From Candidatus Babeliales bacterium (GTDB lineage: Bacteria; Babelota; Babeliae; Babelales; JBFXEV01): DNA of 64,000 nucleotides. The stretch covers positions 969,994-1,033,993 of the forward strand of contig JBFXEV010000001.1 of assembly GCA_050179755.1 (NCBI GenBank), in the 5' to 3' direction. Within the stretch, counting starts at the first letter, position 1. Each line of letters opens with the position of its first letter. The notes below the pieces were generated by a model. It saw only the letters and a program-made list of their open reading frames with translations. It did not search any database and was not told where the DNA came from. A program made the translations under genes and the position numbers. Shown here in pieces: positions 1 to 64,000 of the stretch.

Positions 1-246
1 TCAGTAAAGAGTGCAATTCCTGGTGCAACAGTAAAAAAAGGTGACGTAATTGATGCGGTTGTTGTTCGTACGGCTAAAGAATATCGACGTCCGGATGGCA
101 CCTATATTCGTTTTGATGAAAATGCTGCGGTAATCTTAGCAAAAGAAAACGAGCCAGTGGGCACACGTATTTTTGGACCAATTGCCCGTGAACTTAAAGA
201 TCTTGGCTATTCGACTATCGTTTCGCGTGCGCCGGAAGTGTTATAA
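1..246 (+). CDS. rplN: 50S ribosomal protein L14 (5'-truncated by window edge)
   Basis: Frame 1 translates to ...[26 protein letters not shown]...[12 protein letters not shown]...APEVL*; precedes rplX. Confidence 0.98.
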
Positions 247-255
247 AGGAAAATT

Positions 256-567
256 ATGGTTTCAATCAAGAAAAATGATACCGTCCAAGTAATTTCTGGT
301 AAAGATGCTGGAAAACAGGGAACTATCCTTGCCATTTCACGCAAAAAAGGTAAAGTATTGGTTAAGGGAGTTGCCCTTGCCACAAAGCATGCTAAACCTA
401 GAAGACAAGGTGAAATTGGCAGCATTAAGGTTCGAGAAAGTTTTATAGATATATCAAAAGTACAACCGGTGTGTAATTCGTGCAGCAAGCCAACTCGTAT
501 TGGCACAAAAACCGTAGAAGGTGGAAAGTCAGCACGCGTATGTATCCGTTGTGAGGAACTGCTGTAA
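256..567 (+). CDS. rplX: 50S ribosomal protein L24
   Basis: KOW motif IKKNDTVQVISGKDAGKQG; spc operon order. Confidence 0.97.
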   Translation: MVSIKKNDTVQVISGKDAGKQGTILAISRKKGKVLVKGVALATKHAKPRRQGEIGSIKVRESFIDISKVQPVCNSCSKPTRIGTKTVEGGKSARVCIRCEELL

Positions 568-590
568 CGGTAGGATAAGGATTACAAGAG

Positions 591-1136
591 ATGGCAAAAG
601 CTCGTTTAGAAGAATTATATACAAAATCCATTCGCCCCTCGCTTCAAAAAAAGCTGGGTAAAAAAAATATTATGCAAGTACCAAAACTTGATAAAATTGT
701 GGTGAATATTGGAGTAAAAGAAGCGGTGAGTGATTCACGTATTTTACAAAAAGTTGTAGATACGGTGCAACGTATTACAGGGCAATTGCCAGTTAAAACA
801 GTTGCAAAGAAATCTATCGCAGGTTTTAAACTACGCGAAGGTATGCCTCTTGGTGTTAAAGTAACCTTACGACGTCAAAAAATGTATGAGTTTTTAGATA
901 AAACCGTCAATTTGGCGTTACCTAAAGTGCGTGACTTCCAAGGTGTTGGCACAAAACTCGATGGTCGCGGTAATTATAATCTTGGTATCAAAGAGTGGAG
1001 TGTATTCCCAGAAGCTGATACCACTAATCAGGAACTCGTATTGGGTATGAATATTACCTTTCATATGAATGCAGCTTCTGATCAAGATGGACGAGCATTA
1101 CTTGAGGCATTTGGTATGCCTTTTAAGAAATCGTAA
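591..1136 (+). CDS. rplE: 50S ribosomal protein L5
   Basis: [35 protein letters not shown] motifs. Confidence 0.98.
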
Positions 1137-1155
1137 GGATATAAAGGCAAACGAA

Positions 1156-1341
1156 ATGGCCAAAAAAGCATTAATTGAAAAAGCTAAATTAGAACCAAAG
1201 TTCTCCACACGTGGCTACAATCGTTGCCAATTGTGTGGTAGACCTCGTGCATTTATGCGTATGTTTAAAATGTGTCGTATGTGTTTCCGTAAACATGCGC
1301 TGGAAGGTCAACTTCCAGGGGTCAAAAAGACTAGTTGGTAG
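1156..1341 (+). CDS. rpsN: 30S ribosomal protein S14, short zinc-binding type (61 aa)
   Basis: Start moved to ATG 1156: MAKKALIEK...RCQLCGRPR...CRMCFR...LPGVKKTSW. Confidence 0.97.
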
Positions 1342-1350
1342 GAGAATATT

Positions 1351-1746
1351 GTGTCTATAGACGTTATTGGAAATTTTTTAACTACTATTCGTAATGGTTT
1401 AATGCGGTCACAACCGCATGTAGTAGTGCCGTATTCCCGCCATCTTTTTGAAATTGCGGGTGTTTTAGAGCAAGAAGGTTTTATCAAAGGGATAACCGTT
1501 GATGAATCTGATGCTGTAAAGAAAACGATGAAAATTGTTTTAAAATATGTTGATGGTCAATCGGTTATACACGAACTTACGCGTACAAGTAAGCCGGGTC
1601 GCCGTGTCTATCAAAAAACTACAAAGCTTGCTCCAGTTATTGGCAATCTTGGCGTGTCTATCCTTTCTACAAGTAAAGGTATTATGACAAATAAAAAAGC
1701 CAAAGAATTGCGTGCTGGTGGCGAAGTTCTTTGCACAGTATGGTAA
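1351..1746 (+). CDS. rpsH: 30S ribosomal protein S8
   Basis: LTTIRNG, SKPGRRVY, STSKGIMT...GGEVLC. Confidence 0.97.
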   Translation: MSIDVIGNFLTTIRNGLMRSQPHVVVPYSRHLFEIAGVLEQEGFIKGITVDESDAVKKTMKIVLKYVDGQSVIHELTRTSKPGRRVYQKTTKLAPVIGNLGVSILSTSKGIMTNKKAKELRAGGEVLCTVW

Positions 1747-1755
1747 GGGAACAGA

Positions 1756-2298
1756 ATGTCAAAGATTGGTAGACGGCCGATAGGCGTTAAAGACGTCCAA
1801 ATCACCATCGATGGTCAAAATGTATCTTACAAAGGTAAGCTAGATACGGGTACGTATATGTTACCTGCGGGTTTATCAGCGGAACTTTTGGATGGTGACA
1901 AGATTAAATTAAATTGCTCGCTTGATCCAAAAGAAGGCAACCGTATCTGGGGATTACACCGTGCATTGCTTGCCAACAGACTTATTGGTGCATCAACAGG
2001 TTTTGTGCAAGATGTAAAAATTGTGGGATTAGGGTTTAAAGGCGTACTCAAAGGCAAATCTGTTGATTTTTCTTTAGGATATAGTCACAAAATTGACTTT
2101 GAAATTCCTAAAGGTATTGCTATTGAAATTGATAAAACTGGTCAAATACTTACCGTTAAAGGTAGTAACAAAGAACTGGTTGGTTCAGTGTGCGCGGAAA
2201 TACGCGAAATGCGACCACCGGAACCTTATAAGGGTACTGGTGTGCGTGTTGGCGATGAAGTGATCTTGCGTAAAGCTGGAAAAACTAAATCTTCATAG
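1756..2298 (+). CDS. rplF: 50S ribosomal protein L6
   Basis: MSKIGRRPI, LGYSH, RPPEPYKGTG. Confidence 0.97.
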   Translation: MSKIGRRPIGVKDVQITIDGQNVSYKGKLDTGTYMLPAGLSAELLDGDKIKLNCSLDPKEGNRIWGLHRALLANRLIGASTGFVQDVKIVGLGFKGVLKGKSVDFSLGYSHKIDFEIPKGIAIEIDKTGQILTVKGSNKELVGSVCAEIREMRPPEPYKGTGVRVGDEVILRKAGKTKSS

Positions 2299-2323
2299 AT
2301 TATAAGCACAATAAGGAATTAAC

Positions 2324-2677
2324 GTGTCGGTTAGAAGTAAATTAAATCTGCAACGTAAAAAACGTTCAGTGCGTGTAAGAGCTAAGCTCAGCAAGGGCTC
2401 ATTGCCACGAGTGTCTGTGTTTAGAAGTCTTAAGCATATGTATGCTCAAGTTATTGATGATTCAACAAGTACTACCATTGCCCATGCGTCAACGCAAACA
2501 CTTGAAAATCTCTCTGGAGATAAAAAAGATTTCGCAAAAGCGGTGGGTGTTGAACTTGCAAAACAAGCCCGTGCAAAAGGTATTGAGCGTGTAAGCTTTG
2601 ATCGCGGTGCGTATCGCTACCATGGTCGTGTTGCCGCACTTGCTCTTGGGTTACGCGAAGGTGGCCTTGAGGTCTAA
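2324..2677 (+). CDS. rplR: 50S ribosomal protein L18
   Basis: PRVSVFRSLKHMYAQVIDD, FDRGAYRYHGRV. Confidence 0.97.
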   Translation: MSVRSKLNLQRKKRSVRVRAKLSKGSLPRVSVFRSLKHMYAQVIDDSTSTTIAHASTQTLENLSGDKKDFAKAVGVELAKQARAKGIERVSFDRGAYRYHGRVAALALGLREGGLEV

Positions 2678-2702
2678 TTGCTTGAATATGACAGGAATGT
2701 AA

Positions 2703-3224
2703 ATGTCTGAAAAAAGAAACGAAAAAGAATTTGTAGATTTTGTCGTGAGCGTAAAGCGAGTGACTAAAGTTACCAAAGGTGGTAAAAGGTTTTCCTTTTC
2801 AGCTTTTGTAGTGAGTGGTGATAAACAAGGTAGCATAGGTATGGCGCTTGGTAAAAGTAAAGATGTTTCATCTGCTATTGCCAAAGCTACGCTGAGAGCT
2901 CGTAAAGGATTAATTAAAGTTCCTTTACGTAATACCACAATTGCCTATAATGTTGAAGGCCGTCATGGCGCAAGCCGTGTGGTTATTCGCTCAGCATATA
3001 AAGGTACTGGTGTAATTGCTGGTGGTGCTGTTCGATCGATTATGAATGCGCTTGGCGTGCAAGACGTTTTGACCAAATCGCTTGGCTCAAAAGCGTGCAA
3101 GCAAAACGTAGTTAAAGCAACGCTCAATGCTCTTGCTAAATTACGTACCTTGGGTGATATTGCTCACTTACGTGGCAAAACTACTGAAGAAATTATAAAG
3201 GGATGTCATGGCACAGCTCAATAA
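2703..3224 (+). CDS. rpsE: 30S ribosomal protein S5
   Basis: RVTKVTKGGKRFSFSA, GTGVIAGG. Confidence 0.97.
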   Translation: MSEKRNEKEFVDFVVSVKRVTKVTKGGKRFSFSAFVVSGDKQGSIGMALGKSKDVSSAIAKATLRARKGLIKVPLRNTTIAYNVEGRHGASRVVIRSAYKGTGVIAGGAVRSIMNALGVQDVLTKSLGSKACKQNVVKATLNALAKLRTLGDIAHLRGKTTEEIIKGCHGTAQ

Positions 3225-3654
3225 CTTACCAGGATTATGCAAAAAACGTAAACGCGTTGGCCGTGGCGGTGCTCGAGGCGGAAGTTCAGGTAGGGGAACT
3301 AAAGGGCAACGTGCGCGCTCAGGCGGTAAACGTGGTCTGATTGGTTTTGAAGGCGGACAAATGCCGTTATCTCGCCGATTACCAAAACGTGGCTTTAGCA
3401 ATACTCGTTTTGCAACAAAAGTTCAAATTGTGAACCTGGAAACACTTGAACGAGTGTTTAATGAGGGTGACGTAGTTTCTCAAGAAACATTGCGCGCAAA
3501 AGGCCTTGTAAAAGGTCAAGATCGTGTGCAAGTTAAAATTTTGGGTACGGGTCAAATTACAAAAAAGCTTATTATTACTGCTGATGCTGTAAGTGGATCA
3601 GCTCGTGCAGCAATTGAGCAATCAGGTGGTCAACTTCACTTAACTAAGGAGTAG
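3208..3654 (+). CDS. rplO: 50S ribosomal protein L15
   Basis: RVGRG...GRGTKGQRARSG, GFEGGQMPLSRRLPKRGF. Confidence 0.97.
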   Translation: MAQLNNLPGLCKKRKRVGRGGARGGSSGRGTKGQRARSGGKRGLIGFEGGQMPLSRRLPKRGFSNTRFATKVQIVNLETLERVFNEGDVVSQETLRAKGLVKGQDRVQVKILGTGQITKKLIITADAVSGSARAAIEQSGGQLHLTKE

Positions 3655-3659
3655 AAGCA

Positions 3660-5009
3660 GTGGTTCTGTTGCGTAGTCTTAAAAACATTTTCTCTATTCC
3701 AGAGTTAACACGTAAAATACTCTTTACGTTAGGTGTCTTAATTGTATTTCGTCTTGGATCGAATATTCCAGTACTTGGAGTAGACGTAGAGGCGCTTGCT
3801 GAACTCATGAAACGAACCACCACACTAGGTGGTCTTTTAAAGTATCTTGATATTTTCTCAGGGGGATCGCTTGATAAAAGTACTATTTTTGCGCTAGGTA
3901 TTTCGCCGTATATTACGTCATCAATTATGATGCAGATGCTGAGCATGACCGTACCTACTTTTGAGGCGTTGGCCAAAGAAGGCGAATATGGTCGCAAGAT
4001 CATTAATCAGTATACGCGCTATCTGACTCTTGGTTTAAGTATAATGTATAGCTTTGCATACGCATTATTCCTTGAAAACCAAGGATTTGCATTAACGCCA
4101 GGCTGGGGATTCCGCATACCATTCATTTTAACATTAACCGTGGGCGCACTGTTTGTTATGTGGCTTGGTGAGCAGATTTCACTTTTTGGTCTTGGTAACG
4201 GTAGTTCAATGCTTATCTTTGCGGGTATTGTTTCACGGTTTCCTGAAAGTTTTATTAGAATTTGGACAGCAGTGTTTGATACACATAGTTTGCCAGGTTG
4301 GCAGGCATGGTTATTGCTTGCTATCATGATAGTGATCATTGCTTTGATCATTTATGTAGAAAAGGGTGAACGTAAAATTCCGGTGCAATACGCGCGGCGA
4401 GTAGTTGGTCAACGTGTGTATGGGGGTCAAAGTACCTATATACCATTTAAGATCAATACGTCTGGTGTGATGCCGGTAATTTTTGCTGGAGCTATGCTTA
4501 ATATTCCTATGGTTATTAGCACGTTGCTTTCTTATAAGTTTGAGTTTTTCAAGCGAGTTGCTACTGAATGGTTTAATCGAACGGGTGCTCTATTTAATGT
4601 TACTGAATTTCTACTTATTATTGGGTTTTCATTCTTTTATACGGCATTGATTTTCAATCCTGAAGAATTGGCTGAAAACATTAAGAAAAGTGGTGGTTTT
4701 ATTCCTGGTATTCGGCCAGGTAAACGTACTGCTGAATTCTTTAACTATATTTTGACTCGTGTAGGCCTTGTGGGTGCAATATATTTGGCTTGTCTTGCAA
4801 TAGCGCCAAATATAATAAGCGCTATCATGGGTTTGCAAAGTAAGCTTCAGGATGGTAGTGCTCAAGCATTATTGGGTGGCACATCGCTTTTGATTGTAGT
4901 TGGGGTGGCTTTAGAAATAGCTTCTCAAGTAGAGTCATATTTGATTGAGCACAGGTATGAAGGCTTTCTCAGTTCGGGTAGAATAAAGAATAACCCTCGA
5001 AAAATCTAG
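3660..5009 (+). CDS. secY: Preprotein translocase subunit SecY
   Basis: SIFALGISPYITSSI-type motif, GLGNGSS, FIPGIRPG, GGTSLLIVVGV; multi-TM. Confidence 0.98.
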   Translation: MVLLRSLKNIFSIPELTRKILFTLGVLIVFRLGSNIPVLGVDVEALAELMKRTTTLGGLLKYLDIFSGGSLDKSTIFALGISPYITSSIMMQMLSMTVPTFEALAKEGEYGRKIINQYTRYLTLGLSIMYSFAYALFLENQGFALTPGWGFRIPFILTLTVGALFVMWLGEQISLFGLGNGSSMLIFAGIVSRFPESFIRIWTAVFDTHSLPGWQAWLLLAIMIVIIALIIYVEKGERKIPVQYARRVVGQRVYGGQSTYIPFKINTSGVMPVIFAGAMLNIPMVISTLLSYKFEFFKRVATEWFNRTGALFNVTEFLLIIGFSFFYTALIFNPEELAENIKKSGGFIPGIRPGKRTAEFFNYILTRVGLVGAIYLACLAIAPNIISAIMGLQSKLQDGSAQALLGGTSLLIVVGVALEIASQVESYLIEHRYEGFLSSGRIKNNPRKI

Positions 5010-5018
5010 ACGCTCACA

Positions 5019-5705
5019 ATGCAACACTCTATATTTGTATTTATTGGGCCGCCAGGTTCGGGTAAGGGATCTCTTTCTCAGATGTGTGTAGAAACGCTTG
5101 GGTGGAAGCAACTTTCCACCGGGGCGCTCTGCCGAAAGCATATTGCAGAAGGCACTTTGGTAGGCAAGCAGATAGATTTAGCTATAAAATCTGGTAAACT
5201 TATTGATGACAACCTTGTCCTTGATATGGTCAGTCAGTGGCTTAATTCATTGGGGGGTGGGCAGGAAAATATCATTCTTGATGGTTTTCCGCGCACACGG
5301 CCTCAGGCTTTAGCTCTTATGAATTTGCTTAATGAACAGTTTAAAGAGTGTAACCTAAAAGTTATAGAATTCTTTATTTCTGATGAAGAAGCTGCCAGAA
5401 GACTTGCTGCTCGTTACGTATGCACTGATAAAAAGTGCGAAGCCATTTATTCAGAGCGTTCAAGTGAGCTTGCTCCACTGAATAATAAGGCTTGCGATCG
5501 TTGCGGTAATGCTTTAGAGCGGCGTTCTGATGATCAACCGGATACAGTAAAGCAGCGATTGGCAACATATCATAAACATGCCGATCCGCTTCTTGCTTTT
5601 TATCGGGAGGCAGGGCAACCAATAGTGAGAGTAGATGTAGAAAAGCCGCTTGAAGCGGTATATAAAGAGTTTTTAGCGCTAGTAACTAAAGATAAGCTAA
5701 ACTGA
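5019..5705 (+). CDS. adk: Adenylate kinase (Cys-containing LID)
   Basis: GPPGSGKGS P-loop, ILDGFPRT, RSDD. Confidence 0.96.
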   Translation: MQHSIFVFIGPPGSGKGSLSQMCVETLGWKQLSTGALCRKHIAEGTLVGKQIDLAIKSGKLIDDNLVLDMVSQWLNSLGGGQENIILDGFPRTRPQALALMNLLNEQFKECNLKVIEFFISDEEAARRLAARYVCTDKKCEAIYSERSSELAPLNNKACDRCGNALERRSDDQPDTVKQRLATYHKHADPLLAFYREAGQPIVRVDVEKPLEAVYKEFLALVTKDKLN

Positions 5706-6469
5706 TGATAACTATTAAAAATAAGGCATCCATTGCAAAAATGCATACCGCAGGTCAACTGCTGTCTGGCATAATGCATGATGTTTCTACTAGTTTGATT
5801 CGGCCGGGTGTGAGCACAGCGCAGATAGATGCATTTATAGCTGAGTCTCTTAAAAAGCATGAACTTGTTTCTTGCACAAAAGGGTACCACGGCTATAAGC
5901 ACGTATGCTGCGTTTCAGTTAATGACGAAGTGGTACATGGTGTTCCCTCAGATACTACCGTGCTCAAAGCAGGTGACTTAGTGAAAGTGGATATTTGTGC
6001 ATCATACAAGGGATATTGCGCAGATATGGCGCGGTGTTTTGTGGTAGGAAAGCCTACTGATGCGCAAGCAAAATTGGTTCGAGTTGCACAGCAAGCCCTT
6101 GATAAAGGTATTGAACAAGCACGAGCAGGAAATCGATTAACCGATATTTCTGCTGCTATTCAAGCCGAAGTGGAACAGCATGGTTACGGCGTAGTTCGTG
6201 ATTTTGCAGGTCACGGCATAGGTAAGCAAATGCATGAAGAGCCAGAGATTTTAAATTATGGCAAACCTGGTCGTGGACCAGTATTGCGTGTTGGTATGTC
6301 ATTTGCTATTGAGCCAATGATTACTGATGGAAAATTTGATGTATATGTGACCAAGGATGGTTGGACGGTAAAAACTGTTGATAAAAGTTTGGCAGCACAC
6401 GTAGAAGACACTATTGTCATTACCGAAGATGGGCCAGAGATATTAACAAGAAACGTGGAACATCGATAA
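5705..6469 (+). CDS. map: Methionine aminopeptidase type I
   Basis: [34 protein letters not shown]. Confidence 0.97.
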
Positions 6470-6477
6470 AGGTGAGC

Positions 6478-6741
6478 ATGAAAAGCAAAAAAGATGACGT
6501 TATTCGTGTAGAAGGTGTTGTTAAAGAAACATTGCCAAATGCTATGTTTAAAGTTGAAATTGAAGGTGGCCATACGGTTTTAGGGCATGTTTCAGGTAAA
6601 ATGCGTATGCATTTTATTAGAATATTGCCTGGTGACAAAGTGGCGATCGAGTTATCACCGTACGATTTAACCCGTGGGCGCATAGTTCTTCGTCATAAAG
6701 GGGAAGTGCCTCCAGCAGGTAATTCTTCGCGAAACCAGTAA
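6478..6741 (+). CDS. infA: Translation initiation factor IF-1
   Basis: [36 protein letters not shown]; short C-terminal extension; in-frame GTG at 6472 is an alternative start. Confidence 0.97.
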
Positions 6742-6759
6742 ACAGCTTGAAAGATTATT

Positions 6760-6876
6760 ATGAAGGTAAGAACATCAGTAAAATTAATGTGTATAAGTTG
6801 TCGTATTGTGCGTAGAAACAGAGTTGTTCGCGTTATTTGTGAACGCACTCCAAAGCATAAGCAACGACAAGGCTAA
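6760..6876 (+). CDS. rpmJ: 50S ribosomal protein L36 (38 aa, absent from ORF track)
   Basis: Manual translation [38 protein letters not shown]. Confidence 0.96.
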
Positions 6877-6905
6877 AAATTAATAAGTTGGGATAAAGGA
6901 ACTTT

Positions 6906-7295
6906 ATGGCACGAATTTCTGGGGTTAATTTGCCAGCTAACAAACGCGTTGAATATGGTTTAACGTATGTGTATGGTATTGGCCTAAAAACTTCACGTGA
7001 TATTTTAAATGCGACAAAAATTAATTTTGATACGCGCGTAAAAGATTTAACTGACCAAGAAGTTTCCGCAATTCAAAATGAAGTAACTAAAGGTTACATG
7101 ACCGAAGGTGATTTGCGTAAACGCATCACTAATGATTTGCGGCGCTTAATGGAAATTGGCTCATACCGTGGCTCACGTCATAAACGTGGTTTGCCAGCAC
7201 GTGGCCAGCGTACAAAAACTAATGCTCGTACGCGCAAAGGTCCACGCAAACAAGGTGGCCAAATTGCATTGAAGAGTAAAGTTACAAAGAAATAA
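6906..7295 (+). CDS. rpsM: 30S ribosomal protein S13
   Basis: [16 protein letters not shown]...[14 protein letters not shown]. Confidence 0.98.
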
Positions 7296-7321
7296 TTAAT
7301 TAACTAGGTGTAAGTGATACG

Positions 7322-7705
7322 ATGACGTATAAACGGAAATCCAAAAAAACGAAACGACAAGTAGATTCTGCTGTCGCACACGTGAGATCTTCTTTTAATA
7401 ATACCATAGTAACCATTTCTACTCGTGATGGCGAAGTATTGTTATCATGTAGTTCCGGTAAACTTGGCTATAAAGGTTCACGAAAAAGCACGCCGTTTGC
7501 AGCAACGCAAATTGGTTCTACGCTTGCAAAAGATATGCAAGCTATCGGTGTAAAGGATGTAGAAGTGAATTTGCAGGGGCCAGGATCAGGGCGAGATTCA
7601 GTGGTTCGAGCTATTCAAGCATCCGGAATTCGCGTTTCCGTTTTGCGTGATGTAACACCACTTCCACATAACGGCTGTCGTCCGCCAAAAAAACGCCGTG
7701 TATAG
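7322..7705 (+). CDS. rpsK: 30S ribosomal protein S11
   Basis: [34 protein letters not shown]. Confidence 0.98.
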
Positions 7706-7717
7706 AGGGTATAACCT

Positions 7718-8365
7718 ATGAATAATCAAGAAACAACACAACGTGACGGCAAGAAGTCTGAAAATCGTTATGGTCAAAACCGTGGTGGTGGTAAACCTGG
7801 CGCTGGACGCCCTGGTGCAAAAGGTTCAGACGACCAAAAGCCAGATGAAAAAGATAAACAACGCCGAGCACGTAAAGTGTCGGAATATGGTAAACAGCTT
7901 GAAGAAAAACAAAAAGTTAAACATTCATACGGTATGCGTGAAAAACAGTTCCGTAGATTTTTTGACTTAGCGTTTAGATCAGAAGCTGCAACAGGTGAAA
8001 AGCTATTAAGTTTGCTCGAGCGCCGCATTGATAACGTGTTATATCGTTTAAAATTTGCAGTAACACGTGCTCAAGCGCGTCAAGTTATTGTGCATGGGCA
8101 TGTTGCAATTAATGGCAGAAGAGTGTCATCTCCTTCCGCACTTGTTGGCGTGGGTGATACTATATCCTTCTTACCTCAAGTTGGTAAAAAACAGGCATTT
8201 GTAGAGCAAGTAATTGAAAAGCGCCTTAATATTGGTATTAAAGTCCCTGAGTGGCTTGAGTTGAATAAAGACGCACGCACTGGCAAAGTATTACGCGAGC
8301 CAGTACGTACTGATATTCAAAATCCAATTGAAGAGCATTTAATTGTTGAATTATATTCTAAGTAA
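7718..8365 (+). CDS. rpsD: 30S ribosomal protein S4 (atypical N-terminus)
   Basis: SEYGKQLEEKQK, LERRIDNVLYR, ARQVIVHGH, LIVELYSK. Confidence 0.96.
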   Translation: MNNQETTQRDGKKSENRYGQNRGGGKPGAGRPGAKGSDDQKPDEKDKQRRARKVSEYGKQLEEKQKVKHSYGMREKQFRRFFDLAFRSEAATGEKLLSLLERRIDNVLYRLKFAVTRAQARQVIVHGHVAINGRRVSSPSALVGVGDTISFLPQVGKKQAFVEQVIEKRLNIGIKVPEWLELNKDARTGKVLREPVRTDIQNPIEEHLIVELYSK

Positions 8366-8411
8366 TTTCAACGCATTGCAATATGCGTGAATTGAGATAT
8401 TGAGGAACTTT

Positions 8412-9458
8412 ATGGACACTAGGGAGTACAGACCGCTTACCATCCCAAATTTACAGTGGGATAACAAAACATTAACTGAATCATTTGGTCAGTTAATTGC
8501 CCAACCGCTTGAGCCCGGCTTCGGGATCACGCTTGGTAATGCCATTAGACGTATTTTGTTAGGTGGTATTGAAGGGTCAGCGGTGACCTCCGTCATAATC
8601 AAGGGGGTTAATAACGAATTTTCACCTTTACCGGGTGTTGTTGAAGATACTATGCAAGTAGTGCTCAATATAAAAGATATCGTTGTTCGCAATAAAACAG
8701 GCAAACCAGGCACTATGCGTGTGGTTGCAAAGGGTGAGAAGACCGTTCGCGTAAAAGACATTGAAGCGGATGAACATCTTGAGTTGATTAATAAAGAGCA
8801 TATTATTGCTCATGTGGCTCCTGGTGGATCACTTGATATTGAATTTTTTGTTGAAGCTGGGCGTGGGTATCAATCAGCGCAATGGCCAGAAGGCAAATTA
8901 TTGCAACCAGATGATCGTATGTACCTTGATGCTATGTTTGCACCGGTGCGTAAAGTAACCTTTGATGTTGAAAAAACACGTGTTGGTGAAAATATTGATT
9001 ATGATAAATTAATACTCAGTATTCATACTGATGCATCTGAAACACCAGTTGAAGTGTTGCATTATGCCGTTTCAGTACTTAGAACGCAATTGCAAAATTT
9101 TCTAAAAGATACAGAAATACCGTTTAATGATATATCTAAGGTTCCTCAAAATGAAGAACTGGAAGAGTTGCCATATCATGTGCCAGAGTTGACTATTAAA
9201 GGCATTCCTGTGAGTGTTCTAGTCAAACCAATTGAAGAGCTTGATCTTTCAGTGCGTGCACATAACTGTCTTCTTAATGAAGGTATTAAACGTGTGTTGG
9301 ACTTGGTAAATTTGAGTGAAGACCAAGTAATTAAAATGAAGAATTTTGGACGAAAATCGCTCAATGAAGTTAAAGAAGCACTTAAGGTTCATGGTCTTGC
9401 TCTTGGGCTTGATATTCCTGAATCTGAGTTGCGTCAACTCATTAAAAGCAATCAGTAG
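8412..9458 (+). CDS. rpoA: RNA polymerase alpha subunit
   Basis: PLEPGFGITLGNAIRRILL; CTD LSVRAHNCL...KNFGRKSLNEV; ATG 8412 follows GAGG. Confidence 0.98.
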   Translation: MDTREYRPLTIPNLQWDNKTLTESFGQLIAQPLEPGFGITLGNAIRRILLGGIEGSAVTSVIIKGVNNEFSPLPGVVEDTMQVVLNIKDIVVRNKTGKPGTMRVVAKGEKTVRVKDIEADEHLELINKEHIIAHVAPGGSLDIEFFVEAGRGYQSAQWPEGKLLQPDDRMYLDAMFAPVRKVTFDVEKTRVGENIDYDKLILSIHTDASETPVEVLHYAVSVLRTQLQNFLKDTEIPFNDISKVPQNEELEELPYHVPELTIKGIPVSVLVKPIEELDLSVRAHNCLLNEGIKRVLDLVNLSEDQVIKMKNFGRKSLNEVKEALKVHGLALGLDIPESELRQLIKSNQ

Positions 9459-9474
9459 TTCTTAAAGGTGCCGC

Positions 9475-9831
9475 ATGAAACATCAAATTGATAGAAGTAA
9501 ATTAAATTTAAAAGCGCCTCACCGCAGAGCTATGCTTCGTAACCAAGTGATTCATCTTATTGAGAATGGTCATTTGATAACTACAAAAGCTCGTATCAAA
9601 GAAGTGCGTCGCATGGCAGAAAAATTGGTTACTTTGGCTCGCCAAGGGAATACGTTCAGCGTTCGCCGCAAAGCTAAGATGGTATTGCCATACAAAGATA
9701 CAGCGCTTGATAAGTTGTTCAAAGAAATTGCTCCGCAATACACTGAACGACCAGGTGGGTATACAAGAATTATTCCTCTTGGCAAGCGTGTGAGCGATAC
9801 TGCGACAATCGCAAGATTGGAATGGGTGTAA
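9475..9831 (+). CDS. rplQ: 50S ribosomal protein L17
   Basis: HRRAMLRN, AEKLVTLA, RPGGYTRI. Confidence 0.97.
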   Translation: MKHQIDRSKLNLKAPHRRAMLRNQVIHLIENGHLITTKARIKEVRRMAEKLVTLARQGNTFSVRRKAKMVLPYKDTALDKLFKEIAPQYTERPGGYTRIIPLGKRVSDTATIARLEWV

Positions 9832-9856
9832 AATAACCTGCATATCGACGCAGCAG

Positions 9857-9883
9857 CCCGGCGTAGCTTTTAGCGAAGACGGG
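9857..9883. repeat. Short palindromic repeat, family A
   Basis: cccggcgtagcttttagcgaagacggg; shares the GTAGCTTTAGCGAAG core with the copy at 21089-21116. Confidence 0.65.
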
Positions 9884-9917
9884 AGCGTTTTTAAGCCGGT
9901 TATTAAGATTAAAAATT

Positions 9918-9973
9918 TAGGCATTTAGAGATTTCCTGTAGTGAGGGTTTTCTCTAGGTGCCTATTTTTTTTT
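9918..9973 (+). terminator. Intrinsic terminator of the ribosomal protein operon
   Basis: taggcatttagaga...tctctaggtgccta stem followed by a T run. Confidence 0.75.
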
Positions 9974-10108
9974 GGTCTTTTCGTTTAAATATCTGGGCAG
10001 CAGGTTCGCCAACCTGAAGCAATGCTCTTATTAAAAATTGGACCAAATACCAATAAAAGAGTATTACCCCCCCCCGGCCCCTGTTAATAATACACATAGA
10101 AATTATTC

Positions 10109-10136
10109 TTGACAAAAATAACCCGATCTATAAACT
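10109..10136 (+). promoter_or_regulatory. Sigma70-type promoter for the secreted-protein cluster
   Basis: TTGACA-N16-TAAACT about 80 nt upstream of ATG 10215. Confidence 0.55.
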
Positions 10137-10214
10137 AATATTATACAGTTACGCAAAGCTGGTCTTTCCCTGTAAGACGGGGTAAAAGACTACAAACTGG
10201 GAGGTTACAAAACT

Positions 10215-10562
10215 ATGCGTATTTTAATTAATTCACTATTAAAATTAACGTTATTGGCACTCATTATATCTGTGGGCAGTGTTACTGCTATGGAATATGG
10301 GGATTTGCCTCAAAGTAATGCAGCGCCAACTATTGGCTCATGGGCATATGCTTTTATGCAGCCCTCAACTCCTGCAAAATCAGTAAAAGCAACAAATAAG
10401 GCACTGTATGCAGCTCCCGTAGCTGCTGCCGCGCCCGCATTATTATCTAAAAAAACTATGCTCATATTGGCAGGCGGATTGCTTACGCTATGGGCAGTTA
10501 AAAAAGTATACAATTGGATGTATAGTAAACCGAAGAATGGAGAAGTAACATGTTATCAATAA
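10215..10562 (+). CDS. Hypothetical exported protein with C-terminal hydrophobic helix
   Basis: GGAGG RBS; signal peptide ending VTA-ME; TM-like LILAGGLLTLWAV. Confidence 0.75.
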   Translation: MRILINSLLKLTLLALIISVGSVTAMEYGDLPQSNAAPTIGSWAYAFMQPSTPAKSVKATNKALYAAPVAAAAPALLSKKTMLILAGGLLTLWAVKKVYNWMYSKPKNGEVTCYQ

Positions 10563-11518
10563 AAAAACAATTATTAGTGCTCGCACTTACGGCAAGCGTT
10601 GCAGCACCAGTTTGCGCAATGGACCAGCAAGATTCATCAAGCTTGATCAATTGGAAAACCGGAGCAGTAGCTGCTACCGCGCTTGTTATAGGATTAGGCT
10701 GTGCTGCAAGATGGCTAACTTTTGGTACACCAGTAAAACAATTAGATACACTTGAGCAGTCAACTAAGGTTGCCGGTCAAGCAGATCAAGGCCAGGCTGC
10801 GCAACAACCTTTGCAAGAAGATAAATCGCAAGCACTTCAACAAGATAAAACTCAAGATGCACAAGCGCAAAAGCCGGTTCAAGATGTAGATGCTCAAAAT
10901 CAGCAGCCATCAGCAACGGCAATAAAGCGTCGCCCAGCGGGTCAAGCCGGCAGAAGGTTGCCTACAAGAAAGCCTGTAAAAACGCAGGATGAGCTTAATT
11001 TGGATGTAGAGGCTCCTGTTCAAGATGAACCAGCAGTTGAACCAAACGCAGCTCAACCAGCCGCTCCTGCGACCCAAAAACCTTTAAATGGAAAAGGTTA
11101 CGGAGTGAATCTTGGTGATCTTACAGCAACTAAATTAAAGAAAACAGTAAAAACTACCGCTACAGTTCCAGCAAAAGCTGCACAACCTAAGCCGCTTCCA
11201 CAAGTGCCAACGGCAAAAGAAGTGGTTGTTGAACAACCTACTGCAGATATGCTTGAACAATTTGCTCAAGAAATAGAGGATTTTAAAGCAATATCCCTTG
11301 CAAATCAAAAAAGCGAATTAGCAGCTACTGTGCAAGCATATGTTACACAACCAATACAAGATACTCAAAATCTTCTTAAAGTGTACGTGCAAATATATGG
11401 TGAGCGTGTAAAATCAAATGCGTTGGCCATTGCAATGACTAAGTTGTTTGCAACAAAAACGCCAGCACAAAGAAGTGCAGAATTCAATAACATTAAGCAA
11501 ATTCTTGGTGTGCGGTAA
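10550..11518 (+). CDS. Exported membrane-anchored effector-like protein with CPI-like and WH2-like motifs
   Basis: Signal peptide ending VCA-MD, TM segment, Q/P/A-rich linker, C-terminal helical domain shared with 12011-12610. Confidence 0.8.
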   Translation: MLSIKKQLLVLALTASVAAPVCAMDQQDSSSLINWKTGAVAATALVIGLGCAARWLTFGTPVKQLDTLEQSTKVAGQADQGQAAQQPLQEDKSQALQQDKTQDAQAQKPVQDVDAQNQQPSATAIKRRPAGQAGRRLPTRKPVKTQDELNLDVEAPVQDEPAVEPNAAQPAAPATQKPLNGKGYGVNLGDLTATKLKKTVKTTATVPAKAAQPKPLPQVPTAKEVVVEQPTADMLEQFAQEIEDFKAISLANQKSELAATVQAYVTQPIQDTQNLLKVYVQIYGERVKSNALAIAMTKLFATKTPAQRSAEFNNIKQILGVR

Positions 11519-11533
11519 CAGAGAAATATTGAG

Positions 11534-11565
11534 ACATGCCACTCGCTGAGAGTGGCATGTTTTTT
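11534..11565 (+). terminator. Intrinsic terminator
   Basis: acatgccact / agtggcatgt stem followed by a T run. Confidence 0.75.
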
Positions 11566-11589
11566 AATGACACAGAGGTTTATAACATT

Positions 11590-12009
11590 ATGCTTACTTC
11601 AATAATAAAAAAAATAGTAATGTTTGCTTTTATTATGGGGATTGTGGCTCCTATTACAGCAATGGATTCTCATCAAGATTCGCGCTGGTTTGGATGGAAG
11701 TCAGCAACAGGGGCTACCGCATTAGTGGTAGGTCTTGGAGCTTGGTGGTTGTATACTCATTGGAATAAGTCGGTATCAAAGCGAAATAGTACTACAAAAA
11801 GTACTCGTGCAGCAACAAAGCCATCAAAGCGCCAAGTTTCGCCCAACGCCAAAACTCAATCAGTCCAAGATTCCTCTCCTATGGTGACCACTGCGCAAGC
11901 GCCAATAATGGCATATGAAGATATAACAGATGAATATCTTGATAGAGAAATAGCTCAACTAGAACGTGAAATCGCTGAGGATAAAGCTAGAGAAAACAAA
12001 GGGAAATAA
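11590..12009 (+). CDS. Exported membrane-anchored protein, paralogue of its neighbours
   Basis: Start ATG 11590; ITA-MD signal end; WKSATGATALVVGLG matches neighbours. Confidence 0.78.
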   Translation: MLTSIIKKIVMFAFIMGIVAPITAMDSHQDSRWFGWKSATGATALVVGLGAWWLYTHWNKSVSKRNSTTKSTRAATKPSKRQVSPNAKTQSVQDSSPMVTTAQAPIMAYEDITDEYLDREIAQLEREIAEDKARENKGK

Positions 12010-12010
12010 C

Positions 12011-12610
12011 ATGGTATCACTATATAAAAAATTACTTATGTTTGCACTTATCGCAAGCATTGTCGCTCCTCTTTCTGCAATGGATTCACAAGAAACTACG
12101 TCATCTGGATTTGGATGGAAAGCTGGCTTAGGTTTAACTGCCGCCGTGGCAGGAACCGGGTTGGCAGCATATTTGGCTTATTCTTCGTGGAACAGGCCAG
12201 CAACTAAGCCTGTTGGATGTGTGCGCCAAAAGTCGTCAGTGCGTTGGGCTACGCCCACAGCAGCGGATATTGCTCAAATGGAACAAGAAGAGCGTGCAGC
12301 ACAGGATGCTGCATTACAAGAGTTAGAAGGGCAAGCTGCATCGCAAGAATCGATGATTCTAGAAGATTTTAGAAGCGCTAATGCCCAGACACAAAAGATA
12401 GAGATTGCAAAACAAGCATTTCAATATATTGATTCTCCAGAACAAGAAACTGAAGATCTGATAAGGCAGTATGTTCAAATCTATAGTCACCGATTAAAAT
12501 CACCAGATCTCGATATTGCAATGAATCGCTTATTTGCGGCAAAGGATAAAGCGGCAAAGACTATTGAATTAACCAAGATCAAGCAAATGCTTGGCTTAGT
12601 TTATTACTAA
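12011..12610 (+). CDS. Exported membrane-anchored protein, paralogue of 10550-11518
   Basis: Start ATG 12011; LSA-MD; shared EDF...YVQIY...IAM.RLFA...IKQ.LG domain. Confidence 0.8.
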   Translation: MVSLYKKLLMFALIASIVAPLSAMDSQETTSSGFGWKAGLGLTAAVAGTGLAAYLAYSSWNRPATKPVGCVRQKSSVRWATPTAADIAQMEQEERAAQDAALQELEGQAASQESMILEDFRSANAQTQKIEIAKQAFQYIDSPEQETEDLIRQYVQIYSHRLKSPDLDIAMNRLFAAKDKAAKTIELTKIKQMLGLVYY

Positions 12611-12630
12611 TTTAACGAGTATATAGTATT

Positions 12631-12666
12631 AAAAACGTGCCACTGGTCAAAAGGTGGCACGTTTTT
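12631..12666 (+). terminator. Intrinsic terminator (possibly bidirectional)
   Basis: aaaaacgtgccac / gtggcacgttttt inverted repeat. Confidence 0.75.
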
Positions 12667-12765
12667 ATTTTATACTATTACAAATAGAAAAGCTTGTGTG
12701 GTATGCTAAAAGTAGAATGAGCTGTTCTGTTGCTCTTAGATGGAAACATTAATGATGGAGGTAGT

Positions 12766-13278
12766 ATGAAGAATATCGTTATGTCTATGGCAGTTGTAGT
12801 TGGGTTTAGCTTTGTAGCTTTAAGGGTGCAAGCAGCCACAGAAAAAATGGTCGATAATGAAGTTACTTTTGAGCTCTATAATAAAAGTAAAGCAGCATTC
12901 AAGACAAATCCTACCATAAAAGTATATGGGGGGCGCATACTCAAAGGCGATATAGGTTCAGCAGATAAAAAGACTGAGCCGCTTTATGCCAACGTGTCTC
13001 GCGCACAAATACGAGTTGATGATGCCAGTAAATTTTTAATCTATCTAGAGATTCTGCATCCACGCGGCACGTATACATATACCATTCGTCCAGGCCATAA
13101 CAAAGTGTTAATTTCATTTGATCCGGAAAAATCTCCTGCAGTATATCCACAAACGGGGCCACTTAAAGGATTGCTTGGCAAAACTGAGTCTGGTCTATCA
13201 TTAAAAAATAATGTGTCTGCTGCACAAATTACAGAAGGTGATCTGCGTAGTGCTCTTCAAAAAATAGGTATTGGCTAA
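12766..13278 (+). CDS. Hypothetical exported protein
   Basis: GGAGG RBS, ATG 12766, signal peptide ending VQA. Confidence 0.75.
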   Translation: MKNIVMSMAVVVGFSFVALRVQAATEKMVDNEVTFELYNKSKAAFKTNPTIKVYGGRILKGDIGSADKKTEPLYANVSRAQIRVDDASKFLIYLEILHPRGTYTYTIRPGHNKVLISFDPEKSPAVYPQTGPLKGLLGKTESGLSLKNNVSAAQITEGDLRSALQKIGIG

Positions 13279-13286
13279 AATGAGTA

Positions 13287-16004
13287 CTAGCCCTGTTCAA
13301 GAATTGTAACAGTGCTTCCTTGTGGTCCTTTATCCACTATAAAGTGAACCGGAAACTGTTCTTTCATGCTGGGCAAATGAGAAACAATAATAATTTTACA
13401 AAAGTTATCTTGAATAGCATAAATGGCCTCCATAAGTCTATGGAGGCCTTCATCATCCTGAGAGCCAAACCCTTCGTCAATAATAAGTGTTTGGAGTGAA
13501 GTTCCCGCTCTTCGTGCAAGCAGCTTTGATATGGCAATGCGTAATGCAAAATCAATGCGGAACGCTTCACCGCCAGAAAACATTTCATAGGGGCGAATGC
13601 CTTGCGTATCAGAAATATTAATATCAAGTGTTTCCTTGGCGCCACCCTTTTTAAGGTCTTTGAGTGATTCAATCATAATATGCGCTTGATTGTCCGTGAG
13701 TGCACCAAGTAATGCATTGGTTTCCTGCTCTATTTCGGGAATAGTTTCTTCTATTAAAAGCGCTTGTATGCCATCTTTGCCAAGAGCCGTGGCAATGGCG
13801 CCATATTCAAAAGAACCTGCATCAAGCATGGTAATACGTTTTTGCTCTTCCTCAAGTTCTTTGGCCATCAACTCAAGCTGCTTGCGTTCGTGTTCTAGGC
13901 TGCCTTGTTCTCGCGAGAGCGATTCTTTTTCTTTTTGGAGGGTAGTGAAGGCCGCTAATAATTCTTTTTCGTCCACGGTCAATTTTTGCATGCTTTCTAG
14001 AGCAGGTTGTAATTGCTTACACTGTTCACTCACTTCTTTTAATTGCCTTTTGATTGTTTTGAGTGAAGCAAATAAAGCAAGGCATGCTTGCTTACGATCA
14101 GTTTGTTCTTTGCGCGCTTGTTCAAGTGATGCATATTGGAGTAACTTTGTTTCAATTTCTTCAATGTTTTTTTTATCACGTTGATGCTGCTCGGCATTAT
14201 ACCCCAATTCTTTACTTTTAATTTCAAGCTTATCAAGTTGTTGGGTAATGAGTTGTAATGGTTGGTGTTCAGAGAGCATTTTCTCTTGGGTAGTCGTGAG
14301 CTCTTTAAGTTGTGCATATGTTTTAGTGAGCGCAGCGTTAATTGCTGAAAGTTCTTTGGCAAGCAGTGCGTGTTGCTTTTCATTCTCTTGGGTGAGTTTT
14401 AATAATGCTTCATGTTCTTTTTGTATATGGCATATATGTACACGTTGTCGCTCGAGTTCGTGCGCCAGTTTTTGTGCTTCTTCAAAGTGAGCATGTTCTG
14501 CCAAGAGGGTTTGTTTGAGCGGTGTAAGTATTGTTTTAAGGCGGTGCAAACGCGCGCTAATAAACTGTTCGCGGTGCATAAGCTTGGTATGAATAAAACG
14601 TTTTCTACTGAGCGATAAGTTTTGCTCACACAGTGGGCAGCTTGGATCATCTTGTTCAAGGGATAATTGTTTTTTTTGGGTTAAATCAGTTTGCTCTTTA
14701 ATGAGCTGTTGTGCCTGTGCCACCCACGCATGATAATAATTTTTTTTCTTTTCAAAGCGTGGGCGCAATTTTTCTTGCGCAGCAATGCTTTTTTCAAGTC
14801 GTTCAAGGTCTATTTTGCCTTGCGTAATCTCTTTGAGCGTGTGTGCGATATGTTTGTTAGTTTGTTCTTGCGTTGCAGTAAGTATCGCTAATTTAGTGCT
14901 TGTTTCTTTAACGAGCATCTCTTGGTGTGCTGCATTAAGCTGCTGTGTGTGTAGCTCTTTATCATGCTGAACTTTTAACTGTTGTAGCACTAGAGCAAAC
15001 TGCTCTTTTAGTTGTAACGTTTGCTCTTTAAAGCCAAGTTGTTTCTCAAGCGCTGTTTGGTGCTGCGCAATGGCGGCATTCATGAGAGTGCGCTTTGCTT
15101 CAAGCTCGTTTTTCTGCGAACCTGTATGTTGGGCACTATGCACTCTATGCCATTGTTGCCATAGTGCGTTGAGTTGTTCTTCTTCGCGCGATTTTCTAAG
15201 AAGTAATTCTTCTTCTTGTTTTAAGAGAATATTGCGCTGTTCTATTTTTGCGGTGAGTTCTTGCTTGGTTTGCGCAATTTTTTTTTGTGTAAGTTCGTAG
15301 TGTTCTGTTGTTGTTGAGAGAACTTGCAGTCTATCGCCAACAACTTGTGCAAGAGCGATGACTTCGTTTAAACGTTCAAGTTGTACTTTAACTTTTTGGC
15401 TGTGTTCAACACTATATTTTTTTTGATTGCCAAGATCTTTTGCTTTATACAGTGCACGTTGCTTGAGTGCTTCAAACTGATTAAGGCCTAAAATTGCAGA
15501 CAATATTTGTTTGCGCTCTTTGGCCGACTTTTTAGAAAATTCATTTGAGCTGCCTTGCCGTAAAAAGGCTGAATTAATAAACGTGTCATAATCAAGGCCA
15601 ATGGTAGCGATTATTTTTTCTTGGGTAGCCCTAATGGTTTTATCGGTTAATGCGCGTATAGTTTTTGAAGATGTGTCGTAGATGCCAAAATCAAGAGATG
15701 CATAGGGCTTTGCATATGTTTTTGCATATTCTCGTTTAATGCGATATGTATGCGTATTGAATTCGAACTCAAAAATTACCGTCATGAAGGTCTGGCCAAT
15801 GCGCAATAGATTATCGTCTGGCTTACTTGCGCCCGCGGTCTTGCGCGCTTGCCCCCATATTGCCCATGTCATGGCATCAAGCAGTGCTGATTTACCATGG
15901 CCATTTTTGCCGCTTAAACAAATAAGCGGATAGCCTGCAAATTCAATTATTTGCCGCTTGCCGTAACTTAAAAAATTTTCTATTTCAAGTCGTATGGGTA
16001 TCAT
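13287..16004 (-). CDS. sbcC: SbcC/Rad50-family SMC ATPase
   Basis: Walker A GKNGHGKS, Q-loop FLRQG, zinc hook CPLC, signature FSGGE, Walker B LIIDEGFG, long coiled coils. Confidence 0.92.
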   Translation of the reverse strand: MIPIRLEIENFLSYGKRQIIEFAGYPLICLSGKNGHGKSALLDAMTWAIWGQARKTAGASKPDDNLLRIGQTFMTVIFEFEFNTHTYRIKREYAKTYAKPYASLDFGIYDTSSKTIRALTDKTIRATQEKIIATIGLDYDTFINSAFLRQGSSNEFSKKSAKERKQILSAILGLNQFEALKQRALYKAKDLGNQKKYSVEHSQKVKVQLERLNEVIALAQVVGDRLQVLSTTTEHYELTQKKIAQTKQELTAKIEQRNILLKQEEELLLRKSREEEQLNALWQQWHRVHSAQHTGSQKNELEAKRTLMNAAIAQHQTALEKQLGFKEQTLQLKEQFALVLQQLKVQHDKELHTQQLNAAHQEMLVKETSTKLAILTATQEQTNKHIAHTLKEITQGKIDLERLEKSIAAQEKLRPRFEKKKNYYHAWVAQAQQLIKEQTDLTQKKQLSLEQDDPSCPLCEQNLSLSRKRFIHTKLMHREQFISARLHRLKTILTPLKQTLLAEHAHFEEAQKLAHELERQRVHICHIQKEHEALLKLTQENEKQHALLAKELSAINAALTKTYAQLKELTTTQEKMLSEHQPLQLITQQLDKLEIKSKELGYNAEQHQRDKKNIEEIETKLLQYASLEQARKEQTDRKQACLALFASLKTIKRQLKEVSEQCKQLQPALESMQKLTVDEKELLAAFTTLQKEKESLSREQGSLEHERKQLELMAKELEEEQKRITMLDAGSFEYGAIATALGKDGIQALLIEETIPEIEQETNALLGALTDNQAHIMIESLKDLKKGGAKETLDINISDTQGIRPYEMFSGGEAFRIDFALRIAISKLLARRAGTSLQTLIIDEGFGSQDDEGLHRLMEAIYAIQDNFCKIIIVSHLPSMKEQFPVHFIVDKGPQGSTVTILEQG

Positions 16005-16028
16005 GTTAACGCTGTTGAGTTGTTTGTG

Positions 16029-16091
16029 CCTGTTCGTCTCTACCGAGCGCTCATCTTATTTAAAATGACGCGAGTGGAGTGATACGAACGG
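16029..16091. repeat. Imperfect palindrome in a divergent intergenic region
   Basis: cctgttcgt...acgaacgg outer arms; internal cgctcatc shared with family B repeats. Confidence 0.4.
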
Positions 16092-16168
16092 AATCCAGTT
16101 GTTTCAATTTTTTTACCTACTATACTTAGCATATACCATTTCGAGTAAATCTAATATCAAGGGAAAGT

Positions 16169-17566
16169 ATGCAAGATCATATTTTTAGATTATACGATAT
16201 TCGCGGCAAAGTAGGTTCTGAAATGCCAATCGATCACGTAGAAGCTCTCACGCATGCCATTGCCTATTATTTTAAACAGAATAAACCTGAAGTTAGAACT
16301 ATTGCAGTAGGTGCCGATGGTAGAACACACTCACCGGCAATTAAAGAACGCGTTTGTAAAGCATTACAAGATGCAGGATTACATGTTATTTTTGTGGGGA
16401 CGTGTCCTTCTCCCGTGCTTTATTTTTCTCTTTATAATTTACCTGTCGATGCGGGCATAATGATCACTGCGTCACATAATGGCCCGGAATATAATGGATT
16501 AAAAATTTGTTTGGGCACTGAATCGGTTTGGGGCACACAAATTCAAGAGATTAAAACTTTTTATCAGCAAGGTGTAAAGTTGTCATGTGATGGTCGTGGC
16601 GGCTATCAAGAACAAGACGTTATAGCATTATATATTTCTTGGTTAAAAAATAACTTTCAGCATTTAGTAGGATGTTCGTTGAAAGCAGTGGTTGATTGTG
16701 GCAATGGCGCTGGTGGCACCGTAATGCCAAAATTAGTACAAGCCTTTCAATGGCGAAATGTAACGTTGTTATATGCAGAAGTTGATGGTACGTATCCTAA
16801 TCACGAAGCAGATCCTACCGTTGAAGAAAATATGCAAGACGTAAAATCGATGTTGGCGGCATCTGATCTTGCATGCGGCATTGGTCTTGATGGTGATTGT
16901 GATCGCATGGCCGCTATGACTAAATCAGGTGAGTTGGTGCAAGGTGATAAACTGCTTGCAGTCTTTGCGTGCGAATTAGTTAAAACACACCCTGGCGCAT
17001 CAATTGTATTTGATATCAAATGTTCTTCTGGGCTTTCAGAATTATTAATGGCGTGGCATGCAAGACCAGTAATGTCACCTTCTGGTCACTCAATTATTAA
17101 AGGCGCTATGAAGCGTGAGCATGCGCTGCTTGGTGGTGAACTAAGTTGCCATTTTTTCTTTAAAGATAAATATTACGGCTATGATGATGCTTTTTATGCA
17201 ATGCTCAGGTTATTTGAATTACTAAAAGATGGTACGTCGCTTGAGGCGTTACTTGCTTGTTTTCCGCACAAAGTAAGCACCAGAGAATATCGTATTGCTT
17301 GTGATCAAGATAAAATGGCGCGTATTGTGCATGCGGTGCAAGATACGTTCATGCGCAAACCTGGCATGGAATTGGTTACGATTGATGGTATTCGTGTGAG
17401 CATGCAACATGGTTGGGGTATGCTCAGAGCGTCTAATACGCAACCGGTGCTGTGTTTGCGTTTTGAAGCAAATACTAATGAACAAGTTTCAGATATTAAA
17501 GAACAGTTTATTGATGCGTTAATGCCGTTTTATGATAAAGCATATTTAATTAAAAATTTGGCGTAA
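16169..17566 (+). CDS. Phosphomannomutase/phosphoglucomutase
   Basis: FRLYDIRG, ITASHN, DGDCDR, GELSCH, RASNTQP. Confidence 0.95.
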   Translation: MQDHIFRLYDIRGKVGSEMPIDHVEALTHAIAYYFKQNKPEVRTIAVGADGRTHSPAIKERVCKALQDAGLHVIFVGTCPSPVLYFSLYNLPVDAGIMITASHNGPEYNGLKICLGTESVWGTQIQEIKTFYQQGVKLSCDGRGGYQEQDVIALYISWLKNNFQHLVGCSLKAVVDCGNGAGGTVMPKLVQAFQWRNVTLLYAEVDGTYPNHEADPTVEENMQDVKSMLAASDLACGIGLDGDCDRMAAMTKSGELVQGDKLLAVFACELVKTHPGASIVFDIKCSSGLSELLMAWHARPVMSPSGHSIIKGAMKREHALLGGELSCHFFFKDKYYGYDDAFYAMLRLFELLKDGTSLEALLACFPHKVSTREYRIACDQDKMARIVHAVQDTFMRKPGMELVTIDGIRVSMQHGWGMLRASNTQPVLCLRFEANTNEQVSDIKEQFIDALMPFYDKAYLIKNLA

Positions 17567-17584
17567 TACGAAAGAGGAGGTATC

Positions 17585-18403
17585 ATGCGTACCGTTGGCC
17601 TCCATTTGCGCATAGATCGCTCTCTGACGCATACGGCACAATTTGCGCAAGCAATGGGCATGCGCAGTTTTCAATGCTTTATTTCGTTGCATGCCTCTGG
17701 TAAATCTTTTTTGCCTGATTATGAGGATATACATGCATTTAATCAGATGCGCTCACAATTTGATAATCTCTTTTTGCATGCATCTTACTTTATAAATCCT
17801 GCAAGTTGCACGCGCACGTATCATCCTATCTTAGAGCAAGAAATTCACATAGCGCGCCAATTGAATATTCCCTACCTTATTTTGCATCCAGGTATGGCAC
17901 TGCATAAAGATCAGATCAATGACGGCATTGATGCCTTGGCTCGCGTGATTGATACGATTCATAATGCGCAGGACCAAGTATCTATTGTTATAGAAAATAC
18001 TGCGCAAGATGCACGAGCTGTTGGCAGTAAATTTGAACATTTAAAGTTATTGCTTGAACGATTAGATGATCCTGATCGCGTGCGCTTTTGCATTGATACG
18101 GCACATGCCTATGCGTATGGGTATGACATTAGTAATCCGCAAGCGCATGAAGCGTTGCTTGATTTATTAGATGCCACTATTGGTATTGACCGCATAGTGG
18201 TTATTCATTTGAATGATACATTAAAGCCGCTTGCAAGTTTTATTGATGAGCATACCAATTTAGGTGATGGTCTTATTGGCTTGCAAGCGCTTCAAGCATT
18301 TGTAAATAATAAACGCCTTTCTCATATTCCACTTATTTTAGAGTTGCCGGTACTTTCTGATGTTGAATATCGTGGAATTCTAAAGTTGGTAAATAACTGG
18401 TAG
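17585..18403 (+). CDS. nfo: Endonuclease IV
   Basis: HASYFINPA, LHPG, IENTA, CIDTAH, IHLND, DEH metal ligands. Confidence 0.92.
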   Translation: MRTVGLHLRIDRSLTHTAQFAQAMGMRSFQCFISLHASGKSFLPDYEDIHAFNQMRSQFDNLFLHASYFINPASCTRTYHPILEQEIHIARQLNIPYLILHPGMALHKDQINDGIDALARVIDTIHNAQDQVSIVIENTAQDARAVGSKFEHLKLLLERLDDPDRVRFCIDTAHAYAYGYDISNPQAHEALLDLLDATIGIDRIVVIHLNDTLKPLASFIDEHTNLGDGLIGLQALQAFVNNKRLSHIPLILELPVLSDVEYRGILKLVNNW

Positions 18404-18511
18404 TGATTGCGTAATGTTCTTTTAACGTGCAGGGCATTGACAATAGAAGCATCTTTTTAGTATTTCTTAAATAAGTAAGTGATACGTTTGGTTTTTAAAT
18501 GGGGAATTACT

Positions 18512-19600
18512 ATGACCAAATATATACTTTTTGTCAGTTTACTCATAACCACGTATGCATTACCTGCGCATGACGAAAAAAAAGGGTCTCACATGAACGT
18601 AGCAATAAATGGGTTTGGCAGAATTGGCAGAAATTTTTTACGTTGCGTGCTGGAGGATTCTGCTGCGTGCAAAAAAATTAAGATAGTTGCTATTAATTTG
18701 GGGCCCATGAATTTAGATGCAGCAGCGCATCTTTTTAAGCATGACACGTTACTGGGCACGTGGCCTGGTAATGTTGAATTGAAAGGTGATAATCTGATAA
18801 TTGATGGCCATGAGATTTTACTTTCAACCGAATGCGATCCTTGTGCGTGCCCTTGGAAAAAGCTTAACATTGATTGGGTTGTGGAATCATCAGGGCGATT
18901 TACCGATCACGATGGTGCAAGTGGGCATCTAAAAGCAGGCGCACGTCATGTGCTCGTCACCGCTCCTATGAAAGGTGATGACACATCTATTGTTCCGGGA
19001 GTTAATTTACATGATTATGATGCCAAGCGAGATAGCATTGTTTCTCTTGGCAGTTGTACTACTAATGCATTAATGCCGCTTTTAAAAGTGCTGCTAGAGC
19101 AATGCGGCATGCAAGCAGGTTATATGTCTACCATTCATGCTTATACAAATGATCAAGTAATACTTGATGTTGGCCATAAAGATTTGCGCAGGGCACGAGC
19201 TGCCGCCGTTAATATTGTGCCTACTACTACGGGTGCTGCTACTATGATAGCAAAATTATTCCCGCAATTAAAAGATAAGGTACCATGCACGTCAATACGC
19301 GTGCCAGTTCCCAAAGTATCGCTTCTTGATGTGTCATTTACGGCAGATAAAGCAATGTCTGTAGAATTGATTAACAAAGCGCTGCTTAAAGCATCGCAAG
19401 ATGATTTGCAATCTATAATGGGTTACTCAGATGAACCGCTTGTTTCATCTGATTACAATAAAAATAATAATTCAGTAACCATTGATAGCTTAATGACGCA
19501 AGCGTGTGGTAAAACAGGCAGAGTCTTTGGTTGGTATGATAACGAATGGGGTTATAGTGAACGGCTCAAAGACTTTCTTATATATATAGCAGATCACTAA
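18512..19600 (+). CDS. gap: Glyceraldehyde-3-phosphate dehydrogenase, possibly with an N-terminal signal peptide
   Basis: INGFGRIGR, SCTTN, RVPV, WYDNEWGYS; canonical start would be ATG 18593. Confidence 0.95.
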   Translation: MTKYILFVSLLITTYALPAHDEKKGSHMNVAINGFGRIGRNFLRCVLEDSAACKKIKIVAINLGPMNLDAAAHLFKHDTLLGTWPGNVELKGDNLIIDGHEILLSTECDPCACPWKKLNIDWVVESSGRFTDHDGASGHLKAGARHVLVTAPMKGDDTSIVPGVNLHDYDAKRDSIVSLGSCTTNALMPLLKVLLEQCGMQAGYMSTIHAYTNDQVILDVGHKDLRRARAAAVNIVPTTTGAATMIAKLFPQLKDKVPCTSIRVPVPKVSLLDVSFTADKAMSVELINKALLKASQDDLQSIMGYSDEPLVSSDYNKNNNSVTIDSLMTQACGKTGRVFGWYDNEWGYSERLKDFLIYIADH

Positions 19601-20058
19601 TTATTGTTGATATTAAGAGCGCCTACTAGATCTTTAGCTTCTTTAGCAATTGCCGATAAGGTACGTGCGGTGCCTTGCTTTACGTCATCTTTTTTGGGGT
19701 AATATTTATAATTACCATTTTTTAAGATTACAAGCTTGGGGCTAAGAGATAAGGGACTAATATCTACATGGAGCGCATACGTGCTTTCATCCTGAGAAGT
19801 TCGAGGTACCGCAGCGATGCCCATTGATTTTACTGGTATGAGCACTTTTGATTGAACCCAAGTTATTTTTTTTACTGGTTGTAGACCAGAATTAAGTGTT
19901 TGAGGGGCGTTGTTATCAACAATGCGCGAACCTACGCCTTCTCCTTTATCATTAAAAAGAGTAACGATCACTGAGTCGTTTGAGCTGTTTTGTACTTTAA
20001 GCGTAGCGCTATAAAGCGTTTGTGCGCAGATGAGTGAAACTAATAGCAACTTTTTCAT
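19597..20058 (-). CDS. Hypothetical exported protein
   Basis: GAGG RBS; MKKLLLVSLICAQTLYSA signal peptide. Confidence 0.75.
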   Translation of the reverse strand: MKKLLLVSLICAQTLYSATLKVQNSSNDSVIVTLFNDKGEGVGSRIVDNNAPQTLNSGLQPVKKITWVQSKVLIPVKSMGIAAVPRTSQDESTYALHVDISPLSLSPKLVILKNGNYKYYPKKDDVKQGTARTLSAIAKEAKDLVGALNINNN

Positions 20059-20198
20059 TTTGCCCTCATTTTAATTTTTGATATAATATTTAATTTCTAC
20101 TATCATTTTATCTGAAATTGAACCTTCAAATCAATATATGGCTCGATTTAGTTACTTCACAAAGGTAATAATTTAGGTTACTATGTAAGAGCTCTGGA

Positions 20199-20275
20199 GG
20201 GCCCATAGCTCAGTCGGTTAGAGCAATCGGCTCATAACCGAGAGGTCCCAGGTTCGAGTCCTGGTGGGCCCACCA
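20199..20275 (+). tRNA. tRNA with CAT anticodon, likely tRNA-Ile2 (lysidine)
   Basis: Cloverleaf GGGCCCA...TGGGCCC-ACCA, loop CTCATAA; acceptor stem is Ile-like. Confidence 0.9.
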
Positions 20276-20302
20276 TTCACTACAAAATAAGGGGTGTACA
20301 GC

Positions 20303-21037
20303 ATGAATGTTCAGCCAGTAGAAAAAGGTGTTTTCGTGAACGAGTCCCCATTGCAAAAGCTCATTGAGCTTGTGAAGTTTGACCAAAAAATCTTAGTTCT
20401 TGAGCATTCGCTCAATTCTCTTGAAAACGAAGTTGCTCAGCATGAGCAAGAAATTTCCCAGATTCAGCATCATCTTGACGTTGCAAAGCAGCATATGCGT
20501 GCAACACGTAAAATTGTTGATGAAAAAGAGCTACGTATGAAAGAGCTTGATCAGATGGAAAAAGACGCCAAAAAGCGTTTAGAGCTCGTGCAGGGTCAAC
20601 GGGAATATGAGTCGGGCATGAAGCAGATTAAGTCGATTCAGAAAGAACAACAAGATTTTGAAGAGCAATTGCTTGAAAGCTGGAAACAGTTTGAGCATGC
20701 ACAAGCGCAATATACTGATAAGTTGCAATTTGTGAATGATAAAACAAAAGAACTGAACGATTTAGTGAGTTCACAATCTATAAAAATAGAAGAATTAAAA
20801 AAAGAAATTGCACTACAAAGCAAAGATAGGCCAGTTATGGAGCTGTCTATTCCCGAAGATTTGATTGCAAAGTACCAGGTGATGCGCAAACGCGTGAAAG
20901 ATCCGGTAGTGCCATTAGAGCATGGTAGTTGCAGTGCTTGTTTTTATCATGTTTTGCAGCAAGATCTTATATCTATCCAACGTGGCGCGCTTAAGCAGTG
21001 CCATAATTGCTTTAGATTTCTCTATTATCCAAAATAA
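20303..21037 (+). CDS. Coiled-coil protein with C4 zinc ribbon (DUF164/CT398-like)
   Basis: Long coiled coil then CSACF...CHNCFRFLY; start uncertain (20294, 20303 or 20337). Confidence 0.85.
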   Translation: MNVQPVEKGVFVNESPLQKLIELVKFDQKILVLEHSLNSLENEVAQHEQEISQIQHHLDVAKQHMRATRKIVDEKELRMKELDQMEKDAKKRLELVQGQREYESGMKQIKSIQKEQQDFEEQLLESWKQFEHAQAQYTDKLQFVNDKTKELNDLVSSQSIKIEELKKEIALQSKDRPVMELSIPEDLIAKYQVMRKRVKDPVVPLEHGSCSACFYHVLQQDLISIQRGALKQCHNCFRFLYYPK

Positions 21038-21040
21038 CAT

Positions 21041-21116
21041 GATCCTTCGACAAGCTCAGGATGATCGGGATGAAAACATAAGTTACTTGTCCGCTGTAGC
21101 TTTAGCGAAGGCTGGA
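21041..21116. repeat. Adjacent palindromic repeats: family B (21041-21068) and family A (21089-21116)
   Basis: gatccttcgacaagctcaggatgatc and gtccgctgtagctttagcgaaggctgga. Confidence 0.7.
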
Positions 21117-21161
21117 AGGGATACGAGCTTTACGATACAAATAATTTTTTGAAAGAAATAT

Positions 21162-21677
21162 ATGTCTCAGTTGAAACTATTCAACTCATGCCATCCTACG
21201 CCACCAGAACCAAAAGTTGGCGGTAGTAGATGGACACTTTTTATCGATGGTGCATCACGTAAAAATCCGGGTATTGCAGGAGCCGGCGTTTATTTACTCA
21301 AAGATGATATGCCTAATTTTCAGAAAGGTTTTTATTTAGGGCATAAAACAAATAATCAGGCAGAATATTTGGCTCTTCTCTTGGGCATATTCCACGCAAA
21401 AGAACATTTAAAAAAAGTTGATGCGCTCTATATTATTTCGGATTCAGAGCTTTTGATCAAGCAAATGAAGGGTGAGTATAAAGTTAAAAATCAGCCGCTT
21501 AAAGAATTATTTGATATAGCACATCTTTTATTAAAAGATGTCAGCTATACGTTATGCCATGTTCGAAGAGAAAAAAATATTGAAGCAGATGAGCTTGCCA
21601 ATGTTGGCATTGATAAAAAGGGAAAAGTCCCAGAATCTTTTATAGCGCTGCTGAAATCTCATGGTCTTTCGCTGTAA
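21162..21677 (+). CDS. rnhA: Ribonuclease HI
   Basis: FIDGASRKNPG, TNNQAEY, DSEL, RREKNIEADELAN. Confidence 0.92.
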   Translation: MSQLKLFNSCHPTPPEPKVGGSRWTLFIDGASRKNPGIAGAGVYLLKDDMPNFQKGFYLGHKTNNQAEYLALLLGIFHAKEHLKKVDALYIISDSELLIKQMKGEYKVKNQPLKELFDIAHLLLKDVSYTLCHVRREKNIEADELANVGIDKKGKVPESFIALLKSHGLSL

Positions 21678-22980
21678 TATTTTTTTCATGTTTGTTATAA
21701 CTTTGTTCGTGAACGCTTTTGGCGCGAGCACCCGTGACTATGAAAGCGGTGTATCGCTTATCTATCGAGCAGCAGTTATTCGAGCAAATTACCAAAAATT
21801 ACCCTATCGCAAGCGGCCGCGCTGGCAAGCCTATTATCTTGCAGCATTATATCCGCTCGGTGCACATGTGCATGCCAGGCTTGCACAAGACACAAACAAT
21901 GCTGATCAATTTACGTATCAGGTACGCGTATTGCTTCATGAAATTGATCAGAAAGAAGCTGGCAGCTGGAAGCTATCTTCGCCGCAAGGAGTGATAGTTA
22001 AAAATTTTAAAGTGGGCGAGTGGGCGCAATTCCCTCATATGGTGACAGTTGAGTATCGTAATGGAGCGCTGTTTATTAATAAACATAAATCTGCGTCAGA
22101 GCAAATTTGGATAGAGCCTGTCAGTGGCTTTTTGCATTTAAATGGTAATGATTATGCAGGGACAATGCTTTTTGTGAAAGATAAAAAAAAGGGCTATTGT
22201 ATTAGCCAGCTTGATATAGAAGCATATATTGGTTCCGTGCTACGTTGCGAAAGTTGGCCAGGTTGGCCAATTGAGGTTAATAAGGCGTTTGCCATTGCAT
22301 GTAGAAGTTATTTAGTTTCCAAAATAGCAGTGGCCACCCAACGGGGTTTGCCGTTCCATATTAAAAATACTAACATTCATCAAACTTATAACGGCGTGCA
22401 TACCAGCGCTGAGCTTTTGCAGGCAGTTAATGAAACGAAGGGTATTATTTTAGCACATAATAAAAAACCTATAGAAGCAATGTTTGATAGTTGTTGCGGG
22501 GGCGTAATTCCCGCGCATATTGAAGGCGTTGACTTTGCCAAGGCTCCCTATCTTGCACGAACTTCTCTTTGCACCTATTGTAAGCCGTGCAAGATATATA
22601 ATTGGCATGCAGAATATCCGCTCAGTGATGTAGCGCATCGCATGCGTAAAGCTGGCATTAAGGTTAACGCCGTGGATTCAATGGAAATTACCAAACTTGA
22701 TAAAGCGGGCCTTGTAAAAGAAGTGATAGTTAAAGATGGTAAAAAAAGGTATAAATTAAATGGCAAGCAGTGTTATGCTTTGTTTGATAAAGTTAATAGT
22801 TTTTGTTATTCAATAAAAAAAGAGAATAAATCTTTAGTGCTTGCAGGGCGCGGCTATGGGCATCATTTGGGCATTTGCCAATGGGGTGCTCGTAGAATGC
22901 TTGACCACGGTAAGACGTATAGAGACATTTTAGAGTTTTATTATCCTGGTGTTGAGTTTATGAAATTGACAAGTGCTTAA
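21661..22980 (+). CDS. SpoIID/LytB-domain lytic transglycosylase
   Basis: KAFAIACRSY, QTYNG, GRGYGHHLGICQWGA, ILEFYYPG; N-terminal signal. Confidence 0.9.
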   Translation: MVFRCNIFFMFVITLFVNAFGASTRDYESGVSLIYRAAVIRANYQKLPYRKRPRWQAYYLAALYPLGAHVHARLAQDTNNADQFTYQVRVLLHEIDQKEAGSWKLSSPQGVIVKNFKVGEWAQFPHMVTVEYRNGALFINKHKSASEQIWIEPVSGFLHLNGNDYAGTMLFVKDKKKGYCISQLDIEAYIGSVLRCESWPGWPIEVNKAFAIACRSYLVSKIAVATQRGLPFHIKNTNIHQTYNGVHTSAELLQAVNETKGIILAHNKKPIEAMFDSCCGGVIPAHIEGVDFAKAPYLARTSLCTYCKPCKIYNWHAEYPLSDVAHRMRKAGIKVNAVDSMEITKLDKAGLVKEVIVKDGKKRYKLNGKQCYALFDKVNSFCYSIKKENKSLVLAGRGYGHHLGICQWGARRMLDHGKTYRDILEFYYPGVEFMKLTSA

Positions 22981-22984
22981 ATGG

Positions 22985-23067
22985 CCTGTCCGCCGGCCTG
23001 TGCGCCGTAACTTTTTAGTGAAGGCGTGAGCTTGCCGAGCCTGAAGGCCCGGATAAGCGAAGGAGGA
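22985..23067. repeat. Nested family A palindromic repeats
   Basis: Inner cgccgtaactttttagtgaaggcg inside outer gtccgccg...agcttgccgagcctgaaggcccggataagcgaaggagga; the outer part closely resembles 51856-51903. Confidence 0.7.
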
Positions 23068-23153
23068 AGTTTATGAAATTAACCTCAGCACAAGCGTAGC
23101 CTATTCACTTGGGGTGAGCCGGTGAAGCAAATAAATCGTGGGAGGTATGAAGC

Positions 23154-23615
23154 ATGCCAAATTATAAAAGTCACTTAACCGGTGGATTAGTAGCGGCCGG
23201 GATCTTGTTATATTTTATGAGCTGGTGGTTATCCGTAAGTGCTGCACTTGCCGTGCAACTTGTGCTGTGCGCATTATTTGGGAGCTTGTTTCCTGATATT
23301 GATACCAAAAGCCAAGGGCAATTGCTCTCATATCGTTTTCTTGGCATTGTACTCATTGTTCTGATACTTCAACAACGCGTGGTCTTGGCTCTTGCTTGTA
23401 GTGCTGTGGGGATTTTGCCACTCATCGTGCATCACAGAGGACTATTTCATAGAGCATGGTTTATTGCTGCAGTGTGCATAGGCATAGTTACCTATGCCTA
23501 TCTTTATCAGTCAGCCTATCTATCTCTAGTTGTATTGCACGCAGTATTTTTCTTTGTTGGTGCACTCTCACACATTTGGCTTGATGTAGGTATTAAGAGA
23601 ATGTTTAGGGTATAA
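23154..23615 (+). CDS. Membrane metal-dependent hydrolase (YdjM-like)
   Basis: N-terminal H, GSLFPDID, HRGLFH, SHIWLD. Confidence 0.85.
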   Translation: MPNYKSHLTGGLVAAGILLYFMSWWLSVSAALAVQLVLCALFGSLFPDIDTKSQGQLLSYRFLGIVLIVLILQQRVVLALACSAVGILPLIVHHRGLFHRAWFIAAVCIGIVTYAYLYQSAYLSLVVLHAVFFFVGALSHIWLDVGIKRMFRV

Positions 23616-23638
23616 AAGTACTTACGTACTTTGGATGT

Positions 23639-24670
23639 TTATTCATCCTTTTCTTTTTTTATCTTGTCTGATGCGTGTCCAGCTTCATGTAACTTTTTTA
23701 ACCGATCTTGTGCTTTAAGTACTGTATAAAATCGTAGAGCATATAAATTTAAGCTTTCAGGAACTTCATTATTCGTTAAAGCAGTTGAAGCACTTCTTAT
23801 GTTTATCTCAGCTGTAAATGGTGAAGGTGAGCTGTGCTGCACGGTGGCTAAAATATGTTTGGCAGTACCGGCAAGTTCAATAGCCTTTTTATCGGCTTTC
23901 GTTTCGCTTGATATTTGGCAACTTTCGTTTCGTACAAAATGCAGTAAAGCTAGACAGGGAAAAAATGGTAGAACAATAAGAGGATTTAAAAGTAGCGCGA
24001 CTGCCGTAGCACCCAGAACTCCTCCTGCCGATTGTGTATTTATTTTAAATTGCTGAACGAGGCCATCATCATTTCTGGAATATGCCATGGAAATACGGGC
24101 AATTTCGCGTTCAATCATGCCAAGAAGTATATGTGTATGCTTGTTTTGAGTGGGAGTGGTTTGTGCTTCATGTTTTTCTTGTTTTGCAAGTTCATACGTT
24201 GTGCTGGGTAGCGCAATTGCGTGGCAAATATAGCCATCTATAAAATGAGTAACCGAAGCAGCCGTAAGCGCATCAAGATGCACGTTGCGACGATCGTTAG
24301 GACTTTGCTTATAAAGGCAGAGCCAGTTAGCTTTGCTTTCTGGGCTATTTAGTTTTGCTTTTTGGGCTACTGTAGTAAGGTGTTCATCTTGTTCAAGTTC
24401 GGTTAACCGTTCATCTTCAATACTTATTCCTTGTTGTGCAAATAGCGTTTGAACTGTAGCATATCTTTCACTTTCAAAAGGCATAAATCTTTGCTTTCCT
24501 AGACAAGTGCTTACAATAGTTCTTTCCAAATTGCCACTAAGCAATAACCCGCTTAATCTGCTTGCACAGGAAGTTGTAGGTTGAGGCATGAGTGCCTGAG
24601 GCTCCATAGTATAATTTGACATGCTTATTATTAAGCTAAGGAATGAAATTGTGTGTAGTGCTTTGTTCAT
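23639..24670 (-). CDS. Exported hypothetical protein with degenerate M48-peptidase-like motifs
   Basis: Signal peptide ending NYT-ME; GMIEREIARI, TM segment, ETKADKKA. Confidence 0.7.
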   Translation of the reverse strand: MNKALHTISFLSLIISMSNYTMEPQALMPQPTTSCASRLSGLLLSGNLERTIVSTCLGKQRFMPFESERYATVQTLFAQQGISIEDERLTELEQDEHLTTVAQKAKLNSPESKANWLCLYKQSPNDRRNVHLDALTAASVTHFIDGYICHAIALPSTTYELAKQEKHEAQTTPTQNKHTHILLGMIEREIARISMAYSRNDDGLVQQFKINTQSAGGVLGATAVALLLNPLIVLPFFPCLALLHFVRNESCQISSETKADKKAIELAGTAKHILATVQHSSPSPFTAEINIRSASTALTNNEVPESLNLYALRFYTVLKAQDRLKKLHEAGHASDKIKKEKDE

Positions 24671-25485
24671 TGAAAATTCTCCAAGTTAAAGAGGTTTTGG
24701 GCCGTTTGCGTAGTAGTTTTGGCTACTTGGTTAAAAGATATATCTCTGAGTTCAGCCAAATACTGTGCAATAGCTTTAATATATTTAGGGTGGTTTGGTT
24801 TGCCCCGCATTTCCTGGATGGGTAAATAGGGGGCATCCGTTTCCAAAACTATTTTTTCTAAAGGTAGTGTAGCAAAAATTTCACGCAAAATACTATTTTT
24901 GGGATAAGTCAGTGGCCCACCAATGCCCAAAACAAAGCCTAGATCAACTGAAAATTGTGCAAAAGCTTGGTCGCCAGAAAAGCAGTGTATAATGCCTTTA
25001 AGATTTTCATGCTTAAACTTTTCAAGTACCAGTGCTGTTTCGTCAAGCGCGTCCCGCGTGTGTACCACTATGGGCAGATTATGCTCGAGTGCCAATTCTA
25101 TGTGAGCATTAAAAGCATCTATTTGACGTGGTAGATCTGTATCGGGGTAATGGCGGTCAAGGCCACATTCTCCTATGCCGACAATTCGGTTAGATTCTTT
25201 ATCTTTTACCAGTTTTTCTATTTCTTTAAAATCTCTCAGCCATTCTTTGGTACAGTCATTGGGGTGAATGCCAACTACCGCATAAATTTCATCATATTTT
25301 TTGGCCAGTTCAACGCAGTTTTGGCTTTCTATAAGGCTTGTTCCAACATTAATAAATTGAGTTACCCCTTCTTGTGCGCATTCTTTAAGGATATTTGATG
25401 CATCCGCTATTTCACTCGGTGTTAATGGTACGTCAAATTTCTTTTTGACCATAATATTAAGATGGGCATGTGTGTCTATGAGCAT
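24667..25485 (-). CDS. tatD: TatD-family nuclease
   Basis: IDTHAH, GIHP, GIGECGLD, HTRDA, IHCF, LETDAPYL. Confidence 0.95.
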   Translation of the reverse strand: MLIDTHAHLNIMVKKKFDVPLTPSEIADASNILKECAQEGVTQFINVGTSLIESQNCVELAKKYDEIYAVVGIHPNDCTKEWLRDFKEIEKLVKDKESNRIVGIGECGLDRHYPDTDLPRQIDAFNAHIELALEHNLPIVVHTRDALDETALVLEKFKHENLKGIIHCFSGDQAFAQFSVDLGFVLGIGGPLTYPKNSILREIFATLPLEKIVLETDAPYLPIQEMRGKPNHPKYIKAIAQYLAELRDISFNQVAKTTTQTAQNLFNLENFQ

Positions 25486-25692
25486 GGAAAATCCTAGCAA
25501 CTTTATGAAATTCTTACTTATTCGATCTGGAGATCGTTTTTGATAAGTCTATAGAAATCGCAAAAAAAATTTACAAAAAGTTGACAAAATTAGAAAAATA
25601 CATATCTTGGAATTATCACAGGAATAAATTGGAGAAAAGTGAGTTTGAAGCAAAGCAGTGTTTAATCTTCTAACTATATAAGGAGTTCTCTC

Positions 25693-25971
25693 ATGAATAA
25701 AAGTGAACTTATTGATTCACTCAGCGAAGAAACAGCTTTTAGCAAAAAAGATGTTGCTCGCGTAATGGATAGTTTTTCTCGCATTGTACAACGTACACTT
25801 AAAAAAGGTGATCGCGTACAATGGGCTGGATTTGGTACGTTCTTAGTATCACGTCGCCCAGCTCGTAAAGGGATTAACCCAGCCACTAAACAACGAATTG
25901 ATCTTCCTGCGATTAACGTACCTCGTTTTAAACCAGGTAAAAATCTTAGAGAGACAGTTCGTTCAGTGTAG
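25693..25971 (+). CDS. hup: DNA-binding protein HU
   Basis: MNKSELID, GFGTF, RKGINPAT, PRFKPGK. Confidence 0.95.
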   Translation: MNKSELIDSLSEETAFSKKDVARVMDSFSRIVQRTLKKGDRVQWAGFGTFLVSRRPARKGINPATKQRIDLPAINVPRFKPGKNLRETVRSV

Positions 25972-26001
25972 TTTAACTACGAATAAAGCTTTTTCTTGTA
26001 T

Positions 26002-26026
26002 AAGGCCGCATTATGCGGCCTTTTTC
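26002..26026 (+). terminator. Intrinsic terminator after hup
   Basis: aaggccgca-tta-tgcggcctt followed by a T run. Confidence 0.8.
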
Positions 26027-26097
26027 TTTGCCTAATTTTCAATTTTCCGGTAAGGTAATTTAGTAATAGTATACGTAGAAACTTACCTGGTATTCTC

Positions 26098-27342
26098 ATG
26101 ATAGATTTACATCGCCTTCGCACACAGCCCAAAGAAACTATAGCACTCCTTCTTAAAAAAGAACCTTCATTTGATGGGCAAAAACTTTTTGATTTAGATG
26201 TTCAAGTACGCCAAATACGCTCTGATGTGGAAACTTTGCGTGCTACTAAAAATGATTTAGCTTCCAAAGCAAAAGGTGGCGTAACTGCTGAGTTGCGTGA
26301 GCAATCAATCCAAATAGGCAAGCAGTTAAAAGAGCTTGAGCAAAAATTGATAGAGATGGAAGAGCAGTTTAATCATATATATTTACGAGCGCCAAATTTA
26401 ATTTTTGATGAAGTTCCTGCGGGTAACAAAGAATCAAATAAAGTTATGAGGATGGTGGGAGAAAAAGCGAAATTTGATTTTGAGCCAAAGCATCATCTTG
26501 AAATTGGCACCAAGCTTGGTTGGTTTGATTTTGAAACAGCCGCAACGCTTGCAGGTAGCCAATTTGTGCTGTATAAAGGGCAAGGTGTTGAAGTGATGTA
26601 TGCGCTGTGCATGTTTATGTTAGGCCACAATAGATCACGCGGCTATCAGATGATCTTGCCGCCATACGTAGTAAACGAAAAATCTCTTCAAATTGCAAGT
26701 AACTTTCCTAAATTTGTAGACCAAGTCTATAAAGTGCAAGAAGATGATCTGTATTTAATTCCTACATCAGAAGTTAGTTTGACCAATATGTATCGTGAGG
26801 CAATATTTACGATAGAAGAATTGCCAAAGCGCATGACGTCATGGACCAGCTGTTTCCGGCGCGAAGCAGGTGGCTATGGTGCTACTGAGCGTGGTTTAAT
26901 TCGCATGCACGAATTTGAAAAAGTTGAATTATATACGTTTTGTGAACCGGAAAACAGTAGTGCAGAGCAAGAAAAAATGCTTGAGTGCGCAACAGCAATT
27001 CTTGATAAATTAGGTTTGCATTATAGAGTCTCATTGCTTGCAGCACAAGATTGCTCGTTCCCTTCAGCAAAAACATATGATATAGAAGTATGGATGCCGG
27101 GCCAACAAGCGTATTACGAAGTTTCTTCTATAAGTAATTGTACTGATTATCAATCACGCCGTGGTGCAATACGATATCGCAAAACTGCTGGCGGAAAAAC
27201 TGAGCTTGTTCATACTTTAAACGGCTCCTCACTTGCATTGTCGCGTTTAATGGTTGCTTTAATTGAAACGTATCAGCAAAAAGATGGTTCAGTAAAATTA
27301 CCTGACTTTTTGAGTCAGTTTGGTGTGCCTGATATTAAATAA
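26098..27342 (+). CDS. serS: Seryl-tRNA synthetase
   Basis: LIPTSEV, FRREAG...GLIRMHEFEKVE, EVSSISNCTDYQSRR, HTLNGS. Confidence 0.97.
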   Translation: MIDLHRLRTQPKETIALLLKKEPSFDGQKLFDLDVQVRQIRSDVETLRATKNDLASKAKGGVTAELREQSIQIGKQLKELEQKLIEMEEQFNHIYLRAPNLIFDEVPAGNKESNKVMRMVGEKAKFDFEPKHHLEIGTKLGWFDFETAATLAGSQFVLYKGQGVEVMYALCMFMLGHNRSRGYQMILPPYVVNEKSLQIASNFPKFVDQVYKVQEDDLYLIPTSEVSLTNMYREAIFTIEELPKRMTSWTSCFRREAGGYGATERGLIRMHEFEKVELYTFCEPENSSAEQEKMLECATAILDKLGLHYRVSLLAAQDCSFPSAKTYDIEVWMPGQQAYYEVSSISNCTDYQSRRGAIRYRKTAGGKTELVHTLNGSSLALSRLMVALIETYQQKDGSVKLPDFLSQFGVPDIK

Positions 27343-27364
27343 ATTTATATAAATGTTTTCCTGA

Positions 27365-27438
27365 CCTTCGATACACCGCTCATCCCGAGTGTTTTACAAA
27401 GCGTTAGCCAAGTAGAATGTATCGAGGCAAGGGTGAGC
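27365..27438. repeat. Nested family B palindromic repeats
   Basis: Inner ccgctcatcccgagtgtt...agaatgtatcgagg is the reverse-complement homologue of 35553-35605, inside an outer ccttcgatacac...agggtgagc. Confidence 0.7.
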
Positions 27439-27461
27439 ACAGGAAGTGACAGTAGATTTTT

Positions 27462-28358
27462 ATGTTAGCAAAAGAAATCATAGAACGCATAAAGCATATA
27501 CAGATTCGTACCAAACGTTTGCTTGGTGGCACGCGCGCTGGCGATCACGTGACGCGTCAAAAGGGATTTGGTCTCGATTTTGATCAAATTCGTGAATATC
27601 AGCAGGGTGACGATGTGCGCTATATTGATTGGAAAAGCTCTGCGCGTTCTGGCAAAATGCTTGTCAAGCAATATTATCAAGAACACAGTAGAACTATCAT
27701 GCTGGTGGTAGATTGTTCACGGTCGCTTTTCTTTGGGTCTGGTAAAGAAACAAAATATCACGTTGCAGCTACGGTGGCTAGCATTCTTGCATTAGTGGGG
27801 CAGCAAAGTAAAGATCGTGTGAGCTTGGTGCTATTCGATGATGATATAGAGCTGTATATTCCGCCGCGTTCGGGCTATGGGCACGTACAAAAAATTATGC
27901 ATACATTATTTGATTTTTCCCGTACATCCCGAGCGAGCGGTGTAACCCGAGTTGCGGGATTAAAAACTAACTACGCTCAAATGTTGCGCTTTGTAGGTTC
28001 CAAAAAAACCAATGATTCAGTAATATTTTTATTATCTGATTTTATAGATTTTGATGATGAATCGCTCTTGAGTTCTTTAGCGCGCAAAAGTGAATTAGTG
28101 GCTGTGCGTTGCCTTGATCCTTTGGAGCGCGCATTGCCAGGTGTGGGTTTGCTTGCGTTGCAAGACATAGAAACGGGTGAGCGTATAGAAATTAATGCTG
28201 CTTTATCGCAGCTTAAAGAAGTTTCACATCTATTATCTGCGCGTTTGTTTGATCAAAACGCATTGTTTGCGCGTTATGGTGTTGATGTATTTGATGCAAC
28301 ATCCTGTGATGACATGATAAAAGGGTTAATACGTTTCTTTCGTAAACGAGCAAATTAA
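27462..28358 (+). CDS. DUF58 (vWA-like, MoxR-associated) protein
   Basis: GLDFDQIREYQQGDDVRYIDWKSSAR, VDCSRS, LLSDF. Confidence 0.9.
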   Translation: MLAKEIIERIKHIQIRTKRLLGGTRAGDHVTRQKGFGLDFDQIREYQQGDDVRYIDWKSSARSGKMLVKQYYQEHSRTIMLVVDCSRSLFFGSGKETKYHVAATVASILALVGQQSKDRVSLVLFDDDIELYIPPRSGYGHVQKIMHTLFDFSRTSRASGVTRVAGLKTNYAQMLRFVGSKKTNDSVIFLLSDFIDFDDESLLSSLARKSELVAVRCLDPLERALPGVGLLALQDIETGERIEINAALSQLKEVSHLLSARLFDQNALFARYGVDVFDATSCDDMIKGLIRFFRKRAN

Positions 28359-28373
28359 AGAGGCTTTAGATCT

Positions 28374-28871
28374 ATGGACGAATTAGAAGTATATGAGCTT
28401 TATGACGTGTGGTATAAGCCGTGGTGGCAAAGCACCCCTGCAAAAATTATACTGGCGTGTAGTGTAATTTTTATAGTACTGCTATTTATACGTTTTATTA
28501 TGCGTTATATTTCTGCACGCAAAGCGATTCCTTTTTGGCAGCGAGCATTAGATCAGTGCGTGCAACTTAAAAAAAATAGCGATACGCTTGCACTGCCCAT
28601 TTTGTATGCGCAGGTAACTGCGTTATTAAAAGACTATCTTGAAAAGAGATACAATGAACAGTTCAAGCAACTAACCGATCAAGAACTGCGAGAAAAAATC
28701 GAGGCGCTTCCTTTGAGCCAGTTGCAAAAAGAACGAGTTACAGAGTTGCTTACTTATGCGGTACCTGCAAAGTTTGATGCAGACCAACACACTATTGCAG
28801 ATCCCGTGATTCATATTGCTTATCTTGAAACATTAATTAAAGAAACGCACCAGCAACCCACCCCCCCTTGA
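28374..28871 (+). CDS. Single-TM protein typical of DUF58/Bat operons
   Basis: PWW then TM; LLKDYLEKRY...LTDQE; follows DUF58. Confidence 0.7.
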   Translation: MDELEVYELYDVWYKPWWQSTPAKIILACSVIFIVLLFIRFIMRYISARKAIPFWQRALDQCVQLKKNSDTLALPILYAQVTALLKDYLEKRYNEQFKQLTDQELREKIEALPLSQLQKERVTELLTYAVPAKFDADQHTIADPVIHIAYLETLIKETHQQPTPP

Positions 28872-28968
28872 CACGCGTGGTACACTATTACAATAGGGCT
28901 TTTTTTTAGGTGGGCGAGTGCCCACATTTTTTTGTTGAATACAAGTTTAACTATAAAGGTATAAAGAC

Positions 28969-29427
28969 ATGGCAAAACACGTTGGTGTAAAACTTCCTGA
29001 AGATTTAATAAATATCCTTAAAAAAGGTACTGTGGGCATTCTTGCAACTTTTTCTGAATCTGGTTTGCCGCATACCACACCGATACAGTGTATTTACCCT
29101 AAAGGCCAAGAGAGTATTTTGATTTCAATTCATAAAGATCATACTGGTTACTTGAACATGGTATGGCAAAAGAAGGTGATGATGTGCTTTCTGGATGAAG
29201 GTAACGTTGCCTATAGCGTGTTAGGTCGTGCAGGCGTGGTGCGTGCTCCTTCTCAAGTGCACCCTTTGATGAATATTGTGCGTATTGATATTATTGATAT
29301 TAAAAGTGATCGTTCAGTATTAACCCGCGTTGATGCTGGTGTAAAGTGGAGTTATACTTCTCCTGAAGCAGAGGAATTGACTGAAAACTTGCTTAAAGAG
29401 TTGCGATCACTAGCTAAAACGTTGTAA
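28969..29427 (+). CDS. Pyridoxamine 5'-phosphate oxidase-like split-barrel protein
   Basis: VGILATFSESGLPHTTPI resembles the LATxxxxGxP FMN-binding motif. Confidence 0.65.
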   Translation: MAKHVGVKLPEDLINILKKGTVGILATFSESGLPHTTPIQCIYPKGQESILISIHKDHTGYLNMVWQKKVMMCFLDEGNVAYSVLGRAGVVRAPSQVHPLMNIVRIDIIDIKSDRSVLTRVDAGVKWSYTSPEAEELTENLLKELRSLAKTL

Positions 29428-29454
29428 GAAACACATTCATTTTTGAGGCATAGT

Positions 29455-31008
29455 ATGAAAAAAAATAGGTTATTATTATTAGTAAGTTTAACCGCAGCAA
29501 TGCCCAATATTGCTGCACAAGATGTAGAAGATCTTGTTGGGAATGAACAAGAAGTAACTAAGCAACAACTTGAACAGTTTTTGGCCGAACGACCAACAGA
29601 AAAAGTGGATGAATCGGTCGAGGAACAGGATGAATCTGATGATAGTTTGGCAATAGCAATGGCTGATGATGCTGATGAAACAGATGTAGAGCCGGAAGTG
29701 ACTCAAGAAAAGGCTGTGGCTGATGAGCAACCAACAGAAATTGAGTTGCCAGAAACGCCTGAGCCGTTTGGGCCTCCTGCTTCAGTAACCCAAGAAAAGA
29801 AAGAGCAAGAAGCTCCTGAGCCAGCTGCCGTAAGTCAAGCAGATGATCAAAGCGCTACTCAAGTAACCACAAAAGAATCAAAGCCTGTAGAGTCTGAGGC
29901 AAAGCCGGTAGAAGATGCGCAAAGCACATCAGAGCAAAAGCCTGAAGCAAGCGCCACGCCAACTGAAACTCCAAAGTCAGAAGAACCAGTGCAAAAATCA
30001 CTTGCACAACCACAGGTGACTGCAGCAAAAGAAGTTCCTGCTCCAGAAACAAAACCTGCACAAGCGCCCGTTGCAACCTCTGCACCAGCAGCGCAAGCTC
30101 AAGAATCGTTACTTGATACTATTGATATAGAAGAGGGTGGCAATTGGGTGCTTAAGCGCAAAGCATTGCAAGACACGGTACGAAAAATTGAAGACATCAA
30201 TGCGTTGTATGATGATATTCGCGATACCAACATTGTGTTTTTACAAGGCATTAATACCGTGGACGTGTTGTTTACACAATTTAGTTATGATGTTGGCTTA
30301 GATCTTGGTAAAGTCGATCAATTAGTGCAAGACGTATTGCATCATCTTGAATCTGAGCGTGAAGAAACTGGCGATTTAAGTGAAGCCGAACGTGATATTT
30401 TGCAAAAAGCCGAAGATCGTAAAAAAGAAGTTGAGCAATTGCGCACTAATATTCATGACATATGGCAAGCATATGCGCAACTTAAAGAAGCGCGCATGCT
30501 TAATGATGAACAAATTATTGAAGCAGATAGAATAAGGAAGCAAGCATGGCGGAATTTCCGCATGATCGAGCGTGTTTTAAACGAAGTAAAAGCGGAAGAG
30601 CTATACCATGAAACGGTACAATTATTTGAAGCACTGCAAACCAGTTATCGTTATCTGCAAACGCGTTTGATTCCGCATTTTGAACAGTCAATTAAAACGA
30701 TTCAAGAGAAAATGCAAATGGCCAAAAAGCAATCAGAAGAATTGCAAAGCCAGGGCGTACTCTTGAAAGAAGAAGCCATTATTGTGGATAAATTGGAAAA
30801 AGATCAGTCAGTAGATCAAGATCAGATGCAAGCTCCTGCGCCAACTGGCTGGCTTACGCGGATTAAGAATGTGCTTCTGTCCCCGTTCCATGCACTGGGT
30901 TCTCTTTGGGGTTGGATTACTGGATCATCAAGCGATATGAGGAAGTACTTGCCAGAAGAGCAAGAATTATCTGAAAATCATGAATCTAAGCAACCAGAAG
31001 AGCTTTAA
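29455..31008 (+). CDS. Exported protein with acidic low-complexity region and coiled coil
   Basis: Signal peptide; E/P/Q/A-rich N-half, helical C-half. Confidence 0.8.
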   Translation: MKKNRLLLLVSLTAAMPNIAAQDVEDLVGNEQEVTKQQLEQFLAERPTEKVDESVEEQDESDDSLAIAMADDADETDVEPEVTQEKAVADEQPTEIELPETPEPFGPPASVTQEKKEQEAPEPAAVSQADDQSATQVTTKESKPVESEAKPVEDAQSTSEQKPEASATPTETPKSEEPVQKSLAQPQVTAAKEVPAPETKPAQAPVATSAPAAQAQESLLDTIDIEEGGNWVLKRKALQDTVRKIEDINALYDDIRDTNIVFLQGINTVDVLFTQFSYDVGLDLGKVDQLVQDVLHHLESEREETGDLSEAERDILQKAEDRKKEVEQLRTNIHDIWQAYAQLKEARMLNDEQIIEADRIRKQAWRNFRMIERVLNEVKAEELYHETVQLFEALQTSYRYLQTRLIPHFEQSIKTIQEKMQMAKKQSEELQSQGVLLKEEAIIVDKLEKDQSVDQDQMQAPAPTGWLTRIKNVLLSPFHALGSLWGWITGSSSDMRKYLPEEQELSENHESKQPEEL

Positions 31009-31045
31009 TCAAGTCACCTCTCTACACAAGCAACTACGTTTTTTA

Positions 31046-31096
31046 AAAAATTAAGAAGGGCATTCACTGTAAAAAGTATTGCCCTTCTTAATTTTT
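31046..31096. terminator. Long hairpin terminator
   Basis: aaaaattaagaagggca / tgcccttcttaattttt. Confidence 0.7.
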
Positions 31097-31098
31097 AG

Positions 31099-31127
31099 TT
31101 GAAAAAAGTCGATTGATATGCTACATT
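31099..31127 (+). promoter_or_regulatory. Promoter for tRNA-Leu
   Basis: TTGAAA-N17-TACATT with an extended TG motif, just upstream of the tRNA. Confidence 0.5.
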
Positions 31128-31143
31128 TGGTTGCATGTTACTT

Positions 31144-31229
31144 GCCGAGGTGGTGAAACTGGTAGACACGCAGCGTTAAGGGCGCTGTGAGGATTCCTCG
31201 TAGGGGTTCGAGTCCCCTCCTCGGCACCA
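31144..31229 (+). tRNA. tRNA-Leu (AAG)
   Basis: GCCGAGG...CCTCGGC-ACCA, long variable arm, anticodon stem CAGCG/CGCTG, loop TTAAGGG. Confidence 0.92.
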
Positions 31230-31339
31230 GTCTTTGCTCCTACGGAGCAAATTCTGGCAAGCCAGTCTCTTAAGTTTTCGTGGCAGGCTAAAATAAAAGT
31301 TCATTTGAGTAAGAAGTTTTCAACCTAAAAGGATTTATC

Positions 31340-32908
31340 ATGACGTCAACAATGCGTAACGTATTTTCACCATTTTGGGGTTGGGTAGCAGCAGCTATCG
31401 CAATTTGCATTTACTTATTTACTTTTAATGATAATTGGCGCCCTGTGTTGCGTGAAAACAAGGTAAATTTTGGTATTGATTTGGTTGGTGGCACCTATAT
31501 TCGTCTGAATGTAGAAACGGATAAAGCAGTTGAAGTTGAGTTAAACGATAAAGCACAACAAATTATTAACCGTTTGGAAGAAAAAGAACTTTCAGCGCCT
31601 GTTTCACGCAAAATTGAAAATAACGTAATTTCTTTTTCATTTGATTCATTAGATGCTGCGCAGCGAGCGCATGATCTTATTAAAGAACAAATGGCAGATG
31701 TAGTTGTAGCCCAAGATCAGCAGCAAGTTATTGTGCGTTTGCGCGATAGTCAGATTGAACGTATTAAAGCAGATGCAGTTACTGGCAATATAGAAGTGCT
31801 TCGTAATCGCCTTGATGCTATTGGGGTGGGTGAAATTACTATTGCTCAGCAAGGTGCACATGGCATTCTTATTGAACTACCAAACGTAGATGATCCGCAA
31901 AAAGCAAAAGCAATGATTGGCAAAACTGCGCAACTTGAATTTAAGTTGGTAGTGGCTGAAGCTGCTACTGAAGATCAAATACTAGATAAATATGATGGTG
32001 AACTGCCTGATCATCTTGAAATTGTACATGATGCAAAAGATCGCAGATTTTACGCTGTTGAGCGTTATGCAGAAGTTGCAGGGCGTGACGTGCGCAATGC
32101 ATTTGCAGCTCCTGGTGGCAAATCTGGTACTGACATTGTGGTGAACTTTGAATTAAAGCCAGAAGGCGGCGAACGTTTTTATGAATTAACGCGTAAAAAT
32201 GTTGGCAAAAAATTGGCAATTATTGTTGATAACTCAGTGCTTTCAGCGCCGAATATTTCACTGGGCATTCGCGATCAAGGATATATTACCGGTGGGTTTA
32301 GCCTTGATTCTGCAAAAGAGCTTGCAACCATGATTAAATCGGGTTCCTTTGTGGCGCCCGTTACGTTTGAAGAAGAGCGCCAAGTAGGGCCGTCACTTGG
32401 TCAAGAATCAATCCGTAAAGGCTTGCTTGCATGTGGGCTTGCATTGGCGTTGCTTGCTATATTTGGCGTGCTAATTTATAAAATGGCTGGTTTCTTTGCT
32501 GTGCTTGCATTGGCATTTAACTTACTTTTAATGCTTGCAATACTTTCATGGCTTGGTGCAACACTTTCATTGCCTGGGATTGCTGGTATGGTGCTTACTA
32601 TTGGCATGGCAATTGATGCTTCTATCTTGATTTATGAAGGTATTAAAGAAGATTTGGCTGCAGGAGTTACGCCACGAAAAGCTGTAGAAAAAGGCTTTAG
32701 TGATGCTATGGTGGTTATTTTAGATTCTAATATTACCACGTTCTTAATGGGTATCGTTCTTTACAAATTTGGATCAGGCCCTATACAAGGATTTGCAGTA
32801 ACTATGATGGTAGGTATTATTTCTACCCTTCTTACTGGATTGTTCTTTTTGAGAGCTACACTTAATTATTATTTAATTAATTTAGGTGTTCAAAAGCTTA
32901 GTATTTAG
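31340..32908 (+). CDS. secD: Protein translocase subunit SecD
   Basis: GIDLVGG, IGKTAQLEF, VGPSLG, LPGIAGMVLTIGMAIDA, DSNITT. Confidence 0.96.
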   Translation: MTSTMRNVFSPFWGWVAAAIAICIYLFTFNDNWRPVLRENKVNFGIDLVGGTYIRLNVETDKAVEVELNDKAQQIINRLEEKELSAPVSRKIENNVISFSFDSLDAAQRAHDLIKEQMADVVVAQDQQQVIVRLRDSQIERIKADAVTGNIEVLRNRLDAIGVGEITIAQQGAHGILIELPNVDDPQKAKAMIGKTAQLEFKLVVAEAATEDQILDKYDGELPDHLEIVHDAKDRRFYAVERYAEVAGRDVRNAFAAPGGKSGTDIVVNFELKPEGGERFYELTRKNVGKKLAIIVDNSVLSAPNISLGIRDQGYITGGFSLDSAKELATMIKSGSFVAPVTFEEERQVGPSLGQESIRKGLLACGLALALLAIFGVLIYKMAGFFAVLALAFNLLLMLAILSWLGATLSLPGIAGMVLTIGMAIDASILIYEGIKEDLAAGVTPRKAVEKGFSDAMVVILDSNITTFLMGIVLYKFGSGPIQGFAVTMMVGIISTLLTGLFFLRATLNYYLINLGVQKLSI

Positions 32909-32989
32909 GTATACTAATAATATCTGTCTGAAGGCCTTTTAGACTATAGAAAGTTGCCTGGCCTTTTCAGATAATAACTTTGAATAAAC

Positions 32990-33066
32990 GGCGACGTAGC
33001 TCAGTTGGTTAGAGCGGCGGAATCATAATCCGAAGGTCAGAGGTTCGAATCCCCTCGTCGCTACCA
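32990..33066 (+). tRNA. tRNA-Met (CAT), elongator type
   Basis: GGCGACG...CGTCGCT-ACCA, loop ATCATAA; lacks initiator features. Confidence 0.88.
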
Positions 33067-33069
33067 TCA

Positions 33070-33166
33070 GCCTTCGCGCAGAGCGCTACGGCGTGATGCG
33101 CCAAATGAGGCTTTAGCCGAATTTGAAGGCGTGATGCTACGCCATAGCTCCGTAGGAGCGAAGGCG
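33070..33166. repeat. Pair of inverted family A repeats after tRNA-Met
   Basis: gccttcgcgcagagcgctacggc and cgccatagctccgtaggagcgaaggcg. Confidence 0.6.
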
Positions 33167-33195
33167 AGCTGGCCCAGCTTCTTTAATGGACTTTC

Positions 33196-33801
33196 ATGCA
33201 AAAAAATACTATCCTCTCTCTCCCTCTCACACTCACTGGCATCCGCCTTATCATAGCACCCTTACTTTTACCATTTTTAGTAGTATATCTTTTGCCGCTT
33301 AATCTACTGTGGCTTAATTGCCTTATTGGCGTGTTATTTTTTGCGTTTGGGCTGACCGATTTTTTTGATGGGTATTATGCGCGTAAAAATAATCAAGTTA
33401 CTTTACTTGGCGCGTTGCTTGACCCTATAGCAGATAAGTTTTTGAATCTATCAACATTGCTTGGTTTATTGGTGGTGCATAAAATTTCATTCTTTTGGGT
33501 AATGCTTTTTATTGCACGGGAGTTGTTTGTAATGAGCTTGCGGCTTATTGCAGCAGAACATGGCAAGAGTATTTCGGTATCTTGGCATGGTAAATTAAAA
33601 ACAACCGCGCAATTTGTGTATATTACGGTAGCAATCTGCAATCCACTGGCAAGTTCTTATACTACATTTACCCGCATTGAAGAGATTTTATTATGTATCG
33701 CAGTAGTTTCTACGTTGCTCTCAGCATATGCGTATTATCGCTCATTTATTGCGATATTCCCCGATATACTGTATCGAAAGTCGCACGACACCACTTTGTA
33801 A
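33196..33801 (+). CDS. pgsA: CDP-diacylglycerol--glycerol-3-phosphate 3-phosphatidyltransferase
   Basis: TDFFDGYYARK...GALLDPIADK, GKLKT. Confidence 0.92.
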   Translation: MQKNTILSLPLTLTGIRLIIAPLLLPFLVVYLLPLNLLWLNCLIGVLFFAFGLTDFFDGYYARKNNQVTLLGALLDPIADKFLNLSTLLGLLVVHKISFFWVMLFIARELFVMSLRLIAAEHGKSISVSWHGKLKTTAQFVYITVAICNPLASSYTTFTRIEEILLCIAVVSTLLSAYAYYRSFIAIFPDILYRKSHDTTL

Positions 33802-33812
33802 AGGTTAAGAGT

Positions 33813-35585
33813 ATGAATTTTAGTACCGTTGCCTATTATTTTGATGCAATAAATAACACCAGTTCGCGTACTGAGATCACGCAGCTTCTTGCCACACTTT
33901 TTAAAGCAGCAAATGCGCAAGAAATTGAAATTATTTGTAACGCATCATTAGGGCTTTTACGTCCGCCATATCGTGGCACGCAATTTAACGTGGCTGAAAA
34001 AAGCATGATCGGTATTGTGGCGCAATTGCTTGGCATTTCACCAGAAGAGGTGAAGACTCGCGCGAATGACCTTGGGGATCTTGGCTCAGTAGTTGCCCAA
34101 GGGTATGCTGCGCAAACGGCATCTGAACTTTCAGTAGTAGATGTGTATGCTGCGTTGAGCGAAATTGAAGATATCTCAGGCAGTGGTAGTACTGAACTTA
34201 AAGCGCACAAAATAGTGAGTTTGTTGCAGCAACTTTCGCCAGCAAGTGGTCAATACGTTGTACGTATCATTTTAGGCACCTTGCGCCTTGGTTTTTCTGA
34301 TATGACTATTGTGGATGCACTTTCTTGGATGCTTGTGGAAAGTAAAGCGTTAAGAGCGCGTATTGAACACGCGTATAATTTGTGCGCTGATATTGGCTTT
34401 ATTGCACGAGAGCTTAAAAGCGGCGGCATAGAAGCACTTGATAAATTATCTATAAAAATTGGTATACCCATTCGGCCTGCAGCAGCAGAGCGTTTGCCTA
34501 ATGCTCAAGCAATTATTGATAAAATTGGTGATTGCGTGGCGCAACCTAAACTTGATGGCTTTCGTTTGCAAATTCATATGGATGCAACACATTCTGAGCA
34601 GCCCGAGATTCATTTTTTTTCGCGCAATTTGCTTGATATGTCAGCTATGTTTCCTGATTTAGTAGAGGCACTTAAAAAGTTACCGGTCAAACAACTCATT
34701 TGTGAAGGTGAAGCAATAGTTTTTGATCCAAATACGGGTCACTTTTTACCGTTTCAAGAAACAGTCAAACGCAAACGCAAACATGGTATTGACCAGGCAA
34801 TCTCTGAATTTCCCTTGCAATTTTATGTGTTTGATTTGTTGTATGCCGATGGCAAAGAGTATTTATCAGTAGGTCATGAAGAGCGTAGAAAAGCATTACT
34901 TGCATTATTTGCGCAGTCAAAAACTGCTACTATTCAGGTAATTGCAGAGCGGCACGTGCATACGGCAGCTGAGCTAGAAGAATATTTTTTTGAAAACATT
35001 AACGCAGGGCTTGAAGGCCTGGTGGTCAAGAAACCAAATTCAATCTATGAACCTGGTAAACGTAATTTTAATTGGATCAAATTAAAACGCCATGAAGAAG
35101 GCCATTTAGAAGATACCATCGATTGTGTGATATTGGGTTATTATGCTGGTGCTGGCAAACGATCTCAATTTGGCATTGGTGCATTTTTGGTTGGCATATT
35201 TAACCCGCACGAAGATTGTTTTCAAACCATTGCAAAGATTGGCACGGGTCTTAAAGATGCCGAGTGGATAGATCTAAAAAAACAATGTGATGCACATGCG
35301 GTGCATGAAAAGCCGCGTAACGTGGTGTGCGCTCCAGCATTATACCCCGACGTGTGGACTGCCCCTGAAATTGTGTGCAGCATTCTTGCTGATGAAATTA
35401 CGCGATCGCCGCTCCATACTGCTGGTAAAACTACTGAGCAACTGGGGTATGCATTGCGTTTCCCGCGTATACTTGGCTATCGAGAAGATAAGTCTGCGCA
35501 TGAGGTGACTACCGTGCATGAGATTAAGCGGCTTTATGAAGATCAGTTTGTTCCTTCGATACATTCTTCTGCGCCGAAGGCTTGA
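33813..35585 (+). CDS. ATP-dependent DNA ligase, archaeal/eukaryotic LigI-like with N-terminal DNA-binding domain
   Basis: KLDGFR, EGEA, FDLLY, EGLVVK, WIKLK, LRFPR; GDLGSV and LRLG in the DBD; start moved to ATG 33813. Confidence 0.93.
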   Translation: MNFSTVAYYFDAINNTSSRTEITQLLATLFKAANAQEIEIICNASLGLLRPPYRGTQFNVAEKSMIGIVAQLLGISPEEVKTRANDLGDLGSVVAQGYAAQTASELSVVDVYAALSEIEDISGSGSTELKAHKIVSLLQQLSPASGQYVVRIILGTLRLGFSDMTIVDALSWMLVESKALRARIEHAYNLCADIGFIARELKSGGIEALDKLSIKIGIPIRPAAAERLPNAQAIIDKIGDCVAQPKLDGFRLQIHMDATHSEQPEIHFFSRNLLDMSAMFPDLVEALKKLPVKQLICEGEAIVFDPNTGHFLPFQETVKRKRKHGIDQAISEFPLQFYVFDLLYADGKEYLSVGHEERRKALLALFAQSKTATIQVIAERHVHTAAELEEYFFENINAGLEGLVVKKPNSIYEPGKRNFNWIKLKRHEEGHLEDTIDCVILGYYAGAGKRSQFGIGAFLVGIFNPHEDCFQTIAKIGTGLKDAEWIDLKKQCDAHAVHEKPRNVVCAPALYPDVWTAPEIVCSILADEITRSPLHTAGKTTEQLGYALRFPRILGYREDKSAHEVTTVHEIKRLYEDQFVPSIHSSAPKA

Positions 35586-35605
35586 AGAACACTCAGGATG
35601 AGCGG
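35553..35605. repeat. Family B palindromic repeat overlapping the ligase stop codon
   Basis: ccttcgatacattcttc...gaagaacactcaggatgagcgg. Confidence 0.7.
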
Positions 35606-35613
35606 TAAAAGCG

Positions 35614-36231
35614 CTACATCTTTTCTTTGAGTAACCGCGCAACTTCTTGCGGATTATCAGCCTGCGTAATCGCACGCCCCACAAATACGCCATTAGGCTG
35701 TATTTCGCGAATATTGTCTATATTTTCAAGTGAAATTTTTCCTGTTAAATATATAGGTAGTGGCGTGTTGCCACGAATCATGGTCCATTGATCTTTAAAT
35801 AATAATTGTTCATTGGCGTCATACATGGTGCGTAATAAAAGACCATCAGCCCCCATGCTTTGAGCTTCAAGCGCAATTTGACCATACGCGCTTGCATTAC
35901 TTACATCAAGTAACACTCGCTTATTCATAGTATGCGCTTGCGTGCAAGCTGCATGTATTACTTCTTTGCGTGTGCCGCCCATCACGGTGATAGAATCAGC
36001 GCCAGCTTGAGCAAATAGCGCAACTGTTTCTTTGCCATGCACCACTAATTTTGCGTCAACATTGATTATTTTATTTTTGAATTGTGTTCTAAATTGTTCG
36101 ATTGCCTGTACGCCATATTTATAGAGTAAGAGTGACCCTACATCAAAGCCGGTTGCATAGGGCTCCACCCGCTCAGCTATCGCAAGTGCTTGATCGAGAT
36201 CGGGAAAATCAAATGAAATATACAGTTCCAT
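35614..36231 (-). CDS. OMP decarboxylase/hexulose-6-phosphate synthase (HPS) family protein, divergent
   Basis: LYISFD, DVGSLLLYKYG, VDAK, AGAD, VGRAITQADNP. Confidence 0.82.
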   Translation of the reverse strand: MELYISFDFPDLDQALAIAERVEPYATGFDVGSLLLYKYGVQAIEQFRTQFKNKIINVDAKLVVHGKETVALFAQAGADSITVMGGTRKEVIHAACTQAHTMNKRVLLDVSNASAYGQIALEAQSMGADGLLLRTMYDANEQLLFKDQWTMIRGNTPLPIYLTGKISLENIDNIREIQPNGVFVGRAITQADNPQEVARLLKEKM

Positions 36232-36285
36232 ACGGTTCCTTTTTACGATGTTTGGTCTGGCTTTTTTTAGTATACCAGTCTCATG

Positions 36286-36993
36286 TTAGGGCACAAGTTG
36301 CTGCGCATAATCAACATCACTTTGCTTGCTAAAGTTAAAAATAACTGGGCCAAAGAAATGGCGAATTTTTAATGAACGTAAAGCTTCAACAGTAACATTA
36401 AGTTCTTGAGTAGCATAGAGATCGGGTAGCATGAGCATAGGGCTATCATCAGTTTCTGTTATACCTAGGGGTACTTTAATGGTATCAGGTTTGGCAAATA
36501 AAATGATAGTATCAAGTGAAATTCTTTTATTGTTAGGCACATCGGTTTTTTGTACGTCCCAATAAAATATTTTTGTTGAGGGCGCTTGCTTGCGGGTGAT
36601 GGTATACATTTCTGCTGGCAAGGAGTTTAAAAGCTCCAGATGATGTACGGTGGCGCCAATCATCATTATCGGCTCTATCATGGGCGTAATTACTAATTTA
36701 ACTTCAGGGGGTTGATGTAAACGGGGAAACGTGATTTGTCCTGCAAAGTCAGAAACGGTTACATATCCCATATAACTTGCAATAACCCCTTGATAGTGGC
36801 CAACTTCAACCAGCCGCTTGAGTATGAGCTCTGCCAATCTTCCGGTGTTTTGAAGTGCATCAAGAAAGTCTGTTTGACTCATTGCAGGTGGCGTATGATA
36901 GGGGCGTATAAAAAAAGTTATAATGTTTTCACTCTTTGCCAATGTTGCAACTATGAGCATGATAAGTACTAGGCAGCGTGTGGTGCGTATCAT
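36286..36993 (-). CDS. Hypothetical exported protein
   Basis: GAGG RBS, N-terminal hydrophobic signal, 235-aa ORF. Confidence 0.75.
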   Translation of the reverse strand: MIRTTRCLVLIMLIVATLAKSENIITFFIRPYHTPPAMSQTDFLDALQNTGRLAELILKRLVEVGHYQGVIASYMGYVTVSDFAGQITFPRLHQPPEVKLVITPMIEPIMMIGATVHHLELLNSLPAEMYTITRKQAPSTKIFYWDVQKTDVPNNKRISLDTIILFAKPDTIKVPLGITETDDSPMLMLPDLYATQELNVTVEALRSLKIRHFFGPVIFNFSKQSDVDYAQQLVP

Positions 36994-37102
36994 AATGTCC
37001 TCATTATTTTAGAGCATGTTTATTTTAAAAAAAGCTACTTTATGCTATTTTAACTATAACAACGACGTTATATCAAAATCCATAGTTGAGGAGCTTTATT
37101 AC

Positions 37103-37783
37103 GTGGATCTTAGTCAACAAGACTCAAATGCGCGGGCAGCCGTTGCAAAACTTTCAAGAACCTATGCATTGAATGATCATCAGTTAGATCAATTTGCAAA
37201 ATATCTGTCTATGCTCCAAGAATGGAACAAGATGATGAATTTAACGGCAATTACCGATACGCAGGGTATAGTATCGCTTCATTTTGACGATTCGTTGCAG
37301 CTATCTAAAGCCATGGATTTATCGCACGTAAAAATGCTTGCAGACGTGGGCACTGGCGCCGGCTTTCCTGGCCTTGCGCTTAAAATTATGTTTCCAGCGC
37401 TTCCGGTGCTTTTAATTGAAGTGGTACAGAAAAAAATTGAGTTTTTACAAGCAGTCGTCTCTGCGTGCGGTCTTGAAGGTGTGGAAATTTCTGGCCTTGA
37501 TTGGCGTAATTTCTTACGTTATCCTGACTATGAAATAGATCTTTTTGTCAGCAGAGCTGCATTGCCTACTGAAGAACTTATTAGGTTGTTTAGACCTTCA
37601 TGCTCATACAAAAATGCGCAACTTGTCTATTGGGCTTCTAAAAATTGGCAAGCAAGTTCACCAGAAGAAATCGATCTTAAAGTAAAAGAATTTAATTACA
37701 CGGTTGATGGCAAATCGCGCAAATTGGTTTTTTTTAAGCGCCAGGATTCATCTAAGGATAACTATTCTTTAAGTAGCAAATAA
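37103..37783 (+). CDS. rsmG: 16S rRNA m7G527 methyltransferase
   Basis: WNKMMNLTAI, HFDDSL, DVGTGAGFPG, VSRA; GTG start after GAGGAG. Confidence 0.93.
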   Translation: MDLSQQDSNARAAVAKLSRTYALNDHQLDQFAKYLSMLQEWNKMMNLTAITDTQGIVSLHFDDSLQLSKAMDLSHVKMLADVGTGAGFPGLALKIMFPALPVLLIEVVQKKIEFLQAVVSACGLEGVEISGLDWRNFLRYPDYEIDLFVSRAALPTEELIRLFRPSCSYKNAQLVYWASKNWQASSPEEIDLKVKEFNYTVDGKSRKLVFFKRQDSSKDNYSLSSK

Positions 37784-37811
37784 ATAATTTTCACTTACTA
37801 AAAGGGTCTCT

Positions 37812-38597
37812 ATGAAAAAGTTGTCACTCTCATTGTTATTAGCATGCATAGGATTTTGCAATGCAATGGAGCCTGTACCAAGTAAGGAGAAATCAAGAAC
37901 AGTAGCGCCAGCAAGACAAAGAAGATGTTGTTGCATATCAGTGGAATCTGCTGTTGAGCCTGGTTCGCATGAAGAAAAAACGCTAACGCTTTCTGATAAG
38001 CCGTTCGAATTTTCAATTGGGGAAGATCAAGTTAATGAACTTATGGAACCACTTTCTCAGCAAAAAATGGCACGTGTTTATGCTGTAAATGCCAATAAAA
38101 TAACCAGATCACGCAGCTTAACGTCGGAACGAATGCAGCAATTGGTTACCAAGGTGCTGCGTGAGGAAGCCACAAAAGACATGTTTCATGCGGTCGTGAA
38201 CAATCATCCAGGCCTTGTTGCAGCATCTATTGGTGATGGTGCATACGTGAATGCCACTATTAATAATAAATGGACGGCGCTTCATTTTGCAGCACGTGAT
38301 AGAAATGTAGAGGTTGCTAAAATACTTTTGGCCGTGCGTGGCATTAATACAGCGCTTGTTAATGGTAGTGGCGATACTGCAGAGCAAGTAGTGCTGCAGC
38401 GTAGATCTGGCGCAACGCCTGAGCATCAAGCATTATGTGATAAAATTTTGGAATTACTCGGTTTGCATAAAAGAGGCAAGTATCCCTATAGCTTAAAAAA
38501 TGGCAACTTGATTCCAAAGGAAACAGTTGCTCAAGCAGTTGAGCAACCTCGCACTGTTTCATTTGCACCTACTATGGAGCCTGTGGTGTTTCAGTAA
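37812..38597 (+). CDS. Exported ankyrin-repeat protein
   Basis: Signal peptide ending CNA-ME; WTALHFAA...VAKILL, GDTA. Confidence 0.85.
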   Translation: MKKLSLSLLLACIGFCNAMEPVPSKEKSRTVAPARQRRCCCISVESAVEPGSHEEKTLTLSDKPFEFSIGEDQVNELMEPLSQQKMARVYAVNANKITRSRSLTSERMQQLVTKVLREEATKDMFHAVVNNHPGLVAASIGDGAYVNATINNKWTALHFAARDRNVEVAKILLAVRGINTALVNGSGDTAEQVVLQRRSGATPEHQALCDKILELLGLHKRGKYPYSLKNGNLIPKETVAQAVEQPRTVSFAPTMEPVVFQ

Positions 38598-38675
38598 GCA
38601 AAGAGTGTTTAAGAATATATGGCTAGATTATGATTATGATAACGATAGTTTTTAAGTAAGGAACAGGAAATTATC

Positions 38676-39071
38676 ATGAAAGATAAAGATACAACATTTC
38701 AAACACTCAAAGATACGTTAGCTCCTTTGTTTAAAGAGCGTGAGTGGGGCCAATTCCATACGCCAAAAAATCTGAGCATGAACTTAGTAGCAGAGGCTGC
38801 TGAACTTATGGAATTATTTTTGTGGTCAAACACACGAGAGCAGGTAGACGTAGAGCTTAAAGAAAATCGGCAAGAAGTAGAAGATGAACTTGCCGATGTT
38901 GTTATTGCTGCAATTACGTTTGCAATAGCAACTGATATAGATATTGCAAAAGCTATTGAACATAAAATTGAAATTTTTAAAAAAAAATATCCGGTTGAAC
39001 TGGCCAAAGGTACGAGTACTAAATATACAAAGTTGCATAAAAAAATAGTTAGATTAGAGTTTTGCCCTTAA
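38676..39071 (+). CDS. MazG-like nucleotide pyrophosphohydrolase
   Basis: REWGQFHTPKNL, EAAELME, EDELADV, KYP. Confidence 0.9.
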   Translation: MKDKDTTFQTLKDTLAPLFKEREWGQFHTPKNLSMNLVAEAAELMELFLWSNTREQVDVELKENRQEVEDELADVVIAAITFAIATDIDIAKAIEHKIEIFKKKYPVELAKGTSTKYTKLHKKIVRLEFCP

Positions 39072-39455
39072 TCCTATACGTTTAGCTATTGCTTGTAGTT
39101 GTTCTGGGTGATCTTTAAAGAGAGCCATGAGCACGGTACCTCGGCGCGCATTCAGAAAATACATGGTCTGCATATGTGCTGCATCACTCGGTGTTACTAC
39201 ATTTGAACTTTGTCTTGCACCAATATAATTCTTATTATAGGTTTCAATACTTTTATCTACAATTTTCGCAATTTCGAGCGCTGGCAGTTCTTTTTCAGCC
39301 AATTGCTCAATTATCTTTGTTGTTTTTACAAAGATAGGTTGAGACTTTAAGCGATCTTGCAATACAGCTGCAGTAGGCATTTTGATTTTGACCATAGCAA
39401 TGCATTGCGTGCCAAATGTTATGAGGGTAATTAAAAGAACATATTTTGAATTCAT
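39054..39455 (-). CDS. Hypothetical exported protein
   Basis: AAGGA RBS; signal peptide ending CIA-MV. Confidence 0.7.
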   Translation of the reverse strand: MNSKYVLLITLITFGTQCIAMVKIKMPTAAVLQDRLKSQPIFVKTTKIIEQLAEKELPALEIAKIVDKSIETYNKNYIGARQSSNVVTPSDAAHMQTMYFLNARRGTVLMALFKDHPEQLQAIAKRIGLRAKL

Positions 39456-39620
39456 ACGTTTTTCCTTTTAAAATGTTATTCAGATGCTCAATATTCATTT
39501 TAATAATAGCAATATTTCTTTGAGAACAAAATACTTTCTCTCATAATCTACCCCATTTACTTTTATGTCATATCTTATACCTTAATGTCAGAGTTGGACA
39601 CTGAATATGAAAGGCATCCA

Positions 39621-41099
39621 ATGGCACAACAAGATTTAAATAAAGAAACAACAGTTGTTAAAGAAAAACCTGTCATAAAAATAATGCCGGCAGTCACCGA
39701 TCAAAAACCCATACTTGCAAGCTATATTGCGGGTATTAAAGATACTGAGAATGGAGAGAGTATCTCTAAAATACTAAGTTATTTTGTGCCTGAATTTATT
39801 ACGGCATTAGTATTATATTCATTAACCTATTTTTATGATTCATGGTTAATTGCTCATTTAAAATCAACATCGTTATCCGGAACTGCAGGTACCACCAATA
39901 CCTTATTGCACGTGTTAACAAAAATGGCTGAAGGATTCACTGTTTCCACCATGATCCTTGCAGGCCTGTATAACGGCCGTAAAGAAGATAAACGTATTGG
40001 TAGAGCGCTTGTTGATGCCTTTTGGGTAACAACACTAGCAGGAACTTTGGTCGCATGTATGCTTTTTTTTGGCGCCTATTGGATTTATTATTTTCTGCGC
40101 GTACCAGAAAAAATGATTAGCCTAGGTACTCCCTATTTGCGCACGCGCGCAGTAGCAATTCTTTTTATGTACGTATACTTTGCATTAATTGGTTTCTTGC
40201 GCGGTATCAAAAATACGCGTGCTCCTATGATGATATTTATTCTTGGCGCATCAGTATTTATGTTTTTTGATTATGCACTTATTTTTGGTGCATTTGGATT
40301 GCCAGCACTTGAATTACAAGGCTCTGCGGTGGCTTCATTGATACAATTTGGCGTAATGCTTGTTGCAGCCTTTATATATATTTTTACTCATAAAGAATAT
40401 CAAAAATATGGCCTAAGTTTATTTAGCGATATTGGTGACTGGTCGCGCATTAAAGATTTATTGCGCCTCACTTGGCCTGTTATGCTTGATAAGGTCACGT
40501 TTGCCATGGGCTATTTATGGCTTGCTGGCATGATAAACCCAATGGGTAAATACGTGATTGCAAGTTTTTCAGCCATTAAAGATTTAGAACGTTTGGCCAT
40601 TATGCCTGCAGCTGCCTTTGCGCAGGTGATTACCTTTTTGGTCAGTAACAGTTATGGTATTGGTGATTGGCAGGCAATTAAGAGCAACTTAAAGAAGGTT
40701 GTCTTTTTGGCATCTATTTTTGTGTTTGCTATTCTGTTTATCTTTTCTATGTGGCCAGCCTTCTTTATTGGCATTTTTGACCATAAAGGTAAATATACCG
40801 AATTTGCGGCAGCTATTTTGCCCCTTGTGAGTGTACTTGTTTTCTTTGATTTGCTACAATTGATATTTGCAGGCGCTTTACGTGGTGCCGCCAATGTTAA
40901 GCTGGTCATGTACGCACGTTTGGGCGTTATGTTTCTGTTTTTTATACCAACCACATTGTTTATTGATTGGTTGGCGCTTGATAATGTCAAGTTATCGTTT
41001 CTTTTGATGTATGGGTCATTTTATGTAGGCAACGGCTTGATAAGCCTGGTATACATGTGGCGATTCCGTGGCCAGAGATGGACTACGAAGTCTGTTTGA
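39621..41099 (+). CDS. MATE-family efflux transporter/flippase
   Basis: Many TM segments, FLRGIKNTRAPM, LIFGAFGLPALELQGSAVAS, GALRG. Confidence 0.9.
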   Translation: MAQQDLNKETTVVKEKPVIKIMPAVTDQKPILASYIAGIKDTENGESISKILSYFVPEFITALVLYSLTYFYDSWLIAHLKSTSLSGTAGTTNTLLHVLTKMAEGFTVSTMILAGLYNGRKEDKRIGRALVDAFWVTTLAGTLVACMLFFGAYWIYYFLRVPEKMISLGTPYLRTRAVAILFMYVYFALIGFLRGIKNTRAPMMIFILGASVFMFFDYALIFGAFGLPALELQGSAVASLIQFGVMLVAAFIYIFTHKEYQKYGLSLFSDIGDWSRIKDLLRLTWPVMLDKVTFAMGYLWLAGMINPMGKYVIASFSAIKDLERLAIMPAAAFAQVITFLVSNSYGIGDWQAIKSNLKKVVFLASIFVFAILFIFSMWPAFFIGIFDHKGKYTEFAAAILPLVSVLVFFDLLQLIFAGALRGAANVKLVMYARLGVMFLFFIPTTLFIDWLALDNVKLSFLLMYGSFYVGNGLISLVYMWRFRGQRWTTKSV

Positions 41100-41120
41100 A
41101 TTACGCCGCGAAAGGGTTTT

Positions 41121-41408
41121 ATGTCAATTTTAAGTAAAGAAGAATTAAAAAAATTAGCGCAGATAAGTAGCTTGCAAATTAAAGATGAAGAGCTTTCTTC
41201 TTTCTCTGAGCAAATAAATGGCGTGCTAGCCTATGCAGCTCGTGTTGCAGATATTGCAAAAGATGTCTCTATTGCCTCAAATAAACGTGTAAATGTATTC
41301 CGTGAAGATGTGGTGGTGGAAACAGATAAAGAAGAAGTGCTGAGAGGAGCACCTGAGCGCGAGCAAGATTACTTTGTGGTGCCAGTCATTATTCAAAGCA
41401 ATAAATAG
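41121..41408 (+). CDS. gatC: Asp/Glu-tRNA amidotransferase subunit C
   Basis: NVFRED, AP...YFVVP; precedes gatA. Confidence 0.9.
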   Translation: MSILSKEELKKLAQISSLQIKDEELSSFSEQINGVLAYAARVADIAKDVSIASNKRVNVFREDVVVETDKEEVLRGAPEREQDYFVVPVIIQSNK

Positions 41409-41419
41409 GATTATCGTTC

Positions 41420-42868
41420 GTGAACAACTATGCATTTGCAACTATCAAGGAATTACGAGCAGCCCTTGAAGCCAAAAAGATTACCTCACAAGAACTGCTT
41501 GATTATTACATTGAACGTTTTAAAACATATGATCCTCACGTATTGAGTGCGTTAGAGATTTTTGATAAGCAGTCGGTGTTAGATGCCAGCGCCAAACAAG
41601 GCATGCTTGCAGGTATTCCTGGTCTTATAAAAGACACTATTTGCCAAAAAGATCGCATTGCCTCATGTTCTTCTAAAATTCTAGAAAATTTTGTATCGCC
41701 TTATGATGCAACTGCCGTAGAGCGGTTAAAGCAGCAGGGAGCATTACTTTTAGGTCGCGCAAATTGTGATGAATTTGCGATGGGCAGTTCTGGTGAAACC
41801 TCTGCGTTTCAAAAAACTACTAATCCATGGGATAAAAGCCGCGTACCTGGTGGTTCAAGTTCAGGTTCGGCTGCATGCGTTGCAGCAGGGCTTGTGCCGT
41901 GGTCGCTTGGCACAGAAACCGGTGGTTCGGTGCGTCAGCCTGCCGCATTGTGCGGTATTGTGGGGTTAAAACCTACGTACGGTTTAGTATCGCGCTATGG
42001 TTTAATTGCATATGGATCTTCACTTGATCAAATTGGTATTTTCACGCGCACTGCCTATGATAATGCATTAGTGCTTTCTGCAATGGCAGGGCACGATACG
42101 CATGATTCCACGTCATTGCCAGAGTCACCCAAAGATTATACCAAAGATCTTACGGGTAAGATTAAGCCGGGGCTTACTATTGGTGTGATTGATAATGCGT
42201 TGCATGCAGAAGGTATTGATCCTGAAATTGTGCATTGTATTGAAGATGCAATTAAGGTATATGAAAAGCTTGGCGCAACTATTAAACGCATTACGGTGCC
42301 AACGCTTGATTATGCAGCAGCGGTTTATTTTATTATTAGCCGTGCAGAAGCTGCTTCTAATTTAGCGCGCTTTGATGGCGTGCGCTATGGCTACCGTGAT
42401 AAATCTGCAAAAACACTTGCCCAAATGTATACGCAAACGCGCCAACATGGGTTTGGTGATGAAGTAAAAGCGCGTATTCTAATTGGTAACTATGTGTTAT
42501 CGTCTGGCCATGCCGACGCCTATTACAATAATGCAGAAAAAGTGCGTCGTTTAATGCGCAAAGAGTTTGCCGATCAATTTAAAAATGTTGATCTCATGCT
42601 TGCGCCAGTGCATCCTGCGCCCGCGTTTAAATTTGGGGCGTTTGATAATGATAAATTGCAAATGGACTTGCAAGACTATTTTACCTGTGCAATGAACTTG
42701 GTGGGTATTCCAGCACTTGCGTTTCCGTGCGGTATGAGTTCAAGCAAATTGCCTATTGGCATGCAGCTCATTGGTCCAGAACTTTCTGAAGGGTTGCTCT
42801 TTCAAACAGCCCATGCCTATGAGCAACTAACACCGTGGCATACACAACACCCGGAATCATTTAAATAA
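41420..42868 (+). CDS. gatA: Asp/Glu-tRNA amidotransferase subunit A
   Basis: DEFAMGSS, PGGSSSGSAA, GGSVRQPA, SNLARFDGVRYG. Confidence 0.97.
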   Translation: MNNYAFATIKELRAALEAKKITSQELLDYYIERFKTYDPHVLSALEIFDKQSVLDASAKQGMLAGIPGLIKDTICQKDRIASCSSKILENFVSPYDATAVERLKQQGALLLGRANCDEFAMGSSGETSAFQKTTNPWDKSRVPGGSSSGSAACVAAGLVPWSLGTETGGSVRQPAALCGIVGLKPTYGLVSRYGLIAYGSSLDQIGIFTRTAYDNALVLSAMAGHDTHDSTSLPESPKDYTKDLTGKIKPGLTIGVIDNALHAEGIDPEIVHCIEDAIKVYEKLGATIKRITVPTLDYAAAVYFIISRAEAASNLARFDGVRYGYRDKSAKTLAQMYTQTRQHGFGDEVKARILIGNYVLSSGHADAYYNNAEKVRRLMRKEFADQFKNVDLMLAPVHPAPAFKFGAFDNDKLQMDLQDYFTCAMNLVGIPALAFPCGMSSSKLPIGMQLIGPELSEGLLFQTAHAYEQLTPWHTQHPESFK

Positions 42869-42950
42869 AACCTTTGTGTTATTTGAGCCTCTTTTGCTAC
42901 ACTCTGTGATGTGGAGTGAAGTGTGGAGGCTATAATATAACACAAAGTCT

Positions 42951-43790
42951 ATGAAAAAAGTTGTTGGAGTAATGCTTTTCTTGAGCATGTGCACCTTGCA
43001 TGCTGATCACCCGCATACGCGACTTGTTGAATATCAATGTGATGGTGTGGCTCTATCTCCTCAAAAAAAAACATTTGGCACGTACGTGATGGGTGGGCTT
43101 GCCACTGTTTTTAAGGACGCCATTGCGTTAAACCGTAATTTAATTTCACTAGATACGGTGAAAGTACTCGTGGGCTTTACGCCATTCTATATTAGTTCTC
43201 GTTTTATTGACCAACGTGTGCAAAAACGGTTTTATGATCCTGCACATCACAAAAACATTAATCAAATGCCTTCAACCTTTTGTAAAGTAGTAGAAGAAGG
43301 TGCATTTGGCATTATGATAGGGCTTTCTACACTTACTTTTTTTGGACAATCTGAGCATGCACGTACCACTGGCCGTGTGTTTGGCATTGGCGCAATCTCT
43401 GCATTACTTGGTAAAAAGATTGTGAAAGAATTTAAGTTTGAAGGCGGCAAACGGCCGTGGCATGAAAAATTTAGTTGTAAAAGCCGTTCAGATGGTGGCT
43501 TTCCTTCCGGGCATATGGTAGAAGCTGCGTATAGTGCCACCGTATTTGGCTGGCAATATGGATATAAAGCTGGCATTCCACTTGGCATTTATGCAGGGAT
43601 CATGTTTGGGGTGAGCGTGAATCGTAATCGGCATTATGTTTCTCAAGTGGTTGCAGGCACTGCGGTAGGTATTATATATGGTCTTGCTGCTAATCGCGTG
43701 ATTGATTGCCATATGTGCAAGGACCTGACGTTGAATGTTGGCACTAATGAGCAAGGTTATTCTGAGGTTTGCATTTCTTATAAATTTTAA
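42951..43790 (+). CDS. PAP2-family phosphatase-like protein
   Basis: K...RPW, FPSGH, HYVSQ; signal peptide. Confidence 0.85.
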   Translation: MKKVVGVMLFLSMCTLHADHPHTRLVEYQCDGVALSPQKKTFGTYVMGGLATVFKDAIALNRNLISLDTVKVLVGFTPFYISSRFIDQRVQKRFYDPAHHKNINQMPSTFCKVVEEGAFGIMIGLSTLTFFGQSEHARTTGRVFGIGAISALLGKKIVKEFKFEGGKRPWHEKFSCKSRSDGGFPSGHMVEAAYSATVFGWQYGYKAGIPLGIYAGIMFGVSVNRNRHYVSQVVAGTAVGIIYGLAANRVIDCHMCKDLTLNVGTNEQGYSEVCISYKF

Positions 43791-43851
43791 AGCATATGCT
43801 TTGTTTGTGATTTTTTGATACAGTTAAAATACAAACTTAAGAAGGAGCATA

Positions 43852-44487
43852 ATGGTATTTGAAGATCGCTTTCATGCAGGGCACTTGCTTGCCAAAAAAT
43901 TAGCACAGTACAAAAACAATAAAGATGTGGTGATAATTGCGATCCCCCGTGGCGCGCTTGAAATTGGCTACGTATTAGCAAAAGAATTGCATGCACCACT
44001 TGACGTTGCATTTATCAAAAAAATTTCTGCGCCAGGCCAACCGGAATTTGCAATTGGGGCCGTGAGCATGGATGCTATGGTTATTGCGCCCGAATATGCA
44101 CATATTCCGGGCATACAAGAATATGCTCAACAACAAGCCGCACAAATTCGTGATCTACTTCAAGAACGCAGCATGCTGTATCACCGTGAAGTAAAGCCGC
44201 AAAGTCTGCAAGATAAAACGGTGATTGTGGTTGATGATGGTGTTGCCACTGGGCGCACGCTCCTTTTAACATTAGATCTTATTAAAGAACAAAAACCACA
44301 AAAAATTATTGTAGCATTGCCTGTTGGCCCAAAGCACACGATCGATGCGATTAAACAAAAAGCTGATGAAGTAATATGCGTGCATGTGCCAGAGCAGTTT
44401 CTCTCGGTTGGTCAATTTTATAAAAACTTTGCTCAAGTCCAAGATTATGTGGCAATTGATTTGCTTAAACGAGCAAACGCATCATGA
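43852..44487 (+). CDS. Type I phosphoribosyltransferase
   Basis: FEDRFHAG, IPRG, VVDDGVATG, SVGQFY. Confidence 0.9.
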   Translation: MVFEDRFHAGHLLAKKLAQYKNNKDVVIIAIPRGALEIGYVLAKELHAPLDVAFIKKISAPGQPEFAIGAVSMDAMVIAPEYAHIPGIQEYAQQQAAQIRDLLQERSMLYHREVKPQSLQDKTVIVVDDGVATGRTLLLTLDLIKEQKPQKIIVALPVGPKHTIDAIKQKADEVICVHVPEQFLSVGQFYKNFAQVQDYVAIDLLKRANAS

Positions 44488-45320
44488 TATTTTATATTCC
44501 TTCATCAGAACAACTTGCGCGCGCAATTTCATTACCCAAAGGCCATGCAACATTCAAGCAATTTACCGACGGGGAATGGCACGTGCAGATCCATGATGAG
44601 GTGAAAGGTAAATCAGTCTGGGTGCTTGCGCAAACAGGTGCGCCTGCTGATACTATTATTCAATTATTATTGCTATGTGATGCGTTGCAACGAGCCGGCG
44701 CCACTCTCAATATATTTTTATCATACATGGGCTATGCGCGGCAAGATAAACTGTTTGCAGGCCAAGCCTTGAGCGTGGAAGTTATGTGCAAGCTGATTGC
44801 ACTTTCTCAACCAAAAAGTCTTCATGCATTGCAATTGCATAATCCTGCAATATGCTCATCATTATTTACCAATCATATTCCCTATCCTTTTTTTGATGAA
44901 TGTATAGGCGACAACGATATTGTGGTAGCGCCTGATAAAGGAGCGGCTTTATGGGCAGGGCCCATTGCTGCAAATCACATGCGCCAACTGGTGCGTATTG
45001 AAAAGCAACGGCCTGCGCCCGAACGCGTTATCATGCAATTATCGGGTGACGTGTGTGGCAAACGAGCGCTTATTGTTGATGATATGATTACAACGGGTAA
45101 CACTATTTTGGAGGCTGCACGCGTGCTTTTTGAGCATGGCGCCGTGAGTGTGCAAGTTGCATGTACGCATGGTTTGTTTACAGGTGATGCAAAAAAGAAT
45201 TTGCTGCAAAGCACTATTCAAAAAATATATGTTACAAATAGCTTGCCACAAGAGCATGCGCACGATAAAATTACCGTGGTAGATATTGCGCCCTTTATTA
45301 ATGAAATACTAAAAGAGTGA
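44484..45320 (+). CDS. prs: Ribose-phosphate pyrophosphokinase
   Basis: FTDGE, YARQDK, VAPDKG, IVDDMITTGNT, CTHGLF. Confidence 0.9.
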   Translation: MIFYIPSSEQLARAISLPKGHATFKQFTDGEWHVQIHDEVKGKSVWVLAQTGAPADTIIQLLLLCDALQRAGATLNIFLSYMGYARQDKLFAGQALSVEVMCKLIALSQPKSLHALQLHNPAICSSLFTNHIPYPFFDECIGDNDIVVAPDKGAALWAGPIAANHMRQLVRIEKQRPAPERVIMQLSGDVCGKRALIVDDMITTGNTILEAARVLFEHGAVSVQVACTHGLFTGDAKKNLLQSTIQKIYVTNSLPQEHAHDKITVVDIAPFINEILKE

Positions 45321-45335
45321 TAGTACAAAATCAAC

Positions 45336-46133
45336 ATGAACAGAAAATGGTTGCTTCTTGGTATAAGTTTATTTATGAGCTCGCGAGCGTTCGCAGTCAT
45401 TCGGCCAGATGCAAGCATTCCTAATAAAGTAGGTAATTTCTTCCGTGATATAGTAAAAGATGCCATTCGTTTGCATGTCAATTTATTCTCGGTAGATTCA
45501 GCCAAAGTTGTAGCAGGAGTTACACCGTTTTATATATCAACACGTTTTATTGATGAAAAAATTCAATGCAACTTCTATGATCCTGCATGCCACAAAAATG
45601 TGTGCCAGTTTCCTAATGCTGCGCATACCATGGCCAAATGCAGTGTTGCCGTGCCCATGATAGTGTTATCAACCGCCTATTTGTGGGGATGGAATGAAGA
45701 TATTCGTTACACGGGGTGGATGACTGCTGTTGCACTTCCGTTTGTGCAGTCGGGCAAAGACATAATTAAAAAAGCGCGCACTAAAGCATGCTTGCGCCCT
45801 TGGAATGAACATTTTAGCAAGCACGAGCGTTCCTCTGGCGGATTTCCCTCGGGCCATATGGCAAACGTTGCATTTTTGACTACGTTATGGGGCATGCGGC
45901 ATGGCCCAAAATGGGCCGTACCTATTGCATTAGTTGGGACGTTTGTGGCAGCTGATTTTGTAAATTGCAATCGGCATTATGTTTCGCAATTAGTTGCTGG
46001 CATTGGTCTTGGTGTGATTTATGGATTTGCAGCATCTAAAGTGGTGGATTGTAAGTTGCAAGAGCATTGGAGTGTAAATGTTTGTGCGGACAAGCAGGGT
46101 GAGCCCTGCTTGCAAATTGGGTATAAGTTTTAG
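45336..46133 (+). CDS. PAP2-family phosphatase-like protein, paralogue of 42951-43790
   Basis: Shares TPFYIS.RFID, FYDPA, RPW, FPSGHM, NRHYVSQ. Confidence 0.85.
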   Translation: MNRKWLLLGISLFMSSRAFAVIRPDASIPNKVGNFFRDIVKDAIRLHVNLFSVDSAKVVAGVTPFYISTRFIDEKIQCNFYDPACHKNVCQFPNAAHTMAKCSVAVPMIVLSTAYLWGWNEDIRYTGWMTAVALPFVQSGKDIIKKARTKACLRPWNEHFSKHERSSGGFPSGHMANVAFLTTLWGMRHGPKWAVPIALVGTFVAADFVNCNRHYVSQLVAGIGLGVIYGFAASKVVDCKLQEHWSVNVCADKQGEPCLQIGYKF

Positions 46134-46137
46134 TTGA

Positions 46138-46358
46138 TTACGATTTTGAACTTGTTTTTTGTTGCGTATCATACATTGCTCGCAATTCATTATAGAGCGA
46201 GTGCGCATTATCAAGTTAGGTAAATTTTCCATTTTTTTCAAAGGCTACAAATGATTTTGAGTCAAATTCATGGCCGCCACTCCAGGAATATGTGTACTTT
46301 CATATAATAATCAAGATATAAAGCATTGTTAATGAGCGTAGTCAGAAACAATCGTCAT
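46138..46358 (-). pseudogene. Disrupted member of the small secreted protein family
   Basis: Minus-strand frame ...FDSKSFVAFEKNGKFT*LDNAHSLYNELRAMYDTQQKTSSKS* resembles 47767-48108; internal TAA and broken 5' end. Confidence 0.6.
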
Positions 46359-47275
46359 TAGCTTGCCGGTTCGAGTAATTCCAGTAATGTTTCTAAAGCA
46401 AGAGCATCGTGATAACTTTCTGTGATCATATCCTTGTAAAAGGCAATGCACTCTTTTAGGGAAAGATGATCGTAAGGAATGTGCGCCATGTTTGCAAGAG
46501 CAACCAGTTCATCTAGCCTTATATGTAATTTCTTTGGAGGAAATTGTGTAATGAGTTTGCAAAGCATTTTTCTATACATTTCGAGCGCTTCAAGTTCTGG
46601 AGCGGTGAATTGATGGCGGTTATCACGATGGAGTCGTAATAATTGGCATATTGCTTCTTTACAGAGATTTTGGCCATAAGCATTTGCCATATCAATACCG
46701 CAAAAACTATTGGTTATTTCATCATAAAATAAATTGGTGCGCGCACGGTCGTTATTGCCAATAAACGTATCAAAAGCAACAAGAGCAGGAAGTTGCGGAT
46801 GCAAAGCCATATGCTCAATGGCGGTAGCGGTAAGTCCTCTCCATTTGAGCGATAACATGCCCTCTTTTTTCCATAACCAACCACCAATTGCGCGGTAGCG
46901 TTGCTGAATTTCTAATTCATTAAATTGCTTTGATTCAGTCAGCATAACGCCTTGCGCAAAAGTGTGTAGTGTTGCTGGCAAATGATGCCACTGTTTGCCC
47001 ACATGATCTTGAAAAGCGGGTATCAAGGTGATTTTATTGCAGGGGATTCCCGCTTGCGCAGCTATTTCTGCTGTTAGACAATCCATTATTAATAAGAATT
47101 GCTGTTTTAGATCTTCTTCAAGTACTTGTTTAATTACATAATTATTGGCATGTTCATCGCGGATAAAGGTAATACGACTATACGGTTCGTTATGGCAAGA
47201 AAGAATTTTAAATTCGATTGCGTGCATAGTAAAATTGAGCATTAGTGAGAGAAGTAAAACAATGTTGTAGTGCAT
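46358..47275 (-). CDS. Exported HipA/PI3-PI4-kinase-like protein
   Basis: Signal peptide ending TMHA; YVIK, FDTFIGNNDRARTN, GIDMANAY. Confidence 0.75.
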   Translation of the reverse strand: MHYNIVLLLSLMLNFTMHAIEFKILSCHNEPYSRITFIRDEHANNYVIKQVLEEDLKQQFLLIMDCLTAEIAAQAGIPCNKITLIPAFQDHVGKQWHHLPATLHTFAQGVMLTESKQFNELEIQQRYRAIGGWLWKKEGMLSLKWRGLTATAIEHMALHPQLPALVAFDTFIGNNDRARTNLFYDEITNSFCGIDMANAYGQNLCKEAICQLLRLHRDNRHQFTAPELEALEMYRKMLCKLITQFPPKKLHIRLDELVALANMAHIPYDHLSLKECIAFYKDMITESYHDALALETLLELLEPAS

Positions 47276-47359
47276 AAGCTGATTTATTTCTTGAATTTAT
47301 AGTGTTATGTATTTTATTGCAGGCTCGTGTTGTGCATGCATTACGCAAGTTGGCAACAA

Positions 47360-47767
47360 TTAATAAATATCCGGAAAATGTGATTTTTCTTGAAACGCCG
47401 TTTGAAGCATAATAAAAACTTTTTCTGCGTCAGTAAGCACAACCACATTCTTTCCCATTTTTCTACTGGTTTTTATATCTAGCGCTGTGGTATGCCGTGC
47501 TGCCTCGTAACGGTGCGTAATTTTATTATCCTCAACGATTGGTTGACTCATAGCAGTTATGGTAGATCCTTTGGCAACTTCTGCTTGATAAAAAGTACGA
47601 TTAGCAATTGTCCACGTAGTGACATCTTTAATATATTCAATGCCTGTTTGTGCGGGATTAGCTTGCGCAGCATTCGATTGTGGGTCCATAGCGAGCAGGT
47701 GGCTGCTTGAAATAATACTTGCTATAAAAAGAAGATATGTAGATAATGTGAAAAAATGTTGTAGCAT
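47360..47767 (-). CDS. Small exported protein (array member)
   Basis: LLA-MD signal end; C-terminal helix AEKVFIMLQTAFQ. Confidence 0.75.
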   Translation of the reverse strand: MLQHFFTLSTYLLFIASIISSSHLLAMDPQSNAAQANPAQTGIEYIKDVTTWTIANRTFYQAEVAKGSTITAMSQPIVEDNKITHRYEAARHTTALDIKTSRKMGKNVVVLTDAEKVFIMLQTAFQEKSHFPDIY

Positions 47768-48108
47768 TAGGTACCCTTTTGTTGCGCACTTTTGGCTGCT
47801 TCTTGCAGCTCATATGCATGTTTAACTTGATTATAAATTGTTTCTAAGCGTTCTTGCTCTATAGCAATTGTCGCATTATTACCTGTTTTTTCAAATGCAC
47901 GAATGTCCTTGAGTTCCGTGTCATAAAACACTGTGTACAATTTTAAACCATCTTTAGAAGGTCCTCTATATATGGGTTTTGTTTCAGTACCCCATTTAAC
48001 ATAGAGTTCTTTGTTAGCAGGGCCAGTTTTTTCCATTGCAAAGCTTGTAGCATTTTGAAGTCCAATCAAAAAAGTAATGGTGAGCGTATTGATAGTATTT
48101 TTTAGCAT
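47767..48108 (-). CDS. Small exported protein (array member)
   Basis: SFA-ME; LETIYNQVKHAYELQ; TAATG coupling to the next gene. Confidence 0.75.
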   Translation of the reverse strand: MLKNTINTLTITFLIGLQNATSFAMEKTGPANKELYVKWGTETKPIYRGPSKDGLKLYTVFYDTELKDIRAFEKTGNNATIAIEQERLETIYNQVKHAYELQEAAKSAQQKGT

Positions 48109-48137
48109 TATTGAGCTTTCTCTAGTAAAATCGCTAT

Positions 48138-48461
48138 TTATTTTGGTGTTGTGTTGTTATTCATTGCTTGTTGGGTTGTATGTTTATTTTTAAGCAGAGT
48201 AAAAAGTTCTTCAGCGCCAACTAAAGTTATTACTCTTGGCTGACCATCATGACTTGTTTCTTCTCCAGCAAAATAGATTTGCCTTTCTTTATGATACTGT
48301 GCGTATATAACATGGTTAGGATTTACAGCTGAATAATAGGCTAGAACTGTCTTGCAATCAAATGTATATACTTTAGCATTCTCCATTGCCAATGTATGGT
48401 TGCCTGAAATAATACTGACTGCAAGAAGAATAAAGTTAAAAGCTATAAGTTTTTTTAACAT
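48138..48461 (-). CDS. Small exported protein (array member)
   Basis: Start ATG 48461; TLA-ME; AEELFTLLKNKHTTQQ. Confidence 0.75.
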   Translation of the reverse strand: MLKKLIAFNFILLAVSIISGNHTLAMENAKVYTFDCKTVLAYYSAVNPNHVIYAQYHKERQIYFAGEETSHDGQPRVITLVGAEELFTLLKNKHTTQQAMNNNTTPK

Positions 48462-48480
48462 TGTATTGATTTTTCTTTGA

Positions 48481-48825
48481 TTATTTTTCAGAAACATTAT
48501 CGCCATGACTAATCACTAATGATTTGCGTTGTAACATATAAGCAAGTTTTAATTGTTCAAATTTCTTCTTTGCAGCGCTCTCGGGGTATTCTGTTTCTAA
48601 TATATCACCATCTGCGCATACACCGCGATAGGTGGCGCAATATTTGCCGGTTGCCTTATTGAATGAAGCTACTTCAGAATCTCTTTGATCGGTAGTTGGG
48701 CCTGTGTATGTTTCAATTTGTTTGTCGGCATCAAAAGTAAACGTGTGCATTGCATGCGCAGAATGTATCATGATAATGCTCATGATGAGTGCTGCATAGC
48801 TTACATGTTGTTTAATTTTTTTCAT
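48481..48825 (-). CDS. Small exported protein (array member)
   Basis: AHA-MH; FNKATGKYCA; AKKKFEQLKLAYMLQ. Confidence 0.75.
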   Translation of the reverse strand: MKKIKQHVSYAALIMSIIMIHSAHAMHTFTFDADKQIETYTGPTTDQRDSEVASFNKATGKYCATYRGVCADGDILETEYPESAAKKKFEQLKLAYMLQRKSLVISHGDNVSEK

Positions 48826-48869
48826 TGTAGGTGTAGCATTCTTTCTAAGTGTTGAACACTGGTAACGTG

Positions 48870-49151
48870 TTATTTTTTTGTTTTTTCTTGCTTTGCATGA
48901 TCTTGCGCTAATTGATGATACACTGATTTGGGGCTTGCATAGTAAGCTACCGTATCAGAGCCTATATGGCAAGCAGCGTAGTTTCCCGTATGAGGATTAT
49001 ACGTGGTTACTACACGTCCTTTAGAATCTGGTATTGAATAGGTAATGGTGTCGTCTTTAGTCTCTTTGGTAATAGTACGCTTCATTGCAAACAAAGATGC
49101 ATTGCTGGTGAGGATGCAAAGTATTAGTACATATTTTATGTGATGTATCAT
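48870..49151 (-). CDS. Small exported protein (array member)
   Basis: AAGGA RBS; LFA-MK; YNPHTGNYAA; PKSVYHQLAQDHAKQ. Confidence 0.75.
   Translation of the reverse strand: MIHHIKYVLILCILTSNASLFAMKRTITKETKDDTITYSIPDSKGRVVTTYNPHTGNYAACHIGSDTVAYYASPKSVYHQLAQDHAKQEKTKK

Positions 49152-64000: not shown

Follow-up and report, generated by a model that had tools for sequence, protein, structure and literature searches.

The window analysed here is a 64-kb stretch of DNA (64,000 nt) from a Babeliales/Dependentiae (TM6) bacterium, a member of an obligately host-associated lineage. Its RpoA is 94% identical to that of a Candidatus Babeliales MAG chromosome (L001) and 59-70% identical to those of the other 79 loci compared, whose titles are mostly Babeliales, Dependentiae or TM6. 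In the excerpts of the literature used here, the phylum Dependentiae is described as made up of parasites of protists, many of whose proteins are exported via Sec signal peptides (PMC6561590); in C. destructans, such peptides are found on 44% of the CDS, putative effectors included (PMC6561590). The same excerpts describe a type II secretion system conserved across Dependentiae and no type III or type IV system (PMC6561590, PMC4776705), and they state the roles of the ankyrin-repeat proteins of C. destructans as unknown (PMC6561590). The window also encodes an ankyrin-repeat protein, of 1289 aa.

Just downstream of the ribosomal genes rpsD-rpoA-rplQ lies a cluster of four tandem paralogues, all on the + strand. 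Gene 1 (10215..10562) encodes a 115-aa protein that begins like a signal peptide (..GSVTA|ME) and has a hydrophobic segment at its C-terminal end, and its 3' end overlaps the start of gene 2 by 13 nt. Gene 2 (10550..11518) encodes P0001, the 322-aa protein that carries both motifs considered below. Gene 3 (11536..12009) is a 157-aa ORF, or 139 aa (P0015) when read from the M at 11590, in which the N-terminal module is followed by a basic linker and by a short tail that is charged and helix-like. Gene 4 (11966..12610; 214-aa ORF, with a 190-aa form, P0002) combines the N-terminal module with a short linker devoid of conserved islands and a C-terminal domain. The cluster is preceded by a sigma-70-like promoter match (10109..10136, + strand; TTGACA-16-TAAACT, 10/12), which is a consensus match only, the region having 11 such matches where shuffled sequence has 8.4 +/- 2.7, and the four-gene unit is closed by a terminator-like hairpin (12630..12667, + strand; 15-bp stem, 6 G-C pairs, T-run). 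In L001, the closest relative, the cluster lies between rplQ and sbcC, and the counterpart of gene 1 is a 116-aa ORF at 14463-14813 of that locus. Despite the presence of the cluster, no orthologue of P0001 was found in L001, so that P0001 is dispensable at the genus scale. Searches of Pfam and NCBIfam with five cluster proteins returned nothing over the curated cut-offs, and P0001 was assigned to no family.

Architecture of P0001 and its family

P0001 is composed of a signal-peptide-like start, a weakly hydrophobic Gly/Ala-rich segment, a disordered linker of ~175 aa and a six-helix C-terminal bundle. Judged by its sequence, the first segment (aa 1-23, 10550..10618, + strand) resembles a signal peptide: a basic n-region (K5 K6), a hydrophobic core (aa 7-19) and a small residue at -1, with ..APVCA followed by MD. 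An alignment of 11 N-terminal modules shows no variation at P20, A23 or M24 and hardly any at D25. The cleavage-site region of P0001 (V21-C22-A23, then M24-D25) contains a cysteine, and we considered a lipoprotein; this reading was rejected because the cysteine before A|MD is not conserved, other modules having ..ISA, ..LSA or ..VKA. The second hydrophobic segment (aa 37-58, 10658..10723, + strand) is Gly/Ala-rich and marginal, with a Kyte-Doolittle mean of about 1.6-1.8 and a net positive flank after it.

The linker (aa 59-234, 10724..11251, + strand) is rich in Q, A, P and K. In the AlphaFold2 model of P0001, pLDDT is 38-54 over aa 30-210 and no secondary structure is present between aa 48 and 231. 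The C-terminal domain (aa 235-322, 11252..11515, + strand) is conserved and compact, and is 44% identical to that of the paralogue at 11966-12610. AlphaFold2 confidently predicts it to be a six-helix bundle (mean pLDDT 93.4, pTM 0.83), and the model matches no known fold among those searched: Foldseek returned no significant neighbour, the best hits being generic helical bundles at E 0.85 in the PDB and 0.49 in BFVD. The ESM Atlas yielded no usable feature match for the C-terminal domain or the LKKT region, and its structure rows were uninformative.

Only 21 family members were found among billions of proteins. A homology search with the whole of P0001 retrieved the query as the sole match above threshold among 8000 scored candidates, probably because the low-complexity linker crowded the candidates, and a first scan of genome contigs with a two-sequence alignment of the C-terminal domain gave 165 pattern matches, none of which was confirmed. 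The N-terminal module of the family consists of a signal peptide, A|M-D/E, W-x-W-K and the weakly hydrophobic Gly/Ala-rich segment, and the C-terminal bundle (~85 aa, six helices) is present in most members. Four proteins (P0008, P0011, P0013 and P0014) carry the C-terminal domain behind a plain signal peptide together with 6-12 cysteines and without a second hydrophobic segment, and two of these (P0011 and P0014) contain CPCNKPKPKP repeats. In the L001 protein P0019, the N-terminal module is fused to a GH1 glycosidase (PF00232). The long linker is found in three of the 21 proteins: P0001, P0012, which comes from an 8-kb contig, and P0005, whose sequence starts inside the motif region. Linker conservation is thus measured on three sequences.

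Conserved islands in the disordered linker

The earlier note had singled out two peptides in the linker of the ORF at 10550-11518, and both were found in its translation, within the region of low pLDDT: TAIKRRPAGQAGRRLPTRK at aa 123-141 (nt 10916-10972) and VNLGDLTATKLKKTV at aa 186-200 (nt 11105-11149). The interval 10915-11152 that it gave for them precedes the T123 codon by one base, so that as written it translates in the wrong frame, and it ends 3 nt beyond V200.

Comparison with P0012 resolves the linker into three islands. Island 1 (aa 128-142, RPAGQAGRRLPTRKP; 10931..10975, + strand) is the basic Arg/Pro sequence RP-x5-RRxPxRK that had been called CPI-like. Island 2 (aa 183-199, GYGVNLGDLTATKLKKT; 11096..11146, + strand) is the thymosin-beta/WH2-like element, in which L188 and L191 stand at -8 and -5 from L196-K-K-T. 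It shares 11/17 residues with P0012 and 8/13 with P0005. Island 3 (aa 214-220, KPLPQVP; 11189..11209, + strand) is identical to P0012 at six of seven positions and to P0005 at five of seven; P0012 has a second KPLPxxP copy upstream of its LKKT. Island 3 fits the class-I SH3-ligand pattern [RK]xxPxxP. Between islands 1 and 2 lies an acidic DELNLD (aa 147-152, 10988..11005, + strand), which is also found in the lineage of the 139/136-aa paralogues (P0016, P0017).

P0001 and P0012 are identical at 25/39 island positions; for linker positions outside the islands the figure is 28/119, and for the folded C-terminal domain 25/87. The local alignment of the two linkers scored 147, against 56.9 +/- 9.2 for shuffled sequences, and none of 1000 shuffles reached it. 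Taken separately, the WH2-like half scored 90 against 31.2 +/- 5.7 (0/1000) and the CPI-like half 73 against 47.4 +/- 8.2 (7/1000), the latter being modest support. The LKKT island is kept in all three long-linker proteins (three of the 21 family members), and no other stretch of the linker is as well conserved. The CPI-like island has 8/15 residues identical in P0012 and is present in two of the 21 family proteins; the P0005 sequence begins beyond this region and so does not include it.

We then estimated how often such motifs occur in a background of 502,952 residues, made up of 2179 ORF segments (each 120 aa or longer) that were taken from the window and from 80 Babeliales loci. The spaced pattern [ILVMF]xx[ILVMF]xxxxLKK[TV] matched 3 times and bare LKK[TV] 69 times; RP-x5-RRxPxR and KPLPxxP each matched once, in P0001; and [RK]xxPxxP was common, with 124 matches. 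An ELM-style WH2 expression matched 1243 times and was rejected as a test, since definitions this loose carry no information. With 3 background matches, one spaced LKKT pattern in a 64-kb window is unremarkable by itself, and it is the conservation in homologues that raises the motif above chance.

Likeness to actin- and capping-protein-binding motifs

WH2 motifs are recognised by an LKK(T/V) that comes after a short segment able to form a helix (PMC7407642), here taken as 9-10 residues that become an amphipathic helix on actin. The LKK(T/V) element of WH2 and thymosin-beta is present as L196-K-K-T199 in all three long-linker proteins, where L188, D190, L191, T194 and L196-K197-K198-T199 are invariant. 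Like thymosin-beta, P0001 has the LKKT inside a disordered region and after hydrophobic residues at -8 and -5, which reproduces the I9/F12/L17 spacing of the thymosin-beta4 peptide (PMC5669175). Thymosin-beta4 and the three long-linker proteins also have a PLP element downstream of LKKT, at differing distances. In contrast, M6 of thymosin-beta4, at -11, corresponds to a Gly in P0001, and the third hydrophobic position is missing. WIP uses three hydrophobic helix positions, L36, L37 and I40 (PMC7407642); the P0001 segment offers only two and includes G189, and AlphaFold2 predicted no helix at aa 186-195 of the free protein. P0001 further differs from thymosin-beta/WH2 sequences in having no evident second C-terminal helix. 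At E <= 10, none of four motif peptides matched a Pfam family, WH2 and Thymosin included (HMMER filters may hide very weak matches), and neither the WH2-like peptide nor a three-sequence WH2-like profile matched any PDB sequence. The WH2-like reading of the LKKT segment is therefore partly supported by its sequence: the LKKT, its spacing and its conservation in three of three proteins speak for it, but the family match is lacking.

The claim of a capping-protein-interaction motif fared less well. The excerpts of PMC10381072 give the CPI consensus as LxHxTxxRPK(6x)P, of 17 residues. P0001 agrees with it at two of the seven defined positions (R8 and P9, that is R128-P129) and P0012 at three, since its RPK adds K10. 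Positions 1, 3 and 5 are S121, T123 and I125 in P0001 and Q, L and R in P0012, which bears out the absence of LxH already conceded in the earlier note, L1 and H3 being both missing from P0001. Position 10 is an alanine in P0001, and the distal proline of both proteins (P138 in P0001) is at position 18, one residue out of register with position 17. The canonical pattern L.H.T..RPK.{6}P had no match in the 502,952-residue background and none in P0001, and the CPI-like peptide matched no PDB sequence at E <= 10. The RRxP that had been presented as an extension of the consensus does not appear in the literature on CPI motifs cited here.

The residue at position 10 appears to matter in known CPI proteins: capping-protein binding is lost or weakened in the R73A/K75A double mutant of MavH, according to the excerpts of PMC10381072, and in twinfilin K325A (PMC6249002). 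The family is said to tolerate significant divergence, as in the twinfilin tail (PMC6249002). As far as the excerpted descriptions go, CARMIL, CD2AP, CKIP-1, FAM21/WASHCAP, CapZIP and the twinfilin tail (PMC6249002, PMC10381072) share with P0001 an Arg-Pro core followed by a basic/proline element, placed in an extended disordered segment beside a membrane-targeting element; unlike them, P0001 lacks L1, H3, T5 and K10 and has its distal proline shifted by one. By the published 17-residue consensus P0001 is outside the CPI family, and the supposed capping-protein motif appears to be only a weak look-alike.

Among bacterial effectors, the closest analogue of P0001 is MavH (Lpg2425) of Legionella pneumophila, in which, according to the excerpts of PMC10381072, a CPI motif occurs together with a WH2-like element and a domain that targets membranes. 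On that description, P0001 resembles MavH, which comes from an amoeba-adapted intracellular bacterium, in having one WH2-like element, a motif of the Arg/Pro/Lys capping-protein type that lies in disordered sequence, and a membrane element apart from these; actin assembly by MavH depends on its being tethered to a membrane. P0001 does not have the domain order of MavH, which runs from WH2-like element to CPI motif to C-terminal PI(3)P domain; in P0001 an N-terminal anchor is followed by the basic motif, the LKKT and the helical bundle. MavH matches the CPI consensus and P0001 does not, whereas P0001 has a canonical LKKT and the MavH element is defined by the hydrophobic helix residues V24 and L31. 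The export routes differ as well, MavH being secreted by a type IV system whereas P0001 has what looks like a Sec-type signal peptide. No sequence relationship between the two emerged from the Pfam and NCBIfam searches, in which P0001 had no match.

WH2 mimicry in disordered regions is also described, in the excerpts of PMC10381072 and PMC13481308, for VopL/VopF (Vibrio), TARP (Chlamydia), BimA (Burkholderia) and RavH (Legionella), often close to sequence rich in proline and to a domain that oligomerises or binds membranes. These effectors have WH2 motifs in tandem or oligomerise through defined domains, and they are secreted by type III, IV or V systems; P0001, in contrast, belongs to an unrelated family, with a single copy of the motif, a putative Sec signal and a hydrophobic tether. 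The N-terminal modules of the family, in which two hydrophobic segments are parted by an acidic/Ser loop of 13-17 aa, might be likened to chlamydial Inc proteins (two adjacent hydrophobic helices, a short loop and type III secretion); the first of the two segments resembles a cleavable Sec signal.

Possible roles of P0001

A conserved LKKT motif in the disordered linker of a protein from a protist-dependent bacterium makes it plausible that P0001 is a host-cytoskeleton effector, a candidate that would be small, fast-evolving and membrane-tethered. The explanation that we tentatively prefer, while granting it somewhat less than an even chance, is that P0001 is a lineage-specific, Sec-exported, membrane-tethered host-interaction protein whose linker is a string of eukaryote-type short linear motifs, within a tiny, tandem and rapidly diversifying family whose N-terminal module is portable. 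P0001 would then be anchored in a membrane exposed to the host cytosol, where the LKKT motif would bind host actin monomers, the KPLPxxP motif would recruit a partner of the SH3 or profilin type, and the basic patch would attach to an acidic surface, such as that of phosphoinositides, actin or perhaps capping protein. Jointly, these motifs would alter local actin assembly, in much the way that MavH acts on PI(3)P membranes. The sequences, the architecture, the disorder of the linker, the conserved islands and the taxon are observed, whereas export, exposure to the host and each of the binding steps are inferred. In favour of this explanation are the taxon with its Sec and type II export, the ankyrin-repeat protein in the window, the conservation of the islands and the spacing of the LKKT, the C-terminal domains behind plain signal peptides, the GH1 fusion of the N-terminal module and the precedent of MavH. 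Against it count the missing Pfam and PDB matches of the motif peptides, the lack of a predicted helix before the LKKT, the two hydrophobic positions where WIP uses three, the poor fit to the CPI consensus, a topology that may leave the linker in the cytoplasm, the absence of a P0001 orthologue from L001 and the derivation of the conservation from three sequences, with P0005 partial.

The topology of P0001 is ambiguous from its sequence, and it is possible, though rather unlikely, that P0001 is instead an inner-membrane protein acting inside the bacterium. In this case, a cleaved signal peptide would be followed by a stop-transfer anchor (N-out, C-in), the linker and bundle would be cytoplasmic, the islands would bind a bacterial partner and the WH2/CPI likeness would be coincidental. 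Among the 12 N-terminal modules listed, the Kyte-Doolittle mean of the second segment is 1.25-1.84 in 11 (0.94 in P0019) and the flank C-terminal to it is net positive in nine; were this segment a stop-transfer anchor after a signal peptide, the positive-inside rule would therefore place the linker in the bacterial cytoplasm. The missing WH2 and Thymosin matches, the ribosomal genes just upstream and the fact that no type III or IV secretion is described for Dependentiae in the excerpts cited agree with such a role. However, the second segment is only marginally hydrophobic, with a summed insertion cost of +1.5 to +5.6, and the same N-terminal module carries a GH1 glycosidase. The C-terminal domains that follow plain signal peptides in cysteine-containing proteins with no anchor point to an extracytoplasmic domain, and eukaryote-style motifs in a long disordered linker would presumably be unusual for a bacterial cytoplasmic protein.

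Alternatively, P0001 might be directed at the host but at targets other than actin, which we judge unlikely. The basic island would then be nuclear-localisation-like or a phosphoinositide patch, KPLPxxP an SH3 ligand, and LKKT a ligand of some other host protein. Consistent with this, island 1 is part of a +8 basic cluster (net charge over aa 123-145), and in P0012 it forms two basic clusters ~10 residues apart, which resembles a bipartite nuclear-localisation signal; moreover, [RK]xxPxxP and the ELM-style WH2 expression are both frequent in the background. Against it, all three of the long-linker proteins keep an exact LKKT at the thymosin-type spacing, a combination that is rare in the background, and such a motif is not known to have another partner.

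The full model of the earlier note, in which functional CPI and WH2 motifs recruit capping protein as well as G-actin at the vacuole or the bacterial surface, would make P0001 a true counterpart of MavH and is very unlikely: R128-P129 and the distal RRxP have identical spacing in P0001 and P0012, P0012 carries RPK, the CPI family is said to tolerate divergence and the two motifs do occur together in a bacterial protein, MavH, in the excerpts cited, but the few consensus positions, the shifted proline, the alanine in place of a needed lysine, the modest shuffle support and the lack of the region in P0005 argue against it.

Returning to the host-interaction protein that we prefer, a short, conserved and mutation-testable motif would provide a direct biochemical handle on host manipulation by widespread protist parasites. 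Among the papers used here, none describes a Dependentiae effector whose function has been worked out, and our searches of the literature found no paper linking Dependentiae to WH2 motifs. If LKKT binds actin, WH2/thymosin mimicry would have arisen independently in a phylum reliant on Sec and type II secretion, and the logic of MavH, in which a single WH2 motif is tethered to a membrane, would have a second example in P0001. In a bolder form, which we regard as a long shot, P0001 would be the first Dependentiae actin-assembly factor, exported by Sec and type II secretion, held in the host membrane by its weak Gly/Ala anchor and combining G-actin, SH3/profilin and shifted but functional CPI motifs, with the N-terminal module as a new portable export-and-anchor signal that brings helical-bundle, coiled-coil and GH1 cargo to host membranes; if this were true, P0001 would be a convergent analogue of MavH. 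Finally, the occurrence of the N-terminal module on several different cargo domains suggests that it may mark a whole class of exported proteins of this clade.

P0001, its gene cluster and its family

P0001 is encoded by an uninterrupted 322-aa ORF (window 10550-11518, +). Its gene is number two in a run of four that share an orientation (10215-12610); rpsD, rpoA and rplQ lie on the 5' side and sbcC, on the opposite strand, on the 3' side. The protein database places P0001 on a contig of 1,526,461 bp. The cluster is preceded by a promoter-like site (10109-10136) and followed by a strong terminator-like hairpin (12630-12667). Genes 2-4 have an N-terminal module in common, and genes 2 and 4 a C-terminal domain (44% identity). 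Compared with 0.06-0.18 in the adjoining 2-kb bins, GC skew drops to 0.001 at window 10001-12000 and AT skew climbs to 0.183, a shift consistent with the abundance of A-rich codons for Gln, Lys and Ala in this linker-rich cluster.

The protein begins with a stretch resembling a signal peptide (K5 K6, a hydrophobic core, ..APVCA and then MD). A 13-aa acidic/Ser loop with W-K at its end comes next, then a second, Gly/Ala-rich segment of only marginal hydrophobicity (aa 37-58), and lastly a linker (aa 59-234) with the C-domain (aa 235-322). In an AlphaFold2 model built from a 10-sequence family alignment, aa 48-231 have pLDDT values of 38-54 and adopt no secondary structure, and the earlier description of the linker as disordered is fair. 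The C-domain was predicted as six helices (mean pLDDT 93.4, pTM 0.83), for which Foldseek returned no significant structural neighbour (best E 0.85 in the PDB and 0.49 in BFVD). Named relatives of the family, the N-module or the C-domain were not found in Pfam, NCBIfam, Foldseek or the ESM Atlas.

The family has very few members. When the C-domain profile was run exhaustively against 1.84 billion representatives, it identified 14 proteins (E <= 0.001), P0001 and the paralogue from the window among them, and an N-module search based on an 11-sequence alignment found 12 among longer proteins; combined, the searches yielded 21 family proteins. Scanning genome contigs with the window's RpoA gave 80 loci, the best of which (L001, 94% identity) lies on a 1.865-Mb Candidatus Babeliales MAG chromosome; the others are 59-70% identical and mostly titled Babeliales, Dependentiae or TM6. 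When both module profiles were run on six-frame ORF segments (9731, taken from the window plus the 80 Babeliales loci), hits came from the window and L001 only. The rplQ-sbcC interval of L001 carries a different set of module-bearing genes (283, 511, 116, 139 and 188 aa) and no P0001 orthologue, which indicates that the cluster turns over quickly and that the N-module is portable. The 511-aa product (P0019, L001:12708-14243, +) has the N-module, with its signal peptide, A|ME, W..W and Gly/Ala segment, fused to a GH1 glycosidase domain (PF00232), which suggests that this module is a transferable device for export or anchoring.

Conserved islands in the linker

Long linkers occur in three of the 21 family proteins: P0001, P0012 (344 aa) and P0005 (130 aa), whose sequence begins within the motif region. 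In their alignment the linker is poorly conserved except at three islands: island 1 (RP-x5-RRxPxRK) in P0001 and P0012, and islands 2 (GxGVxLxDLxxTxLKKT) and 3 (KPLPxxP) in all three proteins, with an extra upstream copy of island 3 in P0012. The earlier note had singled out a capping-protein-interaction (CPI)-like and a WH2-like peptide; both are present, at aa 123-141 (nt 10916-10972) and aa 186-200 (nt 11105-11149), although its start coordinate was off frame by one base. It had also proposed conservation in homologues as a check, which held for island 2 in 3/3 long-linker proteins and for island 1 in the two whose sequence covers it.

Between P0001 and P0012, 25/39 positions are identical in the islands, 28/119 in the rest of the linker and 25/87 in the folded C-domain. 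Local-alignment scores were compared with 1000 shuffles each. None reached the observed score for the whole linker (147; shuffled 56.9 +/- 9.2), for the LKKT half (90; 31.2 +/- 5.7) or for the LKKT half of P0001 against the P0005 N-terminus (80; 27.1 +/- 5.2); seven did for the basic half (73; 47.4 +/- 8.2). Among Babeliales ORF segments totalling 502,952 residues, [ILVMF]xx[ILVMF]xxxxLKK[TV] matched three times, and RP-x5-RRxPxR and KPLPxxP once each, in P0001.

Island 2 is a credible thymosin/WH2-like motif, judging from its sequence. The hallmark of these motifs is LKK(T/V) after a 9-10-residue helix-forming segment (PMC7407642). LKKT is unchanged in all three proteins, and the invariant L188 and L191 precede its leucine by 8 and 5 residues, just as I9 and F12 precede L17 in thymosin-beta4 (peptide in PMC5669175). 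However, the island has two hydrophobic positions only, its peptide matched no Pfam family at E <= 10 and, by sequence, no PDB chain, and the unbound AlphaFold2 model contains no helix there.

The CPI assignment of island 1 fared worse. Relative to the consensus LxHxTxxRPK(6x)P, as given in PMC10381072, P0001 keeps only R8 and P9, and P0012 R8, P9 and K10; L1, H3 and T5 are missing from both, and the distal proline comes one residue late in both. In Legionella MavH, an actin effector, the same paper reports that the R73A/K75A double mutant, K10 included, abolishes capping-protein recruitment, and in twinfilin K325A (the K10 equivalent) weakens competition for capping protein ~30-fold (PMC6249002). 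By the published consensus, island 1 falls outside the CPI family. This family is reported to tolerate divergence (PMC6249002), so island 1 may still serve a capping-protein function. It forms a basic patch (+8), directly after which comes an acidic stretch (-7) including DELNLD (window 10988-11005). DELNLD recurs in the 139/136-aa paralogue lineage (P0016, P0017), upstream of a short charged helix.

Possible function and membrane topology

Our best reading, held at somewhat less than even confidence, is that P0001 is a host-interaction protein that Sec would export and a membrane would tether, with a linker that would mimic eukaryotic short linear motifs and an LKKT island that would bind G-actin as its central activity. 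We infer each of these functional steps. Going by its published description, the closest functional analogue is MavH; no homology was detected through Pfam/NCBIfam. Dependentiae are described as parasites that rely on protist hosts (PMC4776705, PMC6561590); they possess Sec, and a type II secretion system is conserved among them (PMC4776705). In C. destructans, 44% of CDS carry signal peptides, putative effectors among them, and cells seem to release outer-membrane vesicles (PMC6561590). WH2 mimicry by intracellular bacteria is already well known (PMC10381072); our literature search found no paper tying Dependentiae to WH2 or actin-targeting proteins.

The main weakness of the host-facing reading is membrane topology. 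If the second hydrophobic segment halts transfer, the linker would remain in the bacterial cytoplasm and P0001 would be an intrabacterial inner-membrane protein. We consider this main rival unlikely, though to be taken seriously: the segment is only marginally hydrophobic, the same N-module is fused to GH1, and C-domains are found elsewhere behind a signal peptide alone. The distant relatives P0008, P0011, P0013 and P0014 carry one or two C-domain copies after a plain signal peptide; they contain 6-12 cysteines and lack a second hydrophobic segment, and P0011 and P0014 also repeat a CPCNKPKPKP motif. This layout argues for a C-domain probably acting outside the bacterial cytoplasm. A host-directed P0001 with targets other than actin is rather less probable. 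The full model of the earlier note, with recruitment of both capping protein and actin, is improbable.

Other features of the window

A 1289-aa ankyrin-repeat protein (53930-57799, +) is likely a further host-interaction protein; its matches to models of Legionella Dot/Icm ankyrin effectors were weak and stayed below threshold (46-58 bits, where the cut-offs are 600 or more). A 247-aa zinc-ribbon protein (20294-21037, +) weakly matched the chlamydial regulator CdsZ (30.7 bits, cut-off 275). At Rfam's gathering threshold, the window yielded nothing beyond three tRNA genes (+; 20199-20272, 32990-33063 and 63941-64000, the last clipped by the window end). Ribosomal protein S4 (7718-8365, +) begins with a ~38-aa Gly/Lys/Asp-rich stretch, and S4 models align from residue 39-41. 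Two ORF runs on the minus strand without an NCBIfam family (47360-48825, 113-135 aa; 58940-61610, 117-585 aa) may encode further lineage-specific proteins. Finally, the ~1.5-Mb genome carries both a non-homologous end-joining pair of Ku and a LigD-type ligase domain (49461-51295, +) and, apart from it, a dnl1-type ATP-dependent DNA ligase of 630 aa (33693-35585, +).
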